Source of the DNA: an uncultured SAR86 cluster bacterium
Lineage (GTDB): Bacteria; Pseudomonadota; Gammaproteobacteria; Magnimaribacterales; D2472
NCBI GenBank assembly: GCA_902623685.1
Contig: CACNUQ010000002.1
Location: 101,650-165,649 of the forward strand
Length of the DNA: 64,000 nt
Direction of reading: 5' to 3'
The notes below the pieces were generated by a model. The model saw nothing but the letters and a program-made list of their open reading frames with translations. It had not been told where the DNA came from and did not search any database. Position numbers and translations under genes: made by a program. Below are positions 1 through 64,000 of this stretch, piece after piece. The first letter of the stretch is position 1. Every line of letters begins with the position of its first letter.

Positions 1-2534
1 GTGGATCCATGCCAGTTTTCACTACAAATTCAAATGCTATTCCTGTAAATGGTGCGGATAGAATTGAAATTCTTAGAGATGGTGCTTCGGCTATTTATGG
101 TGCAGATGCATTAGCAGGAGTTGTTAATACAGTACTTAAATCAAATTTTGTTGGCACAAGAGTTAGATATAAATTAAGTGGTTATGAGCACTTTTCTGCA
201 AATGATCAAAAATTAAGTATTCAATGGGGTCAAGATTTTGATAATACAAATGTTTCTGTTTATTTTGATGCTTTTAGAAGAGCTGAGATAAGAGGAAACG
301 AAGATCCTAAATGGTTAGCTCAAGATGCCAGAGTTTCCCCTGGCTTAGGTAGGTTTGATGGAACTGCTTGGGATGATACTTCATGGAGGAATACAAATGC
401 TGCATCACAGTATGGTATTTGGCATGGAGGTGGAAGCAGATACATTCATACTAGACCAAACACAGGAGGATGTGCCTATACTGGGACTGGTGGAGATACT
501 TGTTTATATTTAAGCTCCTCAACAAATCCATCTACATCTTTAAGAGCAAAATATAATGAAACTCGATGGATGAGACCTGATCTAAAAAGAGAAAATCTTT
601 TTGTTTTCGTCAACACTGAACTTGATAGCGGAATTGAGGCATACACTGAGATAGGTTACTACCATTCATTTGCAACTCAACAATTGTATGGAGGTACCAC
701 TTTAGGAGCTGGTTCTTGTGCTAAGACTGGTTCATGTACTCAACCATTTTTGGTGCCTTTATCTAACTATTGGTTAAATCAGTTGGTTGATAGCGATGGT
801 AATAAACTCGTTGATTCTTCGCAAATCAAAAATGGTTTGGGTTTATGGAAATCAAGACATAGATTCAATGCTCCTCGAGGATATGATTCTGATAGGGTCA
901 CTCTGAGGTTCCTGCAAGGCTTCAGAGGAAGCATAGGTGATTGGGATTGGGATACTGCAATTCTATGGTCTGATGCTAAGTCAAAACAAAAAAATAAAAA
1001 TAGACAATCAATGACATTGCTAAATCAAGCTTTGGCACTATCTACTCCTAATGCATATAACCCTTTTTGTGGTGGACATGGGTGTAGTGACGAGAGCCCA
1101 TTTACCATAGATATATTCAGAGAAAATACTACAAACCTATTTTTGATGGATTTCAAATTATCTAATAACAATGTATTCGAAATGCCTGCTGGCCCAGTTG
1201 GTGCATTAATTGGTTTTGAGGCAAGAGATGAGGAATATACTGATGGCAGAGATCCAAGAATTGATGGAACAATACCATATGTAGTTCCAGCTGGCCCTAA
1301 AGCGGGACTTACTTTCCCTCTTATTTCTGATGTTGTTAATTCAAGTGCTACTCCAGCGTCAAGTGGATCAAGATCAACGAGTTCATTCTTCGGTGAATTG
1401 CAAATTCCTTTACATGCAACTGTGGATGCTCAGGTTGCCGTGAGGTATGAAGACTCTGATGATTATGGTGACGCAACTGTTGGAAAGTTTGCGATTGGAT
1501 GGCAACCCCTTGATATGGTTAAGTTAAGATATTCTGCATCTGAAACATTTAGAGCGCCTGCATTGATTCTTGTAAATGAAGGATTTTTAGGAAGAAGTAC
1601 TGCTACAAATGATGCTCTTCTAGAGTTCGCAACTGGTCTTGATTATGATACTTATTCAATGCAGAGGGTTACAGAAGGTAACCCTGGTCTAAAACCAGAA
1701 CTTGGAGAAAACGAATCAATTGGTCTGGTTCTAGAGCCTTTAGATAATTTAATTATTACTCTAGACAAATGGTCCATAGAGACTGAAGACACTGTTGGTA
1801 TTTTTGGTATGACTAACGCAATTCTTCTCGATACTCTTATTAGAGCTGAAGGCGGTGCTAGTGAGTGTACTGGAAATCCGAATGTTATTCGTAACCCTGT
1901 TCCTGAGGATACTGTAGATTGGGCTGCAGCTGGATTGTGCCCTGCTGGCCTTGTTGAAAAAGTTAATGACTACTATGTAAATGGTGATACTAGAACCATA
2001 GAGGGTTTTGATACAAGTATCATCTACTCAATAGATACTGACTATGGTGTATTTTCAGCAAAATTTGTGAATGTTCATTATGATACAAAAAATCAAGAAG
2101 CCGGTGGTGATGCAAAAAGACTTAGTGATGCTGGTCAACCCGGTGGAACCCTTGCAGGGGTAGCCCCAGTTAGAGGTGTCAATGACCTTCTCGGCTTAAA
2201 CGGTTCAATTGAAGATAAATATACAATGAAACTTTCATGGAAAAATGGTCCCTTCCATATGCTTGTTTCTGGCACTCAATGGGGAGAATTCTTTGAATCA
2301 GCTCATACAGAAACAATTGATGGTGAAAGAGTTATGTGGACTGTTGATTCTATGACCATGATCAATCTAACTCTAGGATATGAATTTGAAAATGATCTCA
2401 GAATAAGACTGCAAGTTAAAAATATTGAGGATGAGAGAGCGCCTCTTGCAGATGAGACTTTCAGTATGTTTTGGGGAGATTTGCATACAGATTATGGAAG
2501 AAACTACAGTGTAGAGTTCTATAAAAAATTCTAA
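1..2534 (+). CDS. TonB-dependent outer-membrane receptor, 5' end truncated by the window edge
   Basis: The frame is open from nt 3. The plug-domain motif RIEILRDGASAIYGADALAGVVN lies near the start. A barrel-length body of about 800 aa follows, ending ...YSVEFYKKF with the terminal aromatic residue typical of TonB-dependent receptors. Confidence 0.85.
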   Translation, partial: GSMPVFTTNSNAIPVNGADRIEILRDGASAIYGADALAGVVNTVLKSNFVGTRVRYKLSGYEHFSANDQKLSIQWGQDFDNTNVSVYFDAFRRAEIRGNEDPKWLAQDARVSPGLGRFDGTAWDDTSWRNTNAASQYGIWHGGGSRYIHTRPNTGGCAYTGTGGDTCLYLSSSTNPSTSLRAKYNETRWMRPDLKRENLFVFVNTELDSGIEAYTEIGYYHSFATQQLYGGTTLGAGSCAKTGSCTQPFLVPLSNYWLNQLVDSDGNKLVDSSQIKNGLGLWKSRHRFNAPRGYDSDRVTLRFLQGFRGSIGDWDWDTAILWSDAKSKQKNKNRQSMTLLNQALALSTPNAYNPFCGGHGCSDESPFTIDIFRENTTNLFLMDFKLSNNNVFEMPAGPVGALIGFEARDEEYTDGRDPRIDGTIPYVVPAGPKAGLTFPLISDVVNSSATPASSGSRSTSSFFGELQIPLHATVDAQVAVRYEDSDDYGDATVGKFAIGWQPLDMVKLRYSASETFRAPALILVNEGFLGRSTATNDALLEFATGLDYDTYSMQRVTEGNPGLKPELGENESIGLVLEPLDNLIITLDKWSIETEDTVGIFGMTNAILLDTLIRAEGGASECTGNPNVIRNPVPEDTVDWAAAGLCPAGLVEKVNDYYVNGDTRTIEGFDTSIIYSIDTDYGVFSAKFVNVHYDTKNQEAGGDAKRLSDAGQPGGTLAGVAPVRGVNDLLGLNGSIEDKYTMKLSWKNGPFHMLVSGTQWGEFFESAHTETIDGERVMWTVDSMTMINLTLGYEFENDLRIRLQVKNIEDERAPLADETFSMFWGDLHTDYGRNYSVEFYKKF

Positions 2535-2561
2535 TACTTAAATTCCATAAAAAATTAATTA

Positions 2562-2584
2562 AGGGGGCTTATGCTCCCTTTTTA
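2562..2584 (+). terminator. Rho-independent terminator after the TonB-dependent receptor
   Basis: AGGGGGC-TTAT-GCTCCCT forms a 7-bp stem with one G-U pair, followed by a T-run, 28 nt after the stop codon. Confidence 0.6.
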
Positions 2585-2589
2585 TTGAC

Positions 2590-3450
2590 ATGAAAAAAAT
2601 ATCTATTTTATTAACAACACTTTTTTTAGCTTTAGAAGTAAAAAGCGAGGATCTATTTACTTTTTCATATGATTCATTTTTTCAAATACCTGTTTTCTAT
2701 GTTGCGCCAGAAAAGATAAATAAGAACACCCGGCTAGTTGTTGTAATGCATGGAAGAAAAAGGAACGGAAAAGAATATAGAGATCAATGGGTACAAAAAG
2801 CAAAAGAATTAAATTTATTTGTTCTTGTTCCACAGTTCAGTGAAGCAAGTTTTCCAGGAGTTTATAGCTTTAATTATGGGAATGTTTTTACAGAAAATAA
2901 TCAATCTCTTCCATCTAATAAACATTTATTTTCAATAATTGATCCTCTCGTAAAATTTTCTTTAGAAAAATTTAAAATTAAATCAGATCATTGGGGTATA
3001 TATGGCCATGGAGCAGGTGCACATTTTGTTCACAGGTATGTACTTCACTATCCAGAAGCAACTCATACTTTAGCAATTGCAGCTAATTTAGGTTGGTATT
3101 TATCTATGACTGATCAAGACTGGCCTTTTGGATTGACCAACTCAAATATTGATGATGATATGCTAAAAAAAGCTTTTAGTAGATATTTCTTACTCATGCT
3201 TGGCAGGGCTGATACATCTACCAAGCCTAACTCGCAATACGTTAGAGAGCATTGGGATACGATAAATCTTCAAGGAGAGCATAGATTAGCTAGAGGAAGA
3301 AACTTTTTTAAATCCTCTATTGCAAAATCAAAGGAAGTAAATCAATTTTTTAAATGGGGGATGGTTGAAGTTCCAACAAAAAAAGGTCATGGTAATACTG
3401 AGCAAATGGTGCCTTATGCAGCTGAAATGTTTTACGCGAGACTAAAATAA
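2590..3450 (+). CDS. Secreted alpha/beta-hydrolase-fold protein (esterase or PHB-depolymerase-like) with an atypical nucleophile elbow
   Basis: It has an N-terminal signal peptide and a VVVMHGRKRNG oxyanion-region motif. The elbow-like motif reads GHGAG, where related hydrolases have GHSAG. Confidence 0.5.
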   Translation: MKKISILLTTLFLALEVKSEDLFTFSYDSFFQIPVFYVAPEKINKNTRLVVVMHGRKRNGKEYRDQWVQKAKELNLFVLVPQFSEASFPGVYSFNYGNVFTENNQSLPSNKHLFSIIDPLVKFSLEKFKIKSDHWGIYGHGAGAHFVHRYVLHYPEATHTLAIAANLGWYLSMTDQDWPFGLTNSNIDDDMLKKAFSRYFLLMLGRADTSTKPNSQYVREHWDTINLQGEHRLARGRNFFKSSIAKSKEVNQFFKWGMVEVPTKKGHGNTEQMVPYAAEMFYARLK

Positions 3451-4886
3451 TGCAAGCCTATAAAAAAAGAGGTTTTTGGATTGGTTTAGCAGCCTTCTTT
3501 TGTATTATTCTTTCGCCTAATCCAGAATCTCTATCCTCTATTGGATGGGCTGTTGCTGCAGTAACATTGTTAATGGCTATTTGGTGGGCCACTGAGGCAG
3601 TTCCGGTGGCTGTGACAGCGCTTTTGCCTCTTGCCTGCTTTCCAATGCTTGGAGTCACGGATTTTAAAACCGCTGCCCTTCCCTATGCTAATCCGAATAT
3701 CTATTTGTTTATGGGTGGTTTTATTTTAGCTTTAGGAATTGAGTCCTCAGGTCTTCACAAACGCCTTGCATTAAAAATGCTTATTGCAGTTGGCAAAAGT
3801 GGAGCTATGCTTGTTGGAGGATTCATGTTGGTATCTTCATTAATCAGCATGTGGGTAATGAATACCTCTACAACGTTAATGCTCCTTCCCATAGGTTTGG
3901 CTGTTTGTGCTAGTGTCGCAGAAACAATTCCAAATTTTTCTCATAGAGATAGGAGGAATTTTGAAATTTCACTTTTACTTGGCATAGCATATGCCGCATC
4001 AATTGGAGGAATGTCTACTCTGGTAGGAACAGCTCCAAACATAATATTTGTTGGCTTTATGCAAGAAACATATGGTCTTGAAATCTCATTTACTGATTGG
4101 ATGAAGCTTGGAGTTCCAATTGCAACAATGATGTTAATAGCTTCATGGTACGCAATTACAAAAATTGTCTATCCTGTAAATTTTGTAGCAAGCATTGAAA
4201 CTAAGCTTCAGCTTCAAAATATGCTCAGCGATTTGGGCCCTCTAGGCAAAGATGAAAAGAAAGTTTTAATTATTTTTTCTTTAGCTGCAAGTGCATGGAT
4301 GTTTAGAACGCTGCTTGATAATTATATTCCCTTTTCCGGTTTAACAGATGCTGGGATTGCAATTATTGCTGCATTAAGTTTCTTTTTAATTCCATCAGAA
4401 AATCAGAAAACTGATCTACTTACTTGGGAACAAGCCAATAAACTTCCATGGGGATTACTTGTTTTGTTTGGAGGCGGATTATCTCTTGCTGCATCAATTG
4501 GCTCATCAGGGCTAGGTGGATGGATAGGTCAAGGACTTACAATTTTAGAAAACGTACCGCCAATTGTTCTGATACTAGCAGTAGCAGCTATGATTATATT
4601 TTTAACAGAAATTACTTCAAATGTGGCAACAACCTCTACGTTCTTACCTGTTGTTGGTGCAGTTGCAGTTGCATTGGGCATTGCCCCAATAGCTTTGACG
4701 ATTCCTGTGGTTTTAGCTGCAAGTTGTGCTTTCATGCTTCCAGTTGCAACACCGCCTAACGCAATTGTGTTTGGCTCAGGTAAGTTAACTATCCCGGACA
4801 TGATTAGAGCTGGTTTTGCATTAAATATTATTGGAATATTTTTGGTTACTCTTTTTGCATTTTATTTAGCTCCAATGATATTTTGA
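3450..4886 (+). CDS. DASS/SLC13-family sodium-coupled anion (di/tricarboxylate or sulfate) symporter
   Basis: The 478-aa protein is polytopic, with duplicated hairpin motifs (GGMSTLVGTAPN and VATPPNAIVFGSG) characteristic of DASS transporters. Its start overlaps the upstream stop (TAATG). Confidence 0.8.
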   Translation: MQAYKKRGFWIGLAAFFCIILSPNPESLSSIGWAVAAVTLLMAIWWATEAVPVAVTALLPLACFPMLGVTDFKTAALPYANPNIYLFMGGFILALGIESSGLHKRLALKMLIAVGKSGAMLVGGFMLVSSLISMWVMNTSTTLMLLPIGLAVCASVAETIPNFSHRDRRNFEISLLLGIAYAASIGGMSTLVGTAPNIIFVGFMQETYGLEISFTDWMKLGVPIATMMLIASWYAITKIVYPVNFVASIETKLQLQNMLSDLGPLGKDEKKVLIIFSLAASAWMFRTLLDNYIPFSGLTDAGIAIIAALSFFLIPSENQKTDLLTWEQANKLPWGLLVLFGGGLSLAASIGSSGLGGWIGQGLTILENVPPIVLILAVAAMIIFLTEITSNVATTSTFLPVVGAVAVALGIAPIALTIPVVLAASCAFMLPVATPPNAIVFGSGKLTIPDMIRAGFALNIIGIFLVTLFAFYLAPMIF

Positions 4887-6595
4887 TATTTATGGCTTAT
4901 AGAAAATTTATTTTTTCAATTTTATTTCTAGCTTCAAATTCTTGGGCACAAGTAAGATATATTGATTATCCATCGCCTTTCCATTCAACGATTGGAAATT
5001 CAGGAATGGTTGTATCTCAAAATCAAGCTTCTTCAAATATAGGTATAAAAATTTTAAACATGGGTGGCAATGCTATTGATGCAGCTGTTGCAGTTGGATT
5101 TTCACTTGCAATCACTCTCCCCAGGGCAGGAAACCTAGGTGGCGGAGGTTTTATGCTGATTTATTTAAGCGACGAACAAAGAACTATAGCAGTAGATTTC
5201 AGAAGCTCTGCTCCGAATAACCTTTCAGAAAAAGATTTTTTGTTCCTAAAAAATAATTATGATCAACGCAGATATGGCTATAAGGCGTCAGCTGTCCCTG
5301 GAACAGTGGCAGGTATATTAGAGGCACACAAACGTTATGGCAATTTACCTCTAAAACAAATACTCCAGCCAGTTATTTCACAAGCAAAACAGGGAATATA
5401 TGTCAGTTATGATCTCAATCAAGCCATTGGAAGTGCTGAGCAATTAATTTTAGATAGTGAATCTAAAAATATTTATTATAAAAATAAAGTTCCTTTGAAA
5501 GAACATATGCTCGTAAAACGATCTGATTTAGCATGGACATTGAATGAAATTGCTAAAGATGGTCGAGAAGCTTTTTATTCTGGATCAATCTCAGAAAAAA
5601 TTGTTAAAGCCATGCAGCAAAATAATGGATATATTACAGCAAAGGATCTCAATAATTATCAGCCAAGATTCTCTCAACCAATACAAACGAGTTATAGAGA
5701 CCACACAGTCCTTGCACACCCTCCTCCAGCTGGTGGAGCTGCGGTCCTGCTTGAAGGGTTGAATATTATTGAGAACTTTGAAACTAATAAAATGGGTCCA
5801 AATTCAGCAAGCTTTGTTCATCTATTTGCAGAAGCATTACAGCGAGGACACATGGACAGATCTAGATTTATGGGAGATCCAGCATTTTATAATGTACCTA
5901 TAGAGAAAATTATCTCAAAGCAAAGAGCTGAATCTCATGCCAAAGATATAAATCTAAATTTAGTAACAAAATCAGAATCAATTAATCCAGAATCATTATT
6001 TAATGAAGGTGAAAACACAACTCATTATTCAATTATTGATAATGATGGAAATGTTGTCTCTAATACTTATACATTAGGATATTCTTTTGGTTCAGGAGTA
6101 ACGATTCCTGGAACAGGAATTCTTCTTAATAATCAAATGAATAACTTTGCATACCAATATGGTGAGCCCGAAGTAATTGATCGATCAGCGAGTATTGGTA
6201 ATAGATTTGAACCTGGAAAAAGACCAATGAGCACTATGTCTCCAATAATTGTCTTTGATAAGAATGATTCAATAAAGCTTGTTACCGGATCTCCGGGGGG
6301 CGCTTTAATTCCAGCTGCTATTTTAAGAGTAGTAACTGGAGTTATAGACTTTGATTTAAATCTAGGTGAGGCATCTATGTTGCCGCGAATTCATAAAGAT
6401 TGGCCATATGAAAATTTGCTGCTTGAAAGAGGTTTTAGCAAAGATACTCACAATCTTCTTGAATCCTTTGGTCATGAGATCGAAGAATCAAAAACAATGG
6501 GCTCAACTCAGAGCATTTTAATATCCTCTAAAGGTGTTGAGGGGTTTGCTGATCTTAGAAGACCTAATGCAGGGGTGGCTATTCAGAATGATTAA
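4883..6595 (+). CDS. ggt: Gamma-glutamyltranspeptidase (periplasmic)
   Basis: It has a signal peptide and the autoprocessing/catalytic Thr region NTTHYSIIDNDGNVVSNTYTLGYSFGSG. A GSPGG motif lies near the C-terminus, and 570 aa is the expected length. Confidence 0.9.
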   Translation: MIFMAYRKFIFSILFLASNSWAQVRYIDYPSPFHSTIGNSGMVVSQNQASSNIGIKILNMGGNAIDAAVAVGFSLAITLPRAGNLGGGGFMLIYLSDEQRTIAVDFRSSAPNNLSEKDFLFLKNNYDQRRYGYKASAVPGTVAGILEAHKRYGNLPLKQILQPVISQAKQGIYVSYDLNQAIGSAEQLILDSESKNIYYKNKVPLKEHMLVKRSDLAWTLNEIAKDGREAFYSGSISEKIVKAMQQNNGYITAKDLNNYQPRFSQPIQTSYRDHTVLAHPPPAGGAAVLLEGLNIIENFETNKMGPNSASFVHLFAEALQRGHMDRSRFMGDPAFYNVPIEKIISKQRAESHAKDINLNLVTKSESINPESLFNEGENTTHYSIIDNDGNVVSNTYTLGYSFGSGVTIPGTGILLNNQMNNFAYQYGEPEVIDRSASIGNRFEPGKRPMSTMSPIIVFDKNDSIKLVTGSPGGALIPAAILRVVTGVIDFDLNLGEASMLPRIHKDWPYENLLLERGFSKDTHNLLESFGHEIEESKTMGSTQSILISSKGVEGFADLRRPNAGVAIQND

Positions 6596-7142
6596 AGCGT
6601 TAGCATTCATTTATAAAAAAAAGGGTCTATCTGATGGTGATTTCAAAAATTACTATGAAAAAAATCATGCGCCATTAGCAACTTCTCTTCTAACTTTTGA
6701 GGGTTACGAAAGAAATTTTGTTAATGCTAATATCAATCCTCTATTCGCTTCACTCGGATCAATCAGTATTTTTCAATATCAATCTATAGAATCGCTTAAT
6801 GATATTGAGGAGCAAATGTCCTCAGATGCTGGAGATACCTTAAGAGAAGATGAACTTAAATTTATGGATGTAGCAAAAAACTATTTTGTTTTGACCCAGT
6901 CCGATCAATTAACTGAGCAGAGATTTGAAAAAAAGATTTTTTATACTTGTAATCATGAGGATGATTTAACTTCTTTAAATTCTTATGAAGGTTTGAAAAA
7001 AATCTCTGACAATATAATTCTTGAATCAACTGAAATGTTTGGGATTGCTGAATATGGAATCACTCCAAAAGCCAAATTTGATGTTTTAAAAAAATTGATT
7101 CAGGAGCATCCTAAAGCAATCATTACCTCTTGTGTTTCCTAA
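6588..7142 (+). CDS. EthD-like domain protein (function unknown)
   Basis: MIKALAFIYKKKGLSDGDFKNYYEKNHAPL resembles the N-terminus of EthD-family proteins. I chose the ATG at 6588, which overlaps the ggt stop, because the track's upstream extension lies inside ggt. Confidence 0.4.
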   Translation: MIKALAFIYKKKGLSDGDFKNYYEKNHAPLATSLLTFEGYERNFVNANINPLFASLGSISIFQYQSIESLNDIEEQMSSDAGDTLREDELKFMDVAKNYFVLTQSDQLTEQRFEKKIFYTCNHEDDLTSLNSYEGLKKISDNIILESTEMFGIAEYGITPKAKFDVLKKLIQEHPKAIITSCVS

Positions 7143-8536
7143 TTAAAATTAACCAGATATTCTAGCGCTGCATTAATTCTATTATTTACTTCATCACGAC
7201 TAAACAATGAAAGAGTTAATCCTAAAGAGGGAGATTGGGTCGAGCCAGTCATGGCAATCCTTATAGGTTGATTTAATTTAGGTGTAGTTAAACTGAGGGC
7301 TGTTTGAGCTTCCTTTAGAGCATTATCTATGGAGGTTTCATTCCATTGCTCAATGCTGTTTAATTTTCTTTGCACATATTCTAAAATTGTTTCTGACCCA
7401 ATTAAAAATTTATTTGCTGCTTTTTCATTATATGAATTTAATTCAGAGAAATAAGGTATAAGATCTTGAGCTACTCCTAAAAGATTAGGTTTTGAGCTTC
7501 TCATTGCTGCAATAATTTCATTAGTATTTTTCTTTTGTGTGTAATCCAAGCTAAGAGCATCTAAAAATGGAATTAATCTTTTTTTGAAGTCATCAAAAGA
7601 TAAAGCTGCTAAATGATGATTGTTAATCCAATCAAGCTTGGAGGGATCAAAAATAGCGCCTGCTTTTTGAACTTCTTGAATTCTGAAATCGGAAATCAAA
7701 TCATCTAAATAGAAAATTTCTTTATCGCCTTTAGACCAACCTAGCCGAGCAAGCATATTAATAATAGATGACTCTAAATAACCTTGGTCGAAGAAATCCT
7801 GTAAGCTTGTTACAGCATTCCTTTTAGATAATCTTTTTTTATCCTGCCCTAGAACCATTGGCAAATGCGCATATTCAAGCGAATCATAGCCAAGTGCATT
7901 TTGAATATGGATTTGTCTTGGTGTATTACTTAAATGATCCTCTCCTCGAACAACAGTCGTAACCCCTTGATCAAAATCATCAACAACATTACATAAATGA
8001 TAAGTTGGAGACCCATCACTTCTTAAAAGAATTAAATCATCTAGTTCAGAGTTTTGAAAAATTACTTCTCCTCTAACTAAATCATGAAAAACTAATTCGC
8101 CATCTTGAGGTGTTTTCAGTCTTAATACAGAGTTATTTGTTCTTTTAAGACCAAGATTTCTACTTCTTCCGTCATACATAGGTTTTTTGCCAGCTGCTTC
8201 CTGCTCTTTACGCATCTCTTCGAGAGTTTCTTTAGAGCAATCGCACCAATAGGCATTACCCGAATCTAAGATTTTTTCTGCGGCTGACATATATAATTCA
8301 GATCTTTCAGATTGACGAACGGGAGGCTCATCTGGATTAATTCCTATATCAGACAATCCTTTTAATATGTTTTCTTCAAATTCTTCTTTCGATCTTTCAG
8401 CATCTGTATCCTCAACTCTAATTAAGAATTTACCCTTATTTTGTTTTGCATATACATAATTAAATAAAGCTGTTCTAACTCCTCCTATATGCAAAGGTCC
8501 AGTAGGACTTGGTGCAAATCTTGTAACTTTTGTCAT
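7139..8536 (-). CDS. gltX: Glutamyl-tRNA synthetase
   Basis: The N-terminus RFAPSPTGPLHIGG carries the HIGH motif, and KRLSKR is a KMSKS-like motif. The protein is 465 aa. Confidence 0.95.
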   Translation of the reverse strand: MTKVTRFAPSPTGPLHIGGVRTALFNYVYAKQNKGKFLIRVEDTDAERSKEEFEENILKGLSDIGINPDEPPVRQSERSELYMSAAEKILDSGNAYWCDCSKETLEEMRKEQEAAGKKPMYDGRSRNLGLKRTNNSVLRLKTPQDGELVFHDLVRGEVIFQNSELDDLILLRSDGSPTYHLCNVVDDFDQGVTTVVRGEDHLSNTPRQIHIQNALGYDSLEYAHLPMVLGQDKKRLSKRNAVTSLQDFFDQGYLESSIINMLARLGWSKGDKEIFYLDDLISDFRIQEVQKAGAIFDPSKLDWINNHHLAALSFDDFKKRLIPFLDALSLDYTQKKNTNEIIAAMRSSKPNLLGVAQDLIPYFSELNSYNEKAANKFLIGSETILEYVQRKLNSIEQWNETSIDNALKEAQTALSLTTPKLNQPIRIAMTGSTQSPSLGLTLSLFSRDEVNNRINAALEYLVNFN

Positions 8537-9231
8537 GAAGAATCTCTATTTAAATTTATCTCTTGCATTCTTTGATCATTGGCGATCATATCTTCTTTAG
8601 AAATCTTTACTTTAGAAATCGGGAATTTTTTAAAATCAACTCTTAAATTACTAGTATTTGTATCTTTATTAGAAGTTGTATTAGATGATATAAACTCAAA
8701 TTTACTTTGGCCTCCTGTCAGGTGGATGTAGACGTCAGCAAGTATGTTTGCATCTAATAAAGCTCCATGAAAACTTCTATCATAGCCACTAACTTCAAAC
8801 CTAGATGCAAGAGCATCTAAAGAATTTCGCTGACCAGGAAACTTATTTCTTGCCATCAACAAAGTATCTTCAACATCACATATTTCTTCAAGAAGTGGAT
8901 AATTTGAAGAAGCTCTTTTTAGCTCAGCATTAAGGAAACCTAAATCAAACGAAGCATTATGAATAACTAATACGCTGCCTTGTATAAATTCTAAAAAACT
9001 TTCTGCTATTTCTGAAAATTCTGGTTCATTTGCAAGTCTTTCCATAGAGAGACCATGAACTTTTTCAGCCTCCTCATCTATAGATCTTTGGGGGTTGAGA
9101 TATGAATGAAAATGCACATCCGTTCTTCTTCTGTCTTCAAGTGCGACAGCACCTACCTCAACAATTCTGTGACCTTGATCAACCTCTAGTCCCGTTGTTT
9201 CAGTATCAAGAACAATAAGTTTTTTTGTCAT
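8533..9231 (-). CDS. dnaQ: DNA polymerase III epsilon subunit (3'-5' proofreading exonuclease)
   Basis: The DEDDh exonuclease motifs are present: [18 protein letters not shown] and [14 protein letters not shown]. Confidence 0.9.
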
Positions 9232-9671
9232 AAGATAGAATCAATTCCTTTATTAGCTAATAGATCTGCTGTCTCATTTCCAGGATCTCCAGAATGACCT
9301 TTTACCCAGTGCCATTGCACTTGATGATAAGACATTAACCGATCTAATTGTTGCCATAATTCTTTATTTTTAACTTCTTTTTTAGCAGAAGTTTTCCAAT
9401 TGTTTTTTTTCCAATTTTGTATCCATTGAGTTATTCCATCCATCACATACTTTGAATCAGTGAATAATTCAACACTACAAGGCTCTTTTAAGATTGAGAG
9501 TCCCTCAATGGCAGCAGAAAGTTCCATTTGATTATTTGTAGTGTTATTTTGTCCACCAAAAATCTCCTTCTCGGTAGTATCAAATTTAATTAGCGCACCC
9601 CAGCCCCCTGGACCTGGATTGCCTCGGCAAGCTCCGTCTGTGTAAATAATTACCTCTTTCATGGATAACAA
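9228..9671 (-). CDS. rnhA: Ribonuclease HI
   Basis: [28 protein letters not shown] and the C-terminal [15 protein letters not shown] match RNase H type 1. Confidence 0.9.
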
Positions 9672-9812
9672 TACATCATCAATACTTATGACTATTTTAT
9701 CTTTAAACGCTTATAATAATTATTATATTTGGTTAATAGTAACTAATGAAGATAATCTTTCTCTCTACTCAAGAAATTCATTCTCTATTTAATACTCATA
9801 TTATTTAAAACT

Positions 9813-11264
9813 ATGAAAGTTTGTTTAGTTGCTTTAGCAATACTTTTGATAACGAGTTGTGAATTACCCTCAATCATTGAAGCAGATCAATACATTGAGC
9901 CTATTCCTGTAAATGTTTCAAAAAATATTCCAGTTGCTGATAATGTATGGGATCGCATAAGAATTGCTAGTGAAAGCAAGCAAGAAAACTTAGATGAAAA
10001 AACTATTGATTATATAAACGCATACCTTAAAAATCCAAGTCAACTGGATATGCTTTTTGAAAAAGGAAGGTATTTTATATACTTTGTTCTGGATGAATTA
10101 GAAAAATATAGTTTGCCGCCAGAATTGGCACTTCTTCCATACATTGAAAGCAGCTACGATCCATTTTCTATTTCTTCATCAGGAGCAATGGGAATTTGGC
10201 AGTTTATGCCTGCTACAGCAAGAATTTATGGTTTAAAAGATAACTGGTGGTATGAGCAAAGACATGATCCCCTGGCATCATCTAGGGCAGCCGTAAGATA
10301 TTTAGCTTATTTGCATAATAGGTTCAATAAAGATATTACTTATACGCTTGCTGCTTATAATGGGGGGCCAACCCTTCTTGAAAAGAGAATTAAGCAAAAC
10401 ATAAAATCAGGTAAACCAACCAATTATAAAAATCTTAAATTGCCTAAACAAACACTAGAATATGTACCGAAATTTATGGCTATAAGAGAGTTAGTTATTA
10501 ATGCAAAAAATTATGGGTTAATTTTACCAAATTTTCCAAATAAATCTGTTCTTGGTTCCATTGAACTCGATGGTCAGGTTGAAATATTAGCTTTTAGTGA
10601 GTTTGCTAACTTAAAACCTGAATTTGTATATAAATTAAATGCAGGGTATACAAAATGGGCATCTCCTCCTGGAAGAAAAACTATTTTTAATATTCCAATT
10701 GAGTTAGAGAAAGAGCTAAATCTTAAAAAGGATCAGTTTATTCAAGATAATCAGATTAATTGGGTGACCCATAAAGTTTCCTCAGGAGATAGTCTTTGGA
10801 AAATAGCTAGACAATATGACACTGAAGTAAATATTTTAAAAAAAGTTAATTATTTGAAATCCAATGTTTTAAGTCTTGATCAAGAGCTGCTTATTCCATT
10901 GAGCAATGAACAAAATCAAGCATTTATTCCATATCAAGCTCACATAATAAGCGAAGGTGATACATTATGGAAACTTGGTAAAAAGTATAAAATATCGCCT
11001 ACTGAAATAGCTAAAAATAATGGACTGAAATTAAATGCTCCATTAACAATTGGAAAAGAATTAAATATAGGAAACAAAAATATTTATCGCACAATCAATT
11101 CAAAAAAAAGAACTATACTCTATAGCGTAAAACAGGGAGATAGTCTTTACCGAATAGCAGATATTTTTAATATCGAAATTTCAGATATAAAGAGAATAAA
11201 TGAATTAGAAAAAAATGAGATTACTCCGGGGCAGGTATTGAAAATTATAATTAAAGCTTTTTAA
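9813..11264 (+). CDS. mltD: Membrane-bound lytic murein transglycosylase with three LysM repeats (MltD-like lipoprotein)
   Basis: A lipobox (LLITSC) is followed by the SLT catalytic region ESSYDPFSISSSGAMGIWQFMPATA ... AYNGGP. Three C-terminal LysM-like repeats are present (GDSLWKIA, GDTLWKLG, GDSLYRIA). Confidence 0.8.
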   Translation: MKVCLVALAILLITSCELPSIIEADQYIEPIPVNVSKNIPVADNVWDRIRIASESKQENLDEKTIDYINAYLKNPSQLDMLFEKGRYFIYFVLDELEKYSLPPELALLPYIESSYDPFSISSSGAMGIWQFMPATARIYGLKDNWWYEQRHDPLASSRAAVRYLAYLHNRFNKDITYTLAAYNGGPTLLEKRIKQNIKSGKPTNYKNLKLPKQTLEYVPKFMAIRELVINAKNYGLILPNFPNKSVLGSIELDGQVEILAFSEFANLKPEFVYKLNAGYTKWASPPGRKTIFNIPIELEKELNLKKDQFIQDNQINWVTHKVSSGDSLWKIARQYDTEVNILKKVNYLKSNVLSLDQELLIPLSNEQNQAFIPYQAHIISEGDTLWKLGKKYKISPTEIAKNNGLKLNAPLTIGKELNIGNKNIYRTINSKKRTILYSVKQGDSLYRIADIFNIEISDIKRINELEKNEITPGQVLKIIIKAF

Positions 11265-12115
11265 TCAGAAGATATTTTAGGATCTAATGCATCTCTTAGA
11301 CCATCACCAAAAAAATTAAGAGCAAATAATGTAATTGTAAAAGTTAATCCTGGATAAATTAATAGCCAAGAATATTCTTCCATCGATTCAACGCCGTATC
11401 TTATCAACGTACCCCAACTGCTCATTGGCGGCTGAATGCCAAGCCCAAGAAAACTTAAAAATGCTTCTAACAACATTACTTGAGGAATTGTTAAAGTTGC
11501 ATAAACAGCAATAGGCCCAAGAATATTTGGATATATATGCTTTCTAAACATTTGTATGTTTGATACTCCCATTGCCTGAGCAGCTAGGACATATTCTTGA
11601 GTTTTAATTGTAAGAACTTGTCCTCGAACAATTCTTGCCATTGTAAGCCACTCCACAGCTCCTATAGCACCAAATAATAACCATATATTCCTTCCAAAAA
11701 TTACCATGAGTAAGATTATAAAAATAATAAAAGGAAGGCCGTAAAGAACATCTACGATCCTCATCATTACAGAGTCAATTCTTCCGCCAAAATATCCTGC
11801 AACTATACCCCAGCTCACACCTATGACTAGTGCGACACTTGTAGCCACAAAACCTACCAGCAATGAAACTCTTGCACCATATAAGATCCTGCTAAAAAGG
11901 TCCCTGCCTAATGTGTCTGTACCAAGTAAGAATTCAGAAGAAGGAGGTTGAGCACCTAACTCAAGGTTTTGATATGAATAAGAATGTGGCGCTATCCATG
12001 GAGCAAATATTGCAAGGAAAATTAAAACCAATAAAATCATACCACCTGCTACAGCTGCTTTATTTGCAAGCAATCTTCTCCATGCATCTGACCACAATGA
12101 ACTTTCTAGATTCAA
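11261..12115 (-). CDS. oppC: Peptide ABC transporter permease (OppC/DppC type)
   Basis: LGTDTLGRDLFSRILYGARVSL is the N-terminal signature, and the body has the BPD permease fold with an EAA-like loop. Confidence 0.8.
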   Translation of the reverse strand: MNLESSLWSDAWRRLLANKAAVAGGMILLVLIFLAIFAPWIAPHSYSYQNLELGAQPPSSEFLLGTDTLGRDLFSRILYGARVSLLVGFVATSVALVIGVSWGIVAGYFGGRIDSVMMRIVDVLYGLPFIIFIILLMVIFGRNIWLLFGAIGAVEWLTMARIVRGQVLTIKTQEYVLAAQAMGVSNIQMFRKHIYPNILGPIAVYATLTIPQVMLLEAFLSFLGLGIQPPMSSWGTLIRYGVESMEEYSWLLIYPGLTFTITLFALNFFGDGLRDALDPKISSD

Positions 12116-13035
12116 GTTTGACTCCTTGCGCGAGGATTCATTAGAAGAACAGCGATATCAGATAATAAATTAAAAAATATAATTAAAGTCGAAAAGAAAA
12201 TAGTAGTACCTAGAATCATTGTGTAATCCCGATTGAACGCTGCTTCAACATAAAAACGTCCGAGTCCTGGAATTTGAAAAATAGTTTCAACAACAAAAGA
12301 CCCGCCAATTAAACCTGCAACTGCTGGACCTAAAAAAGATACCACTGGAACTAGGCCACCTTGCAATGCGTGCTTAATGATTACTTGATATTCTGGCAAT
12401 CCCTTTGCTCTTGCTGTTCGAATATAATCTTGACTAAGGGTTTCAAGCATGCCACCTCTGCTAAGCCTTGCTATGTAAGCGGCATATGCAGCCCCAAGTG
12501 TGATTGAGGGTAAAATCTTATCTCCAGGCAACGAATCCCAACCAGAAACAGGCAAAGCCTCAAGATAAATTCCAAAATATAATACTAATAAAGGTCCTAG
12601 CAAAAAAGTTGGCATACAAATTCCAATCATAGCTATTGTCATGGGCACATAATCTAAAAATGTATTCCGCTTTACTGCAGCAATAACACCTGCAAGGCTA
12701 CCAATAATCATAGCAACAAGAATTGCATAGAAAGCTAACTCAAAAGTTACTGGTAAACCAGTAAAAATCATCTCAGTTACTGAACGTCCAGGATATCTAA
12801 ATGAGGGCCCAAAATCTCCTTGAACAAGATTAAACATATAATCCCTATACTGAATAATTAGAGGAGCATCTAAATTGTATACTGCATTAAGATTTTTCAT
12901 GACCTGAGGCGGCACAACCTTTTCAGCATCAAAAGGTCCACCAGGAGCCATTCGAACCAAAAAAAATGTCAGCGAAGCTACAATTAAAATAATGGGTATT
13001 GCGATTGCAATTCGTTTCAAAATGAGTTGTAGCAT
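12112..13035 (-). CDS. oppB: Peptide ABC transporter permease (OppB/DppB type)
   Basis: The N-terminus MLQLILKRIAIAIPIILIVASLTFFLVRMAPGGPF and the motif YIRTARAKGL are typical of OppB/DppB. Confidence 0.85.
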   Translation of the reverse strand: MLQLILKRIAIAIPIILIVASLTFFLVRMAPGGPFDAEKVVPPQVMKNLNAVYNLDAPLIIQYRDYMFNLVQGDFGPSFRYPGRSVTEMIFTGLPVTFELAFYAILVAMIIGSLAGVIAAVKRNTFLDYVPMTIAMIGICMPTFLLGPLLVLYFGIYLEALPVSGWDSLPGDKILPSITLGAAYAAYIARLSRGGMLETLSQDYIRTARAKGLPEYQVIIKHALQGGLVPVVSFLGPAVAGLIGGSFVVETIFQIPGLGRFYVEAAFNRDYTMILGTTIFFSTLIIFFNLLSDIAVLLMNPRARSQT

Positions 13036-13043
13036 TTATGAGA

Positions 13044-14648
13044 TTATCTTTCTAAGTATATAAACTTAGGATGATGAGTATCTAAGAGATTAGGATGCCA
13101 GCCCTTAACATCACTAGATAATTGATATTGTCTGACATAGGTATAAATTGGAATGATAGGCATTTCGCTTATTAGCAATCTTTCAGCCTCCATAAGATAT
13201 TGATATCTTAATGACTGCTCATTAGTAGAATTTGCTAATTCTAATAATCGGTCATATTCCTCGTTCTCCCAGCCAGTTTTATTATTGCCTCTATTAGGTC
13301 GTAAAGTATCAAGGAATGTATTTGGATCTTCATAATCTCCAATCCAGCCAGCTCTTGAAATTTGAAAATCACCAGTCATTTCTCTTGCCAAATAAACTTT
13401 CCAGTCCTGATTGACTAGCTCAACATTTATCCCTAAATTTTCTTGCCACATTTGCTGTATTGCCAAAGCTATTTTTCGATGGCCCTCTGAGGTATTAAAA
13501 AGTATTTCCAATACTGGAAATCCATCGCCATTTTTATAGCCAGATTTTGCGAATAATGATCTTGCAAGCTCAGGATCAAACGGAACTTCAGTATCTGGTT
13601 CATACCCAGCAGATCCTGGAGGAGTAAAAGAGTAAGCTTCTGCTTGACCGCATTTCGAGACTTTTTCAACAATTTGTTTTCTATTGATGGCATATGCTAG
13701 AGCCAATCTAACATCTTTATTTTTTAGGACGGGATGAAGAGTATTGATTCTATAAAAATAGGTTCCCATATATGGCTCTATTCTAAGATTAGGATTTTGG
13801 TTTTCGATGTATATAGGACATTTTTCTAGCGGCACCACATTTGTAACATGTAATTGGCCTGCTCGAAACATTCTATCTTCAGTAGATTCATTAGAAACAG
13901 GGTAATATCTAATTTCATTCAATCTAACGCTATCAGCATCCCAATATAAAGGATTTTTTTCTACAGTGATTTGCTTGTTGAGTTCCCAGGTTTTTAAATT
14001 CATGGGCCCATTGCATACAAAGTTACCAGGTCTGGTCCATTGACCATTTCTATTATCTATGGCGCCATGCTTTAAAACAGACTCCTTATGGACTGGATAT
14101 GTGCTGTAATGGCTTAAAAGTCTTATGAAAAAAGGTGTTGGGTTTTTCAACTCAACCCTTAATTCATGATCATTGATTGCATTTACACCAACATCAGAAA
14201 AATTGCTTGTTCTTCCTTGGTGAAAATCTTCTGCACCCTTTAAATAATAAAGCATATCTGGATATTGAGAGCCGAGTGATGGAGTCAAAATTCTCATCCA
14301 AGACCAAACAAAATCTTGGGCTATTACAGGATCGCCATTTGACCATTTAGCTTTTTTATTAAGAAAAAAAGTATATGTTTTGCCATCTTCACTTATTTCC
14401 CATGACTCAGCAACTCCTGGTAAATTCTCTCCACCTTTTGGATTTGCAATTGTCAATCCTTCGCACATTGAAATAAGTAAATGATGTTCTGGTACACCAG
14501 TTACAATATGAGGATCCAAGCCTTGTGGCTCACTTCCATTACCAAAATGAAGAATTTGTTTTTCTAACGCTGCATCTACTGGTGAGACTCCGTTACCACA
14601 ACCAGAAACAACAACTAAAAAAAGCGATAGGTAAAATGCATTTTTCAT
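13044..14648 (-). CDS. oppA: Peptide ABC transporter substrate-binding lipoprotein (family 5, OppA-like)
   Basis: It has a lipobox (VVSGC), a 534-aa SBP family 5 layout, and sits at the head of the oppBC permease genes. Confidence 0.8.
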   Translation of the reverse strand: MKNAFYLSLFLVVVSGCGNGVSPVDAALEKQILHFGNGSEPQGLDPHIVTGVPEHHLLISMCEGLTIANPKGGENLPGVAESWEISEDGKTYTFFLNKKAKWSNGDPVIAQDFVWSWMRILTPSLGSQYPDMLYYLKGAEDFHQGRTSNFSDVGVNAINDHELRVELKNPTPFFIRLLSHYSTYPVHKESVLKHGAIDNRNGQWTRPGNFVCNGPMNLKTWELNKQITVEKNPLYWDADSVRLNEIRYYPVSNESTEDRMFRAGQLHVTNVVPLEKCPIYIENQNPNLRIEPYMGTYFYRINTLHPVLKNKDVRLALAYAINRKQIVEKVSKCGQAEAYSFTPPGSAGYEPDTEVPFDPELARSLFAKSGYKNGDGFPVLEILFNTSEGHRKIALAIQQMWQENLGINVELVNQDWKVYLAREMTGDFQISRAGWIGDYEDPNTFLDTLRPNRGNNKTGWENEEYDRLLELANSTNEQSLRYQYLMEAERLLISEMPIIPIYTYVRQYQLSSDVKGWHPNLLDTHHPKFIYLER

Positions 14649-14818
14649 ATCTTTATTATATATAAAAAAAGGAGCGCCGATGGTGCTCTTTTTAGATATT
14701 ATCTAATTACTTTTAAATACTTCATTGGGATTCTTAAATAATTTAAATATTAAAATTAAAACAAGCTTCATTGTTTAATAGTTATATAATGAAACTTAGT
14801 GCTATAAAGAAAACCGTT

Positions 14819-15604
14819 ATGTTAAAAAATAAAAAAATACTTATCGCAGGACTTGCTAATAAGCATTCAATAGCGACTGGAATTGCAAAAGCAATGCATG
14901 CTCAAGGAGCAGAGCTAGCCTTTACTTATCAAAATGAAAGATTAAAAAAGAATGTTGAAAAAATAGCCTCAGAACTTAATTCAAGTCTTTTATATGAATG
15001 TGATGTTTCATCCGATAAAAGCATTGAAACAATGTATCAAAACCTTTCTAAAGATTGGAAAAGCTTTGATGGTTTTGTTCATTCCATTGGATTTGCGCCC
15101 GCAAACGAATTGGAAGGCAACTTTGTAGAAGCTGCAACAAGGGATGGCTTCAAAGTTGCTCATGATATAAGCTCGTATAGTTTTACTGCAATGGCAAAGG
15201 GAGCAAAATCAATGTTGAATCCTAGTTCTGCTTTATTAACATTGACATACCTAGGCTCAATTCAATCTCTTCCAAACTATAATGTAATGGGTTTAGCAAA
15301 AGCTAGTTTAGAGGCTAATACACGCTTTCTTGCCGCAGCTATGGGACCGGATGGTATCAGAGTCAATGCTATATCAGCTGGTCCAATTAAAACCTTGGCA
15401 GCCTCTGGAGTAAAAAACTTTAGAAAAATGCTCGCTAACTATACTAAAAGAGCTCCTCTTAGAAGAGTTGTTACTACAACTGAGGTAGGTAATGTTGCTG
15501 CTTTTCTTTGCTCAGATTTGGCAAGTGGTATTACTGGAGAGATTACATACGTTGATGGAGGTTTTAATACTGCTGCAATGTCAATCGAAGAATATGAAGA
15601 TTAA
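14819..15604 (+). CDS. fabI: Enoyl-ACP reductase FabI
   Basis: [19 protein letters not shown] is the Rossmann N-terminus, with the [12 protein letters not shown] catalytic Tyr/Lys region and ISAGPIKT. I chose the ATG at 14819 over the track's TTG at 14771; the start is uncertain. Confidence 0.9.
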
Positions 15605-17466
15605 TTATTCACAGCAAAGTTTTGCAAACGCACTCTTTGGCCTTGCTTCATTGCATGATCAATAAATCCTGAAAATTGTCGGCCAAGACTACTATTGTAA
15701 AATTCATCATATTGTGAGGCTTTTTCAACTAACTCATCTAAAGCGGGAACAACTTCATTAGAAGATTGAGTCCAATATCGATCGCCATTTATTGCTTCAT
15801 GAGCAATAATCGTATCAAGTTTTGACTCAAAAATTCTATTAATAACCTCAGAGGGTAATAATGAACTAAATCTTTTTACAGATTTATAATTTTCTTTAGA
15901 TATTCCCTCTACCTCAGTAAGGGTTTCTTCTCCTAGTAGAATTTTTTGAGCTCTGTTATCAAATTCATTCAGAAAGATATTTGCCTTTTCTGTTTTGGTC
16001 TCCAGCATAGCAAGATCCATAACTTCATCAAAAGGCTGTATTGAGGGTTGAACAGAATCAGTTAACATTATAAAAGCGTAACTGTTTTCACCTTCAAAAA
16101 TTTCAATTTTATTTGGAATTATTTCACTATTGAACAATTCAGATGGAGCAAGATCTGGAAAATTTTTGATTTGAAGATTATCAGAAGTTTGTAGGCCTGT
16201 AATTTCAAGCGTTGATTCAATTAAATTACTTAATTCATAGAGATTAACACCATCAAGAACTTTAGCCTCAAGCTCTAAAAAATCATCTTGTAATAATGCA
16301 AAGGCCTCCGCATCAATCAATTCATTTAAAAGCTCCTTTTCAACCTGAGACTTTGGCTTAATTTCTGCCTTTATAACTTCAGTAAGTTTAAGAATGTGAA
16401 ATGTATCCTCTAGCTCTATAACTTCACTGATATCATTAACATTCATAATTTGAATTGCATTTTCAAACTCTTCTGGGAAAGCATCTCCTGATGAGAGCCC
16501 CAAATCTCCCAACGCATCTTTAGAGGCGAGGTCTTCACTAGAAGTAGAAACCAAATCTTCAAAAGTAATTTTTCCAGACTTAATTTTCTCGAAATCTTGT
16601 AAAATTTTTGATCTAGCTAACTCTACATTGTCATAATTTGATTTTTCAATCATATGATGAGAAATTCTATTTTGCGTTTGCTTGTCAAGATCACCAAGGT
16701 AATCAACATAAGCCTCATCTAGGTAATTTTCAGGAATGACAACTTTGTCTTTGTACTCCTCATATGACAAAACAATATATGAAAAATCTCTCTTTTCATT
16801 GGATAAAAATAAAAAAGGGTTAGCCTTATAAAATGCCTCAGCTTCCTGCATTGAAGCATCCTGAGAGTCAATAAGTACCTTTTTATTAACTTTTAAAAAA
16901 TTAAGATCTCTTGATGTTTCCAAGATCGATGCAAGAGACTGAATATCACTTTGAATGGGGAAAGCTATTGAGCTCATAGCTCCAATCATCCTATCGAGTG
17001 CGATACTCTCTTGAACTAGTTCAAAATATTCTTCTGGTGTCCAGCCATTTGCTCTAATAGTTGACTCAAAAATATTTTGGTCAAAACCTGACTCGCCTTG
17101 AAACATTTCTAAATTGATAATTTCTTTTTTTGCATCCCGCAAAGAAACACTTAGTCCTAGATTTTTGGCTTGGGCAATCATAGTTTTTTGATTAATAATT
17201 TCACTTTTTATCAATTCAACTGATACTTCCTCATCAAGATCATCCAAGCTAAATTCTTCTCCATAAACAGATTGTAATCTTTGAGAAACTTGACTAGTTG
17301 CTAAATTAACGTCTGTTTGTGTTACAGCCTGCCCATTGACAGTTCCATAGCTAGTAAAAGTTGTTCCAAAGGAAGTGGAACCAAAGAAAACAAATGGAAT
17401 TGCAAGCAATATAACGATCACAATTAATTTTTTGCCGGATAAGAAATTTCTTAGTAACTCTAACAT
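15601..17466 (-). CDS. ppiD: Periplasmic chaperone / peptidyl-prolyl isomerase PpiD
   Basis: The 621-aa protein has a single N-terminal TM anchor. It occupies the conserved position after lon-hupB, as in enterobacteria and pseudomonads. Confidence 0.75.
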
Positions 17467-17504
17467 TTATTATTTTCCCTTTTTAAAACGTAATAATCAT
17501 ACAT

Positions 17505-17533
17505 AAAAAAAGGGTGCATATGCACCCTTTTTT
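17505..17533 (-). terminator. Rho-independent (bidirectional) terminator after hupB
   Basis: The perfect palindrome GGGTGCATATGCACCC is flanked by an A-run and a T-run, between hupB and ppiD. Confidence 0.7.
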
Positions 17534-17559
17534 AAATACTTAAACAGTCTAAGAATTAA

Positions 17560-17838
17560 TTATGAATACTTAACTTTATCTTTTAAGCCTTTACCAGCTT
17601 TAAAACCTGGAACTTTTGATGCTGCAATATGCATTGAAGCACCTGTTTGTGGATTTCTTCCTTCCCTCGCAGCTCTATGTCTTACCGAGAAAGTACCGAA
17701 ACCTACAAGTGAAACTGTGTCTCCCTTTCCTAATGCATCACCTATTGAATCTAAAACCGCATCGACAGCTCGTCCAGCTGAAGCTTTAGTTACGTCAGCT
17801 GATGAAGCAACTGCATCTACTAAGTCTGATTTATTCAT
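17560..17838 (-). CDS. hupB: Nucleoid protein HU beta
   Basis: [11 protein letters not shown] ... [21 protein letters not shown] is the canonical HU/IHF fold signature, at 92 aa. Confidence 0.9.
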
Positions 17839-17917
17839 TTATTTCTCCTCTGGTTAATTGAATACCTAGTTCTATCAAAAGCTATCATGGAGAAAATGTC
17901 AAGCTTTAAAAGCTATA

Positions 17918-20329
17918 TTAATGGGGTTTTCTAGTGCTTGATCTCGGACTGCTTGATTTCGGTTTGCTTAGATTTTTCGTTTGAGTCCCCTTCTTGCTTG
18001 GTTTTGGTTCAGAAGTAAGAGCAAGGGATATAGCATCATCAACCCATCTAACAGGATGGATTTCAAGAGCATGAGTGATTTGGGAGGGAATCTCTCTTAA
18101 TTCTGCGGCATTATCCTGGGGAATTATCACTCTTTTAATTCCACCACGTTTTGCTGCAAGAAGCTTCTCCTTTAAACCACCAATTTTTGTGACTTGGCCA
18201 TGTAATGTAATTTCTCCAGTCATTGCTGTATCAGATCTCACTGGAATACCTGTGAAGACTGAAATAAGTGCGGTACACATGCCTACCCCTGCACTTGGAC
18301 CATCTTTAGGAGTTGCGCCATCAGGGACATGGATGTGAACATCATATTTTTCATAGAAGTTAGCTGGTATACCTAATTTTTTTGATCTTGATCTAACTAC
18401 AGTCAGAGCAGCCTGAATAGATTCCTGCATAACATCTCCCAAAGAGCCTGTTTTGATAACTTGTCCTTTTCCTGGAACATATGAAGACTCAATGGTAAGT
18501 AACTCACCGCCAACCTCAGTCCAGGCGAGGCCAGCAACTTTACCTACAATATCCTCGACATCTGCTTCACCAAATTTGAATTTAGGAACTCCACAGTATT
18601 TCTCAAGATTCTTTGGAGTAATGTTGATAATGGATGGTGCTTTTTTAGTATCTGATAATACTCTCTCTTTGACTGATTTTCTAAATATTTTTGCGATTTG
18701 TCTCTCTAAGCCTCTTACTCCAGCCTCTCTAGTGTAATAACGAACAATATCTAAAACAGATTTATCAGTTAACTTAACTTCGGTATTATCCAGCCCATTT
18801 CTTTCCAATTGCTTAGGAATTAGGTACTGCTTGGCAATGTTCAGTTTCTCATCTTCTATATAGCCTGGAAGTCTAATGATTTCCATTCTATCTAACAAAG
18901 GACCAGGAATATTTAAACTATTTGCAGTGCAAACAAACATAATCTCTGATAAGTCAAAATCAACTTCTAGGTAGTGATCGGAAAATGTATTATTTTGCTC
19001 TGGATCAAGAACTTCTAAAAGAGCTGATGCAGGATCGCCTCTATGATCCATTCCCATTTTATCAATTTCATCTAATAAAAATAATGGATTTTTAACCTCC
19101 ACTTTGGAAAGTTTTTGAATGATCTTGCCTGGCATAGATCCTATGTAGGTTCTTCTATGTCCTCTTATTTCCGCTTCATCTCTAACCCCGCCAAGAGACA
19201 TCCTGGCAAATTTTCTATTGGTAGCTCTTGCAATAGATTTACCCAAAGAAGTTTTACCAACTCCGGGAGGTCCTACTAAGCATAAAACAGGAGCTTTGAG
19301 CTTTTTAACTCTTTGTTGAACAGCTAGATATTCAAGTATTCTCTCTTTAACCTCATCTAAGCCAAAATGGTCTTCATTTAGTATTTCAGAAGCTGATTTT
19401 AGGTCCGATTTTACTTTGCTTTTTTTCTTCCATGGAATTGATGTAAGCCAATCTAAATAAGATCGAACCACAGAAGCCTCTGCTGACATTGGCGACATCT
19501 GCTTGAATTTAGTAAATTCATTTTTGGCTTTTTTAAGGGCCTCTTTAGACATACCAGCTTTATCAATGTCTTCTTCTAACTGGGATATTTCATCTCCTTC
19601 TTCACTAATATCGCCCAATTCTTTTTGGGCAGCTTTAATTTGCTCGTTAAGGTAATATTCTCGTTGAGACTTTTCCATCTGGCCTTTAACCCTATTTCGA
19701 ATTCTCTTATCGACATCCATTACATCAAGCTGTGATTCAATAAAGGTAATTAGAATTTCTGCTCTGAGTTGAAAATCTGCAGCCTCTAATATTTCTTGTT
19801 TTTGCTTAATTTCTATTGGCAGCTGTCCAGCTATGGAATCTATAATCCTTGAAAGATCATCTAAAGCATCGATGGAAGCTAAAACTTCAGGAGCAATTTT
19901 CTTTGTTATTTTGATGTAGTCATGAAATTTAGCTTTAATAAAAATTGCTAGATTTTTCCCGTCCTTTGCATCAATAGACGACTCAGCAATAATACTTGCT
20001 CTCACTTTAGAGTACTTGGTATCAGATTCTAATGATTCCATTTGGGCTCTGTGCGAACCTTCAACTAAAACTTTAACAGTGCCATCAGGCAATTTAATCA
20101 ATTGCAGAATATTTGCGATAGTTGCTATCTTGTATAAATCGTCAAACAATGGAGCATCTAATGAACCGTCCTTTTGAGCGGCTAGAATGATTTTTTTCTC
20201 ACCTGCCATTGCTGCATTGAGAGCATTTATAGATTTATTTCTACCTACAAAAAGGGTCGTTACAACTCCAGGGAAAACAACAACATCTCTTAATGGGATA
20301 AGAGGAAGATCATATTTAATATTAGCCAT
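17918..20329 (-). CDS. lon: ATP-dependent Lon protease
   Basis: An N-terminal LON domain is followed by Walker A GPPGVGKTS and the protease Ser motif PKDGPSAG. Confidence 0.95.
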   Translation of the reverse strand: MANIKYDLPLIPLRDVVVFPGVVTTLFVGRNKSINALNAAMAGEKKIILAAQKDGSLDAPLFDDLYKIATIANILQLIKLPDGTVKVLVEGSHRAQMESLESDTKYSKVRASIIAESSIDAKDGKNLAIFIKAKFHDYIKITKKIAPEVLASIDALDDLSRIIDSIAGQLPIEIKQKQEILEAADFQLRAEILITFIESQLDVMDVDKRIRNRVKGQMEKSQREYYLNEQIKAAQKELGDISEEGDEISQLEEDIDKAGMSKEALKKAKNEFTKFKQMSPMSAEASVVRSYLDWLTSIPWKKKSKVKSDLKSASEILNEDHFGLDEVKERILEYLAVQQRVKKLKAPVLCLVGPPGVGKTSLGKSIARATNRKFARMSLGGVRDEAEIRGHRRTYIGSMPGKIIQKLSKVEVKNPLFLLDEIDKMGMDHRGDPASALLEVLDPEQNNTFSDHYLEVDFDLSEIMFVCTANSLNIPGPLLDRMEIIRLPGYIEDEKLNIAKQYLIPKQLERNGLDNTEVKLTDKSVLDIVRYYTREAGVRGLERQIAKIFRKSVKERVLSDTKKAPSIINITPKNLEKYCGVPKFKFGEADVEDIVGKVAGLAWTEVGGELLTIESSYVPGKGQVIKTGSLGDVMQESIQAALTVVRSRSKKLGIPANFYEKYDVHIHVPDGATPKDGPSAGVGMCTALISVFTGIPVRSDTAMTGEITLHGQVTKIGGLKEKLLAAKRGGIKRVIIPQDNAAELREIPSQITHALEIHPVRWVDDAISLALTSEPKPSKKGTQTKNLSKPKSSSPRSSTRKPH

Positions 20330-20359
20330 ATAAATATAATGAGGGAGAATTATGTAAAA

Positions 20360-21607
20360 TCAACCAGCAGACGATGATTTTTTCTTAGAGGATTTATATA
20401 CCTTGATCGGATCACTTGAGTGTAAAACAGAATTTTCATCCACTATAACTTTTTCCAAGTCGATATTTGGTAACTCGAACATTGTATCCATCAAAAGATC
20501 TTCTAAGATTGATCTAAGCCCTCTTGCACCTGTTTTTCTTTGAAGAGCCTTTTTAGCTATCTCAATCAGGGCCTCTGTTCTAAAATCTAACTCAACATCA
20601 TCTATTTTAAATAAATGTTTATATTGATTCACTAGGGCATTTTTTGGCTCTTGAAGAATTCTTACTAATGCGTTCTCATCCAGTTCATGCAGAGTAGATA
20701 TTACAGGAAGTCTACCAACAAATTCCGGAATCAGACCAAACTTAACTAAGTCTTCAGGCTCTAATGTATCTACTATTGAAGCAAGGGAAGATTCAGTATC
20801 TTTGACTGATGCCCCAAAACCTATACCTGACTTATCAGTACGATGTTTTATTACCTCATCAATACCAGAAAATGCTCCACCACAAATAAATAGAATGTTT
20901 GAGGTATCTATTTGTATGAATTCTTGTTGGGGGTGCTTCCTACCGCCTTGTGGAGGGATAGAAGCAACTGTTCCCTCTATGAGTTTAAGCAATGCCTGCT
21001 GGACACCTTCGCCAGAAACATCTCTTGTAATGGAGGGGTTGTCAGATTTTCGTGCGATTTTATCAATTTCATCAATATATACTATTCCAAGAGATGCTTT
21101 CTCAGGGTCATAATCACATTTTTGAAGTAGCTTTTGAATAATATTTTCTACATCCTCGCCAACATATCCTGCTTCGGTTAAGGTAGTTGCGTCAGCTATT
21201 GTGAATGGAACATTTAATACTCTAGCTAAAGTTTGAGCTAAAAGAGTTTTACCACTTCCAGTTGGGCCAAGAAGCAAGACGTTACTTTTTTGTAACTCCA
21301 CTTCGTCTTTTTTTGAGTTAGACCTTAGGCGTTTATAATGATTGTAGACAGCAACTGAGAGAGTTTTCTTGGCTTTTTCTTGACCAATTACATAGTCATC
21401 GAGCTGTTGAAAAATTTCTATTGGAGATGGCAATACATCTAGGACTTCATCATCCTCAGCTTTAACTTCTTCTTCGATGATATCGTTACAAAGATCTACG
21501 CACTCATCACATATGTATACACTTGGTCCTGCGATTAACTTGCGAACATCTTCTTGGCCTTTGCCACAAAAGGTACAAGATAATTTGTTATTATCTTTAT
21601 TTTCCAT
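20360..21607 (-). CDS. clpX: ATP-dependent Clp protease ATP-binding subunit ClpX
   Basis: A zinc-ribbon (CTFCGK ... CDEC) is followed by Walker [10 protein letters not shown] chose the start MENKDNN at 21607, which overlaps the clpP 3' end by 11 nt; the track's extension runs further into clpP. Confidence 0.95.
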
Positions 21608-22211
21608 TTTTACTAGGTCTAGTTTCAAGTATTTCATCAATTATGCCATAGCTCTTAGCTTCTTTAGCATTCAAGAAATTGTCTCTGTCAGTGTCTTGCT
21701 CAACTTTTTTTAAAGTTTTGCCCGTATGTTTGGAGAGTATCTCATTTACTTTCTTTTTTACTAAAATCATCTCTTTTGCATGAATTTCAAAGTCAGATGC
21801 TTGTCCTTGAAATCCTCCCAAAGGCTGATGGATCATAATTCGTGAATTAGTTAATGCAAATCTTTTTCCCTTTTGGCCACCTGCTAACAACAATGATCCC
21901 ATGCTGGCAGCCTGACCTATACAAAGAGTTGATACTTCAGGAGCTATAAACTGCATGGTGTCATAAATTGCAAGACCTGATGAAATAACTCCACCAGGAG
22001 AATTAATGTAAATGCTGATATCTTTTTCTGGGTTTTCTGACTCTAAAAATAGAAGCTGAGCTACCACTAAATTTGATATGTAGTCATCTATAGGACCTGA
22101 TAAAAAAATAATTCTTTCTTTTAATAGACGAGAGTAAATATCAAATGCCCTTTCTCCTCTAGGCGTCTGTTCTACAACCATAGGCACAAGGCCTGAATTT
22201 ATTTTTTCCAT
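21597..22211 (-). CDS. clpP: ATP-dependent Clp protease proteolytic subunit ClpP
   Basis: ERIIFL, the catalytic Ser in GQAASMGS, and the His in IMIHQP are all present. Confidence 0.95.
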
Positions 22212-22214
22212 AAT

Positions 22215-23516
22215 TTATTTATTAGCCAGATCAGAAAATTTTATCACCTTTTGCTTAGATTTAAGGGCAGAATCTAATTTTTCAATGAGCAAATCTTCTA
22301 ATATAACCATCTTATATTGATTCAGTTGCTCGGGTTGAGTTTTTATCCATGTCTTAAACTGTTCTATATCTTTGTATTTTTGCGATTCATCTTCAATAAA
22401 TTTATTTAAATCTTCTTCTTTAACCTCAAGTTCATATTTTTGAATTAAAGCTGAAAAAAGAAGGTCTAATCGAACCCTTTTTTCTGCGTTTTCTAGAAAA
22501 TCCTTAACTGGAAAAAAGTCATCAGCTGCATTTTCAACCGTTTGCCCCATCCTCATCAGTGAGTCCTTTCTCATAAGTTCGGCCTGCTCTTTCACAGTTG
22601 CTTTGGGCACCTTAAAATCATTACTTAATAGTAGTGTTTCGTAAATTGATTCTTTTGTAAGTGACTTTTCTTGTTGCGCTATTTCTCCTTCCATTCGCTT
22701 GTTAATTTCTGATCGAAAGCTCTGTTCATCTTTAACATCTTCCATAGCAAGTTTCTTAAATAACTCTTCATCAATTTTTGCTTTCAACATTTCCTGCACT
22801 TCGTGAAGATTAATAGAAAATTCACTTTCCTTACCGGATAAATCTTCTTTAAAGTAATCATCTGGAAATTTAGTTGTAAATGAAAAGCTATCTCCAGATT
22901 TTTTACCAATCAAATTTTCCTCAAATCCTGGAATCATCGATTTAGATCCAATGGTTAATTTAAAATCTTTTGATTCATTGCCTTCAAAACCCTCGCCATC
23001 AATCTTTCCTTCAAAATCAATAATAACTTGATCCTTTTCTTGGGCAGCTCTATCAACTTTCTTCCAAGTACAATACCTTTCTAAGATATCATTAATAGCA
23101 AAATCTACATCCGATTCATCGAGAGAAATTTTAGATTTTTCAAAACTCTTCCAACGAGAAATTTTTGGCTTAATTTCTGGAAAAACTTCAAATACAGCCG
23201 AATATGAAATAGGCTTAGTTGGGTCTTCACTTTCAATACTTATTGAAGGAGATGATGCTGGCTTAATATTATTTTCCTGAAGTTCCTTGGGATAGCTTTC
23301 TTGAATTAATTCATTTAAAACCTCGTAATGGATGGAATCCCCATAACGTTGCTTTAAAACATCATCAGGAACGTTTCCTTTTCTGAAACCATCCAGTTTC
23401 GCAGTAGTTTTAATCTTTGAAAGCTTACCACTATATTTTTTTTCATAATCAACAACTGGGACTGAAACAGTTAGCTTTCGTTCTAAATCTTTAAGTTTTT
23501 TAAGTTTACTAGTCAT
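22215..23516 (-). CDS. tig: Trigger factor
   Basis: The 433-aa protein has the GFRKGNVP ribosome-binding signature and lies upstream of clpPX. Confidence 0.9.
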   Translation of the reverse strand: MTSKLKKLKDLERKLTVSVPVVDYEKKYSGKLSKIKTTAKLDGFRKGNVPDDVLKQRYGDSIHYEVLNELIQESYPKELQENNIKPASSPSISIESEDPTKPISYSAVFEVFPEIKPKISRWKSFEKSKISLDESDVDFAINDILERYCTWKKVDRAAQEKDQVIIDFEGKIDGEGFEGNESKDFKLTIGSKSMIPGFEENLIGKKSGDSFSFTTKFPDDYFKEDLSGKESEFSINLHEVQEMLKAKIDEELFKKLAMEDVKDEQSFRSEINKRMEGEIAQQEKSLTKESIYETLLLSNDFKVPKATVKEQAELMRKDSLMRMGQTVENAADDFFPVKDFLENAEKRVRLDLLFSALIQKYELEVKEEDLNKFIEDESQKYKDIEQFKTWIKTQPEQLNQYKMVILEDLLIEKLDSALKSKQKVIKFSDLANK

Positions 23517-23535
23517 TTTATTTATCTATTATAAA

Positions 23536-23613
23536 TGGGGCGAGCGATGGGGTTCGAACCCACGGCCTCCGGAGCCACAATCCAGCGCTCTAACCAACTG
23601 AGCTACGCCCGCC
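23536..23613 (-). tRNA. tRNA-His (GUG) with encoded G-1 and CCA
   Basis: I folded the cloverleaf by hand. The anticodon loop is UUGUGGC, an extra 5' G pairs with discriminator C73, and the T-loop is GGTTCGAAC. Confidence 0.9.
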
Positions 23614-23671
23614 AAGAAACGGAACATTATAGATGTAAAAAGCGCATAATAATATTTTGATTAAAAGAAAT

Positions 23672-24310
23672 CTATGGAAACAATGACCCATTGGGATTTT
23701 GAGGATCCCACAAATCATACTTTTTCATGGCATGGATAAATAAATCAGATGCTTCAAAAAAATCTAGAAGAGCAATTACTTTTTTAAAATTTTGTTCAAA
23801 AAACCATTGAGGATTTGCAATTTTGCATTGACGAATAAATGGTAAGATTGAGATATCCAGCAAACTTACTTTCTCACCAAAAATCCATGGAGAAGGATCA
23901 ATTTTTGATTCTAGATTTTCAAGAATATTTTTACATTCCTGTTGATGCTCAGAAAAATTAGCATCATATCTTGATGCATATTTATACCTATCTAAATGAT
24001 ATTTAAACTTTGAATCAAATAGTTGAATCAAACTATCATTCATTAATTTCTCCTTAGTAGAAAAAATATGGACACTGTCAGGGTGCGATTGCATAGCCCA
24101 AGATATTATGTCTAAACTTTCATCTAAAACTTCATTTGTAAGTTCTAATATTGGAACAGTGCCCTTTGCAGAAATCTGTAACATCTCCTGAGGTTTATTT
24201 TTAAGAACAATTTCTCTTAGCTCACATTTTTTTGAGGATAAAATAATTGCCATACGCGCTCTCATGGCGTAAGGACATCTTCTGAAACTATAGAGTATTG
24301 GCAAATTCAT
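23672..24310 (-). CDS. Glutathione S-transferase-like protein
   Basis: ILYSFRRCPYAMRARMA is a thioredoxin-fold GST N-terminal motif, in a 212-aa protein. Confidence 0.6.
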   Translation of the reverse strand: MNLPILYSFRRCPYAMRARMAIILSSKKCELREIVLKNKPQEMLQISAKGTVPILELTNEVLDESLDIISWAMQSHPDSVHIFSTKEKLMNDSLIQLFDSKFKYHLDRYKYASRYDANFSEHQQECKNILENLESKIDPSPWIFGEKVSLLDISILPFIRQCKIANPQWFFEQNFKKVIALLDFFEASDLFIHAMKKYDLWDPQNPNGSLFP

Positions 24311-25248
24311 TTTTTGTTTGATTTAAAATTTGCACCAATGTGTTTCTCGTTTCTTAACTTTGCTAAATCAACCTGTTTTTGCCTGTCAGCATATCGTTTT
24401 TTTTGATCAGGAGTTTTCTTCTCAAAACAATTTGGGCAACTAACTCCTCTTTTGTAATGTTCTGAATCTTTATCAAAATTAGTTATTGGCATTCTACAAC
24501 CATGACACATGTCGTAAGAGCCAACTTGTAGTTTGTGATTTAAAGCTACTCTATCGTCAAACACAAAACATTCTCCATTCCATAAAGAGTCCTCTTCGTT
24601 AATTTTTTCTAGATAGTTTAAAATTCCACCCTGCAAATGATATATGTTTTTAAAACCCCTTGATTTCATTAACGAAGATGCTTTTTCGCATCTAATTCCA
24701 CCTGTGCAAAACATTGCAACTTTTTTATTCTTATCTATGCCTAATGATTCAAGTTCTTCAAGCCATTTAGGAAATTCTCTAAAATTTGTAGTTTCTGGTT
24801 GAATAGAATTTTTAAATGAGCCAATTGAGTATTCATATGTATTTCTGGTATCTAAAACCATGATTTCTTCACCAGAAATTAAGTGATTCCAATCCTCAGG
24901 CTGAATATATTCACCAACAACTTTTTTTGGGTCAACTAATTTATTTCCTATAGTAACAATTTCATCCTTTAATTTTATTTTTAAACGGGGAAATGGATCG
25001 TGTTTACATTTAGATGTTTTATAGTTTTTAGCTTCATATAAATTTTTAGATTTAAGAAAATTCTTAAATTCATCAATACTCAATTCATGTCCCGCTAAAG
25101 TTCCATTTATTCCCTCAGAAGCAAGCAGCACTGTCCCTTTAATATCTCTTTTCTTTAGGAATTCAGTAATAACCTCTTGCAATTGCGTAAGATTTGATAA
25201 ATTTGTAAAGGAATAAAAAGCTGCAACTTTAAAAGGAGTTGTGTTCAT
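24307..25248 (-). CDS. trhO: Rhodanese-domain tRNA uridine(34) hydroxylase TrhO (YceA/UPF0176)
   Basis: An N-terminal UPF0176 domain is followed by the rhodanese active-site loop FCTGGIRCEK and a C-terminal Cys-rich tail. Confidence 0.8.
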   Translation of the reverse strand: MNTTPFKVAAFYSFTNLSNLTQLQEVITEFLKKRDIKGTVLLASEGINGTLAGHELSIDEFKNFLKSKNLYEAKNYKTSKCKHDPFPRLKIKLKDEIVTIGNKLVDPKKVVGEYIQPEDWNHLISGEEIMVLDTRNTYEYSIGSFKNSIQPETTNFREFPKWLEELESLGIDKNKKVAMFCTGGIRCEKASSLMKSRGFKNIYHLQGGILNYLEKINEEDSLWNGECFVFDDRVALNHKLQVGSYDMCHGCRMPITNFDKDSEHYKRGVSCPNCFEKKTPDQKKRYADRQKQVDLAKLRNEKHIGANFKSNKK

Positions 25249-25408
25249 TGGACTAGTTGAATATTCATTAAGTTTTTATAATCTTTTGATAAATGAAAAA
25301 GAAAACAAAAAATAAAATTTACACTCTTATTATAACGCTATTCGTATTTTACTATATGTTTGGGCAATACTTTTAACCAAGATCTAGATAAGAAATAAGT
25401 AATTTAAA

Positions 25409-25485
25409 TGGCGCGCCTGAAGAGATTCGAACTCCTGACCCACGGTTTAGAAAACCGTTGCTCTATCCAGCTGAGCTACAGGCGC
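25409..25485 (-). tRNA. tRNA-Arg (UCU)
   Basis: The hand-folded cloverleaf is 77 nt with anticodon loop UUUCUAA and an encoded CCA. Confidence 0.9.
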
Positions 25486-25487
25486 AT

Positions 25488-25564
25488 TGGTCGGGGTAGT
25501 AAGATTTGAACTTACGACCACTCGCTCCCAAAGCGAGTGCGCTACCAGACTGCGCCATACCCCG
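25488..25564 (-). tRNA. tRNA-Pro (UGG)
   Basis: The hand-folded cloverleaf is 77 nt with a 5' CGGGGTA acceptor arm, anticodon loop UUUGGGA and an encoded CCA. It lies 2 nt from tRNA-Arg. Confidence 0.9.
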
Positions 25565-25639
25565 AGACGAATGATCTTAAAGTTTTAAGGTTAAATAATC
25601 AATGTCCATTGCATAAAAATTTAATGATGAGAAAATGTT

Positions 25640-26482
25640 TTGATGGTATCAAAGATATTAGATGGAAAAGCACTTGCAAAATTAGCTGAAGAAGACATTC
25701 AAACTAACGTCTCAAGACTTAAGGAAAAAGGCATCACTCCAACTTTGGCAACAATACTTGTTGGTTTAGATCCAGCCTCAGCAACCTATGTAAAAATGAA
25801 GCAAAATGCCTGTGCTAGATTAGGCATGGATTCAATTGCAGTTGAACTGAGCAAAGATACAACTACAGATGAATTACTAAATTCTATCAATAAGCTTAAC
25901 AATGACAAAAATGTTCATGGAATCTTGTTGCAGCATCCGGTGCCTTCACAAATAAATGAGCGTAAATGCTTTGATGCAATAAATGTTCATAAAGATGTTG
26001 ACGGTGTTACATGCCTTGGTTTTGGGCAAATGACCATGGGAGAGAAAGCATTTGGCTCATGTACTCCAGCTGGAATCATGAGAATTCTTAAGCATTATCA
26101 AGTGGAAATTTCTGGTAAAACTGCTGTTGTAGTTGGCAGAAGTCCAATTCTTGGAAAACCCATGGCTATGATGCTCCTAAATGAAAATGCAACCGTAACT
26201 ATCTGTCATTCGAGAACTAAAAATCTAGAGGAACAAATTAAAAATGCTGATATTGTTATTGGCGCTGTTGGGGTGCCCCGCCTTATTCAAAAAGACTGGA
26301 TCAAAGAAGGTGCAGTTGTTATTGATGCAGGATATCACCCGGCAGAAAAATGCGGAGACATAGATTTGGAAGGTATTGATAACATTGCTTCTGCACATAC
26401 TCCGGTTCCAGGAGGTGTTGGTCCGATGACAATAAATACTCTCATTCTAAATACCCTATTGGCTGCACAACAAGAAAACTAA
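25640..26482 (+). CDS. folD: Bifunctional methylene-THF dehydrogenase / methenyl-THF cyclohydrolase
   Basis: [41 protein letters not shown] and [10 protein letters not shown] are all present. The start may be the ATG at 25643. Confidence 0.9.
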
Positions 26483-26483
26483 T

Positions 26484-28166
26484 ATGTCTGACCTTCCATT
26501 AATAGTTGGGTATGGTGGAATTAATGCAGGTGGTAGATCAATCTTTGATTTTTCACATCAGAGAATGGTATTCGATGATATTGATTTAAATCAACAAAAA
26601 GAAGTTCTGCTGAGCCTCGGTTACCTCATGGGAACCAAGGATAAAGACACAATTTTAAATAAAAGTCTTTTAAGGGCTATAGACAGTGATTTTTTCAATG
26701 TACATAACTTTAGATCTCCAGAATTACCGACATTAGCTGGAGGCCAGCTTCCTTCAGGATTTAATCCTGCATCAACTTATAATTCAAGACAACATCCCCG
26801 AGGTTTGTCAATGACAATTTTTGGTTTGTCTGATGCTGTGAAAAGTCTTGGTTTACCATGGGAGGAAATCTTAAAAAAAATTCCTAGACAAAAAATTTCT
26901 TGTGTTTCAGGTTGTGCTGTTGCACAAGCTGATAAATTTGGGATGGGTGGAATGTTTCAGGCTCCCTTGGCTAAATCAAGAGTTACTAGCAAGCATATGG
27001 CGATGTCCCTTGGTGAGGGAAGCGCAGACTTTGGTCATTCATATGTCTTGGGGAGTATGGGCTCAACAGGGAACTACACAGGTGCATGTGCTACTTTTCA
27101 ATATAATTTAAAACTAGGCATCTCAATGATTCAATCTGGTGAATCGTTAATTAGTTTTGTTGGGGCTGCAGAATCAGGGATTGTTCCTGAAATTTATGAA
27201 GCATTTGCTGCAACACGAGGTCTCGCTGAAGATAAAAATCTTGTTAAGCTTCAAGAAAAATTAGGTGAAGATCCTAAAATACCAAATCATCGAAAAATTT
27301 GTAGACCCTTTGGTGAAAATATTGGAATGATATTGGGAGAATCTGCTCAATTCGTAGTTTTGATGCAAGATGCTCTTGCACTTGAGCTAGGTTTAAATAT
27401 TCATGGTGCTGCACTATCAAGCCATATTCACTCAGATGGTTATAAAAAATCTATTTCTGGTCCAGGAGCTGGTAATTATTTGACTGTTGGCAAAACGTTT
27501 AACGAAATAAAAAAACATTTTTCTTCAAAAGGTTTAAATAAAACTTTTTTTCATGCTCATGGAACTAGCACGCCTCAAAACAGAGAAAGTGAATCCCACA
27601 TAATTTCAAGTATCTCTAAGGCCTTCGGAATTGAGGCATTGCCTGTGACCGCAATTAAATCTTATTTGGGTCACTCATTGGCGGCAGCAGGAGGTGATCA
27701 AATGATAAGTACTTTAGGAAGCTGGAAAAATAATATAATCCCTGGGATCACATCCACACCACAACTCGCAGAAAATGTTCATAAAGAAAATGTGCGATTT
27801 CTATTAGAAAATAAAAGAATTGAGGATGATGAGTTTGATTTTGCTGTTCTTAATGCAAAGGGTTTTGGTGGCAATAACGGAACTTCTCTTGTTGCCTCTC
27901 CCTCTAAGACTATGAAAATGCTTGAGTCTAAATATTCAAAAAGTGAGATTCAAAAATATCTTTCAAAGAAGACCAAAATTGACGATCAGCTCAACGATAG
28001 CAAACAGGAAATCCTTAAAGGTGATAAACAATCTAGATATATCTTTGGAGAGAGTGTAATTGATGGTATGAATGATTTTGATATTGAGGCAGATAAAATC
28101 ACGAATAAATTAAATAAAGAAATATTTGATTTAAACTCAACTTTGCCTTACAAAGATTACTTGTAA
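26484..28166 (+). CDS. fabY: FabY-class beta-ketoacyl synthase (long KAS I/II-domain condensing enzyme)
   Basis: The thiolase-fold catalytic residues are TGACATF (Cys), HAHGTSTP (His) and KSYLGHSLA (His), with NAKGFGGNN. Blocks I recall from Pseudomonas FabY (PA5174) are present: LPLIVGYGGINAGGRS, QLPSGFNP..YNSRQHPRGL, RPFGEN, DGYKKSISGPGAGNYLTV. At 560 aa it is about 150 aa longer than FabB/FabF. Confidence 0.65.
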   Translation: MSDLPLIVGYGGINAGGRSIFDFSHQRMVFDDIDLNQQKEVLLSLGYLMGTKDKDTILNKSLLRAIDSDFFNVHNFRSPELPTLAGGQLPSGFNPASTYNSRQHPRGLSMTIFGLSDAVKSLGLPWEEILKKIPRQKISCVSGCAVAQADKFGMGGMFQAPLAKSRVTSKHMAMSLGEGSADFGHSYVLGSMGSTGNYTGACATFQYNLKLGISMIQSGESLISFVGAAESGIVPEIYEAFAATRGLAEDKNLVKLQEKLGEDPKIPNHRKICRPFGENIGMILGESAQFVVLMQDALALELGLNIHGAALSSHIHSDGYKKSISGPGAGNYLTVGKTFNEIKKHFSSKGLNKTFFHAHGTSTPQNRESESHIISSISKAFGIEALPVTAIKSYLGHSLAAAGGDQMISTLGSWKNNIIPGITSTPQLAENVHKENVRFLLENKRIEDDEFDFAVLNAKGFGGNNGTSLVASPSKTMKMLESKYSKSEIQKYLSKKTKIDDQLNDSKQEILKGDKQSRYIFGESVIDGMNDFDIEADKITNKLNKEIFDLNSTLPYKDYL

Positions 28167-28275
28167 GGTTAAAATAGTATTAAAAAATCATCGGCAGAAT
28201 TAAAAAAATATATAAACTAAAATCTAAAATATCTTAATTAATAATATTTTCCGCGTAAGGAAGGAGAAAAATTAT

Positions 28276-28947
28276 ATGGCGTTTGATAAAACAAAAACGG
28301 ATCCTGTTCTAGGGAAAAAAGTACACGAATATTTAATGTCAGTTGGTGTCGAGACTCCAGTAATTGATAATGGCCTATCACGTAAAGAAAAAATTGATGC
28401 GATCGAGAACAATTTTAAAGAGATAGTTACAACATTGGGACTTGATCTAGAGGATGATAGTCTCACAGATACACCAAAGCGTGTTGCAAAAATGTATGTT
28501 AATGAGATTTTTTGGGGCCTTGATTACGCAGCTTTTCCAAAAGTAACAGTAGTAGATAACAAAATGAAATATAATGAAATGGTCGTAGAAAGAGGCATTT
28601 CTGTTCAATCTTATTGTGAGCATCATCTTGTTAACATTGATGGGCTGGCAACAGTTGGATATATTCCAAACAATAAGGTGCTAGGATTGTCAAAGATGAA
28701 TCGTGTTGTTGAATATTTTTCTAGAAGGCCACAAATACAAGAACGCCTGACCGAGCAAATATATCACGCACTTTCTTTTATCTTAGAAACAGAAAATGTT
28801 GCACTTACAATTGATGCAAAACATTTCTGTGTAAAGTCTAGAGGTGTTGAAGATACTGAGTGCTCAACAGTTACAAGTAGATTAGGCGGAAATTTTAAAG
28901 AGCACCCTGAAGTCAGAGCTGAATTTTTAGCTTTACTTAAGATGTAG
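28276..28947 (+). CDS. folE: GTP cyclohydrolase I
   Basis: SYCEHHL carries the zinc ligands, and RRPQIQERLTEQI and the 223-aa length fit FolE. Confidence 0.9.
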   Translation: MAFDKTKTDPVLGKKVHEYLMSVGVETPVIDNGLSRKEKIDAIENNFKEIVTTLGLDLEDDSLTDTPKRVAKMYVNEIFWGLDYAAFPKVTVVDNKMKYNEMVVERGISVQSYCEHHLVNIDGLATVGYIPNNKVLGLSKMNRVVEYFSRRPQIQERLTEQIYHALSFILETENVALTIDAKHFCVKSRGVEDTECSTVTSRLGGNFKEHPEVRAEFLALLKM

Positions 28948-29308
28948 TTTGTTCTGGTTGGTCATCGCCTAATTCAAGCTCCTCTGACTCTCCATCAACA
29001 ACTTCTGTATGTTCGCCATCCTCATTTGAATCTGATACTTCATACTTATCGCTAAAGGGCCAAGGTTTAGAATCTGTATTAAAACTTAAGAAATTTAATG
29101 CGTCATTAAAAAAGCCTTGAAGCCAGTTATTTGCAGATTGCAATTGATTATTTGTTTTTGAAGTAAACAAGTAAAAAATAAACTGAACTGCAACAAGAAT
29201 AATTAGAATACTGACGACAAAATTTATAGCCGCACCGTATATAACCATAAAAAAAAGCCTTTGCCATTTTTTAATATCTAATAATTCGTCTTTATTAATT
29301 TCACTCAT
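28937..29308 (-). CDS. Small membrane protein with an acidic C-terminal tail (possibly DUF4389-like)
   Basis: Two hydrophobic segments are followed by a D/E-rich tail. It is translationally coupled to gpsA. I recognise no catalytic motif. Confidence 0.4.
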   Translation of the reverse strand: MSEINKDELLDIKKWQRLFFMVIYGAAINFVVSILIILVAVQFIFYLFTSKTNNQLQSANNWLQGFFNDALNFLSFNTDSKPWPFSDKYEVSDSNEDGEHTEVVDGESEELELGDDQPEQTTS

Positions 29309-30339
29309 AATTTATCCTGATATGTAAATTCTACATCAACTTCATTAGGCTGTTCGAGTAAATCTTGAATTAATTCATCAGATGAAGCATTTGCATACAG
29401 AATTTTATATAGAGAATTAACTAGTGGCATGCTAACGTTCATTTTATTTGCTTCATGATAAACAACCTCAAGAGTACGAGCTCCTTCTGCAACTTGTCCA
29501 ACTTTATTTTTTGCATCTGTAAATGAATAATCTTGAGCAAGCAATTCACCTAACTGAAAATTTCTTGAAAGCTTAGAGGTGCATGTTGCCATCAAGTCTC
29601 CCATCCCTGCTAAACCTAAAAAAGTAATTGGATTAGCTCCTTTTGCAACAGCAAATCTACTCATTTCCGCCATGCTCCTTGTAATAATTAACCCTAGGGC
29701 ATTTTCACCTACAGATTTTTCATGGGCAATTCCACAGCAAATTGCATAAATATTTTTGAGGGCTCCTGCTAATTCAACCCCTTGAAGATCTTGGCTTGAA
29801 AAAACCTTAAATGTATCAGATGACAACATAGTTTTTATTTCAAAGTTCACTTCGTCAAATTCTGAAGCAATTACAGTACCAGCAACCTTGTTTTCAGCAA
29901 TTTCTTTGGCAAGATTTGGACCACTAAGTGCACCAATTTTTTTGCCAATTGAATGGCCTATATGTTGATTGATAATATCTGTCATAGTCCGAAAAGGATC
30001 AGATTTAACGCCCTTAGTACACGAAATTACTGCAACAGAAGAGCTAATTAACGGCTCCAAGCGAGAAATTACTTCCTCAAATATATTGCTGGGTGTTGCA
30101 ACTAAAATATAGTCAGAATTTTTAACTGCAGAAGTCAAATCCTCAGATGCAGTTATGTTTTCAGATAACTTTAATTCTGGATGATAGGTTGAATTAGCAC
30201 CTTCTGAATTGATTCTTAAAGCTTGTTCAGCATCACGCACCCATAAACAAACTTCATAGCCATTAGAAGCTGCAATATTAGCTAAAATTGTTCCAAAGCT
30301 TCCTCCACCGAGAACTGAAACACGTTTATTGGTTGACAT
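29305..30339 (-). CDS. gpsA: NAD(P)H-dependent glycerol-3-phosphate dehydrogenase
   Basis: VSVLGGGSFGT is the Rossmann motif, with LSGPNLAKE and GALKNIYAI. Confidence 0.9.
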   Translation of the reverse strand: MSTNKRVSVLGGGSFGTILANIAASNGYEVCLWVRDAEQALRINSEGANSTYHPELKLSENITASEDLTSAVKNSDYILVATPSNIFEEVISRLEPLISSSVAVISCTKGVKSDPFRTMTDIINQHIGHSIGKKIGALSGPNLAKEIAENKVAGTVIASEFDEVNFEIKTMLSSDTFKVFSSQDLQGVELAGALKNIYAICCGIAHEKSVGENALGLIITRSMAEMSRFAVAKGANPITFLGLAGMGDLMATCTSKLSRNFQLGELLAQDYSFTDAKNKVGQVAEGARTLEVVYHEANKMNVSMPLVNSLYKILYANASSDELIQDLLEQPNEVDVEFTYQDKL

Positions 30340-32166
30340 TTATCCTAAATATTTATCTAACTGTCTGAGATATTTGGAAGGATCCTTGGGAGAACCACCT
30401 TCAGCAATTACTGCATAATCAAACAAAAATTCAGCAAAATTATTAAACTCTTTACCTGACATTGCTCCCAATTTTTTTATTAACTTGTGCTTTAGATTAA
30501 CTTCAAAAACAGGCTTAGAGTCTTCAAATGTCTGCCCTGAAGCCTCTAATATTCTTTTTAATTGTGCGCCTGGTTCATTTTTAGAAAGCACTAAACATGC
30601 CGCAGAGTCAACCAGACGAGAGCTGGCTATAACATCAGTAACTCTATGCTCTAAAGATTTCTTCATTTTGTTTATAATTTCTTGCTTTTCTTTAGTAACG
30701 CGAGGTTTTTTTGCGCCTTCCTCAAGCTCCTCCTTGGCGACATTGACTAATTCTTTTCCCTTAAATTGCATTAGTGTAGACATCAGCCACTCATCGATTC
30801 TGTCTGTTAGCAATAGAACCTCTGTTCCATTTGCTTTTAGATTCTCAATATGGGGTGAATTTGCTGCAGCTTCAAATGTATCTGCTATTGAAAAATAAAT
30901 CTTATCTGAATCATCATTCATTCTTTCAATATATTGATCTAGAGTAGTATTTGGACTGTTCTCATCTGAGGCTGAGCTTGAAAATAAAAATAGCTCAGCA
31001 ATTGATTCAGAATTTTCATAATCTTCAGCAGGACCTTCCTTAATAACTAAGCCAAATTCTTTCCAGAATTTTTTATATTCTTCAGGCTTATCCTTTTGCA
31101 TTTTCTTCAAAGTATCAAGAACCCTTTTACTTAAACCTTTTTTAATTGAGTCAACCAGTGGATGGTCTTGTAATATCTCACGGGAGACGTTAAGAGGTAG
31201 GTCGCTAGAATCAACAACGCCTTTTACAAATCGAAGATACAGTGGAAGGAAATGAGCAGCGTCATCCATGATGAATACTCTTTGAATAAAAAGCTTTATC
31301 CCCCTTGGTGTATCTCTGTTCCAAAGATCATATGGAGATTTTTCTGGGATGAATAATAAGCTTGAATACTCCTGCTTGCCTTCAACTTTGTTATGCATCC
31401 ATGTTAAGGGATCGTTTGTATCATATGAAATGAACTTATAAAACTCTTTGTATTCATCTGCTTTAACTGATCTCTTAGACTTCAACCAGATAGCTTCGGA
31501 ATCGTTGATAGTCTCGGATTCACCTTCCTCAGGATTTAATATCAATGGAAAATTGATGTATTGAGAATATTTTTGTAACAAGAATTTTACTCTCATTAAT
31601 TCAGAAAATTCTTTGTTATCCTCGTTCAAATAGATTGTAATGGTTGTTCCTCTATTCTCTTTTGGAATATTCGATAATTGATATGTATCTTCGCCTGTGC
31701 TCTCCCACATTACAGCATCCTCAGGTTTTAAATTCGCTGCTCTAGAGTGAACCGATACTTTCTCAGCAACCATAAAGACAGAATAAAAACCTACACCAAA
31801 TTGACCTATAAGATTTGAATCCTTTTTATTGTCACCAGTCATTTCTGATAAAAATTGGGCTGTACCAGATTTAGCAATTGTTCCTATATTTTCAATAATT
31901 TCTTCCTCACTCATGCCAATTCCATTATCAGAAATAGTAACAGTATTGTTTTTAGCATTTAGACTGATATTGATATTTAACTCTGTATCTCCATCGAGTA
32001 ACTTTGAGTCTTCTATTGCATTGAATCTTAACTTATCAAGGGCATCAGAAGAATTAGAGACTAGCTCTCTTAAAAAAATTTCCTTGTTTGAATACAAGGA
32101 ATGAATCATTAATTGTAAAAGTTGCTTGGTTTCAGTTTGAAATGATTTAGTTTTAGCTTTTGCCAT
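30340..32166 (-). CDS. htpG: Molecular chaperone HtpG (Hsp90)
   Basis: FQTETKQLLQLMIHSLYSNKEIFLRELVSNSSDALDK and GQFGVGFYS are the GHKL ATPase motifs. Confidence 0.95.
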   Translation of the reverse strand: MAKAKTKSFQTETKQLLQLMIHSLYSNKEIFLRELVSNSSDALDKLRFNAIEDSKLLDGDTELNINISLNAKNNTVTISDNGIGMSEEEIIENIGTIAKSGTAQFLSEMTGDNKKDSNLIGQFGVGFYSVFMVAEKVSVHSRAANLKPEDAVMWESTGEDTYQLSNIPKENRGTTITIYLNEDNKEFSELMRVKFLLQKYSQYINFPLILNPEEGESETINDSEAIWLKSKRSVKADEYKEFYKFISYDTNDPLTWMHNKVEGKQEYSSLLFIPEKSPYDLWNRDTPRGIKLFIQRVFIMDDAAHFLPLYLRFVKGVVDSSDLPLNVSREILQDHPLVDSIKKGLSKRVLDTLKKMQKDKPEEYKKFWKEFGLVIKEGPAEDYENSESIAELFLFSSSASDENSPNTTLDQYIERMNDDSDKIYFSIADTFEAAANSPHIENLKANGTEVLLLTDRIDEWLMSTLMQFKGKELVNVAKEELEEGAKKPRVTKEKQEIINKMKKSLEHRVTDVIASSRLVDSAACLVLSKNEPGAQLKRILEASGQTFEDSKPVFEVNLKHKLIKKLGAMSGKEFNNFAEFLFDYAVIAEGGSPKDPSKYLRQLDKYLG

Positions 32167-32190
32167 GATTATGTGTCCCCTATTAAACTA

Positions 32191-32218
32191 ATATGGTGTT
32201 TAAAATTTTAACTTCAAG
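32191..32218 (-). promoter_or_regulatory. Sigma32-type heat-shock promoter of htpG
   Basis: The minus strand reads CTTGAA, a 14-nt spacer, then CACCATAT (consensus CTTGAAA N13-15 CCCCATNT). The -10 element ends 24 nt upstream of the htpG ATG, and an AGGGGA Shine-Dalgarno lies between them. Confidence 0.55.
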
Positions 32219-32224
32219 CACAGA

Positions 32225-32365
32225 TTAATTTTTTTTTGATTCAGCTTTACATCTCTTACTGCAAAATTTTACTTCGTCCCAGGAGCGTTCCCATTTTTTT
32301 CTCCAACTAAAAGATTTTCCACACAATTGGCATAATTTAGTTTGTAGATTTAATTTTTTATGCAA
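32225..32365 (-). CDS. DUF2256-type small zinc-ribbon protein (46 aa), absent from the ORF track
   Basis: My hand translation is MHKKLNLQTKLCQLCGKSFSWRKKWERSWDEVKFCSKRCKAESKKN. CxxCG..F.WRKKW...W..V.FCS.RC is the DUF2256 signature as I recall it. It has a TTG start with no clear SD, 8 nt after the upstream stop. Confidence 0.55.
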   Translation of the reverse strand: MHKKLNLQTKLCQLCGKSFSWRKKWERSWDEVKFCSKRCKAESKKN

Positions 32366-32373
32366 GGCAGGGG

Positions 32374-32772
32374 TTAATCAAAATTTATAAAAAATTGAAT
32401 AATACTTAAAGCAAAAATCACAATGGTGCAATAAACACTAAAACCATGTGAGAAAGAAAATATAGTTTCCCATCCTCTGTCTTTTGCAGCATTGGTAATT
32501 GGAATCCCAATCAGACCAAATAAAGCATGGGCAGAGATATTAAAGCCAATCCACCAACTTAGTTGCGAATCCTGAAAATAAAGTATCAGGATCGCTGGTA
32601 AAGAAAGCAAAAAAATCAACGCGTAATAACGGGGAAATATCGCTCGTAAAAATCGTGATGCTGAATCCTCATCAAGAGTTTTAAATATTATTGGTGTAGT
32701 TAAAACAAGGTGACAAAAAATAATCCCAGCCATTGTGAGATTTAGAAGGATAAGTGTTATTTGACTGCTCAT
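32374..32772 (-). CDS. Four-TM membrane protein, DUF4149/TMEM205-like
   Basis: It has a hydrophobic 4-TM profile and an FPRYY motif. I chose the start MSSQ at 32772 because the track's extension overlaps tRNA-Asp. Confidence 0.5.
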   Translation of the reverse strand: MSSQITLILLNLTMAGIIFCHLVLTTPIIFKTLDEDSASRFLRAIFPRYYALIFLLSLPAILILYFQDSQLSWWIGFNISAHALFGLIGIPITNAAKDRGWETIFSFSHGFSVYCTIVIFALSIIQFFINFD

Positions 32773-32781
32773 ATTAAAAAA

Positions 32782-32859
32782 TGGCGATCCGGACGAGACT
32801 CGAACTCGCAACCTCCGCCGTGACAGGGCGGCGTTCTAACCAAATTGAACTACCGGACC
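32782..32859 (-). tRNA. tRNA-Asp (GUC)
   Basis: The hand-folded cloverleaf has the acceptor pair GGTCCGG/CCGGATC, anticodon loop CUGUCAC and an encoded CCA. Confidence 0.9.
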
Positions 32860-33051
32860 GCGAACGCTTTTGCATGATAGCTTTTTTTGATTTTTCTGCA
32901 ACTACTTTTTCCATTACCTTTTAGGGATAATTTTGTCAAATTCAATGAAAAAAATATATGTAATAATTTTACTCAAGTCTTTAAATTTTGATATGCTTAT
33001 CTAACTGTCCATGGGGGAGAGTATTAATATATTAATAATAAGGAGTGTTAA

Positions 33052-33789
33052 ATGAAATATTTATTGACTCTCATTGGTTTGATAAGCATGCCTTCATTTG
33101 CTGAATCAGCAGGTGATCTTCAGACCAGTGATTTAACAGGTATTTCCTTTTGGCTTGTAACAGCAGCTATGCTTGCAGCTACTGTGTTCTTCTTTGCAGA
33201 AAGAGATCAAGTAAAAGGTAAATGGAAAACATCTTTATCAGTAGCAGGTTTAGTTACTGGTGTCGCATTCTGGCACTATCTCTATATGAGAGGTGTTTGG
33301 GTAGATACTGGTGCATCTCCAACTGTATACAGATATATAGACTGGTTAATCACAGTTCCACTTCAAATAATTGAGTTCTATTTGATTCTAAGAGTCTGTA
33401 CAAATGTATCTTCTGGTCTTTTCTGGAGATTATTAGTTGCATCCTTAGTCATGCTTATTGCAGGATTCATGGGAGAAACTGGATCAAACGCGTTGGTTTG
33501 CTTTGTTATTGGAATGGCTGGATGGTTATACATCATCTATGAAGTCTTTACTGGTGAAGCAGGCAAGCTGAATGCATCTAGTGGCAACGCAGCTGCTCAG
33601 CAAGCTTTCAGTACAATCAGACTGATTGTAACTGTAGGTTGGGCTATTTATCCTATTGGGTATTTCCTTACAATGGGAACAGGAGCAGATCTTGCTGGTG
33701 CAAACCTAATATATAACCTTGCAGATTTTATAAATAAAATTGCTTTCGGTTTAGCTATTTGGGCTGCTGCAGTTAGTGACTCAGAATAG
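33052..33789 (+). CDS. Proteorhodopsin, blue-absorbing type (Gln at the tuning position)
   Basis: The sequence aligns along its length with green proteorhodopsin EBAC31A08 as I recall it. RYIDWLITVPLQIIEF carries the proton acceptor Asp97, Gln105 and the donor Glu108. The Schiff-base Lys lies in NLADFINKIAFG. A signal peptide and an AAGGAG Shine-Dalgarno are present. Confidence 0.95.
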   Translation: MKYLLTLIGLISMPSFAESAGDLQTSDLTGISFWLVTAAMLAATVFFFAERDQVKGKWKTSLSVAGLVTGVAFWHYLYMRGVWVDTGASPTVYRYIDWLITVPLQIIEFYLILRVCTNVSSGLFWRLLVASLVMLIAGFMGETGSNALVCFVIGMAGWLYIIYEVFTGEAGKLNASSGNAAAQQAFSTIRLIVTVGWAIYPIGYFLTMGTGADLAGANLIYNLADFINKIAFGLAIWAAAVSDSE

Positions 33790-33802
33790 TCTTATTTAAA
33801 CT

Positions 33803-33835
33803 AAAAAAGCCTGGATTTTTCCAGGCTTTTTTTTG
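33803..33835 (+). terminator. Rho-independent (bidirectional) terminator after proteorhodopsin
   Basis: AGCCTGGA-TTTT-TCCAGGCT is a perfect 8-bp stem, flanked by an A-run and a T8 run. Confidence 0.8.
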
Positions 33836-33841
33836 TTTGTT

Positions 33842-33917
33842 TGGTGGGTGATGACAGGCTCGAACTGCCGACCCTCTCGGTGTAAACGAGATGCTCTCCC
33901 AACTGAGCTAATCACCC
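33842..33917 (-). tRNA. tRNA-Val (UAC)
   Basis: The hand-folded cloverleaf is 76 nt with anticodon loop UUUACAC and an encoded CCA. Confidence 0.9.
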
Positions 33918-33923
33918 AATAAT

Positions 33924-34340
33924 TTAAAACATTGCCTTAAGTTGATCCTCCATTTTTTGGTAATCCCAAAAGGCCCGTAATGATACTATTTTATCATCAG
34001 AATTTACACGATAAATAACAATCATTTTTGTTTCAATTGTTTCATCGCCAACAATATTTTTTATTTCTGCGAAATTAGCACATTCATCTGCGCACGGAAT
34101 AGATTCCAAAATATTGAACTCAATATTTCCATTTGCAATTACAGTATCATAAAATTTTTCAATTGCCCCTTTGCCCTTATGCCCATTTCCATCGGGGTCT
34201 AAAGGACTCTTCCCTATCGGATCCTGAACAATCGCGTCTTCAGCAAACAAATCAAGCCAGTTTTGTTTATCTTTTGCTACTGCATAATCTCTAGAAAGAA
34301 ATCCTAGTTCTTGAGCTTTAGTTTTTGGTTTCATCTTCAA
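33924..34340 (-). CDS. NTF2/SnoaL-like (ketosteroid-isomerase-fold) protein
   Basis: The size (138 aa) and the pattern NWLDLFAEDAIVQDP ... RAFWD are typical of SnoaL-like cone folds. Confidence 0.5.
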   Translation of the reverse strand: MKMKPKTKAQELGFLSRDYAVAKDKQNWLDLFAEDAIVQDPIGKSPLDPDGNGHKGKGAIEKFYDTVIANGNIEFNILESIPCADECANFAEIKNIVGDETIETKMIVIYRVNSDDKIVSLRAFWDYQKMEDQLKAMF

Positions 34341-35226
34341 TCTCCTTAGATGGGTTTATTTCCAATCTAGCAAAATATATACCAATCAAAGCAATGATGA
34401 CAAAGCTTAATTGGATAAAGTTTAAATACTCATAAAAAACTATTGCTCCGAAGATTGTTGCAATAATTGGCTGCATTAATAAACCAACGGAGCCAAAAGA
34501 GGCTTTTATTTTTGGCAAACTAAATGTTATGAAGAATTGACCTCCTGCTTGACATAAAATTGCCATAGCTAATAAATTATAAAATTGAGTTAATGAACTT
34601 GGCAGAAATACTCTTGATTCAATCAAAGCAAAGATTAATCCAAAAAAACATGTAAACAAAGTTGTATAAAAAATAATATTAATGGCGCTTTCTTTTCCTA
34701 AGCGAGAAATTATTAATAGATAGGTGGCGTATAAGAATGCTGCCATCAGAGCCATTAGATCTCCAATTAAAGCTCCTTGAGTTTTTGAGTTTGAAAAATA
34801 TACTAACCCGACAACACCAACATAAGTCAAAACAAATGATAAAAGGAAATTTTTAGAAATAGATTCTTTGAAGATTAATACACCAAAGAGAACTAAATAT
34901 ATCGAGGCTGTATTTACAAATATTGTAGCATTAGCAATTGAAGTAAATTCTATGCTCCAATGCCAAAGACTCATATCAGCTGCAAAAGCAAATGAAGCAA
35001 TAAAAACTAAAGTTAAATTTTTTTTACTTTTTAATTTAAAAGCCTCAGCTCGATTGAAATAAATATTTATGAGAGCTAAAAAAGGTAAAGCAAGAAACAT
35101 TCGATAAAAAAGATTCCAAGATGGAGATAATTCACTCCATCTGACAAATAATGGTGCCAGTCCAATTAATCCAGCTCCAAAACAAAGAACAAAAAAATTC
35201 TGTGCTGACTTTAATTGTGATGACAT
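34318..35226 (-). CDS. DMT-superfamily (EamA-type) transporter
   Basis: The 302-aa protein has about 10 TM segments with a two-fold EamA-like repeat. Confidence 0.7.
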   Translation of the reverse strand: MSSQLKSAQNFFVLCFGAGLIGLAPLFVRWSELSPSWNLFYRMFLALPFLALINIYFNRAEAFKLKSKKNLTLVFIASFAFAADMSLWHWSIEFTSIANATIFVNTASIYLVLFGVLIFKESISKNFLLSFVLTYVGVVGLVYFSNSKTQGALIGDLMALMAAFLYATYLLIISRLGKESAINIIFYTTLFTCFFGLIFALIESRVFLPSSLTQFYNLLAMAILCQAGGQFFITFSLPKIKASFGSVGLLMQPIIATIFGAIVFYEYLNFIQLSFVIIALIGIYFARLEINPSKEIEDETKN

Positions 35227-35243
35227 AGTTATATACTTCTTTT

Positions 35244-36602
35244 ATGTGTGCTGACATTGTAGAACATGAAGATAGAATTATCTCTGTTGGGCAGCTAAAC
35301 CAACAAGCAAAAAAACTCCTTGAAAATCAATTTAGAGGGGTTTCTGTTTTAGGAGAAATATCAAACATTGCTCGCCCCTCCTCTGGGCATATCTACTTTA
35401 CATTGAAAGATGAAGATGGAGCTATACGATGCGCCATGTTTAAAAATCAAAATTTAAGATTAAATTTTGAACCGCAAAATGGAGATCAGTGTGTTCTAAA
35501 AGGACAAGTTAGCCTATATGCACCCCGAGGTGACTATCAATTAATTGTTAGTTCAATGCAACCAGCTGGAGCTGGTAATCTAATGCATCAATTTGAAGAA
35601 CTGAAGAAGAAGCTTGATGCAGAAGGATTATTTGATCAAGCCATCAAACAAAACCTACCAAAACAGCCTAAACATATTGGTATTATCACCTCAGAATCAA
35701 CTGCAGCGTTTCAGGATGTTTTAACCACCATTGAAAGACGCGCTCCAATTAGTCAAGTGACTCTAATTCCAGCCATGGTGCAAGGAGATACTGCGCCTAG
35801 AACACTCATCGCAGCATTACAGAGCGTTCTAGAATTTAATAATTTAAACCATAATCCATTTGATGTAATTATTATCTGCAGAGGCGGAGGATCTATTGAA
35901 GATTTATGGGCATTCAATAATGAAAGCTTGGCTAGAGAAATATTTGACTTTCCTTTACCTATTATCTCAGGTGTAGGCCATGAGATAGACTTTACGATTA
36001 CAGATTTTGTATCCGATTTAAGAGCTCCAACTCCGACTGCTGCTGCAGAGTTAGTTACTGAGAATTATTTTCAACTCACAGATAGGCTTCAAGAAGTTAA
36101 AACAAATCTCAGTTATCTAATGCAAGGAGTCTTAGCTGACAAAAGTCAGAAAATTCTACTTTTGTCACAAAACCTGAAAAGCCCATTAACTTTACTGAAA
36201 GAGCAATCGCAATCTATAGATAATTTTGAGCTTCGTCTATTGGGGGCAATTCAAAGTATAACTGTCAAAGCTAAACAAAACTTTCAGATATTAACCACTC
36301 AGATATATCAATCAAGGGCTTTGCAAAAGTTTGTTACGTATAACGATCGGCTACATAATGAAAGGAAATCTCTGAAAATTCAGCTAACAAACATTATTGA
36401 ACAACGAAAATTAACACTTCAAAGCATGTCCTCTAATCTTAAAGCTGTAAGTCCTTTAGCAGTGCTTGATAGAGGCTATGCAATAGTAATGAATGATAAA
36501 GGCAAGGCCTTAAAATCTTCAAAAGAAGTAAAAGTTGGCGATATCATAAATACTCGTCTAGCTGAAGGAGAAATAATTTCGAATGTTTCAAAAAAAAATT
36601 AA
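35244..36602 (+). CDS. xseA: Exodeoxyribonuclease VII large subunit
   Basis: An N-terminal OB fold (VGQLNQQAKKLLENQF ... GEISN ... SGHIYFTLKD), the catalytic region RGGGSIEDLWAFN and a coiled-coil tail are present. Confidence 0.9.
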   Translation: MCADIVEHEDRIISVGQLNQQAKKLLENQFRGVSVLGEISNIARPSSGHIYFTLKDEDGAIRCAMFKNQNLRLNFEPQNGDQCVLKGQVSLYAPRGDYQLIVSSMQPAGAGNLMHQFEELKKKLDAEGLFDQAIKQNLPKQPKHIGIITSESTAAFQDVLTTIERRAPISQVTLIPAMVQGDTAPRTLIAALQSVLEFNNLNHNPFDVIIICRGGGSIEDLWAFNNESLAREIFDFPLPIISGVGHEIDFTITDFVSDLRAPTPTAAAELVTENYFQLTDRLQEVKTNLSYLMQGVLADKSQKILLLSQNLKSPLTLLKEQSQSIDNFELRLLGAIQSITVKAKQNFQILTTQIYQSRALQKFVTYNDRLHNERKSLKIQLTNIIEQRKLTLQSMSSNLKAVSPLAVLDRGYAIVMNDKGKALKSSKEVKVGDIINTRLAEGEIISNVSKKN

Positions 36603-37380
36603 TCTTTTAAATTTATCTTTGTTTATTAGCTTTACTAGTCTTCAAATTATTGCAGCAGATTTAATTGAAGGTCAAAGTGGAGAAATTATTCCAATTCCCG
36701 CTCCACAAGATAAAAATGAAGATCAGCTTACATTTAAAACTTCTTCTGGCATAAAACAACTTATAAGCTTGCCATTTGTTAAGCAGGATTTAATGATCAC
36801 AAGACATCACCTTGATGTGAAAGTGAATTGGGTTAATTTTGGTGAATCAAGAATTACTATTACTGATTCAAGCAAAGTAACCTTAAGTGATGCCGATCAA
36901 GCAAGAGCTAACAAGGAGGCGATAGAAATAAAAGCAGCTTTAAAAAATTCAACCAATGAAATTACACCGTCTTTTAATTTTATACCTCCCGTTCCTGGAC
37001 GAATAACATCTCCATTTGGCAAACAAAGATTTATAAATGGTCTACCTAGATCAGCTCATTTAGCATTGGACCTTAGTGGAGCAATTGGCACTCCAATTGT
37101 TGCCCCATTAAAAGGAAAAGTAGTCTTAGTTGGTGATTATTTTTATACAGGTCTCACTGTAATTCTTGATCATGGTTATGGGCTTTTTTCTTCTTATGCA
37201 CACATGAGTGAAATACAAGCCCAATTGGGTGATCTTCTGGAACAATCTGATCAAATTGGGAAGGTTGGATCCACTGGCAGAGTAACTGGGCCGCATCTTC
37301 ATTGGACCGTGTACTTTGACGGTAATAAGGTTAATCCAGAATCTTTAATTCAAGAAGATTTTCTAAATTCCATCCTTTAA
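36583..37380 (+). CDS. Secreted M23-family metallopeptidase
   Basis: It has a signal peptide and the M23 zinc motifs HLALD, LDHGYGLFSSYAHMS and GPHLHW. Confidence 0.8.
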   Translation: MFQKKINLLNLSLFISFTSLQIIAADLIEGQSGEIIPIPAPQDKNEDQLTFKTSSGIKQLISLPFVKQDLMITRHHLDVKVNWVNFGESRITITDSSKVTLSDADQARANKEAIEIKAALKNSTNEITPSFNFIPPVPGRITSPFGKQRFINGLPRSAHLALDLSGAIGTPIVAPLKGKVVLVGDYFYTGLTVILDHGYGLFSSYAHMSEIQAQLGDLLEQSDQIGKVGSTGRVTGPHLHWTVYFDGNKVNPESLIQEDFLNSIL

Positions 37381-37815
37381 ATCTCTATAAACTATGGATA
37401 GGCTAGCTTCATCTTGAGGCTTTAGGCTTGCAAAAACAATCTCTCCTGCTGGAGAAATAAAATAGGTTGCAGGAAGAGTTTTTGGAGTTTCTATGCCCCA
37501 CAGTGTTCTAGGATGAGTAATCATAGAGGGGTAAGTTATACCAAACCTTTTAATTTGAGGTCTTAGATCTTCAGCATCAAGTCGATCAAAATTAAATGCA
37601 AAAACTTTAACTTCAGGATATTTTTCTGCAAAAGAAACAATTTCGGGTATTTCCTTGATGCATGGAGGACACCAATCAGCCCAGTAATTCACCAATACCC
37701 ATTTACCATCGAGGCTTGAACTAAAAATTGGCTTTGAATCAAAAATTTCTATATCGCCCTTTTCGCAAGAAATAAGAAAAAGACAAAATAAAGTTAATGG
37801 TAATTTAAATTTCAT
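37363..37815 (-). CDS. TlpA/redoxin-type thiol:disulfide oxidoreductase lipoprotein
   Basis: It has a lipobox (LFLISC), a thioredoxin fold and the WCPPC active site. Confidence 0.7.
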   Translation of the reverse strand: MKFKLPLTLFCLFLISCEKGDIEIFDSKPIFSSSLDGKWVLVNYWADWCPPCIKEIPEIVSFAEKYPEVKVFAFNFDRLDAEDLRPQIKRFGITYPSMITHPRTLWGIETPKTLPATYFISPAGEIVFASLKPQDEASLSIVYRDLKDGI

Positions 37816-37844
37816 GTTTTATAGTATTGCAAAAGGAAACTATT

Positions 37845-38450
37845 ATGCATCAAAAATATCTTCTAATCTTATTTTATTCTGCAACTGGAGCTGTGAAGAA
37901 TCTTGCCCATGCTATAGCTGATGGTGCAGAAAAAAAAGGTCTTGAGGTTAGAATTAGGACAGTTCCAAAGGTTTCTTCGGTAGCTGAAGCGGTTGAGGCA
38001 AGCATCCCTGAAAAGGGAGAAATATATTGCACTAAAGAAGACTTAATTGATTGTGCTGGAATAGCACTTGGATCTCCAACAAGATTTGGATCTATGGCAG
38101 CGCCTTTGAAATATTTTTTAGATTCTACTGGAGATATTTGGTCAAATCATGAATTAGAAAATAAACTTGGCTGCGTATTTACATCAACTGGATCAATGCA
38201 TGGTGGACAAGAAATTACATTATTTAATTTAATGACCTATTTATTACATCAAGGAGTAATTTTTGTTGGGGCCCCATATTCAATTTCTAATCTTTCTAGC
38301 ACAAAAAGTGGTGGTACTCCCTATGGCCCATCACATGTTGCAAATATAAATAAATCGGGAGATTTAACTTCTGCTGAGAGAGAAATCGCCATAGCGACTG
38401 GCAAACGAATGGCTGAGCTTATTTTGAAATTTAATAACGATGAAGCTTAG
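37845..38450 (+). CDS. wrbA: NAD(P)H:quinone oxidoreductase, WrbA-type flavodoxin-like
   Basis: ILFYSATGAVKNLA is the flavodoxin-like N-terminus, with GSPTRFGSMAAPLKYFLD and GTPYG. I chose the ATG at 37845, preceded by an AAGGAA Shine-Dalgarno. Confidence 0.8.
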   Translation: MHQKYLLILFYSATGAVKNLAHAIADGAEKKGLEVRIRTVPKVSSVAEAVEASIPEKGEIYCTKEDLIDCAGIALGSPTRFGSMAAPLKYFLDSTGDIWSNHELENKLGCVFTSTGSMHGGQEITLFNLMTYLLHQGVIFVGAPYSISNLSSTKSGGTPYGPSHVANINKSGDLTSAEREIAIATGKRMAELILKFNNDEA

Positions 38451-38766
38451 AGAAAGTTTTCTTACATTCAATGGTTTACTGATTTTTAACCATCTTATAA
38501 AAGGTTTATTAAATGGAACACCTTGGATTGGATTATTGATTTGGTCCCTACCCCTTCTAATTTTTGAATACAAAGCATACTCAAATCCAACTGCAAAAGT
38601 TTATCAAATATATGGTTTTATTATTCTGATATATTTTATGAGTTCATGCCTTGTTGTATTTGGGCTGCCAAATCCTAGTTTGTTAAGCTGGGTGGAGCTG
38701 TTGTTAATAGTTGTTTCTTTTTTTGTTGGAGTCTATGCTGCAAGAGAGCAATTAAATGTAAAGTAA
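38440..38766 (+). CDS. Small membrane protein, DUF2069-like
   Basis: The 108-aa protein has 3-4 TM segments. It overlaps the wrbA stop, a pairing I recall from pseudomonads. Confidence 0.45.
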   Translation: MKLRESFLTFNGLLIFNHLIKGLLNGTPWIGLLIWSLPLLIFEYKAYSNPTAKVYQIYGFIILIYFMSSCLVVFGLPNPSLLSWVELLLIVVSFFVGVYAAREQLNVK

Positions 38767-38790
38767 ACTTGACAGTCAAGTAAACTTTAC
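38758..38790. promoter_or_regulatory. 33-nt near-perfect palindrome (candidate operator or hairpin)
   Basis: The sequence is GTAAAGTAAACTTGAC-A-GTCAAGTAAACTTTAC. The core ACTTGAC/GTCAAGT and the outer GTAAAGT/ACTTTAC arms pair perfectly, and AAGTAAACTT also occurs twice as a direct repeat. It spans the stop of the DUF2069-like ORF and lies 34 nt upstream of the next gene. Confidence 0.4.
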
Positions 38791-38823
38791 ATATGATTTA
38801 TTCAATATTTATTTCAAATTAAA

Positions 38824-39282
38824 ATGGCAAAAATTACTCACAAAGGATTATGGATAGAAGTTTCTTCCTTGAATCCTCTCGACAAAAAAAATTACATCAG
38901 ATCTATGATTTGCTTTATGTTCGGAGGTTTTTTTCTGGGCATTCATTTAGCATATGTAGGATTTTTAAATGGTGAGGAAATTCAAGATCTTGGCTCCTCA
39001 GGGCCGTATTTATTAATTATTAGAATATTGATAATAGTTTTTTTTCTACTTGCATCAGTCTTTTATAAAAACTTCTACCAAGCACAAGATGATTTTTTTA
39101 AAAGCTATAATAATGCAACATTTGCAGGTGGCGCTTATGGATTTTTAGTTTTTGGAACACTGGTCAGTGTTTTTTCGCCTTACTTTAACTTTCAGCCCAC
39201 TTTCTATGAATTCTTTTTAGCATTTGCGGCCGGAGCTTGCCTAGGTGGCTATTTATTTCATAAGAAATATATAGCGGATTGA
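38824..39282 (+). CDS. Hypothetical 4-TM membrane protein
   Basis: It has a hydrophobic profile and is translationally coupled (ATGA overlap) to the downstream HTH gene. I recognise no family. Confidence 0.4.
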   Translation: MAKITHKGLWIEVSSLNPLDKKNYIRSMICFMFGGFFLGIHLAYVGFLNGEEIQDLGSSGPYLLIIRILIIVFFLLASVFYKNFYQAQDDFFKSYNNATFAGGAYGFLVFGTLVSVFSPYFNFQPTFYEFFLAFAAGACLGGYLFHKKYIAD

Positions 39283-39482
39283 TGAAAAATCATCTCAAAA
39301 GTCTTAGAAATAAGAATAATATTAGTCAAGATGAGCTAGCATCGATTTTAAAAGTTAGCAGGCAAACAATTAACTCTATTGAAACAGGTAAGTTTGATCC
39401 ATCATTAAAGTTGGTGATGAAGATGACAAGATATTTTAAGGTAGATTTAGAAAAAATTTTTATTTTTCAGGAGGATGAGTAA
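39279..39482 (+). CDS. Short XRE/Cro-family helix-turn-helix transcriptional regulator
   Basis: LKSLRNKNNISQDELASILKVSRQTINSIETGKFDPSLKLVMKMTRYFKV is the canonical HTH_3 pattern of the roughly 67-aa regulators that usually pair with small membrane proteins. Confidence 0.8.
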   Translation: MMKNHLKSLRNKNNISQDELASILKVSRQTINSIETGKFDPSLKLVMKMTRYFKVDLEKIFIFQEDE

Positions 39483-39696
39483 TTTGATAGCCCTTATATT
39501 ATTAGTTATTTCAGTTACAGCATTTGCAATATGTAGCAGTTTTTTTCTTTCTGAAATAGTTTCAGTAATTCTAGCCCTAGTTACTTTTTTATTGTCTCTA
39601 GTTTTAATTATTGTGACATTTTCAGTTCTTTTAACACTTTTATTGTTGGCTTTTCTTAAAACTCTCGCCTCAATATTTCTTTTTTTAATTTTTTAA
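39475..39696 (+). CDS. Small hydrophobic (2-TM) protein
   Basis: The 73-aa protein is almost entirely hydrophobic and overlaps the HTH gene stop by 8 nt. Whether it is coding is uncertain. Confidence 0.35.
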   Translation: MSNLIALILLVISVTAFAICSSFFLSEIVSVILALVTFLLSLVLIIVTFSVLLTLLLLAFLKTLASIFLFLIF

Positions 39697-39713
39697 CTTA
39701 GAGGAGATATCTC

Positions 39714-41543
39714 ATGAATGCACTTAGATCAATTTTTGCTTGGCTTGGAAGGTTTTTAGATAAAGCTAGAACAATAATGCTCAATCTTGGAACAGCAATT
39801 GTTTTAATCTTTTTCACAGTTCTAATAATTGGAGCACTGTCTTCCTCAGGACCTGAAGTCAAGGATCCTAGTGGTAGAGTTCTCTTCATTGATCCACAAG
39901 GAACAGTAGTCGATCAAGAAGTTTTTGGATCAGATTTTCTCTCTAATATAGCTGCTGATTCATCATCAGATCAAATTCAATCAAGAGATCTTATAAAATT
40001 AATTAGAGCAGTGGCTGATCATGAGGCTATTCCAGCGGTGTTTATTGATTTCTCATCGACAGGATTTGCAGGTCCAACGACAGCAATAAACATAGCAAAA
40101 GAATTAAAGGCACTTCGTGAATCTGGAAAAAGAGTTATTGCATTTAGTGATCGCATGACAACAATTTCATATCTAATGGCATCTCAAGCTTCTGAAGTAT
40201 GGGTACATCCTGTAGGCAGTCTGAGCGTTCGAGGTCTTGGCGGCATGCGTCCCTATCAAAAAGAGTTATTCGAAAATTTAAAAATTAATTTTCATAATTA
40301 TTCTCAAGGTGACTTTAAGTCTGCGGTTGAAGGAAATACAAGAACTGACATGTCGGAGAATGACAGGTTGCAAAGAGAGGCCTTACTTAACCCAATTTGG
40401 GATGAAATGAAATCTCTTATGGCTGAAGGCCGTGGAATCAAATCTAAGGATATTCAGGCATTTGCTGATGAATATGTTGGATTTTTTGGAGAAGCGGCGA
40501 TGGGAAATATCGCCTATGCAGAAGCAAATAACATTATTGATGGCACAAAATCATTTCCTGAATTTCGCCAATACATGATTGAAGAATTTGGTTTAGATAA
40601 AGGGGCTGATTCAGAAACTTATAAAACTATTTCTTATAATGAATATTTTAAACAACTTGATAAGGATACGTCTGATAGCGACAATCAAATAGCTGTCATC
40701 ACAGCTGAAGGTGCAATCATGGAGGGTGACATTGCACCTGGTGTTGCTGGCGCCAATGGAATAGTAAAACAAATAAGATCTGCTCATGAAGATGAAAATA
40801 CAAAAGCCATTGTATTTAGAGTCAACAGTCCGGGTGGTTCTATTATTGCCAGTGAAATGATGCGAGATGAATTATCCGCAGCTAAGAAAAAGGGTATTAA
40901 TGTTATCGTCTCTATGGGCGATTATGCTGCCTCTGGAGGAGTGTATATCTCAACTCCTGCAGATTATATTTTTGCTGAACCAACCACAATTACAGGATCT
41001 ATAGGTGTGGCAATTGCAATACCGACTTTAGAAAATGCAATGGATTACATTGGGGTAAATTTTGATGGTGTGGTTACTTCTAAGCATGGTGGATGGGATC
41101 CAACCCAAGCCATCGACGATGACCTGGATAAAATTTTTGCCAAATGGGGAGCTGATGCTTACGATCGATTTGTTAACTTTGTGGCTGATTCAAGATCTCA
41201 ATCATACGAAGACATAAATGAAATCGCAGGTGGTAGAGTCTGGATCGCTACAAGCGCTGAAGAGATAGGCTTAGTAGATGAAATTGGAGGTATTGATGAT
41301 GCAATTACCTATGCTGCCAAAATAGCTGAATTAGAAGATTATCAAATTGAGTATTATGAACAGAAGCTCTCTCCAGAAGAACAAATTATTAAAGAGCTTC
41401 TTGAAAATTTTGATATTTCTATTGCAGAGCCAGAAGTTTTATCAGCCCTTAGTGGTATTGCAAATCTATATGAGGCACTTATAGAAATTCAAGAGCCAAA
41501 AGCATTGTTTACATGTCAAGATTGTATGGTTAGTTTTGATTAA
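39714..41543 (+). CDS. sppA: Signal peptide peptidase SppA (protease IV, 67K type)
   Basis: An N-terminal TM is followed by two S49 domains (RVNSPGGS, MGDYAASGGVYIS). The protein is 609 aa. Confidence 0.9.
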   Translation: MNALRSIFAWLGRFLDKARTIMLNLGTAIVLIFFTVLIIGALSSSGPEVKDPSGRVLFIDPQGTVVDQEVFGSDFLSNIAADSSSDQIQSRDLIKLIRAVADHEAIPAVFIDFSSTGFAGPTTAINIAKELKALRESGKRVIAFSDRMTTISYLMASQASEVWVHPVGSLSVRGLGGMRPYQKELFENLKINFHNYSQGDFKSAVEGNTRTDMSENDRLQREALLNPIWDEMKSLMAEGRGIKSKDIQAFADEYVGFFGEAAMGNIAYAEANNIIDGTKSFPEFRQYMIEEFGLDKGADSETYKTISYNEYFKQLDKDTSDSDNQIAVITAEGAIMEGDIAPGVAGANGIVKQIRSAHEDENTKAIVFRVNSPGGSIIASEMMRDELSAAKKKGINVIVSMGDYAASGGVYISTPADYIFAEPTTITGSIGVAIAIPTLENAMDYIGVNFDGVVTSKHGGWDPTQAIDDDLDKIFAKWGADAYDRFVNFVADSRSQSYEDINEIAGGRVWIATSAEEIGLVDEIGGIDDAITYAAKIAELEDYQIEYYEQKLSPEEQIIKELLENFDISIAEPEVLSALSGIANLYEALIEIQEPKALFTCQDCMVSFD

Positions 41544-42244
41544 AGTTTTAAAGTCTCTTTAATAAGAGGAATGGTTATTCTTCTTTTTAAAGAGGCTGCT
41601 TGCTGATCTAATAAATGAAGATTTTCTACGAGAAGAGAAAATTTTCTAGTTTGATGATTTAAAAGAAAATCTAACTCTGCTGTTTCTATAGTTATATCTA
41701 ATTGCTCAGAAACAAATCTTAGTGCTTGTTTCAGTTGTTCATTTTGAACTGGTCGCAAAGTCATAAATTCCATTCGTTTTATTCTCGATAGCAAATCAGG
41801 CAATTGGGTGACTTCTTCTAACGGTTGAGTGTCTCCTAAAGAGAGAAATAAGCTACAGCTATTTTGCTGGCACTCGTTTATCAAATTAAATAGAGCCTTT
41901 TCCCAGTCTCCTTTTGCCAGTATTAGTTGCAAGTCATCAATACAGATTGCATCCAATGATGCTAAATCTTGAAAAATTTCAATGCCCATATTGATAGCTT
42001 TTTTCATCGGAATAAAACTAAATGTCTTTCCCTCAGAACCTAGCTCATTACAAATGGCCTGTGTCAAGAAAGATTTACCAACGCCCTTCTCCCCACTGAT
42101 TATTAATTCATTAGCATTATTGCTTGAAACAAAATCACTAAGTTTCTTTATGAGATAGTGGTTATCTGGCGAACAAAAAAAGTTCTCAAAAGATGCTTTT
42201 TGATTAATCTGAAATGGAAAAATGAGTTGCTTTGGATTATTCAC
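41540..42244 (-). CDS. hda: DnaA regulatory inactivator Hda
   Basis: QLIFPF, a Walker-like GEKGVGKSFL and a DnaA domain III-like body make up a 234-aa protein. It sits in the purM neighbourhood, as in pseudomonads. Confidence 0.75.
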   Translation of the reverse strand: MNNPKQLIFPFQINQKASFENFFCSPDNHYLIKKLSDFVSSNNANELIISGEKGVGKSFLTQAICNELGSEGKTFSFIPMKKAINMGIEIFQDLASLDAICIDDLQLILAKGDWEKALFNLINECQQNSCSLFLSLGDTQPLEEVTQLPDLLSRIKRMEFMTLRPVQNEQLKQALRFVSEQLDITIETAELDFLLNHQTRKFSLLVENLHLLDQQAASLKRRITIPLIKETLKL

Positions 42245-42788
42245 GATTTAACTCAACAGTGAGTTTGAACCAGTTGAAACCATATAAAATCAAACTAGTT
42301 ATCGTTATAAAGGCTACGAACACGTCAATAAAAGTATTAACCAAGTTAGCCCCAAAAATAATATCTATAAATACACCTGCTAGATAGCCAATATGCACAA
42401 AGGTTGTAATTTTTCCAAAAATATTTGGATTTGGGGCTGCAGTCTCATACACGGTCATATGAAACGCTGCTCCCATGATGATAATGAAATCACGAAGTAC
42501 CAAAACTATTAGTACGAATATTGGTATATAGTTATTTAACCATAAGATTAAAATTGTCCCAATCAACAAAACCTTGTCTGCAACTGGATCAAGGATCTTA
42601 CCTAGATCTGTTTGCCAATTCATGACTCTCGCTAAATAACCATCGAGACCATCTGTAGCAGCGGCAACAGTGAATACATATAAAGCAAAAATATAATTTT
42701 CTTCTGAAATAAAAGTAAGCAATGGATACATCAAAAAAATACGAATTATGGAAAGTAAATTGGGTATAAAAATAAAATATTTACTCAT
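42237..42788 (-). CDS. CDP-alcohol phosphatidyltransferase (PgsA-like)
   Basis: It carries the signature DGLDGYLAR ... LDPVADK and resembles PgsA in length (183 aa). Confidence 0.8.
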   Translation of the reverse strand: MSKYFIFIPNLLSIIRIFLMYPLLTFISEENYIFALYVFTVAAATDGLDGYLARVMNWQTDLGKILDPVADKVLLIGTILILWLNNYIPIFVLIVLVLRDFIIIMGAAFHMTVYETAAPNPNIFGKITTFVHIGYLAGVFIDIIFGANLVNTFIDVFVAFITITSLILYGFNWFKLTVELNRE

Positions 42789-42790
42789 TG

Positions 42791-43810
42791 CTAATTTAAA
42801 TATTCAAGTTGTAATTGATTGCTATCTGCTTCATATTTTTTAATTAAGAAGTTAGTACTGCCTCGAAGTTCTTTAATTAATGATTCTTTTGTTTGGAATA
42901 ATTGAGCATTGTAATCAACTCTTTTAGGCTCAAATGAGCGAAATGCTCTAGATTGAATGGCAAAAATTTTATCGAGCTCAGATTCAACCGATTGAAAATC
43001 TTTAAAATTATTTAAGCCCTCAACAGAAATAACAATCTTTTCTCCTAATTTTCCAGGTTCTAGCTGTTGAATTTCAAGAAAACTATCTAAAAAGTCCTGA
43101 ACATCATTTTGGAGATAATTCATTACCTCTTTCTCTTGAATTGTTGAAAGAGTCTTGAAATCTCCATTTAGGGTCCATTGATTAATACCAATCCTTATCA
43201 TCTCAATTGATAAAAAAGCATCATTATAAAATTTTTCTTGAATGTGGGTCGATGGAGAGAAAAGTATATTTGTTTGATTGAGTAAATTTTGATCTTCTAA
43301 GTCAAATTCAGGAAGCTCAAGATAAACCCCTCTATCTCGAGAGATATCTTCAAGCATTTGCTTTATTTCAACTGCAAAAGAATTATCAGATTGGCTCCCA
43401 TCTATATAAATAGGAGATGCTTCACCGGTATCAAGCTTGATTAAAAAAAGAATTACTGGGCGGTTAAAACCTATAAGAGGAATGTTTAATTGACGCAATT
43501 GGGGAATAAGTAAATCACTATTAAATAAAACTGATAAATATTCTTTTTCATCAATCATTTCAGTAGAGTATGAGGAGACAAAATCAATTTTTTTGAGCCC
43601 AGCATCACCTATTCTCCATAAGAACTTTTTATTTCTTGATCCAGACAATTTTTGAATCAATCTATTGAATGCTTTATTCAATCCATCATTAGTATTGGTA
43701 TACTGATCAGAAGAAATTGTTATATTAAATAATGTTGGTAACTCTTTACTAAATACTAAGTTAATTAAAAAGAAGTTCAGCAGAAATAAGATTTTAAACT
43801 TTTGATTCAT
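42791..43810 (-). CDS. Secreted protein, DUF2066-like
   Basis: It has a signal peptide and is divergent from purM, which matches the DUF2066 position I recall in other gammaproteobacteria. I verified no motif. Confidence 0.4.
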   Translation of the reverse strand: MNQKFKILFLLNFFLINLVFSKELPTLFNITISSDQYTNTNDGLNKAFNRLIQKLSGSRNKKFLWRIGDAGLKKIDFVSSYSTEMIDEKEYLSVLFNSDLLIPQLRQLNIPLIGFNRPVILFLIKLDTGEASPIYIDGSQSDNSFAVEIKQMLEDISRDRGVYLELPEFDLEDQNLLNQTNILFSPSTHIQEKFYNDAFLSIEMIRIGINQWTLNGDFKTLSTIQEKEVMNYLQNDVQDFLDSFLEIQQLEPGKLGEKIVISVEGLNNFKDFQSVESELDKIFAIQSRAFRSFEPKRVDYNAQLFQTKESLIKELRGSTNFLIKKYEADSNQLQLEYLN

Positions 43811-43823
43811 ATTATTATTGTAA

Positions 43824-44843
43824 ATGACTAGGAAAACAAAACCTACGGATCCTTATGCAAAGGCTGGTGTAAATATTGTAAAAGGCAATGAGCTAGTAAA
43901 ATCTATCAAAGCAAGCGTTAATGCAACTCATGATAAAAGAGTGCTTGGTGGGATTGGAGGGTTTGCTGGTCTTTTCCAACTTGGAACCAAGTATAAAAAT
44001 CCTATTTTGGTAGGTTGCACTGATGGCGTTGGAACCAAAGTAGCTCTTAGTCAAACACATAATAAATTAGATCTCACTGGCCAAGATTTAGTTGCTATGT
44101 GCGTTAATGATATGATCACATGTGGTGCAGAACCGTTGTTTTTCTTAGATTACTTTGCCACCTCAAAACTTGAACCTAAATCAACTGCAAAAATTGTAAA
44201 GGGCATTGCTAAAGCTTGTAAAAAAAGTAATTGCGCCCTTCTTGGCGGAGAAACAGCTGAGATGCCAGGCCACTATTTAAAAAATAATTTTGATTTAGCT
44301 GGGTTTTCTGTAGGGGTTGTAGAGAAGACTAAGCTCGTTGATGGAAAAAGTATTAAACCTGGAAATATACTTCTCGGCATTGAATCCAGTGGTCCTCATT
44401 CAAATGGTTATTCATTAATACGCTCTATCATTAAAAAACACAAAGCTCCTGACTCAATAATGCAAGCATTACTCAAGCCAACCCATTTGTATCCTGTGCC
44501 TATTCTAGAACTAATTAAAAAAATTAATGTCAAAGGTGTAGCTCATATTACTGGAGGTGGTTTGACAGAAAATATTCCTCGTATTCTTAAAAGTGGATTG
44601 GTAGCAAAAGTAAATTTATTATCATGGAAATTTCCTAAGGTCTTCAAATGGCTTCAAGAAAAAGGAGAAATTTCTCAAGCTGACATGCTAAGGATATTTA
44701 ATTGTGGAATTGGAATGGTGTGCATAATAGATCATGCAGATCTTGCAAAAGCGCAAAAAGTCTTATCGAATCATAAGTTGCGTACCTTCGAAATTGGTTC
44801 AATTATTAAAGGTAATCTTAAAGAGCAAATTCAATACTGTTAG
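43824..44843 (+). CDS. purM: Phosphoribosylformylglycinamidine cyclo-ligase
   Basis: YAKAGVNI, CTDGVGTK, DLVAMCVNDMITCGAEPLFFLDY and SSGPHSNGYSL are present. Confidence 0.95.
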   Translation: MTRKTKPTDPYAKAGVNIVKGNELVKSIKASVNATHDKRVLGGIGGFAGLFQLGTKYKNPILVGCTDGVGTKVALSQTHNKLDLTGQDLVAMCVNDMITCGAEPLFFLDYFATSKLEPKSTAKIVKGIAKACKKSNCALLGGETAEMPGHYLKNNFDLAGFSVGVVEKTKLVDGKSIKPGNILLGIESSGPHSNGYSLIRSIIKKHKAPDSIMQALLKPTHLYPVPILELIKKINVKGVAHITGGGLTENIPRILKSGLVAKVNLLSWKFPKVFKWLQEKGEISQADMLRIFNCGIGMVCIIDHADLAKAQKVLSNHKLRTFEIGSIIKGNLKEQIQYC

Positions 44844-44845
44844 TT

Positions 44846-45493
44846 ATGAAAAAAATAGTTGTACTAATTTCAGGAAGTGGCTCCAATCTCGAAGCTATTG
44901 CAAAGGCCTGTCAAACGGGAAATATACCGGCTACCATTGAGTTGGTAATTTCAAATCAACCAAATGTAAAAGGCTTGGATCGAGCTAAAAAGTTTCATTT
45001 GATGAGCAAGGTAATTGAACATCAACAATACAATTCAAGAGAAGAATTTGATCAGGCTTTGTTAGAACAAATATTGCCTATAGAACCAGACTTAGTCGTA
45101 CTTGCAGGTTTTATGCGAATTCTATCAAACAGTTTTACAGAGGCTTTGAGTGGAAAATTAATCAATATCCACCCCTCCCTGTTACCTGAATATCCAGGCT
45201 TAAATACTCATAAACAAGCCATTGAAAATGGAGACTTAATGCATGGAATATCAGTGCATTATGTAAATAGCGAGCTTGATGGAGGGCCCATAATTACCCA
45301 GGGTGCCTTAAGAATAGATCCCTCCCAATCTGAAGCAAAGCTTGTTAATCGAATTCATAAAATTGAGCATGCCGTATACCCAAAAGTGATTGCAGATATA
45401 ACAAAAGGATACATCACGCTTAACGGCGATCAGGTAAAATTTGAATCCGAGAGCCACTTTAGTCCAAATCATATGGAGTTCTTTAATGTGTAA
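44846..45493 (+). CDS. purN: Phosphoribosylglycinamide formyltransferase
   Basis: VVLISGSGSNL, LAGFMRIL, NIHPSLLP and HYVNSELDGGPII are present. Confidence 0.9.
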   Translation: MKKIVVLISGSGSNLEAIAKACQTGNIPATIELVISNQPNVKGLDRAKKFHLMSKVIEHQQYNSREEFDQALLEQILPIEPDLVVLAGFMRILSNSFTEALSGKLINIHPSLLPEYPGLNTHKQAIENGDLMHGISVHYVNSELDGGPIITQGALRIDPSQSEAKLVNRIHKIEHAVYPKVIADITKGYITLNGDQVKFESESHFSPNHMEFFNV

Positions 45494-46166
45494 ATATTTT
45501 AGAATTTTATTTTTGTTTACTGCTTATGATCTAGCAGCTCAAGAGATTCCCGACTACAAAGGCGAATACACTTTTACCAACTCACGAGTTTCCATGACAG
45601 GAATTAGGGAACTTATTTCGCATGAAGAAGTTGGTAAAAGAACAATTCAATTTAACGCTAAATTTCCCTTAGGAAGAATAAAAATAATTTCTGATTTCTC
45701 TGAAAAGGATAATCTCATTACCTCTAACAGATATTTTGTCGACGTAAAGTGGACTCTAATTTCTGACAAAAGAACTTTAAACTTTGATCAGGCTTCAGGA
45801 AATTTAACTTCAAAAGGTAAGTTTGAATGGACCCAAGATTTACCTGGGAATGAAAATGTTTTTGATCCCTTGAATGTTCAAATTCAAATAAGAAAAAATG
45901 TAATTGCAGGTTTGAGCGATTTTACATTGATGCTTCCAGATTTAAAATCAGGAGAAATTGAAGCAAATAACTATAAGGTAGTTGAGAATGGAGAGTTTGA
46001 AGTAGATGGCATAAATTATCCATGCATTATTGTTGAGCGTGTCAGACTTCAAGATGACAGAACTACGCGCTACTTTTTAGCAACTGATCTAGACTACCTA
46101 ATAATAAAAGTTGAGGACGAAGATCAAGACGGTGATACCATGCTTGAACTTAAGAAACTTTATTAA
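45486..46166 (+). CDS. Secreted protein, DUF3108-like
   Basis: The signal peptide starts at [11 protein letters not shown]. It follows purN, as I recall for pseudomonads. I chose the ATG at 45486, which overlaps the purN stop by 8 nt. Confidence 0.4.
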
Positions 46167-46732
46167 GTTTTTGGGAGCGTGACACCCGTTTGCCCCTGAT
46201 ACTTTCCGCCCCTGTCTTTGTAACTAACTTCGCAGTCCTCATCTGATTCGAAGAAAATCATTTGAGCAACGCCTTCTCCAGCATATATTTTTGCTGGTAG
46301 GTTTGTAGTATTAGAAAACTCAAGGGTTACATGCCCCTCCCATTCTGGTTCCAGTGGCGTAACGTTAACTATAATGCCGCATCTTGCATATGTTGACTTG
46401 CCCAAACATATTGTTAGAACATTTCTAGGGATTCGAAAATATTCAACAGTTCTTGCAAGCGCAAATGAATTTGGTGGAATGACACATACATCTGAGGTTA
46501 TATCTACAAAGCTGTCATCATCAAATACTTTCGGGTCAACTGTTGCCGAATGAATGTTTGTAAATACTTTAAACTCATTGGCACAACGAACATCATAGCC
46601 AAAACTTGATACACCATAAGAAATGAGTTTTTCACCATTTTCATCGACTCTTACCTGGTTTTCAGAAAAAGGCTCGATCATTCCTTCTGACTCAGCCATT
46701 CGTTTAATCCATGCATCTGGTTTAATAGACAT
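46163..46732 (-). CDS. dcd: dCTP deaminase
   Basis: MSIKPDAWI, the [11 protein letters not shown] block and the [24 protein letters not shown] block are present, at 189 aa. Confidence 0.9.
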
Positions 46733-47319
46733 TAAATTTCAATCCTCCCTTGGATAGCTCGCGCAATAGTATTGCTGTCGACATACTCTAACTCTCCTCC
46801 AATAGGAATACCATAGGAAATTCTTGAAACTTTAACACTTTCAAGATGTTCGTTAATAAAGGAGGCTGTTGCGTCACCCTCTACAGTTGAACTAGTTGCA
46901 AGAATAACTTCTTCAATTTTTGCACCCTTAATATGACGCAATAAATCTGGTATACCAAGATCATCCGGCGATATTCCATCAATTGGTGAAAGACGACCCA
47001 TCAAAACAAAATATTTACCCTTAAAACCTCCTGTTGATTCAATTGCCAATACATCGGAGGGACTCTCAACAACACACAGGCTATATACATCTCTCGATTC
47101 ATCACTACAAATTCTACAAATGGGTTCTGACGTTAATTGCCGGCATATTTCACAGCGCTGAATGGCTTCAAGACACTCTTCTAACGTTTGAGCTAAATGC
47201 AAAGCGCCATCTTTATTCTTATCAAGCAAGAATAAAGCCATTCTTTGAGCAGATTTCTTACCAACACCAGGTAAAATGGTAAGGGCTTCAATGAGCTCAT
47301 ATAATAAATCTTTGCTCAT
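46732..47319 (-). CDS. recR: Recombination protein RecR
   Basis: The [11 protein letters not shown] helix-hairpin-helix, a C4 zinc finger (CEICRQ ... CRIC) and a Toprim domain are present. Confidence 0.95.
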
Positions 47320-48953
47320 GGGCTTACCTTTTTAATGGATTCATCAATAATTTTTCCACCAAATGAATCAAGAATATCTTTGACAGCTTCGTTCTTTAGC
47401 AACGCATCTTTATTTTGATTGAGCTGATTTTGAGTCATCTCCTCCTCAATAACAGCAGGTGATGCAATCACCTCTCCGCTCTCTATAACTAATGAAATTT
47501 TTTGCCCCAGCTGCATGGCAATACCCTCTAAAAATTCAGTTTTTAATCCCTCAGTTGGATTGATAAGTTCATCAGATTTTTTAAGGGTCAATGTATTATC
47601 GGCAAAACTTACAAACTCAAACTCTGAAAAGACTTGACTGACAAACATAGACAAATTTAATGAATTAAATACTGAATTCCAGCTTTGCCTATCAAGATCT
47701 GCAAAACTAAAAGAATTTTCAACACCCGGCTTCTTTGGAGTCTCCTCACTAACTGATATTTCTTTTGACTTTGGCAATTCTTTTGAAGGCTCTTCTGCTT
47801 TAATAAGATTTGTTTTAGGAGGTTTAGTCTTAGACACTAATTTAGAATTTTTTTTTTCTATTGTTGGAACTGCTCCCTCCGAGAGAGGTTGAAAAGCTAG
47901 CATACGTAAAATACATAATTCTAGGGCTTGCTTTGGATGTGGATGAACATGAAACTTACTCAATGCGTTAAGCGCAATCTCATAGTGCAATTGAATGATT
48001 TGAGGATCAATGAGATCCGCCAATTGTTTAATAGCGGTATCTTCACTGTCTTCAAGCTGCTGATGTAACGAGACTTTATGAAAAACAGAAATAATAATTT
48101 TTAATACTTGTTCATACTCAACATTTAATTCTGTGATTTTATTCAGAGCCATATAGGCTTCATCCCCATTAGAATCGGCTACCTGATTTATAAGCTCAAT
48201 AATATAAGATTGATCGATTGTTCCTAACAAAGCTTTGACATGATCAGACTCTAACAAACCATTCCCGTGAGCAATGGCTTGATCTAACAAGGTTAACCCA
48301 TCTCGAATAGATCCCTGCGCAGAATTAGCTATAAGCGCCAATGAGTCCTCATCATATTCAATGCTCTCTAGATCAAGCAAAGACCGAATGTGATCTTGAA
48401 TTCTTGTTTCCGGAATAATCTTTAAATTTAATTGCAAGCAACGAGATAAAACAGTCTTAGGCACTTTTTCAATCTCTGTTGTTGCCATTAAAAACATTAC
48501 ATGTGGAGGAGGTTCTTCTAAGGTTTTTAATAAAGCATTGAAACTACTTTTCGATAGCATATGGACCTCATCAATGAGATAAATTTTATATCTAGCATTT
48601 GAAGGCTTATATTGAACAGATTCAAGTAACTCCCTCATGTCATCAACGCCAGTCCTAGAGGCAGCATCAACTTCTAAAAATTCAATGTGTCGCCCTGCTT
48701 TAATTTCTTTACAAGCAGTACATTCATTGCATGGTTCTGATTGCGGCATATCTCCTTTTTGACAATTTAGACATTTTGCAAAAACTCGAGCAATTGTTGT
48801 TTTCCCAACTCCTCTAGTGCCGCTGAACATATAAGCTTGATGCAGCTTATTGTGCTGAATACTATTTTCGAGCGCCCTTAAGATATGTTCTTGACCAACG
48901 ACTTCGGAGAAGGTGCTGGGCCGATATTTTCTTGCTAAAACCTGGAAGGACAT
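47316..48953 (-). CDS. dnaX: DNA polymerase III subunits tau/gamma
   Basis: ARKYRPSTFSEVVGQ, GTRGVGKTT, a zinc module (CLNC ... CNECTAC), DEVHMLS and SRC are present. An internal A10 run is discussed in the findings. Confidence 0.95.
   Translation of the reverse strand: MSFQVLARKYRPSTFSEVVGQEHILRALENSIQHNKLHQAYMFSGTRGVGKTTIARVFAKCLNCQKGDMPQSEPCNECTACKEIKAGRHIEFLEVDAASRTGVDDMRELLESVQYKPSNARYKIYLIDEVHMLSKSSFNALLKTLEEPPPHVMFLMATTEIEKVPKTVLSRCLQLNLKIIPETRIQDHIRSLLDLESIEYDEDSLALIANSAQGSIRDGLTLLDQAIAHGNGLLESDHVKALLGTIDQSYIIELINQVADSNGDEAYMALNKITELNVEYEQVLKIIISVFHKVSLHQQLEDSEDTAIKQLADLIDPQIIQLHYEIALNALSKFHVHPHPKQALELCILRMLAFQPLSEGAVPTIEKKNSKLVSKTKPPKTNLIKAEEPSKELPKSKEISVSEETPKKPGVENSFSFADLDRQSWNSVFNSLNLSMFVSQVFSEFEFVSFADNTLTLKKSDELINPTEGLKTEFLEGIAMQLGQKISLVIESGEVIASPAVIEEEMTQNQLNQNKDALLKNEAVKDILDSFGGKIIDESIKKVSP
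47848..47857 (-). promoter_or_regulatory. A10 slippery homopolymer inside dnaX (candidate recoding site)
   Basis: The minus strand reads ATA GAA AAA AAA AAT TCT AAA TTA GTG at codons 365-373. The -1 frame reads AAA TTC TAA and the +1 frame reads ATT CTA AAT TAG. Confidence 0.5.
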
Positions 48954-48977
48954 AGTAGTAAATCATACCATGTCATT

Positions 48978-49418
48978 TTACAAAATTTGCTCAATAATTT
49001 GAGTGCTAAAACCCCTATTAAAGAGAAATTGTTTCTGCTTCATTTTTGAATTGAAATCATTTGGCTTGATGCCTTTGAATTTCTTTAATAGTTCATTTTC
49101 AGCATTTTCAGCCCAACTATCATATTCCGCAATGGCGTTAGCTATAAATAAAGAATCTATTTTTTTAGAGTTTAACTCCATCTCTATTTTTTTAGGTCCA
49201 AATCCCTTCCTGGCTCTGGAATTAAGATACATCTCTGCGAAACGCTCATCATTTAAAATATTATTTGTAACTAGTTTTTGAACTACATCTTCAATGATAG
49301 GCATTGTTTCAGGAAAACGCTTGTTAAGTTTTTGTATGAGTTCATAACATGAATGCTCTCGCCTTGAGACTAAATCAAGAGCTTTGTTATATATTAGCGC
49401 GAAAGTTTCTGAGGTCAT
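48978..49418 (-). CDS. recX: RecA regulator RecX
   Basis: ALDLVSRREHSCYELIQKL ... NDERFAEMYLNSRARKGFGPKKIEMEL matches the RecX three-helix repeats, at 146 aa. Confidence 0.75.
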   Translation of the reverse strand: MTSETFALIYNKALDLVSRREHSCYELIQKLNKRFPETMPIIEDVVQKLVTNNILNDERFAEMYLNSRARKGFGPKKIEMELNSKKIDSLFIANAIAEYDSWAENAENELLKKFKGIKPNDFNSKMKQKQFLFNRGFSTQIIEQIL

Positions 49419-49879
49419 TGCAGAGGCAAAACCCTTGACTTACCTCTATTCTTAATAATTTTTACCCTTTGCCCAACTGCAAAGCTATAATCACCCTCTT
49501 CCTGAATAATTGAGACTGTTTTTCCAGAATCTAAATCTAATAAAAGCTCAATTGCAGGTTTCCTAGTAGCTGCATCACCAACCTTTGAGCCAACAGCTGA
49601 ACCCACAAGGGCGCCCAAGACACCAGCAATATCAGACTCTTTTTCAGAATCAGTTACAGAAGATCCTGCGACACCACCAATGATTGCTCCCGCAACCGCT
49701 CCAGTATCTCCATCGCCAGATAAAACGACTCGATCAACAGAAACTACAGTCGCAAAAATAACTGTTTGCATTCTTTGCGCGTCTGTTCGATCGACCACTT
49801 CAGGCCTTAACGAACTATATGAGCAACCAACCATAAATAATGCGCAAGTAATCGCAACAATATTCTTAGACATTCTCAT
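49415..49879 (-). CDS. Glycine-zipper outer-membrane lipoprotein (SlyB-like)
   Basis: It has a lipobox (LFMVGC) and glycine-zipper stretches GAVAGAIIGGVAGS and GALVGSAVGSKVG. Confidence 0.6.
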   Translation of the reverse strand: MRMSKNIVAITCALFMVGCSYSSLRPEVVDRTDAQRMQTVIFATVVSVDRVVLSGDGDTGAVAGAIIGGVAGSSVTDSEKESDIAGVLGALVGSAVGSKVGDAATRKPAIELLLDLDSGKTVSIIQEEGDYSFAVGQRVKIIKNRGKSRVLPLQ

Positions 49880-50282
49880 TTTGTTTATTCTCCTGTTTAA
49901 AGTTCTTTTTTAATTCTTCACCTATTAAATAAAATTTTTTACCTTTGTGAAAACCATCTAAAAGCTCAACTTTATAAATTGCACCTTCAAATTTAAAATC
50001 AATTATTTTCACAGCATCATTCTTCTGCAATCTAACTAAATTTCTGGCATCCACTGAGGAAAAACGATCCCACATTTGAAACTCTCTACTCATATAGGTG
50101 TGATATGCATCGCTTGATAAAAAATAAACAACTTGTCCAGGCCCTGAGGATAAATTTGGAGAACCATTTTTTACCAAATACCAAATGCTACCAGTTTGAG
50201 GATAGTTAGATTCGCCCTTTTCTTCTGCCTGAGCAACAGATATGAGTAAAAAAATTCCTAGTATAAATATTTTTTTATTCAT
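49866..50282 (-). CDS. Hypothetical secreted protein
   Basis: The signal peptide is MNKKIFILGIFLLISVAQA. I chose the start at 50282 because the track's extension would overlap the MAPEG gene. I recognise no family. Confidence 0.4.
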   Translation of the reverse strand: MNKKIFILGIFLLISVAQAEEKGESNYPQTGSIWYLVKNGSPNLSSGPGQVVYFLSSDAYHTYMSREFQMWDRFSSVDARNLVRLQKNDAVKIIDFKFEGAIYKVELLDGFHKGKKFYLIGEELKKNFKQENKQNENV

Positions 50283-50331
50283 ATAAACTTTGACATTACT
50301 CAAGGTTAAAAGTTCATTTATTTTTTTGCTC

Positions 50332-50715
50332 TTATGAAACATAGGTATATATTCCCACAAGACTCATTATGAGCATAATTAACCACGTTCCAACTGCGCC
50401 AACGAGACGATAAGGAGTACTTTCACGAGAAATGGAAACTCCATAAGCATGTGAAATCCTTGCAAGAAAAAATAATGACCCGCAGAGATGCAGCATAGAG
50501 TCAGATAGATTTTGCATTTCAAGCAAGGCTAATAAAATTAATGCGAGAGGTGCATATTCAATCAGGTTCCCATGGGCACGAATTGATTGAAGCAATTTCG
50601 AGGACTCTCCCTCACCCGTCATTGTTTTGGTCTCAACTCTATTCATACCAACTTTAATTGCTAGAAAAATGGCGAGTATTGTCAACAAGGATGCGTATAA
50701 AAGTGTGATTTCCAT
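50332..50715 (-). CDS. MAPEG-family membrane protein (YecN-like)
   Basis: The 127-aa protein has 3-4 TM segments, with RAHGNLIEYAPLALILLALLE and FLARISHAYG resembling bacterial MAPEG proteins. Confidence 0.65.
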   Translation of the reverse strand: MEITLLYASLLTILAIFLAIKVGMNRVETKTMTGEGESSKLLQSIRAHGNLIEYAPLALILLALLEMQNLSDSMLHLCGSLFFLARISHAYGVSISRESTPYRLVGAVGTWLIMLIMSLVGIYTYVS

Positions 50716-50807
50716 AATTTATAAATTTCAAAAATTAAGATTAATCTTATCATGCAAAATATCTGATAATTTCTCAAATAATTAATTTTTCAACTAAAAT
50801 ATGTTGC

Positions 50808-51368
50808 ATGGAAGCAATGCAAAACATATTAACTAGAAATTCTCCCAGAGAATTAACGGAACCCTTACCTTCAAGCAAAGAAATGCAAGAAATTTATCAA
50901 GCTGCTTTAAGAGCACCTGATCATGCTTGGCTAAGACCCTCTCGCTTTATAGAGGTTACTGGCAAAGGTTTAGAAAAACTATCAAAGATTTTTGTTGAAT
51001 TTGCTAAAAATGAATTTAAAGATGTGACTTCAGATCAGCTGGAAAAATATAAAGCCGCTCCCTTCAGAGCACCCATGATAATTATACTGGTAACAAAAGT
51101 GTCAGAGCATCCAAAAGTACCAAAAATTGAACAAATGCTCTCAACAGCCACAGCAGCTGAAAACATCTTACTTGCGTTGCATGCAAAGAACTATGCAGGA
51201 ATGTGGAGAACTGGAAAATTCGCATTTAATAAAAAATTAGCTAAATATTTTAATTTAACTTCAGACCATGAAGTTATTGGGTATTTATATGTAGGAACTC
51301 CCTCAGGATCTGCAAAGAAAATACCAAAGCTTGATCTAGATAAATTTGTGACTCACTGGAACGAATAA
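50808..51368 (+). CDS. ydjA: NAD(P)H nitroreductase, YdjA-like
   Basis: ILTRNSPRELTEP, LRAPDH, APFRAPMIIILV, MWRTG and GYLYVGTP align with E. coli YdjA as I recall it. Confidence 0.75.
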   Translation: MEAMQNILTRNSPRELTEPLPSSKEMQEIYQAALRAPDHAWLRPSRFIEVTGKGLEKLSKIFVEFAKNEFKDVTSDQLEKYKAAPFRAPMIIILVTKVSEHPKVPKIEQMLSTATAAENILLALHAKNYAGMWRTGKFAFNKKLAKYFNLTSDHEVIGYLYVGTPSGSAKKIPKLDLDKFVTHWNE

Positions 51369-51383
51369 TTCTCTCTTTTCTGA

Positions 51384-51412
51384 CTTGAAATCCATTTAAA
51401 GATACTTATATA
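51384..51412 (+). promoter_or_regulatory. Candidate sigma32-type promoter of ibpA
   Basis: CTTGAAA at 51384-51390 is an exact -35. After 13-14 nt comes ACTTATAT, a weak AT-shifted match to CCCCATNT. Confidence 0.4.
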
Positions 51413-51417
51413 AATAA

Positions 51418-51498
51418 TGTAGATGCCATTAGGGTCTACATATATTAACCGCATACGCCATTTGGGTATGCACATTTAGTCGCTACTAAGGAGGACTA
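51418..51498 (+). promoter_or_regulatory. Three-hairpin 5' leader of ibpA (candidate RNA thermometer)
   Basis: The stems are TGTAGA/TCTACA (51418-51440), GCATAC/GTATGC (51451-51471) and TAGTC/GACTA (51477-51498). The third partly sequesters the AAGGAGG Shine-Dalgarno at 51488-51494. Confidence 0.35.
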
Positions 51499-51502
51499 TA
51501 TT

Positions 51503-51955
51503 ATGGTACTTAATTTTACCGATCCGTTCCTAACAACTCGTGTGTTAGGGTTTGAAAGCCTGTTTGATAGATTGCAGAGATTTTCTGAAACCACAGAAAG
51601 ATCCTCAAGCTATCCGCCATATAACATCAGAAGAGATCAAAACAAGATTTTTATTGATGTTGCAGTTGCTGGTCTCGCTAAAGAAGATCTCAACATTGAA
51701 TTGGCAGAAGGTGTATTAACCATTGAGCATAAAGGCCCAAAAGCTGAATTGCTAAATGGTGATAATGAGGTTGTCTATCAAGGCATAGCACAGCGAGCAT
51801 TCAAGCAACAATTTACTTTAGCTGAAAATGTTGAAGTTCATGGAGCTGAACTTACCAATGGAATGCTAACTTTAGAGTTAGAAAAAATCATTCCAGATGC
51901 TCAAAAGCCACGCATGATTGACATTAAGTCACCTAAGGTTTTAGGTAGCAAATAA
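51503..51955 (+). CDS. ibpA: Small heat-shock protein (IbpA/Hsp20 family)
   Basis: The alpha-crystallin domain includes YPPYNI, VAVAGLAKEDLNIELAEGVLTIE and NGMLTLELEK. Confidence 0.85.
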   Translation: MVLNFTDPFLTTRVLGFESLFDRLQRFSETTERSSSYPPYNIRRDQNKIFIDVAVAGLAKEDLNIELAEGVLTIEHKGPKAELLNGDNEVVYQGIAQRAFKQQFTLAENVEVHGAELTNGMLTLELEKIIPDAQKPRMIDIKSPKVLGSK

Positions 51956-51973
51956 CTCATTCATAATGTGATC

Positions 51974-51999
51974 GGGGAGCCTTGGCTCCCCTTTTTTTA
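51974..51999 (+). terminator. Rho-independent terminator after ibpA
   Basis: GGGGAGCC/GGCTCCCC forms the stem, followed by T7. Confidence 0.8.
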
Positions 52000-52014
52000 T
52001 TACAATGGTTTAAC

Positions 52015-53964
52015 ATGAGCATCATGAAAAATATCTTTTTGAGCTTTACAATACTTTTCAGCTCAATGCTTTTAGCAAATCCTGTAAATACAGGGCATGC
52101 AAAAGCTAGCTTAATTACTAATCTTCAAAGCTCAAACCAAGAATCATTTTATGTTGGCGTCCGACTTCAAATGCAGGATGGCTGGCATACCTATTGGGAG
52201 AACCCTGGAGATTCTGGCAGTCCCTTTGAAGCCAATTGGTCAACAGATGAAGGTGTAATAGTTGAAAATGTTCAATGGCCTACACCTATAACAATTCCTT
52301 ACCCGCCCCTAATGACTTATGGATATGAAGGCGATATTGTTTTTCCATTTCAAGTATTTCGCTCTCAAGAGACCGAGTTAAAAACTATAAGTGTAGATTT
52401 TAATTTTTTAATTTGTGCAGACATTTGTATACCCGAATCAGCATCATTGTCTTTAGACTTATCATCTGCTTCGCCGAGCAAAATTTTAGATAATCAAATA
52501 AACAATCTTCCAACTAAAACTATAAATACAAATAGCTCAATTGAAGGCGATAATCTTGTAATTAGCTTTCAATCCACTGAATCTTTTTCGAATGCATATT
52601 TATTTCCGCGTGAAAGTGGAAATTTTTTCTATCCAGAAAATCAACTACTTAAGCAAATCGATGATACCAACTATAAAATTTCAATACCTTTATTAGATTC
52701 AAAGCTTTCTGCATTTTCTGGAATTCTGAGTCTTGATGGCAATGGATTTCAAATCAAAGAGCAATTTTCATCTCAGGGAGGTATCAGCCTATGGCAAGCA
52801 ATTTTATTTGCTCTCATTGGAGGTCTAATTCTCAATTTGATGCCATGCGTTTTTCCAGTTATCTCATTGAAAGTTTTAAGTTTTGTTTCGATGGGTGGGG
52901 ATGATCATACAAAAATTCGAAATCATGCCTTAGCTTTTGTTGGCGGAGTTATGTCAACTTTTCTATCAATTGCTGCTGCACTCATAATCATAAGATCGAG
53001 TGGCTCTATGATTGGCTGGGGTTACCAACTTCAATCTCCTGTCGTGGTTGGAATTTTAACTTTAATCATGCTTGGTATTGGCTTGATCCTTTTAACCAAT
53101 ATAAATATTGGCGCAGGATTGACTACTTTAGGCAGCAGTGTGCAATCAAAAAATAGCTATTCTGGATCCTTTTTCACAGGTGTTTTGGCTGTGGTTGTTG
53201 CCTCACCCTGCACAGCTCCATTTATGGGTGCAGCCGTTGGCTATGCTTTGCTGCAACCGTCCTTTGCAACTTTGCCTATTTTCTTATCCCTGGGGTTAGG
53301 TTTTGCTGGTCCCTATGTTGTTCTTGCTTTGAAGCCAGAATGGATTAGTTCATTACCAAAGCCAGGTGCTTGGATGGAAACTTTAAAACAATTTTTTGCA
53401 TTCCCAATGATTGCTACTGCTTTGTGGCTAATGTGGGTTTTCATGGTGCAAACATCTGGAGATGCTTTAATTCAACTTCTAATATTAGGTCTTGTTTTAG
53501 GTGTCGCTATTTGGATGATTGCTACTTTTAAGGGTCGTTGGAAGTGGATTGGACTCATTACTACTGTAATTCTATCGATACAAATATTTAATAATTTACC
53601 AAGTCCTATCTCATCGAATCAAAATGATGCCGATGCAACTAATTGGAGCTTGGTGAGTGAATCTAATCTACAAGCAAATAATCAAGCTTATTTGATTAAC
53701 TTTACTGCAGCATGGTGTATTACGTGCCAAACAAATGAAAAAGCAGCTCTATCGCGTCCTAGTGTGCAAGAATATTTATTAACTCAAAATATTACATACA
53801 TAAAAGCTGACTGGACAAATAGAAATGAAGAGATAGCTGCTGGCTTAGCAAAATATAATAGATCAGGTATTCCGCTGTACATATTTTGGAAGCCAGGAAT
53901 GACAGAATCAAAAATCTTACCAGCCGTGTTAACCGAGGATATTTTAATAAGAAATCTAAAATGA
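52015..53964 (+). CDS. dsbD: DsbD-family thiol:disulfide interchange protein (N-terminal periplasmic domain, CcdA-like TM core, C-terminal thioredoxin)
   Basis: LNLMPCVFPVISLK and VVASPCTAPFMG carry the two TM cysteines, and FTAAWCITCQ is the C-terminal CxxC. I chose the ATG at 52015 because the track's TTG start lies inside the ibpA terminator. Confidence 0.8.
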   Translation: MSIMKNIFLSFTILFSSMLLANPVNTGHAKASLITNLQSSNQESFYVGVRLQMQDGWHTYWENPGDSGSPFEANWSTDEGVIVENVQWPTPITIPYPPLMTYGYEGDIVFPFQVFRSQETELKTISVDFNFLICADICIPESASLSLDLSSASPSKILDNQINNLPTKTINTNSSIEGDNLVISFQSTESFSNAYLFPRESGNFFYPENQLLKQIDDTNYKISIPLLDSKLSAFSGILSLDGNGFQIKEQFSSQGGISLWQAILFALIGGLILNLMPCVFPVISLKVLSFVSMGGDDHTKIRNHALAFVGGVMSTFLSIAAALIIIRSSGSMIGWGYQLQSPVVVGILTLIMLGIGLILLTNINIGAGLTTLGSSVQSKNSYSGSFFTGVLAVVVASPCTAPFMGAAVGYALLQPSFATLPIFLSLGLGFAGPYVVLALKPEWISSLPKPGAWMETLKQFFAFPMIATALWLMWVFMVQTSGDALIQLLILGLVLGVAIWMIATFKGRWKWIGLITTVILSIQIFNNLPSPISSNQNDADATNWSLVSESNLQANNQAYLINFTAAWCITCQTNEKAALSRPSVQEYLLTQNITYIKADWTNRNEEIAAGLAKYNRSGIPLYIFWKPGMTESKILPAVLTEDILIRNLK

Positions 53965-54593
53965 AAAATGTAATAACTAATTTATTATTTCTGATTTTTG
54001 CGAACTCTCTTTTTGCTGCAGAAATAATATTGCAAAACCCAGAAGTGAATAAAGAGGCGCCTCTTTTTTCTGTGATTGATTCTAATGGCATGCAAATCAA
54101 CTTAGCAGATTTTCGTGGCCAACCCGTAATTCTTGAATGGACCAACCATGAGTGTCCATATGTTGCTAAGCACTATTCAGAGAATAACATGCAGGCATTA
54201 CAAAAAACGGCTCAGAATAAAGAAATTGTTTGGCTAAGTATTATTTCCTCGACTCCCGGTGAACAGGGACATGTTGATGCAAATACGGCAAATAAACTTT
54301 CCAAAACAAGAGACGCCTACCCAACTCATGTTCTGTTAGATGAATCAGGTGAGGTTGGAATGAAGTATGGAGCTAAAACCACGCCTCATATGTTCATGAT
54401 TGATAGCAATGGAGTGCTCAGATACAAAGGGGCCATTGATGATGTAGGCAGAGGTATGCAATTCTTTTCTGCATCATTACAAGATGCTTTTAATTACGTC
54501 GCAACTCAGTTAGATGCATTGCAAGAAGCCGGTCAACTTCAAATAGGTAGCACCAATCCATACGGTTGCAGTGTGAAATATAATTACGATTGA
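53961..54593 (+). CDS. Secreted thioredoxin-fold redoxin (AhpC/TSA-like)
   Basis: The signal peptide is MKNVITNLLFLIFANSLFA. FRGQPVILEWTNHECPYV is a redoxin active-site region. An ATGA overlap links it to dsbD. Confidence 0.7.
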   Translation: MKNVITNLLFLIFANSLFAAEIILQNPEVNKEAPLFSVIDSNGMQINLADFRGQPVILEWTNHECPYVAKHYSENNMQALQKTAQNKEIVWLSIISSTPGEQGHVDANTANKLSKTRDAYPTHVLLDESGEVGMKYGAKTTPHMFMIDSNGVLRYKGAIDDVGRGMQFFSASLQDAFNYVATQLDALQEAGQLQIGSTNPYGCSVKYNYD

Positions 54594-55102
54594 AAGATAT
54601 ATTTATTCCATTCCATGTCTGGAAAATTACTCTTATCGATTTGATGACCTCGAATCAGGTGTTTTAAGGTTGGCTTTACAGGGTCAACTTTCGGTCGGAT
54701 ATCTTTATCGCTTTTTTGTAAGTTGCAGGTTTTACATGCTGTAACAACATTCTCCCAATTTGAGCCGCCATTCCTGCACTTAGGTACTACATGGTCCATG
54801 GTCAAATCCTTTTTTTCAAAAATATCAAAACAGTACTGACAAGTATAAAGATCTCTTAAAAAAACATTAGTTCTCGAAAATTTCACATAACTATGAAAAG
54901 GATGGTAGCTTTGTAACATCAAAATGCTTGGAACTTTCATCTCAACTGAAGGCGATCTTACGATCCAATCGGCGTGTTCTTTGATCACTATCACATCTCT
55001 GGTAATACTCAATTTAATGGCTGTTTTCCAATTTAAAACTGACAACGGCAGATAGCTAACCGGCCGGCCATTTCCATTAAGCAATAAACAATCTTGTGAC
55101 AT
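54584..55102 (-). CDS. HNH endonuclease-family protein
   Basis: CQYC ... DHVVPKCRNGGSNWENVVTACKTCNLQK is the HNH motif with its zinc-binding cysteines. Confidence 0.8.
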   Translation of the reverse strand: MSQDCLLLNGNGRPVSYLPLSVLNWKTAIKLSITRDVIVIKEHADWIVRSPSVEMKVPSILMLQSYHPFHSYVKFSRTNVFLRDLYTCQYCFDIFEKKDLTMDHVVPKCRNGGSNWENVVTACKTCNLQKSDKDIRPKVDPVKPTLKHLIRGHQIDKSNFPDMEWNKYIFQS

Positions 55103-55259
55103 AATTCAAATAAGTGCTAAATCATTACCTTATAAAAATCTTACATTAATTTGTACAAATAAAAACCCTATTTAAATTAGAATTTTGTGACAATCAATTC
55201 AAAAGATATATTTTATTATTGCTCTGAGATAATATAAGCCAAAAGTTTTTTGAAATTAG

Positions 55260-55964
55260 ATGAATTATCCAGCATTTCAAGTATTTGGCACTCAGCACAT
55301 CGTTACCTTGATGATATGCGCAGCTGCAATATATGCCTACATAAAATACTTTCAAAATCAGCCAACAGATAAAAGGGTTTTTGGCGGCAAATTAATTGCA
55401 GGCATCATAATCTTGCACATGCTCACACAGCCTTTTTACGATGTATATCTATTTGATTTGCCCTGGCAGGGAGAATTTCCTTTGCACATGTGTGATTTCT
55501 CAATGCTTGCCATGATTGTTTATTTGCTAAAAGATAATGCGCCAAAGATTCTCTTTAATTGCGCATATTTTTGGGGGATTTGTGGAGCAACGATGGCTCT
55601 AGCAACTCCAGATCTCGAATATGGCTTTCCTCATGGTGAATATTCGCCTTTCTTTTGGGGTCACAGTTTTATTATATTGGCTGTTCTTTATGTCGTGATG
55701 GTTTATAAAGAAAGACCATACCTAATAGATATTCTCAAGGTCATTGGAGTGACTTTAGTTTTATTGATTTTAGTCTATATTGCCAATCTTCTAATTGGCT
55801 CTCCAGCAAATTATTGGTATCTTGTTGATAGACCAGTTGATGGGACTTTAATGGATTATTTCCCTGACCCTCCATTGCATTTAATAGCTGTTATTCCATT
55901 GGCTGTGATTCTGTTTTATATTGCTTATCTGCCATTTCAAATTAAAGATAAACTAAGAAAATAA
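55260..55964 (+). CDS. Integral membrane protein, TIGR02206/YwaF-like
   Basis: It has about 7 TM segments, with an N-terminal FQVFGTQH and an FPLHMCD motif as I recall for this family. Confidence 0.5.
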   Translation: MNYPAFQVFGTQHIVTLMICAAAIYAYIKYFQNQPTDKRVFGGKLIAGIIILHMLTQPFYDVYLFDLPWQGEFPLHMCDFSMLAMIVYLLKDNAPKILFNCAYFWGICGATMALATPDLEYGFPHGEYSPFFWGHSFIILAVLYVVMVYKERPYLIDILKVIGVTLVLLILVYIANLLIGSPANYWYLVDRPVDGTLMDYFPDPPLHLIAVIPLAVILFYIAYLPFQIKDKLRK

Positions 55965-55972
55965 TAAGCTCT

Positions 55973-56956
55973 ATGAAACTTGAACCAAACGTGTGGTTTG
56001 ATGAAGTTGTTAAAACTTATCATCGTATTTCGCCCCATATACATCACACTCCCTTGGTGACTTGTCCTGATTTAAATGAGGAATTAGGCGGTACGTACTT
56101 ATTTAAATCTGAATCCCTACAAATAACGGGTTCGTTTAAAATCAGAGGCGCCCTATCTGCTATTTCAAGACTGTCAAAAAAAGAGCTTAAACGTGGAGTG
56201 ATTGCGTATTCATCAGGAAATCATGCCCAAGGGGTTGCCCATGCAGCAAAAGTCTTTAATACTCCAGCAACGGTGGTGATGCCAAAAGATGCCCCGGCGA
56301 GAAAAATTGCTAATGCTCAGTCTCTTGGTGCAGAAGTAATATTTTATGATCGACGCACCGAAAGCAGAGAGAAAATGAGTGTGGAAATAGCCAAAGAAAG
56401 AGATTTAGTTATTATCAATCCATACGATGCTTTAGCTACTATCTATGGCCAAGGAACAGCTGCATACGAAGTCATTAATGATGCAAACAATCCTAAGCTT
56501 GATAATGCAATTATTTGTGCAGGCGGCGGTGGACTGACTGCAGGCTCATGTATTTCAATCAAACACATCAATCCTGAGTGTAATGTCTTTACTGCAGAGC
56601 CTGAAGCTTGGAACGATCATCAATTGTCTTTTGAAAAAAATGAAAGAGTTGCCATGGATACTAATCGAGGCGGACTCTGTGATGGATTGTTAACTCCTAC
56701 TCCAGGAGAGATACCCTTTGCGATCAACACTCACTTTGGTGTTAAAGGTTTAGCAGCCTCTGATCAGGCAGTCTGTGAGGCCATGCGTTTTGCCTTTAAT
56801 CGACTTAATTTAAAGCTTGAGCCAAGCGGTGCCGTTGCTTTAGCTTGTCTGCTACAAAATAAAGAACGATTTCAAGGCACAAGAACTTTGGTGATGCTCT
56901 CAGGTGGCAACGTAGATCAAAAAACTTTCACTGATTGTTTAGCCAGAGCTAGTTAG
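55973..56956 (+). CDS. PLP-dependent threonine/serine dehydratase (serine-racemase-like)
   Basis: SLQITGSFKIRGA carries the PLP lysine, with SSGNHAQG and a GGGGL phosphate loop. It lacks the regulatory domains of IlvA. Confidence 0.8.
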   Translation: MKLEPNVWFDEVVKTYHRISPHIHHTPLVTCPDLNEELGGTYLFKSESLQITGSFKIRGALSAISRLSKKELKRGVIAYSSGNHAQGVAHAAKVFNTPATVVMPKDAPARKIANAQSLGAEVIFYDRRTESREKMSVEIAKERDLVIINPYDALATIYGQGTAAYEVINDANNPKLDNAIICAGGGGLTAGSCISIKHINPECNVFTAEPEAWNDHQLSFEKNERVAMDTNRGGLCDGLLTPTPGEIPFAINTHFGVKGLAASDQAVCEAMRFAFNRLNLKLEPSGAVALACLLQNKERFQGTRTLVMLSGGNVDQKTFTDCLARAS

Positions 56957-57686
56957 CAGAATCTTCACTTTCTTTTTGTAGCAGATCATCTATCCCAGTT
57001 CCACCAGTCATGACATCCACAATGACACCTATGACCATGTTAAGCAAAATCACAGCATTAATGATGATGAAAGAAACAAAGAAAATCCATGCATAAGGAT
57101 AGACTTCTATCACATTGCCCATGATGGCAGCCCAATCATCGTAAGTGGCGACTTGAACTAGTGTGATTAAAGCAAGACCTATGTTACCCCAATTTTCTGG
57201 GTCAACTTTGCCAAAGAACATGGTGCCAATGGCGCCCCAGACATACATGAAGATAAACATTAATAAAGCTATAAAGCCAACTCTCGGTATCGTTTTGACT
57301 AGAGAGTCGATGATGTGACGGAAAGCTGGGACCACTGTGATAATTCTTAAGACCCTAATAATTCTTAACAACCTTGCCACAAAGACACTTTCAACATTAT
57401 TGATTGGAACCAGTGAAATGGTAACAATTAAAAAGTCGAAGATATTCCATCCATCGCTAAAGAATTTTTTTAATGACTGCTCAGAAATCATGCGAATGAT
57501 TATTTCGATCAAGAAAAATAAAGTGATCGCATAATCAAATAAATCAAGATAAACAGTGTATTCAGGTGATATGTCATAGGAGCTAACTCCTGCATAAATA
57601 GCAGAGGCAACAATCACAGCAATTACTATGCTGCTAAAGACATTACTATTTCTAATTTTTAGAAAAAATTCTACAAAACTGTTCAT
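56949..57686 (-). CDS. Single-domain voltage-gated cation channel (BacNav/NaChBac family) with an atypical TYDDW filter
   Basis: It has a 6-TM layout. S4 reads RLLRIIRVLRII, with Arg at every third position. The pore helix and filter read LITLVQVATYDDWAAIM. Confidence 0.8.
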   Translation of the reverse strand: MNSFVEFFLKIRNSNVFSSIVIAVIVASAIYAGVSSYDISPEYTVYLDLFDYAITLFFLIEIIIRMISEQSLKKFFSDGWNIFDFLIVTISLVPINNVESVFVARLLRIIRVLRIITVVPAFRHIIDSLVKTIPRVGFIALLMFIFMYVWGAIGTMFFGKVDPENWGNIGLALITLVQVATYDDWAAIMGNVIEVYPYAWIFFVSFIIINAVILLNMVIGVIVDVMTGGTGIDDLLQKESEDSAN

Positions 57687-57734
57687 TATTGCCCCTCATG
57701 ATAAAGATAAGTATATTTTTTACAACCAATAAAC

Positions 57735-60700
57735 TTAATCAACAAGATAAATCCCCTCTGCCATGTAAAAATCATTGGCGCCTGCTGTGCCAGTATCGCC
57801 TGATTTATATAAATTGACGTTCACCCTACCGCCACTCTCATCCGGTGATGAACCACCATACAAAGCGCCTGCCACTGATGCCCCACCCAACCAAGAATTA
57901 CTGAGACTGTCAGTCGAGCTGCCTGTGTAAGTATTGGTTGTACCAGTGATGGCAACATTAAAGGATGTAAAGCCAGCGTTTGAGACAATAGGATTTTTAT
58001 CATCAAAATTGGTAAAGGCTAAAGTTCCAGAATAGCCGCTGGAGCCCCAATTAAAGGTTGCCGCCACATCGGCGCTAGTGGTGTATTTATGCACGTCATA
58101 GTTAGTGCCGGTTTGATTGTAACGATAAGCCACATTCACCACCGCAGCCCCACTCATCGAAGCTGAGCCTGAGGTTGGTATCTCACTTTGATCGACCACT
58201 TCACCGCCGACCCATGTACCCAAGTGAACTGAAGCATTTTGCGTGCCAGCATTGGGAGAAATATCAGCCGCGCTCATGGCCCAAAAACCCCAAGTCGAAT
58301 ACTCTGTATCGGGCATGGAATCATTACCGCCTGAGTGAAACAAATCAGAATCTTCTTTATCCAAAGTATTATAAGAAACCATGACCCCAGCTAAGTTGTT
58401 GGAGCCGCCTGAAGTCCCATCGATTTGAGCGCCATCGTCTTGAATCTCAGCCCCAAAGACTTCACTTGAAATGTAAGCTGATTTTGCTGCATCGTTGGTG
58501 GCATCACCAAACTTCAAAGTCATAGATCCAGTATCCACAGTTGTCCAATTTGAGGTGTAATTATTCGAAGGTGCTGCACTGATAGTCATGGGTGCAACTA
58601 CCTGAACATCATCGTTCGTCGTATCAAACGTAAAGCTAGCCAAGGTACTGCTTGAGCGAATCGAAGAAAGCTGAGAGTTACCTGTGCCACTGACATCAAA
58701 TTCTAAAATGCCACTGAAAAATCCGCTGTAACCTGTGGCACTTGAGGTATAGAAATCAGAGGACCTAAAATCACTTAAGCTTGCATAATCTACCCAAGCC
58801 GAGCCTGAAGGGTTAACATCTTGCACCACAGCTGAAATATTAAAGGAGCCGGTGCTGAAGGTGTCATTGTTGGAGTTATAATTAACTCCCAAAGTCATAT
58901 TACCTGACTTGTAGGGATCAGAAGATGTGATCATGGCGCCGCCAGGCTGATTAATACCTGCATACACGCCAGAGGCATTGGTACCCCAAAAACAACCACT
59001 TTCATTGGAAGTTGCACACTCAATTGGAGAAGTACCATAATTAATACCCAGACCATCATTATCTGCATTGGTTGCACCTTGATAGGACCAATAATGATAA
59101 CCATCCATGCCCAAGCCAGTATCTCCAGCTGAATATCGGGTTGTATCATTTTTTCGATAATCCACATTAGATATCACCACATTCAAAAGACTCTGTTGAT
59201 CGTCTCGAGTGGAATTGCCTGAGGCACCCTCATAAGAATCTTTAAAGGAAATTTGTGCCCAAAGTCCAACCCCGACGCCACTTGGATTGAGAACTTGCCA
59301 CCACATGGATTGACCCTCAGGTAACTCATTGGTGCTCCCACTAAATCTGGAGGTTACAAGCACGTCAGAGCTATCAAGGACGATGCTAGAAAAATCATAG
59401 TAGTTATCATAGGTATTACATGCCGAGGCGTTATTCCCTACCCCTAAGCAATAATCGTGACCAACATCACCATAAGACCAAAGGGTTTTTGGAATGAAAT
59501 TAGGAATAAAATAATCGTCGCTGGTTCCACTGGCAGCAAAGTTTTCAATTGGGATAACTGCCATGGCAATGACTCGCTTGTTGCCATCGGTAAAAGAGGC
59601 AAAATTAGCATCGGTGAAAATTTCTCCGGCTAATGTAACCTGATCTTCGTAGAGGTTGTAAGTACTTGAAGTAATTGAGCCATCACCGGACAAACCAACG
59701 ATCCATTGCATGATGGCGGCATTATTTGCATTGCCAGCATATTGATGATCCCAATTAATATCGTTAACTGCAATCAAAATTCCATTGGTATCGCTGTCGG
59801 TCTGATCAGGCCCCCAATAACCCATAAACTTTGCCAATTTAATCCCATTACCAGCGCTGTTTAAATATCTACCACAGCCATTACAGTAAATGCTATAACC
59901 ATTTATGCCTTCTGCTATGCCGCCACTGCCTGTGTAAGTAGAGTCAATGAGTTCAGTGTCAGTTGAACCATCTCGAGCAGTAAATGTGGCAGTTCCACCG
60001 CCAATGGCAGCCAAAATAGCATTTAACCTGCTTTCATTTACTAAAGATGAGCAGCATTGCTCAGAATAAAGGACATAGAGAACATTGCCTGCGGTTTCTA
60101 AAAAAGTCTCATAACCACTTATATCGGTTATAGATGTGCTTAATCTCAAATCAATAATCAAAGAGTAAGAGCTTAAATCTGCGGGAACCGATGAAGCATA
60201 AACAACATCATAAGTTTTGCCATCTGCCGTAATAGCATCGACCCATTGATCATCCCGATTGCCATAACTTCCGTCATAGCTACTAAAGTTCCATAATATT
60301 AAAGCTTTGCCTCCAACAGCTGCACTGGTAAATGTTATGTCGCTACCTGCCTTGTCAGTGGTCATGAACCAATATTCAGCGCTTTCAAGTCGTCCTGCGG
60401 TCAGGAAATCACCATTGGATATGGTGGTGGTTACGTTCGTGCCTAGAGTACTGTAATACTTGCCATTAATGTCGAAGGAATTTGGTGCAAAAGCAAACTC
60501 CCCATTGCCTGAAGTATCTATGGGGAAATAATAGCGCCAATTTAATACGGTCCCAGAATTAATTTCCACTGGAACATAGTTATTAGTCGTATCGTCCACT
60601 GAAGTAATCGCAGTTGAATTGGTGGTACCGACTTGCTCTAAAGTGAATGCAGCAAGGCTTGATCCAGATGGACCACGGGTAGCCGTGGCACTGAAACCGC

Positions 60701-63700
60701 TTCTAGAAACTGAATTATAAGCTGCAGAATAGCGCAGCACCGCTGATTCAAGCTCTTCTACATTGCCCACATTGACGGTAAAGGTATCGGTGACAGTCGT
60801 ATCTCCTGTGGTTGCCGTGAGCGTTAAGGAATAACTTTTTGCAGTTTCAAAGTCTAAAGTTGCATTGGTGGTAACGTTACCACTGCTATCGACACTAAAA
60901 TTACTGCTGCCAGTCCCACTTAAAGAGTAAGTCACAGAATCGCTATCTGGATTATTGATGCTTGATGAGGCCACGCTGGTACCAGAGCTTGAACTTTCCC
61001 CTATCGCCGCACCACTGTTAGCAAGCGTAACAGACAGGCCATTGATTACTTCATTAGTTACATTCACCGTGAATGTTTCGGTCACTGTGTTGGTGCCATC
61101 TGTTGCCGTTAAAGTAATTGAGTAAGATGTAGTCGTCTCATAATCGAAAGAACCGTTAGTGGTGATAGTGCCATCGCTGGATACACTAAACTTATCACTG
61201 CCGGTTCCAGATAATGAGTAAGTCACCGTGCCACTGCCATCGGTGGTTGTGGTGGTAGTTGTAACAGCAGATCCTGAGCTAACGCCCTCACTAATTGAAA
61301 TGGTACTACTAGCAAGTGCAATGGAAAGTTCAACCACATCAAGCACCGAGAAAGAAATAACTTCAGAAATTGAATGGACTCCGTCGCTGATGGTCAGGGT
61401 AAATGAAAAAGATGTGACTGTTTCATAGTCCAAGCCACCGCTGAGTGAAATGTTGCCATTGCTATCAACTGTAAATTTATCGCTGCCCTCACCTGATAAA
61501 GTGTAAGTGATGGTACCACCTTCAGGATCAGTTGCTGATGCATTGGCAATGGTTGTCCCGACTGCAGCATCCTCTGAGAAAGAGGTTGATGCCATTGCGA
61601 TAGAGGTACTAGGTACTTCATTTACATCTGTAATCGTAATAGCAATAACCTCAGACACTTCATGAACACCATCGGTCACTGTCAGGGTTACGCTGTAACT
61701 TGATACCGTTTCATAATCAAAGTTTGAATTGAGAGTGATGTTTCCCGCAGCATCGATGGAAAAAAGCTCGCTTCCAGTTCCAGATAAAGAATATGTCATA
61801 TCTCCAGCCTCGGGATCAATTGCAGAGAAGGTAGCGATTTGAGAACCTGTGGTGATATCTTCAGCAAAAGAAACTGCAGAAATTACCGTTGATAAAGTGG
61901 GCGCTTCGTTGACATCACTTACTGAAATTAGTATCTCAGTGGTAGTTATATTTTCACCATCAGTAGCTGAAATAGTGATGTTATAACTAGTATCAATTTC
62001 ATAATCCAAACCTCCTGAAAGAGTGATATTACCCTCAGTATCAATACTAAATAAGTCGCTGCCATCTCCAGAAAGGGAAAAAGTAATGTCAGATGACTCT
62101 GGATCTGTTGCATCTATAGATGCTATGGCAAAGCCGATGGATATATCCTCAGCAAATGAGTCCGAGTTAATAACGCTTGAAACCACCGGAGCTTCATTGA
62201 TATCTGCGATGACAATTGATATCTCCTGAGTTGAAATATTAGTCCCATCACTTGCTGAGAGAGTTAGTGAGTATTGGGTGATGCTTTCATAGTCCAAAGG
62301 ATTTTTGACGGAAATATTTCCATTTGCATCGACTTCAAAATCATCACTCCCCTCACCTGAAAGTGAGTAAGTGATTTCACCTCCCTCTGGATCTATGGCC
62401 GAGCTTTCAACTATCACTGAACCTACATCAAGATTTTCTGCAAACGATTCAGCAGCAAGGGAAGATGTTAAGTCTATGGGTTCGTCTATGTCAGATATTG
62501 CAAGCTCAAATGAAATTTCAGAAATATCTCCATTCTCTGATTCAATGGTGACAACAAAACTAAGATTAGTTTGAGTCTCATAATCCAAGGCTTCAACGAG
62601 AACGATTGACATGCTCTCGTCATCAAAGACCACAAACTCTGCATCATCACCAGCAATTGAAACCGTATAGGACAGATCTCCAGGATTTATAAAAGTTAAA
62701 GGTGCCAGAACCTCATCACGAATATTCTCATCAATTGACTGAATAGGATCTGCGCTATCAACCTGAAAAACCGGCGCAACTTCTGCTGATGCCTCTTGAG
62801 TACTTTCTGTTGCTGCCTCACCAATATCGTCAGTAGGATCTTCATTCACATCATCTGGCTCCACAGTAGCTGCATCTACCTCAGCCTCATATGCATCTGC
62901 TGTGCCTAGATCTTCTGGCTCAGCGTTTGACGAAGCATCAGACACTCCTGAAGAATCAAGCATGCTCTCATCAACATCTACATCGTTAGAATCACCTGCA
63001 TCATCAGTAGTCTCTGGTGTTTCCTCTGCAGAAGTATTTCCCTCAAAAGGTTCAGCAATATCTTCACTTTCATCATTGGAAATTGGTGCAGAGTCTGCTT
63101 CACTAGCGTCTTCATTTTGAGCTTCTTCGGACTCAGGAGATGAAGAATCCTCTTCAGTTTGAGCATCTTCGGACTCAGAAGATGAAGAATCCTCTTCAGC
63201 TGGAGATTCTTCGGACTCAGATGATGAAGAATCCTCTTCAGTTTGATCATTTTCTGATTCATCAGCTTCGGTCGTTGAGTTATCCTCTGGCTCATCATCA
63301 GATGCTTCCAAGCCTTCCTGCATTTCATCCAAACTTTCCTCGGTAACTTCAACAGGTTCACTAGGTTCAGAGTCTTCATCCTCTACAGTGACTGAAAAAC
63401 CTGGCTCTGTAACAGTGGTTTGATAATCAGCTGAACACTGATCGCCAAAAGAATCCAAATCAACGCAGTTGGGCGTCACAGTCATCTCTTCACCATATAA
63501 AAAAGTTGCTGTGGTTTCTGGACCGTTCGTCTGCACAATACCTATGCCACCTCTAATACCAACCGTGGCAGAGTTAGTTCGAATAAGCGCAGGTTGTTTT
63601 TTTGTAACTTTGCCACCAACTATCCGCAACAGACCCCTAGCTGTAACCTCCAATGATCCCTCAGCAGTATCTGGGTTATAAATAAATCTATCTAAAACAA

Positions 63701-63977
63701 CGCTAGAATTAGGACCAACGGAAAATGCTGTGCCGTCCAATAACAACATTTGAGCACGTCCAATTTCATCAGTTTCGATGGTATGGTTTTGGATGATTTC
63801 ATAACCAGCTTCAACAAGCTTACGCTCTTGTTCAAGTGTAAGATCAGTTGTATTTTTATTAACTGCAGATGCAACCCCAATCTGCTCCTGCGCATTGACC
63901 TCAGTGGCGACCAAGCCAACAATTAAGACTATCAACGTTAATATGTTTTTAGTTTGCATAATTTTTATTTTAAACAT
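57735..63977 (-). CDS. Giant secreted multidomain protein: FecR-like, acidic tract, seven cadherin-like repeats, unassigned region, TbpB-like C-terminal barrel
   Basis: The ORF is an uninterrupted 2080 aa with a Sec signal peptide (…ATEVNA/QE). Amino acids 60-160 resemble a FecR domain (GRAQMLLLDGTAFSVGPNSSVVLDRFIY). Amino acids 197-400 are D/E/S-rich. Amino acids 401-1075 hold seven repeats of about 96 aa ending in D(V/I)NE(A/V)P-like linkers. The C-terminal 190 aa show the TbpB/handle-barrel pattern (YSTWGFW ... IPTSGSASMSG ... GALYGGSSPDESGG). Confidence 0.85.
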   Translation of the reverse strand: MFKIKIMQTKNILTLIVLIVGLVATEVNAQEQIGVASAVNKNTTDLTLEQERKLVEAGYEIIQNHTIETDEIGRAQMLLLDGTAFSVGPNSSVVLDRFIYNPDTAEGSLEVTARGLLRIVGGKVTKKQPALIRTNSATVGIRGGIGIVQTNGPETTATFLYGEEMTVTPNCVDLDSFGDQCSADYQTTVTEPGFSVTVEDEDSEPSEPVEVTEESLDEMQEGLEASDDEPEDNSTTEADESENDQTEEDSSSSESEESPAEEDSSSSESEDAQTEEDSSSPESEEAQNEDASEADSAPISNDESEDIAEPFEGNTSAEETPETTDDAGDSNDVDVDESMLDSSGVSDASSNAEPEDLGTADAYEAEVDAATVEPDDVNEDPTDDIGEAATESTQEASAEVAPVFQVDSADPIQSIDENIRDEVLAPLTFINPGDLSYTVSIAGDDAEFVVFDDESMSIVLVEALDYETQTNLSFVVTIESENGDISEISFELAISDIDEPIDLTSSLAAESFAENLDVGSVIVESSAIDPEGGEITYSLSGEGSDDFEVDANGNISVKNPLDYESITQYSLTLSASDGTNISTQEISIVIADINEAPVVSSVINSDSFAEDISIGFAIASIDATDPESSDITFSLSGDGSDLFSIDTEGNITLSGGLDYEIDTSYNITISATDGENITTTEILISVSDVNEAPTLSTVISAVSFAEDITTGSQIATFSAIDPEAGDMTYSLSGTGSELFSIDAAGNITLNSNFDYETVSSYSVTLTVTDGVHEVSEVIAITITDVNEVPSTSIAMASTSFSEDAAVGTTIANASATDPEGGTITYTLSGEGSDKFTVDSNGNISLSGGLDYETVTSFSFTLTISDGVHSISEVISFSVLDVVELSIALASSTISISEGVSSGSAVTTTTTTTDGSGTVTYSLSGTGSDKFSVSSDGTITTNGSFDYETTTSYSITLTATDGTNTVTETFTVNVTNEVINGLSVTLANSGAAIGESSSSGTSVASSSINNPDSDSVTYSLSGTGSSNFSVDSSGNVTTNATLDFETAKSYSLTLTATTGDTTVTDTFTVNVGNVEELESAVLRYSAAYNSVSRSGFSATATRGPSGSSLAAFTLEQVGTTNSTAITSVDDTTNNYVPVEINSGTVLNWRYYFPIDTSGNGEFAFAPNSFDINGKYYSTLGTNVTTTISNGDFLTAGRLESAEYWFMTTDKAGSDITFTSAAVGGKALILWNFSSYDGSYGNRDDQWVDAITADGKTYDVVYASSVPADLSSYSLIIDLRLSTSITDISGYETFLETAGNVLYVLYSEQCCSSLVNESRLNAILAAIGGGTATFTARDGSTDTELIDSTYTGSGGIAEGINGYSIYCNGCGRYLNSAGNGIKLAKFMGYWGPDQTDSDTNGILIAVNDINWDHQYAGNANNAAIMQWIVGLSGDGSITSSTYNLYEDQVTLAGEIFTDANFASFTDGNKRVIAMAVIPIENFAASGTSDDYFIPNFIPKTLWSYGDVGHDYCLGVGNNASACNTYDNYYDFSSIVLDSSDVLVTSRFSGSTNELPEGQSMWWQVLNPSGVGVGLWAQISFKDSYEGASGNSTRDDQQSLLNVVISNVDYRKNDTTRYSAGDTGLGMDGYHYWSYQGATNADNDGLGINYGTSPIECATSNESGCFWGTNASGVYAGINQPGGAMITSSDPYKSGNMTLGVNYNSNNDTFSTGSFNISAVVQDVNPSGSAWVDYASLSDFRSSDFYTSSATGYSGFFSGILEFDVSGTGNSQLSSIRSSSTLASFTFDTTNDDVQVVAPMTISAAPSNNYTSNWTTVDTGSMTLKFGDATNDAAKSAYISSEVFGAEIQDDGAQIDGTSGGSNNLAGVMVSYNTLDKEDSDLFHSGGNDSMPDTEYSTWGFWAMSAADISPNAGTQNASVHLGTWVGGEVVDQSEIPTSGSASMSGAAVVNVAYRYNQTGTNYDVHKYTTSADVAATFNWGSSGYSGTLAFTNFDDKNPIVSNAGFTSFNVAITGTTNTYTGSSTDSLSNSWLGGASVAGALYGGSSPDESGGRVNVNLYKSGDTGTAGANDFYMAEGIYLVD
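60753..62777 (-). repeat. Seven tandem cadherin-like coding repeats of about 290 nt
   Basis: The recurring pattern is F.E....G..I......DPE.G.ITYSLSG.GSD.F.VD..GNI.....LDYE....Y.LTL.A.DG...........I.DVNEAP. The repeats have diverged at the nucleotide level. Confidence 0.75.
63114..63251 (-). repeat. Tandem 42-nt repeat, about 3.3 copies, encoding EEDSSSSESE(E/D)xxx
   Basis: Units start at 63126, 63168 and 63210 (ttcggactcagNagatgaagaatcctcttcag...). The protein units are EEDSSSSESEESPA, EEDSSSSESEDAQT and EEDSSSPESEEAQN. Confidence 0.9.
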
Positions 63978-64000
63978 TGATAATTTACCTGAGCAGTGAA

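Follow-up and report, generated by a model that had tools for sequence, protein, structure and literature searches.

Closest described systems

Type 11 (Slam/DUF560) outer-membrane proteins combine a 14-strand barrel with some 140 aa of periplasmic TPR domain, PgaA-type proteins have 16 strands, and secretion of type 11 cargo is targeted by a common C-terminal eight-strand barrel (PMC8406197). Cargo is recognised by Slam through a C-terminal motif and is moved in an unfolded state (PMC9090332). FecR-domain proteins encoded beside CHASE2 sensors are also known (PMC5192318); in S. meliloti, SMc02177 adjoins CyaD1 (SMc02176) (PMC5498481).

We analysed a window of 64,000 nucleotides from an uncultured SAR86 cluster bacterium, in which a single minus-strand gene encodes a giant protein of 2080 aa. 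The closest loci belong to single-cell genomes of SAR86, a bacterium abundant in the ocean (99% identity), in agreement with the streamlined marine gammaproteobacterial host proposed from the sequence. We consider it moderately probable that this gene encodes a Slam-type-exported giant surface protein of SAR86 whose FecR-like end communicates with a CHASE2 cyclase. The sequence-only reading knew of no characterised protein with this arrangement. We found none either: an exhaustive profile search of 1.84 billion representatives turned up just 229 relatives, and the type 11 cargo survey mentions neither cadherin nor FecR.

Architecture of the giant protein

The features of the locus are, from the end of the window inwards:

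63965..64000, minus strand: 3' end of the gene of the upstream outer-membrane protein (TPR + 14-strand, likely Slam-like), FTAQVNYQCLK and stop
57735..63977, minus strand: whole giant ORF, 2080 aa, uninterrupted; stop codon 57735-57737; alternative start Met7 at 63959
63891..63977, minus strand: Sec (signal peptidase I) signal peptide, aa 1-29, cut after VNA
63378..63890, minus strand: FecR-like domain, aa 30-200 (Pfam match aa 66-162); Cys pair 171/181
62751..63377, minus strand: acidic low-complexity linker, aa 201-409 (209 aa)
60750..62750, minus strand: seven cadherin repeats, aa 410-1076
60318..60749, minus strand: module 'midA', aa ~1077-1220
59670..60317, minus strand: swappable cassette, aa 1221-1436; Cys 1308/1309/1365/1368
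58791..59669, minus strand: module 'midC', aa 1437-1729; Cys pairs 1510/1520 and 1654/1662
58323..58790, minus strand: beta-rich 'handle' ahead of the barrel, aa 1730-1885
57738..58322, minus strand: predicted C-terminal TbpB/fHbp-type beta-barrel, aa 1886-2080, proposed type 11 secretion targeting domain
56949..57686, minus strand: downstream ion channel of voltage-gated type (Ion_trans/PKD_channel), 245 aa

The N-terminal modules named from the sequence were recovered, with some qualification for the FecR-like domain and the cadherins. The Sec signal peptide contains no Cys and therefore no lipobox. Its predicted junction with the mature protein falls between MFKIKIMQTKNILTLIVLIVGLVATEVNA and QEQ, and among 11 SAR86 orthologues the residues after the cut, Q/E-E-(Q)-IGVASAVNKNTTDL, are nearly invariant though the signal peptides themselves differ. 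The FecR family (PF04773) matches aa 66-162 with 25.1 bits in the whole protein and 28.5 bits in aa 1-210; as the cut-off is 24 bits, the match is real but marginal. The FecR-like domain is 73-94% identical across type-A orthologues. The acidic, Ser-rich tract of about 200 aa is present as described (aa 201-409), with 80 D+E, 36 S and no K/R, and contains a 42-nt unit repeated 3.3 times in tandem (63109-63246).

Cadherin PF00028 matches with 212 bits over 6 stretches, and motifs delimit the seven units that had been proposed, each of 91-97 aa and ending at aa 500, 597, 693, 789, 884, 980 and 1076. The DxNEAP-type linkers attributed to them hold for the first four only (DIDEP, DINEAP, DVNEAP and DVNEVP, of DxNE(A/V)P or DIDEP type); the other three, linkers 5-7, are degenerate (LDVVEL, TNEVING, GNVEEL).

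No Pfam or NCBIfam match was obtained for aa 1076-2080 in the giant protein or in 10 homologues, so that the long unassigned region of the C-terminal half remains, with about 650 unmatched residues between the cadherins and the handle. Both ends of the protein are conserved (73-99%) and the middle is variable. Module midA is 76-86% identical in most orthologues. The cassette is only 23-32% identical in otherwise closest relatives, and at least 10 cassette types, swapped between strains, alternate at one position flanked by conserved anchors. The conserved module midC has no match in Pfam or among PDB sequences.

Gene neighbourhood and the CHASE2 cyclase

A common organisation, CHASE2 cyclase(-), outer-membrane protein(+), giant(+), Ion_trans(+), was found at 16 SAR86 loci, including L006, which matches the tail of the window's protein at 99% identity. 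The type-A loci and a distant group (L066-L079) both show linkage of the ion channel gene and the giant gene. The CHASE2 adenylate/guanylate cyclase lies beyond the end of the window and was thus invisible to the sequence-only reading.

In unrelated bacteria of 62-68% G+C, a tight operon runs outer-membrane protein, FecR...barrel protein, CHASE2 cyclase; the outer-membrane proteins of these lineages and of SAR86 are homologous (hhalign probability 99.8, E 1.8e-27). The conserved trio suggests a cell-surface sensing device, with the cyclase as a plausible partner of the FecR-like domain. From the anatomy of the protein and the known behaviour of Slam, we propose that Sec would carry the giant protein to the periplasm, and that the upstream outer-membrane protein, as a divergent Slam/type 11 translocon recognising the conserved C-terminal handle-plus-barrel, would pass it across the outer membrane, beginning with the C-terminus. 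Outside the cell, the exposed binding part would consist of the cadherin stalk and the middle modules, the strain-variable cassette among them, and the FecR-like domain with its 209-aa acidic tether would be the cell-proximal end. This end would most likely communicate with the neighbouring cyclase via the latter's periplasmic CHASE2 domain, and surface events could thereby alter cyclic-nucleotide levels. If true, the size and architecture of the giant protein would be without precedent among type 11 secretion cargo.

The best-surviving alternative, to which we give an unlikely but still substantial place, is a type 11-exported adhesin or capture protein without signalling. The whole protein, FecR-like domain included, would lie outside the cell, released or loosely attached, as soluble type 11 cargo is fully secreted (PMC8406197), and the adjoining cyclase would merely regulate expression of the operon or be linked for another reason. 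The divergent transcription of the cyclase from the outer-membrane protein/giant pair in SAR86 fits shared regulation, and at another SAR86 locus (BaxI...PNPOx) paralogues of the giant keep the FecR-like domain with neither outer-membrane protein nor cyclase adjacent. Moreover, the S. meliloti CHASE2 cyclases perceive their signal without need of the FecR-domain protein SMc02177 (PMC5498481). Against this, the trio is a same-strand operon in the distant high-G+C lineages, whose protein has no cadherins; what is conserved is therefore FecR, barrel, outer-membrane protein and CHASE2, and not adhesion. FecR-CHASE2 adjacency also recurs in other proteobacteria, and the FecR-like end is far better conserved than the cadherin stalk. 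The signalling surface protein thus remains our preferred reading.

The C-terminal handle and barrel

The TbpB-type barrel read from the sequence found support in profiles and in the predicted fold, and the motifs quoted for it were recovered. EYSTWGFW, PTSGSASMSGAA and GALYGGSSPDESGG are present, the second with M at the position that had been given as Y. TbpB_B_D (PF01298) matched neither the full protein nor its C-terminal 281 aa. An AlphaFold2 model of aa 1730-2080 (pLDDT 80.3, pTM 0.83) compared with the PDB by Foldseek gave TbpB as top match (E 5e-9, probability 1.00), ahead of the NHBA C-domain, LbpB, HpuA and fHbp. A barrel profile including distant relatives retrieved from the PDB sequences only fHbp and the TbpB C-lobe (23/23, E 0.008-0.045), aligned to the barrel, and distant relatives gave weak Pfam FHBP_C matches. 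The sequence link to TbpB/fHbp (E about 0.01) is marginal, and it is mainly the predicted structure that argues for a TbpB-type fold.

The barrel is the most conserved segment of the giant protein. Handle and barrel are 85-99% identical across orthologues (handle 64% in L040). As the barrel is the most conserved part and the middle is variable, it is better read as a secretion-targeting module than as the ligand-capture part for which it had been taken.

That earlier proposal, in which the TbpB-like tail captures a ligand (for instance a metal, haem or cofactor complex, in the manner of TbpB or haemophilin) and is held off the cell by the cadherin stalk, appears improbable to us. The fold does match TbpB, LbpB and HpuA, and the functional protein includes the barrel in haemophilin-type cargo (PMC8406197). 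However, no TonB-dependent receptor or uptake genes occur in the conserved neighbourhood. A cell-proximal N-terminus would place the barrel at the distal tip, but no part of the protein varies less, and the variable cassette lies just upstream. In TbpB, specificity resides in the handle, whereas here the handle is conserved as well.

The upstream outer-membrane protein

The window's last 36 bases are the last 11 codons and the stop of the upstream outer-membrane protein gene. This stop falls between the two possible starts of the giant gene, 10 nt past its first ATG and 5 nt short of Met7. Because the first ATG falls within the upstream gene, Met7 (63959) may be the true start of the giant protein.

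The AF2 model of the outer-membrane protein (pLDDT 87.3) shows six N-terminal helices and 14 long strands, the TPR domain being short at about 110 aa. One family member (P0459) matches Pfam SlipAM with 24.7 bits (cut-off 22); the member of the window's own lineage (P0098) has no SlipAM match in Pfam. At E<=1, TPR_Slam is matched by 12/27 members, SlipAM by 6/27 and DUF2860 by 2/27. From this remote Pfam similarity and the model, the protein is likely a divergent relative of the Slam/DUF560 type 11 secretion proteins. The tail fold and the adjacent exporter-type gene mark the giant protein as putative type 11 (Slam-like) cargo. The export route, which the sequence-only reading had left unclear, now has a candidate in this predicted exporter encoded directly upstream. 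The experimentally verified cargo named in the cited type 11 papers (TbpB, a 65 kDa lipoprotein; HpuA; the haemophore HrpC; Pls) is far smaller, and the passage of 2080 residues through such a pore would be without precedent.

There is only a slim chance that the protein is instead an exopolysaccharide-type TPR-porin (BcsC/PelB/PgaA-like) or a plain porin, the giant protein surfacing otherwise or staying periplasmic. Its top Foldseek matches are BcsC, CymA, PelB and OmpG, a search that does not separate Slam from such TPR-barrel or 14-strand proteins; most family members fall below the SlipAM cut-off, and NCBI gives members of the family the name 'porin family protein'. Yet SlipAM is the commonest barrel family match and the only one besides DUF2860, TPR_Slam recurs, and 14 strands with a short TPR domain are Slam-like, PgaA-type proteins having 16 (PMC8406197). 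Furthermore, no polysaccharide synthase genes lie nearby in the SAR86 loci examined, and the stop-start overlap with the gene of a cargo-type-barrel protein is kept in three lineages. We thus retain a Slam-type exporter as the likelier reading.

Integrity of the reading frame

The uninterrupted ORF of 2080 aa reported from the sequence was confirmed. Metatranscriptome contigs map to 57.8-60.7 kb, and the deepest metagenome and metatranscriptome coverage of the giant gene is in the midC region. A chimeric or collapsed repeat assembly, imaginable in a gene with seven repeats at the protein level and one short tandem repeat in its DNA, is refuted for practical purposes by intact ORFs of 2046-2606 aa with the same module order, present in no fewer than 11 independent single-cell assemblies of SAR86, and by contigs of four metagenomes that tile the gene with no consistent joints, and the cadherin units are too diverged in DNA to register as tandem repeats, none being found there by a DNA-level repeat search.

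Comparison with known systems

The giant protein resembles the type 1-exported giant repeat adhesins (LapA-, MpIBP- and SiiE-type) of Gram-negative bacteria, marine ones included, in its size, its stalk of Ca-binding Ig/cadherin-like repeats, its very acidic composition and its high strain-to-strain variation. Unlike them, it has an N-terminal Sec signal peptide, lacks RTX repeats or a type 1 C-terminal signal (no Pfam match), and no ABC transporter, membrane-fusion protein or TolC genes adjoin its gene.

The FecA-FecR-FecI system follows a similar logic, from an outer-membrane component through a periplasmic FecR-type domain to a cytoplasmic output, which here would be a cyclase. The giant protein, in contrast, has no anti-sigma N-terminal domain, transmembrane helix or FecR C-terminal domain (in Pfam, only PF04773), and no TonB-dependent transducer or ECF sigma factor is encoded near it.

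In the FecR-CHASE2 pairs (the Burkholderia operon of LysM-FecR, COG4254, and a CHASE2 histidine kinase; S. meliloti SMc02177/CyaD1/NsrA), a CHASE2 sensor gene likewise neighbours the gene of a protein in which a signal peptide precedes a FecR-type domain. The outer-membrane barrel protein NsrA of S. meliloti is required for an extracellular protein signal to reach the CHASE2 cyclases. Here the FecR-like domain would be the N-terminal end of an exported giant instead of a small periplasmic protein, and LysM is absent.

Finally, type 11 systems with TbpBBD-type cargo (TbpB, LbpB, HpuA, fHbp, haemophilin/HrpC, Pls) share with the giant protein a Sec-dependent cargo, a C-terminal handle plus TbpB/fHbp-type barrel, a variable N-terminal or middle part with a conserved tail, and a cargo gene adjoining that of a periplasmic-TPR + 14-strand outer-membrane protein. 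The giant protein differs in its 2080 aa, in not being lipidated, and in its FecR-like, acidic-linker, cadherin and other middle modules, absent from about ten surveyed type 11 cargo architectures. Its barrel and outer-membrane protein have diverged to the point that Pfam models mostly miss both. Its host is an oligotroph that lives free and not in association with animals, and the pair of giant and predicted exporter is linked to a CHASE2 cyclase instead of TonB-dependent receptors.

Integrity and relatives of the giant open reading frame

The open reading frame (ORF) analysed here, called the giant, and its two neighbours are organised as follows:

57735..63977, minus strand: the giant, an uninterrupted ORF of 2080 amino acids (aa)
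last 36 bases of the window, minus strand as the giant: C-terminus (FTAQVNYQCLK and stop codon) of the outer-membrane protein (OMP) encoded directly upstream, overlapping the giant's start codon
56949-57686, minus strand: 245-aa channel encoded directly downstream of the giant

The sequence-only reading had left room for a chimeric ORF or for an assembly collapsed in the repeats. Collapse was ruled out by three observations: the cadherin region contains no DNA-level tandem repeat; the gene is tiled at 90-100% identity by short contigs of four marine metagenomes, with no consistent joints; and in eleven independent SAR86 single-cell assemblies the ORF is intact, with a length of 2046-2606 aa and an unchanged order of modules. 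The sole tandem array lies in the acidic tract (42-nt unit repeated 3.3 times with 89% match, window 63109-63246). It encodes 14-aa units of the (E)EDSSSSESE type and is likely a site of strain-to-strain length variation. D, E, S, T and G are abundant in the giant, and K and R are very scarce (318 D+E versus 56 K+R). The G+C content of its gene (42-44%, window 58001-64000) exceeds the 31-40% (mean ~35%) of the remaining 2-kb bins, which we tentatively attribute to the amino-acid composition.

The closest public loci belong to the SAR86 single-cell genomes AG-325-E16 and AG-453-K07 (99% identity across the C-terminal 351 residues). In a collection with one genome per species, 75 related loci were detected, nearly all in SAR86. 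Six short contigs with giant-family genes (L022, L024, L041, L052, L053, L059) sit in bins labelled Flammeovirgaceae, Nitrosopelagicus, Methanobacteriota, Cryomorphaceae and Marinovum, most likely through binning errors. Contigs from several metatranscriptomes map to the conserved C-terminal half (57.8-60.7 kb), which suggests that the giant is expressed in the sea, with the caveat that such libraries can contain DNA. The depth of metagenome contigs rises 5- to 20-fold in run X1 at window 58400-59600 (aa ~1460-1860), and clearly, to a smaller extent, in the other runs; these residues seem to be kept almost unchanged across many co-occurring strains that differ elsewhere. Five tRNA genes are located on the minus strand between 23539 and 33917 (at 23539, 25412, 25491, 32785 and 33845), and beyond tRNAs the Rfam scan of the window yielded no family at gathering score.

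Modular organisation of the giant

The modules were delineated by Pfam matches, composition, structure prediction and comparison of homologues:

aa 1-29: Sec signal peptide (signal peptidase I type), without Cys
aa 30-200: FecR-like domain (Pfam PF04773, 25.1 or 28.5 bits, cut-off 24)
aa 201-409: acidic tract (80 D+E, 36 S, no K or R)
aa 410-1076: seven cadherin units of 91-97 aa (Pfam PF00028, 212 bits, six stretches)
aa 1077 to 1220: first conserved middle module (homologue comparison)
aa 1221-1436: cassette, swapped wholesale between otherwise close relatives (homologue comparison)
aa 1437-1729: second conserved middle module, containing Cys (homologue comparison)
aa 1730-2080: C-terminal handle and barrel, called the tail (AlphaFold2 model and Foldseek)

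For the N-terminal half, the sequence-only reading proved largely right. Its Sec signal peptide without lipobox agrees with the lack of a Cys; signal peptides vary among 11 orthologues and the residues just past the predicted cut are almost invariant. Translation may in fact begin at Met7, since the first ATG of the giant falls within the upstream gene. The FecR-like domain was recovered just above the Pfam cut-off, and the tract of about 200 Asp, Glu and Ser residues was found after it, as described. Seven cadherin repeats were likewise confirmed, six of them by Pfam and all seven by motif. Linkers of the predicted Ca-binding type, which the reading had assigned to the repeats at large, follow units 1-4 (DxNE(A/V)P/DIDEP); those after units 5-7 are degenerate.

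Pfam detected only the PF04773 core, and the anti-sigma domain, the transmembrane helix and the C-terminal STN-binding domain of FecR regulators are absent. FecR anti-sigma regulators begin with a cytoplasmic anti-sigma domain, whereas in the giant the FecR core directly follows a cleavable signal peptide. The giant is not a FecR anti-sigma regulator and resembles FecR in fold only.

Beyond the cadherins, Pfam and NCBIfam scans of the whole giant and of its segments detected nothing in aa 1076-2080, nor in the same region of 10 homologues carrying other cassettes. Residues 1077-1729 matched no entry in Pfam, NCBIfam or the PDB sequences, a profile of the second conserved middle module matched no PDB sequence, and phmmer searches of PDB sequences with the tail or the FecR-like region as query gave chance matches only.

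The C-terminal handle and barrel

Neither PF01298 nor PF08794 matched the giant. The tail being invisible to Pfam, the TbpB-type barrel proposed from sequence was tested by other means. An exhaustive profile search among 1.84 billion representative proteins retrieved only 229 relatives. Some of these are distant proteins, 1530-1542 aa long, that have a FecR domain at the N-terminus and carry the tail domain twice; in them Pfam reports weak FHBP_C matches. A barrel profile including these distant relatives matched 23 PDB sequences, all of them fHbp or the TbpB C-lobe barrel, with marginal E-values of 0.008-0.045. The AlphaFold2 model of aa 1730-2080 (pLDDT 80.3, pTM 0.83) was then compared with known structures using Foldseek. 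The best match was TbpB (E 5e-9, probability 1.00); the NHBA C-domain, LbpB, HpuA and fHbp came next. From the profile matches and the fold of the model we accept that the tail is a handle and barrel of the TbpB/fHbp type, family membership being unproven at the sequence level. The original assignment thus stands by predicted fold, with marginal profile support and no PF01298 match. TbpB proper was rejected as the identity of the giant: it carries a lipobox and two handle-barrel lobes, whereas the giant has a signal peptide without Cys and a single C-terminal handle-barrel unit.

The upstream outer-membrane protein and a probable export route

The sequence-only reading had seen no type 1, 5 or 9 secretion signal and had left the route across the outer membrane unclear. 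The first point was borne out: no RTX repeat or type 1 signal, autotransporter barrel or type 9 C-terminal domain was matched in the giant by Pfam or NCBIfam, and autotransporter barrels are not among the 50 tail-fold matches listed by Foldseek. With these signatures missing and a Sec signal peptide present, the three routes were rejected. On the second point, a candidate route emerged from the OMP, whose gene ends in a stop-start overlap with the giant.

In syntenic SAR86 loci the OMP is a protein of ~443 aa with a signal peptide. Its AlphaFold2 model (pLDDT 87.3) consists of six helices in aa 32-139, forming a TPR domain, followed by 14 long strands. DUF560/Slam proteins of type 11 secretion comprise a periplasmic N-terminal TPR domain of ~140 aa and then a 14-strand barrel (PMC8406197), and the predicted architecture of the OMP is the same. 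In Pfam, one family member (P0459) passes the SlipAM PF04575 cut-off (24.7 bits versus 22), 6 of the 27 members match SlipAM at E<=1 and 12 of the 27 give weak TPR_Slam (PF24575) matches; the OMP of the window's own lineage (P0098) matches neither. In sequence the family is remotely related to Slam, and the Pfam families account for the giant and the OMP only in part. The Foldseek search with the OMP model cannot discriminate, as it found BcsC, CymA, PelB, OmpG and FadL and no chain described as Slam. Searches of PDB sequences by phmmer and profile returned generic TPR proteins only, and the NCBIfam scan returned nothing. NsrA of S. meliloti was rejected as a homologue, its beta-barrel alone covering aa 600-1200.

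Type 11 cargo have in common a C-terminal eight-strand barrel, which targets secretion (PMC8406197), and Slam recognises its cargo by a C-terminal motif and conducts it unfolded through the channel (PMC9090332). The OMP gene adjoins the FecR/barrel gene in at least 16 SAR86 loci and in two high-G+C lineages. Given the cargo-type tail, the adjacent Slam-like gene and the stop-start overlap, type 11 export is the best explanation, and we consider it rather probable that the giant is a type 11 cargo.

Gene neighbourhoods in SAR86

Two kinds of SAR86 locus encode giants. The locus in the window is of type A, which has the order: DUF481 outer-membrane protein(-), CHASE2 + adenylate/guanylate cyclase(-), OMP(+), giant(+), voltage-gated-type ion channel(+). 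The OMP and the cyclase were present in sixteen type-A loci with enough flank, L006 included. Type B lies between the BaxI and PNPOx genes and contains one or several tandem giants, without OMP or cyclase. This BaxI...PNPOx/UvrD locus occurs as a second locus in many SAR86 genomes (e.g. L002, L003, L028, L044, L049, L054, L064), with one to several tandem FecR-cadherin-barrel giants; in L002 it additionally encodes a 2211-aa protein without Pfam domain. In one type-A locus (L011, 641-4435), a second giant ORF (a 1264-aa fragment with its own cassette) occupies the usual place of the OMP, which suggests a tandem duplication or a rearrangement. A more distant SAR86 group (L066-L079) encodes giants of 2391-2654 aa, ~53% identical to the window's in the FecR end and ~32% in the tail. 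There the downstream channel gene is kept, and no recognisable Slam-like OMP or CHASE2 cyclase was found in the flanks.

The 245-aa downstream channel has an S4-like RLLRIIRVLRII segment and the pore motif T-Y-D-D-W, invariant in 41 channel homologues adjoining giants. The corresponding motif is TLESW in NaChBac and TLDDW in the engineered Ca-selective CavAb. By this comparison, the protein may be a natively Ca-selective bacterial channel, an intriguing companion, if so, to a giant with predicted Ca-binding cadherin repeats. Another channel, combining Ion_trans and a cyclic-nucleotide-binding domain, is encoded 3-4 genes upstream of the giant, past the CHASE2 cyclase, in two loci (L001 2041-2862, L004 2110-3153). 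Between it and the cyclase lie a DUF481 outer-membrane protein and either an MscS-type channel (L001) or an 81-aa ORF (L004). The cyclase may have this channel as a target downstream.

Conservation pattern

At least 10 cassette types of 216-300 aa were found in the same slot, with conserved anchors on both sides. Module identities were calculated for 11 type-A orthologues.

Sequence identity of 11 type-A orthologues to the window's giant, by module
FecR-like end: 73-94%
Acidic tract: 38-81%
Cadherin stalk: 46-88%
Cassette: 23-32% in the nearest relatives, 71-75% in two more distant genomes
Handle and barrel: 85-99% (handle of L040, 64%)

The conservation of the two ends is compatible with partners that are conserved too, namely the translocon for one end and, for the other, either the cyclase or the TPR domain. 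The variability of the middle is compatible with diversifying pressure on an exposed part. Strong diversification is concentrated in the swappable cassette, which is relevant to interactions with phages, grazers or substrates in natural populations.

Association with CHASE2 cyclases

The distant FecR...barrel proteins belong to genomes of 62-68% G+C. In two distinct high-G+C lineages they are encoded in a tight same-strand operon, in the order TPR OMP (440-455 aa), FecR...barrel protein, CHASE2 cyclase. The high-G+C OMP is homologous to that of SAR86 (hhalign probability 99.8, E 1.8e-27, 370 columns). As the three genes recur in SAR86 and in the high-G+C lineages, the conserved unit is a trio of OMP, FecR/barrel protein and CHASE2 cyclase. 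Pfam found no cadherin domain in the distant relatives scanned, so the cadherin stalk is peculiar to the SAR86 proteins, as probably are the middle modules.

FecR-domain proteins beside CHASE2 sensors are known in Burkholderia and relatives (PMC5192318). In S. meliloti, the FecR-domain protein SMc02177 follows the CHASE2 cyclase CyaD1, and the outer-membrane protein NsrA is required for an external protein signal to reach CHASE2 cyclases; SMc02177 is, however, not needed for signal perception there. Our searches of the literature on SAR86 with cadherin, and on CHASE2 with Slam, T11SS or DUF560, retrieved nothing describing the giant family or the trio.

Most likely, the giant is exported by Sec and then passes C-terminus first through the Slam-like pore, which would display the cadherin stalk and the variable modules outside the cell; the FecR-like domain would be the cell-proximal end and communicate with the cyclase. 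It is conceivable, if rather doubtful, that the trio forms a previously unrecognised trans-envelope signalling device. In that case the FecR-like domain would fold and remain in the periplasm, acting as a stopper, while the acidic linker would thread the barrel or run alongside it, and the domain would contact CHASE2 of the cyclase. A binding event or a pull on the exposed end would be converted into cAMP or cGMP, to which the cyclic-nucleotide-gated channel of this neighbourhood could respond. To our knowledge, no signal has so far been assigned to the CHASE2 sensor family; if this model were true, the CHASE2 input would be a protein partner. The association with a CHASE2 cyclase in genomes from 35% to 66% G+C offers a testable idea, that a FecR-domain partner feeds CHASE2 sensors.

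Comparison with known secretion systems

Few bacterial groups are as abundant in the surface ocean as SAR86, and the giant is a concrete candidate for the display of a very large, strain-variable surface protein by a streamlined cell. Together with the OMP it would work as the cargo-translocon pairs of Slam/type 11 systems do. A recent survey of type 11 cargo describes about ten architectures, mentions neither cadherin, FecR nor cyclases, and has few barrel-type cargo in its marine cluster. Set against known type 11 cargo, the giant is outsized, non-lipidated and modular, is encoded by a free-living marine host and is tied to a CHASE2 cyclase. Type 11 secretion has been verified so far only with small cargo in animal-associated bacteria, and the giant, as a candidate cargo, would extend it to free-living marine bacteria and to 2080 residues.
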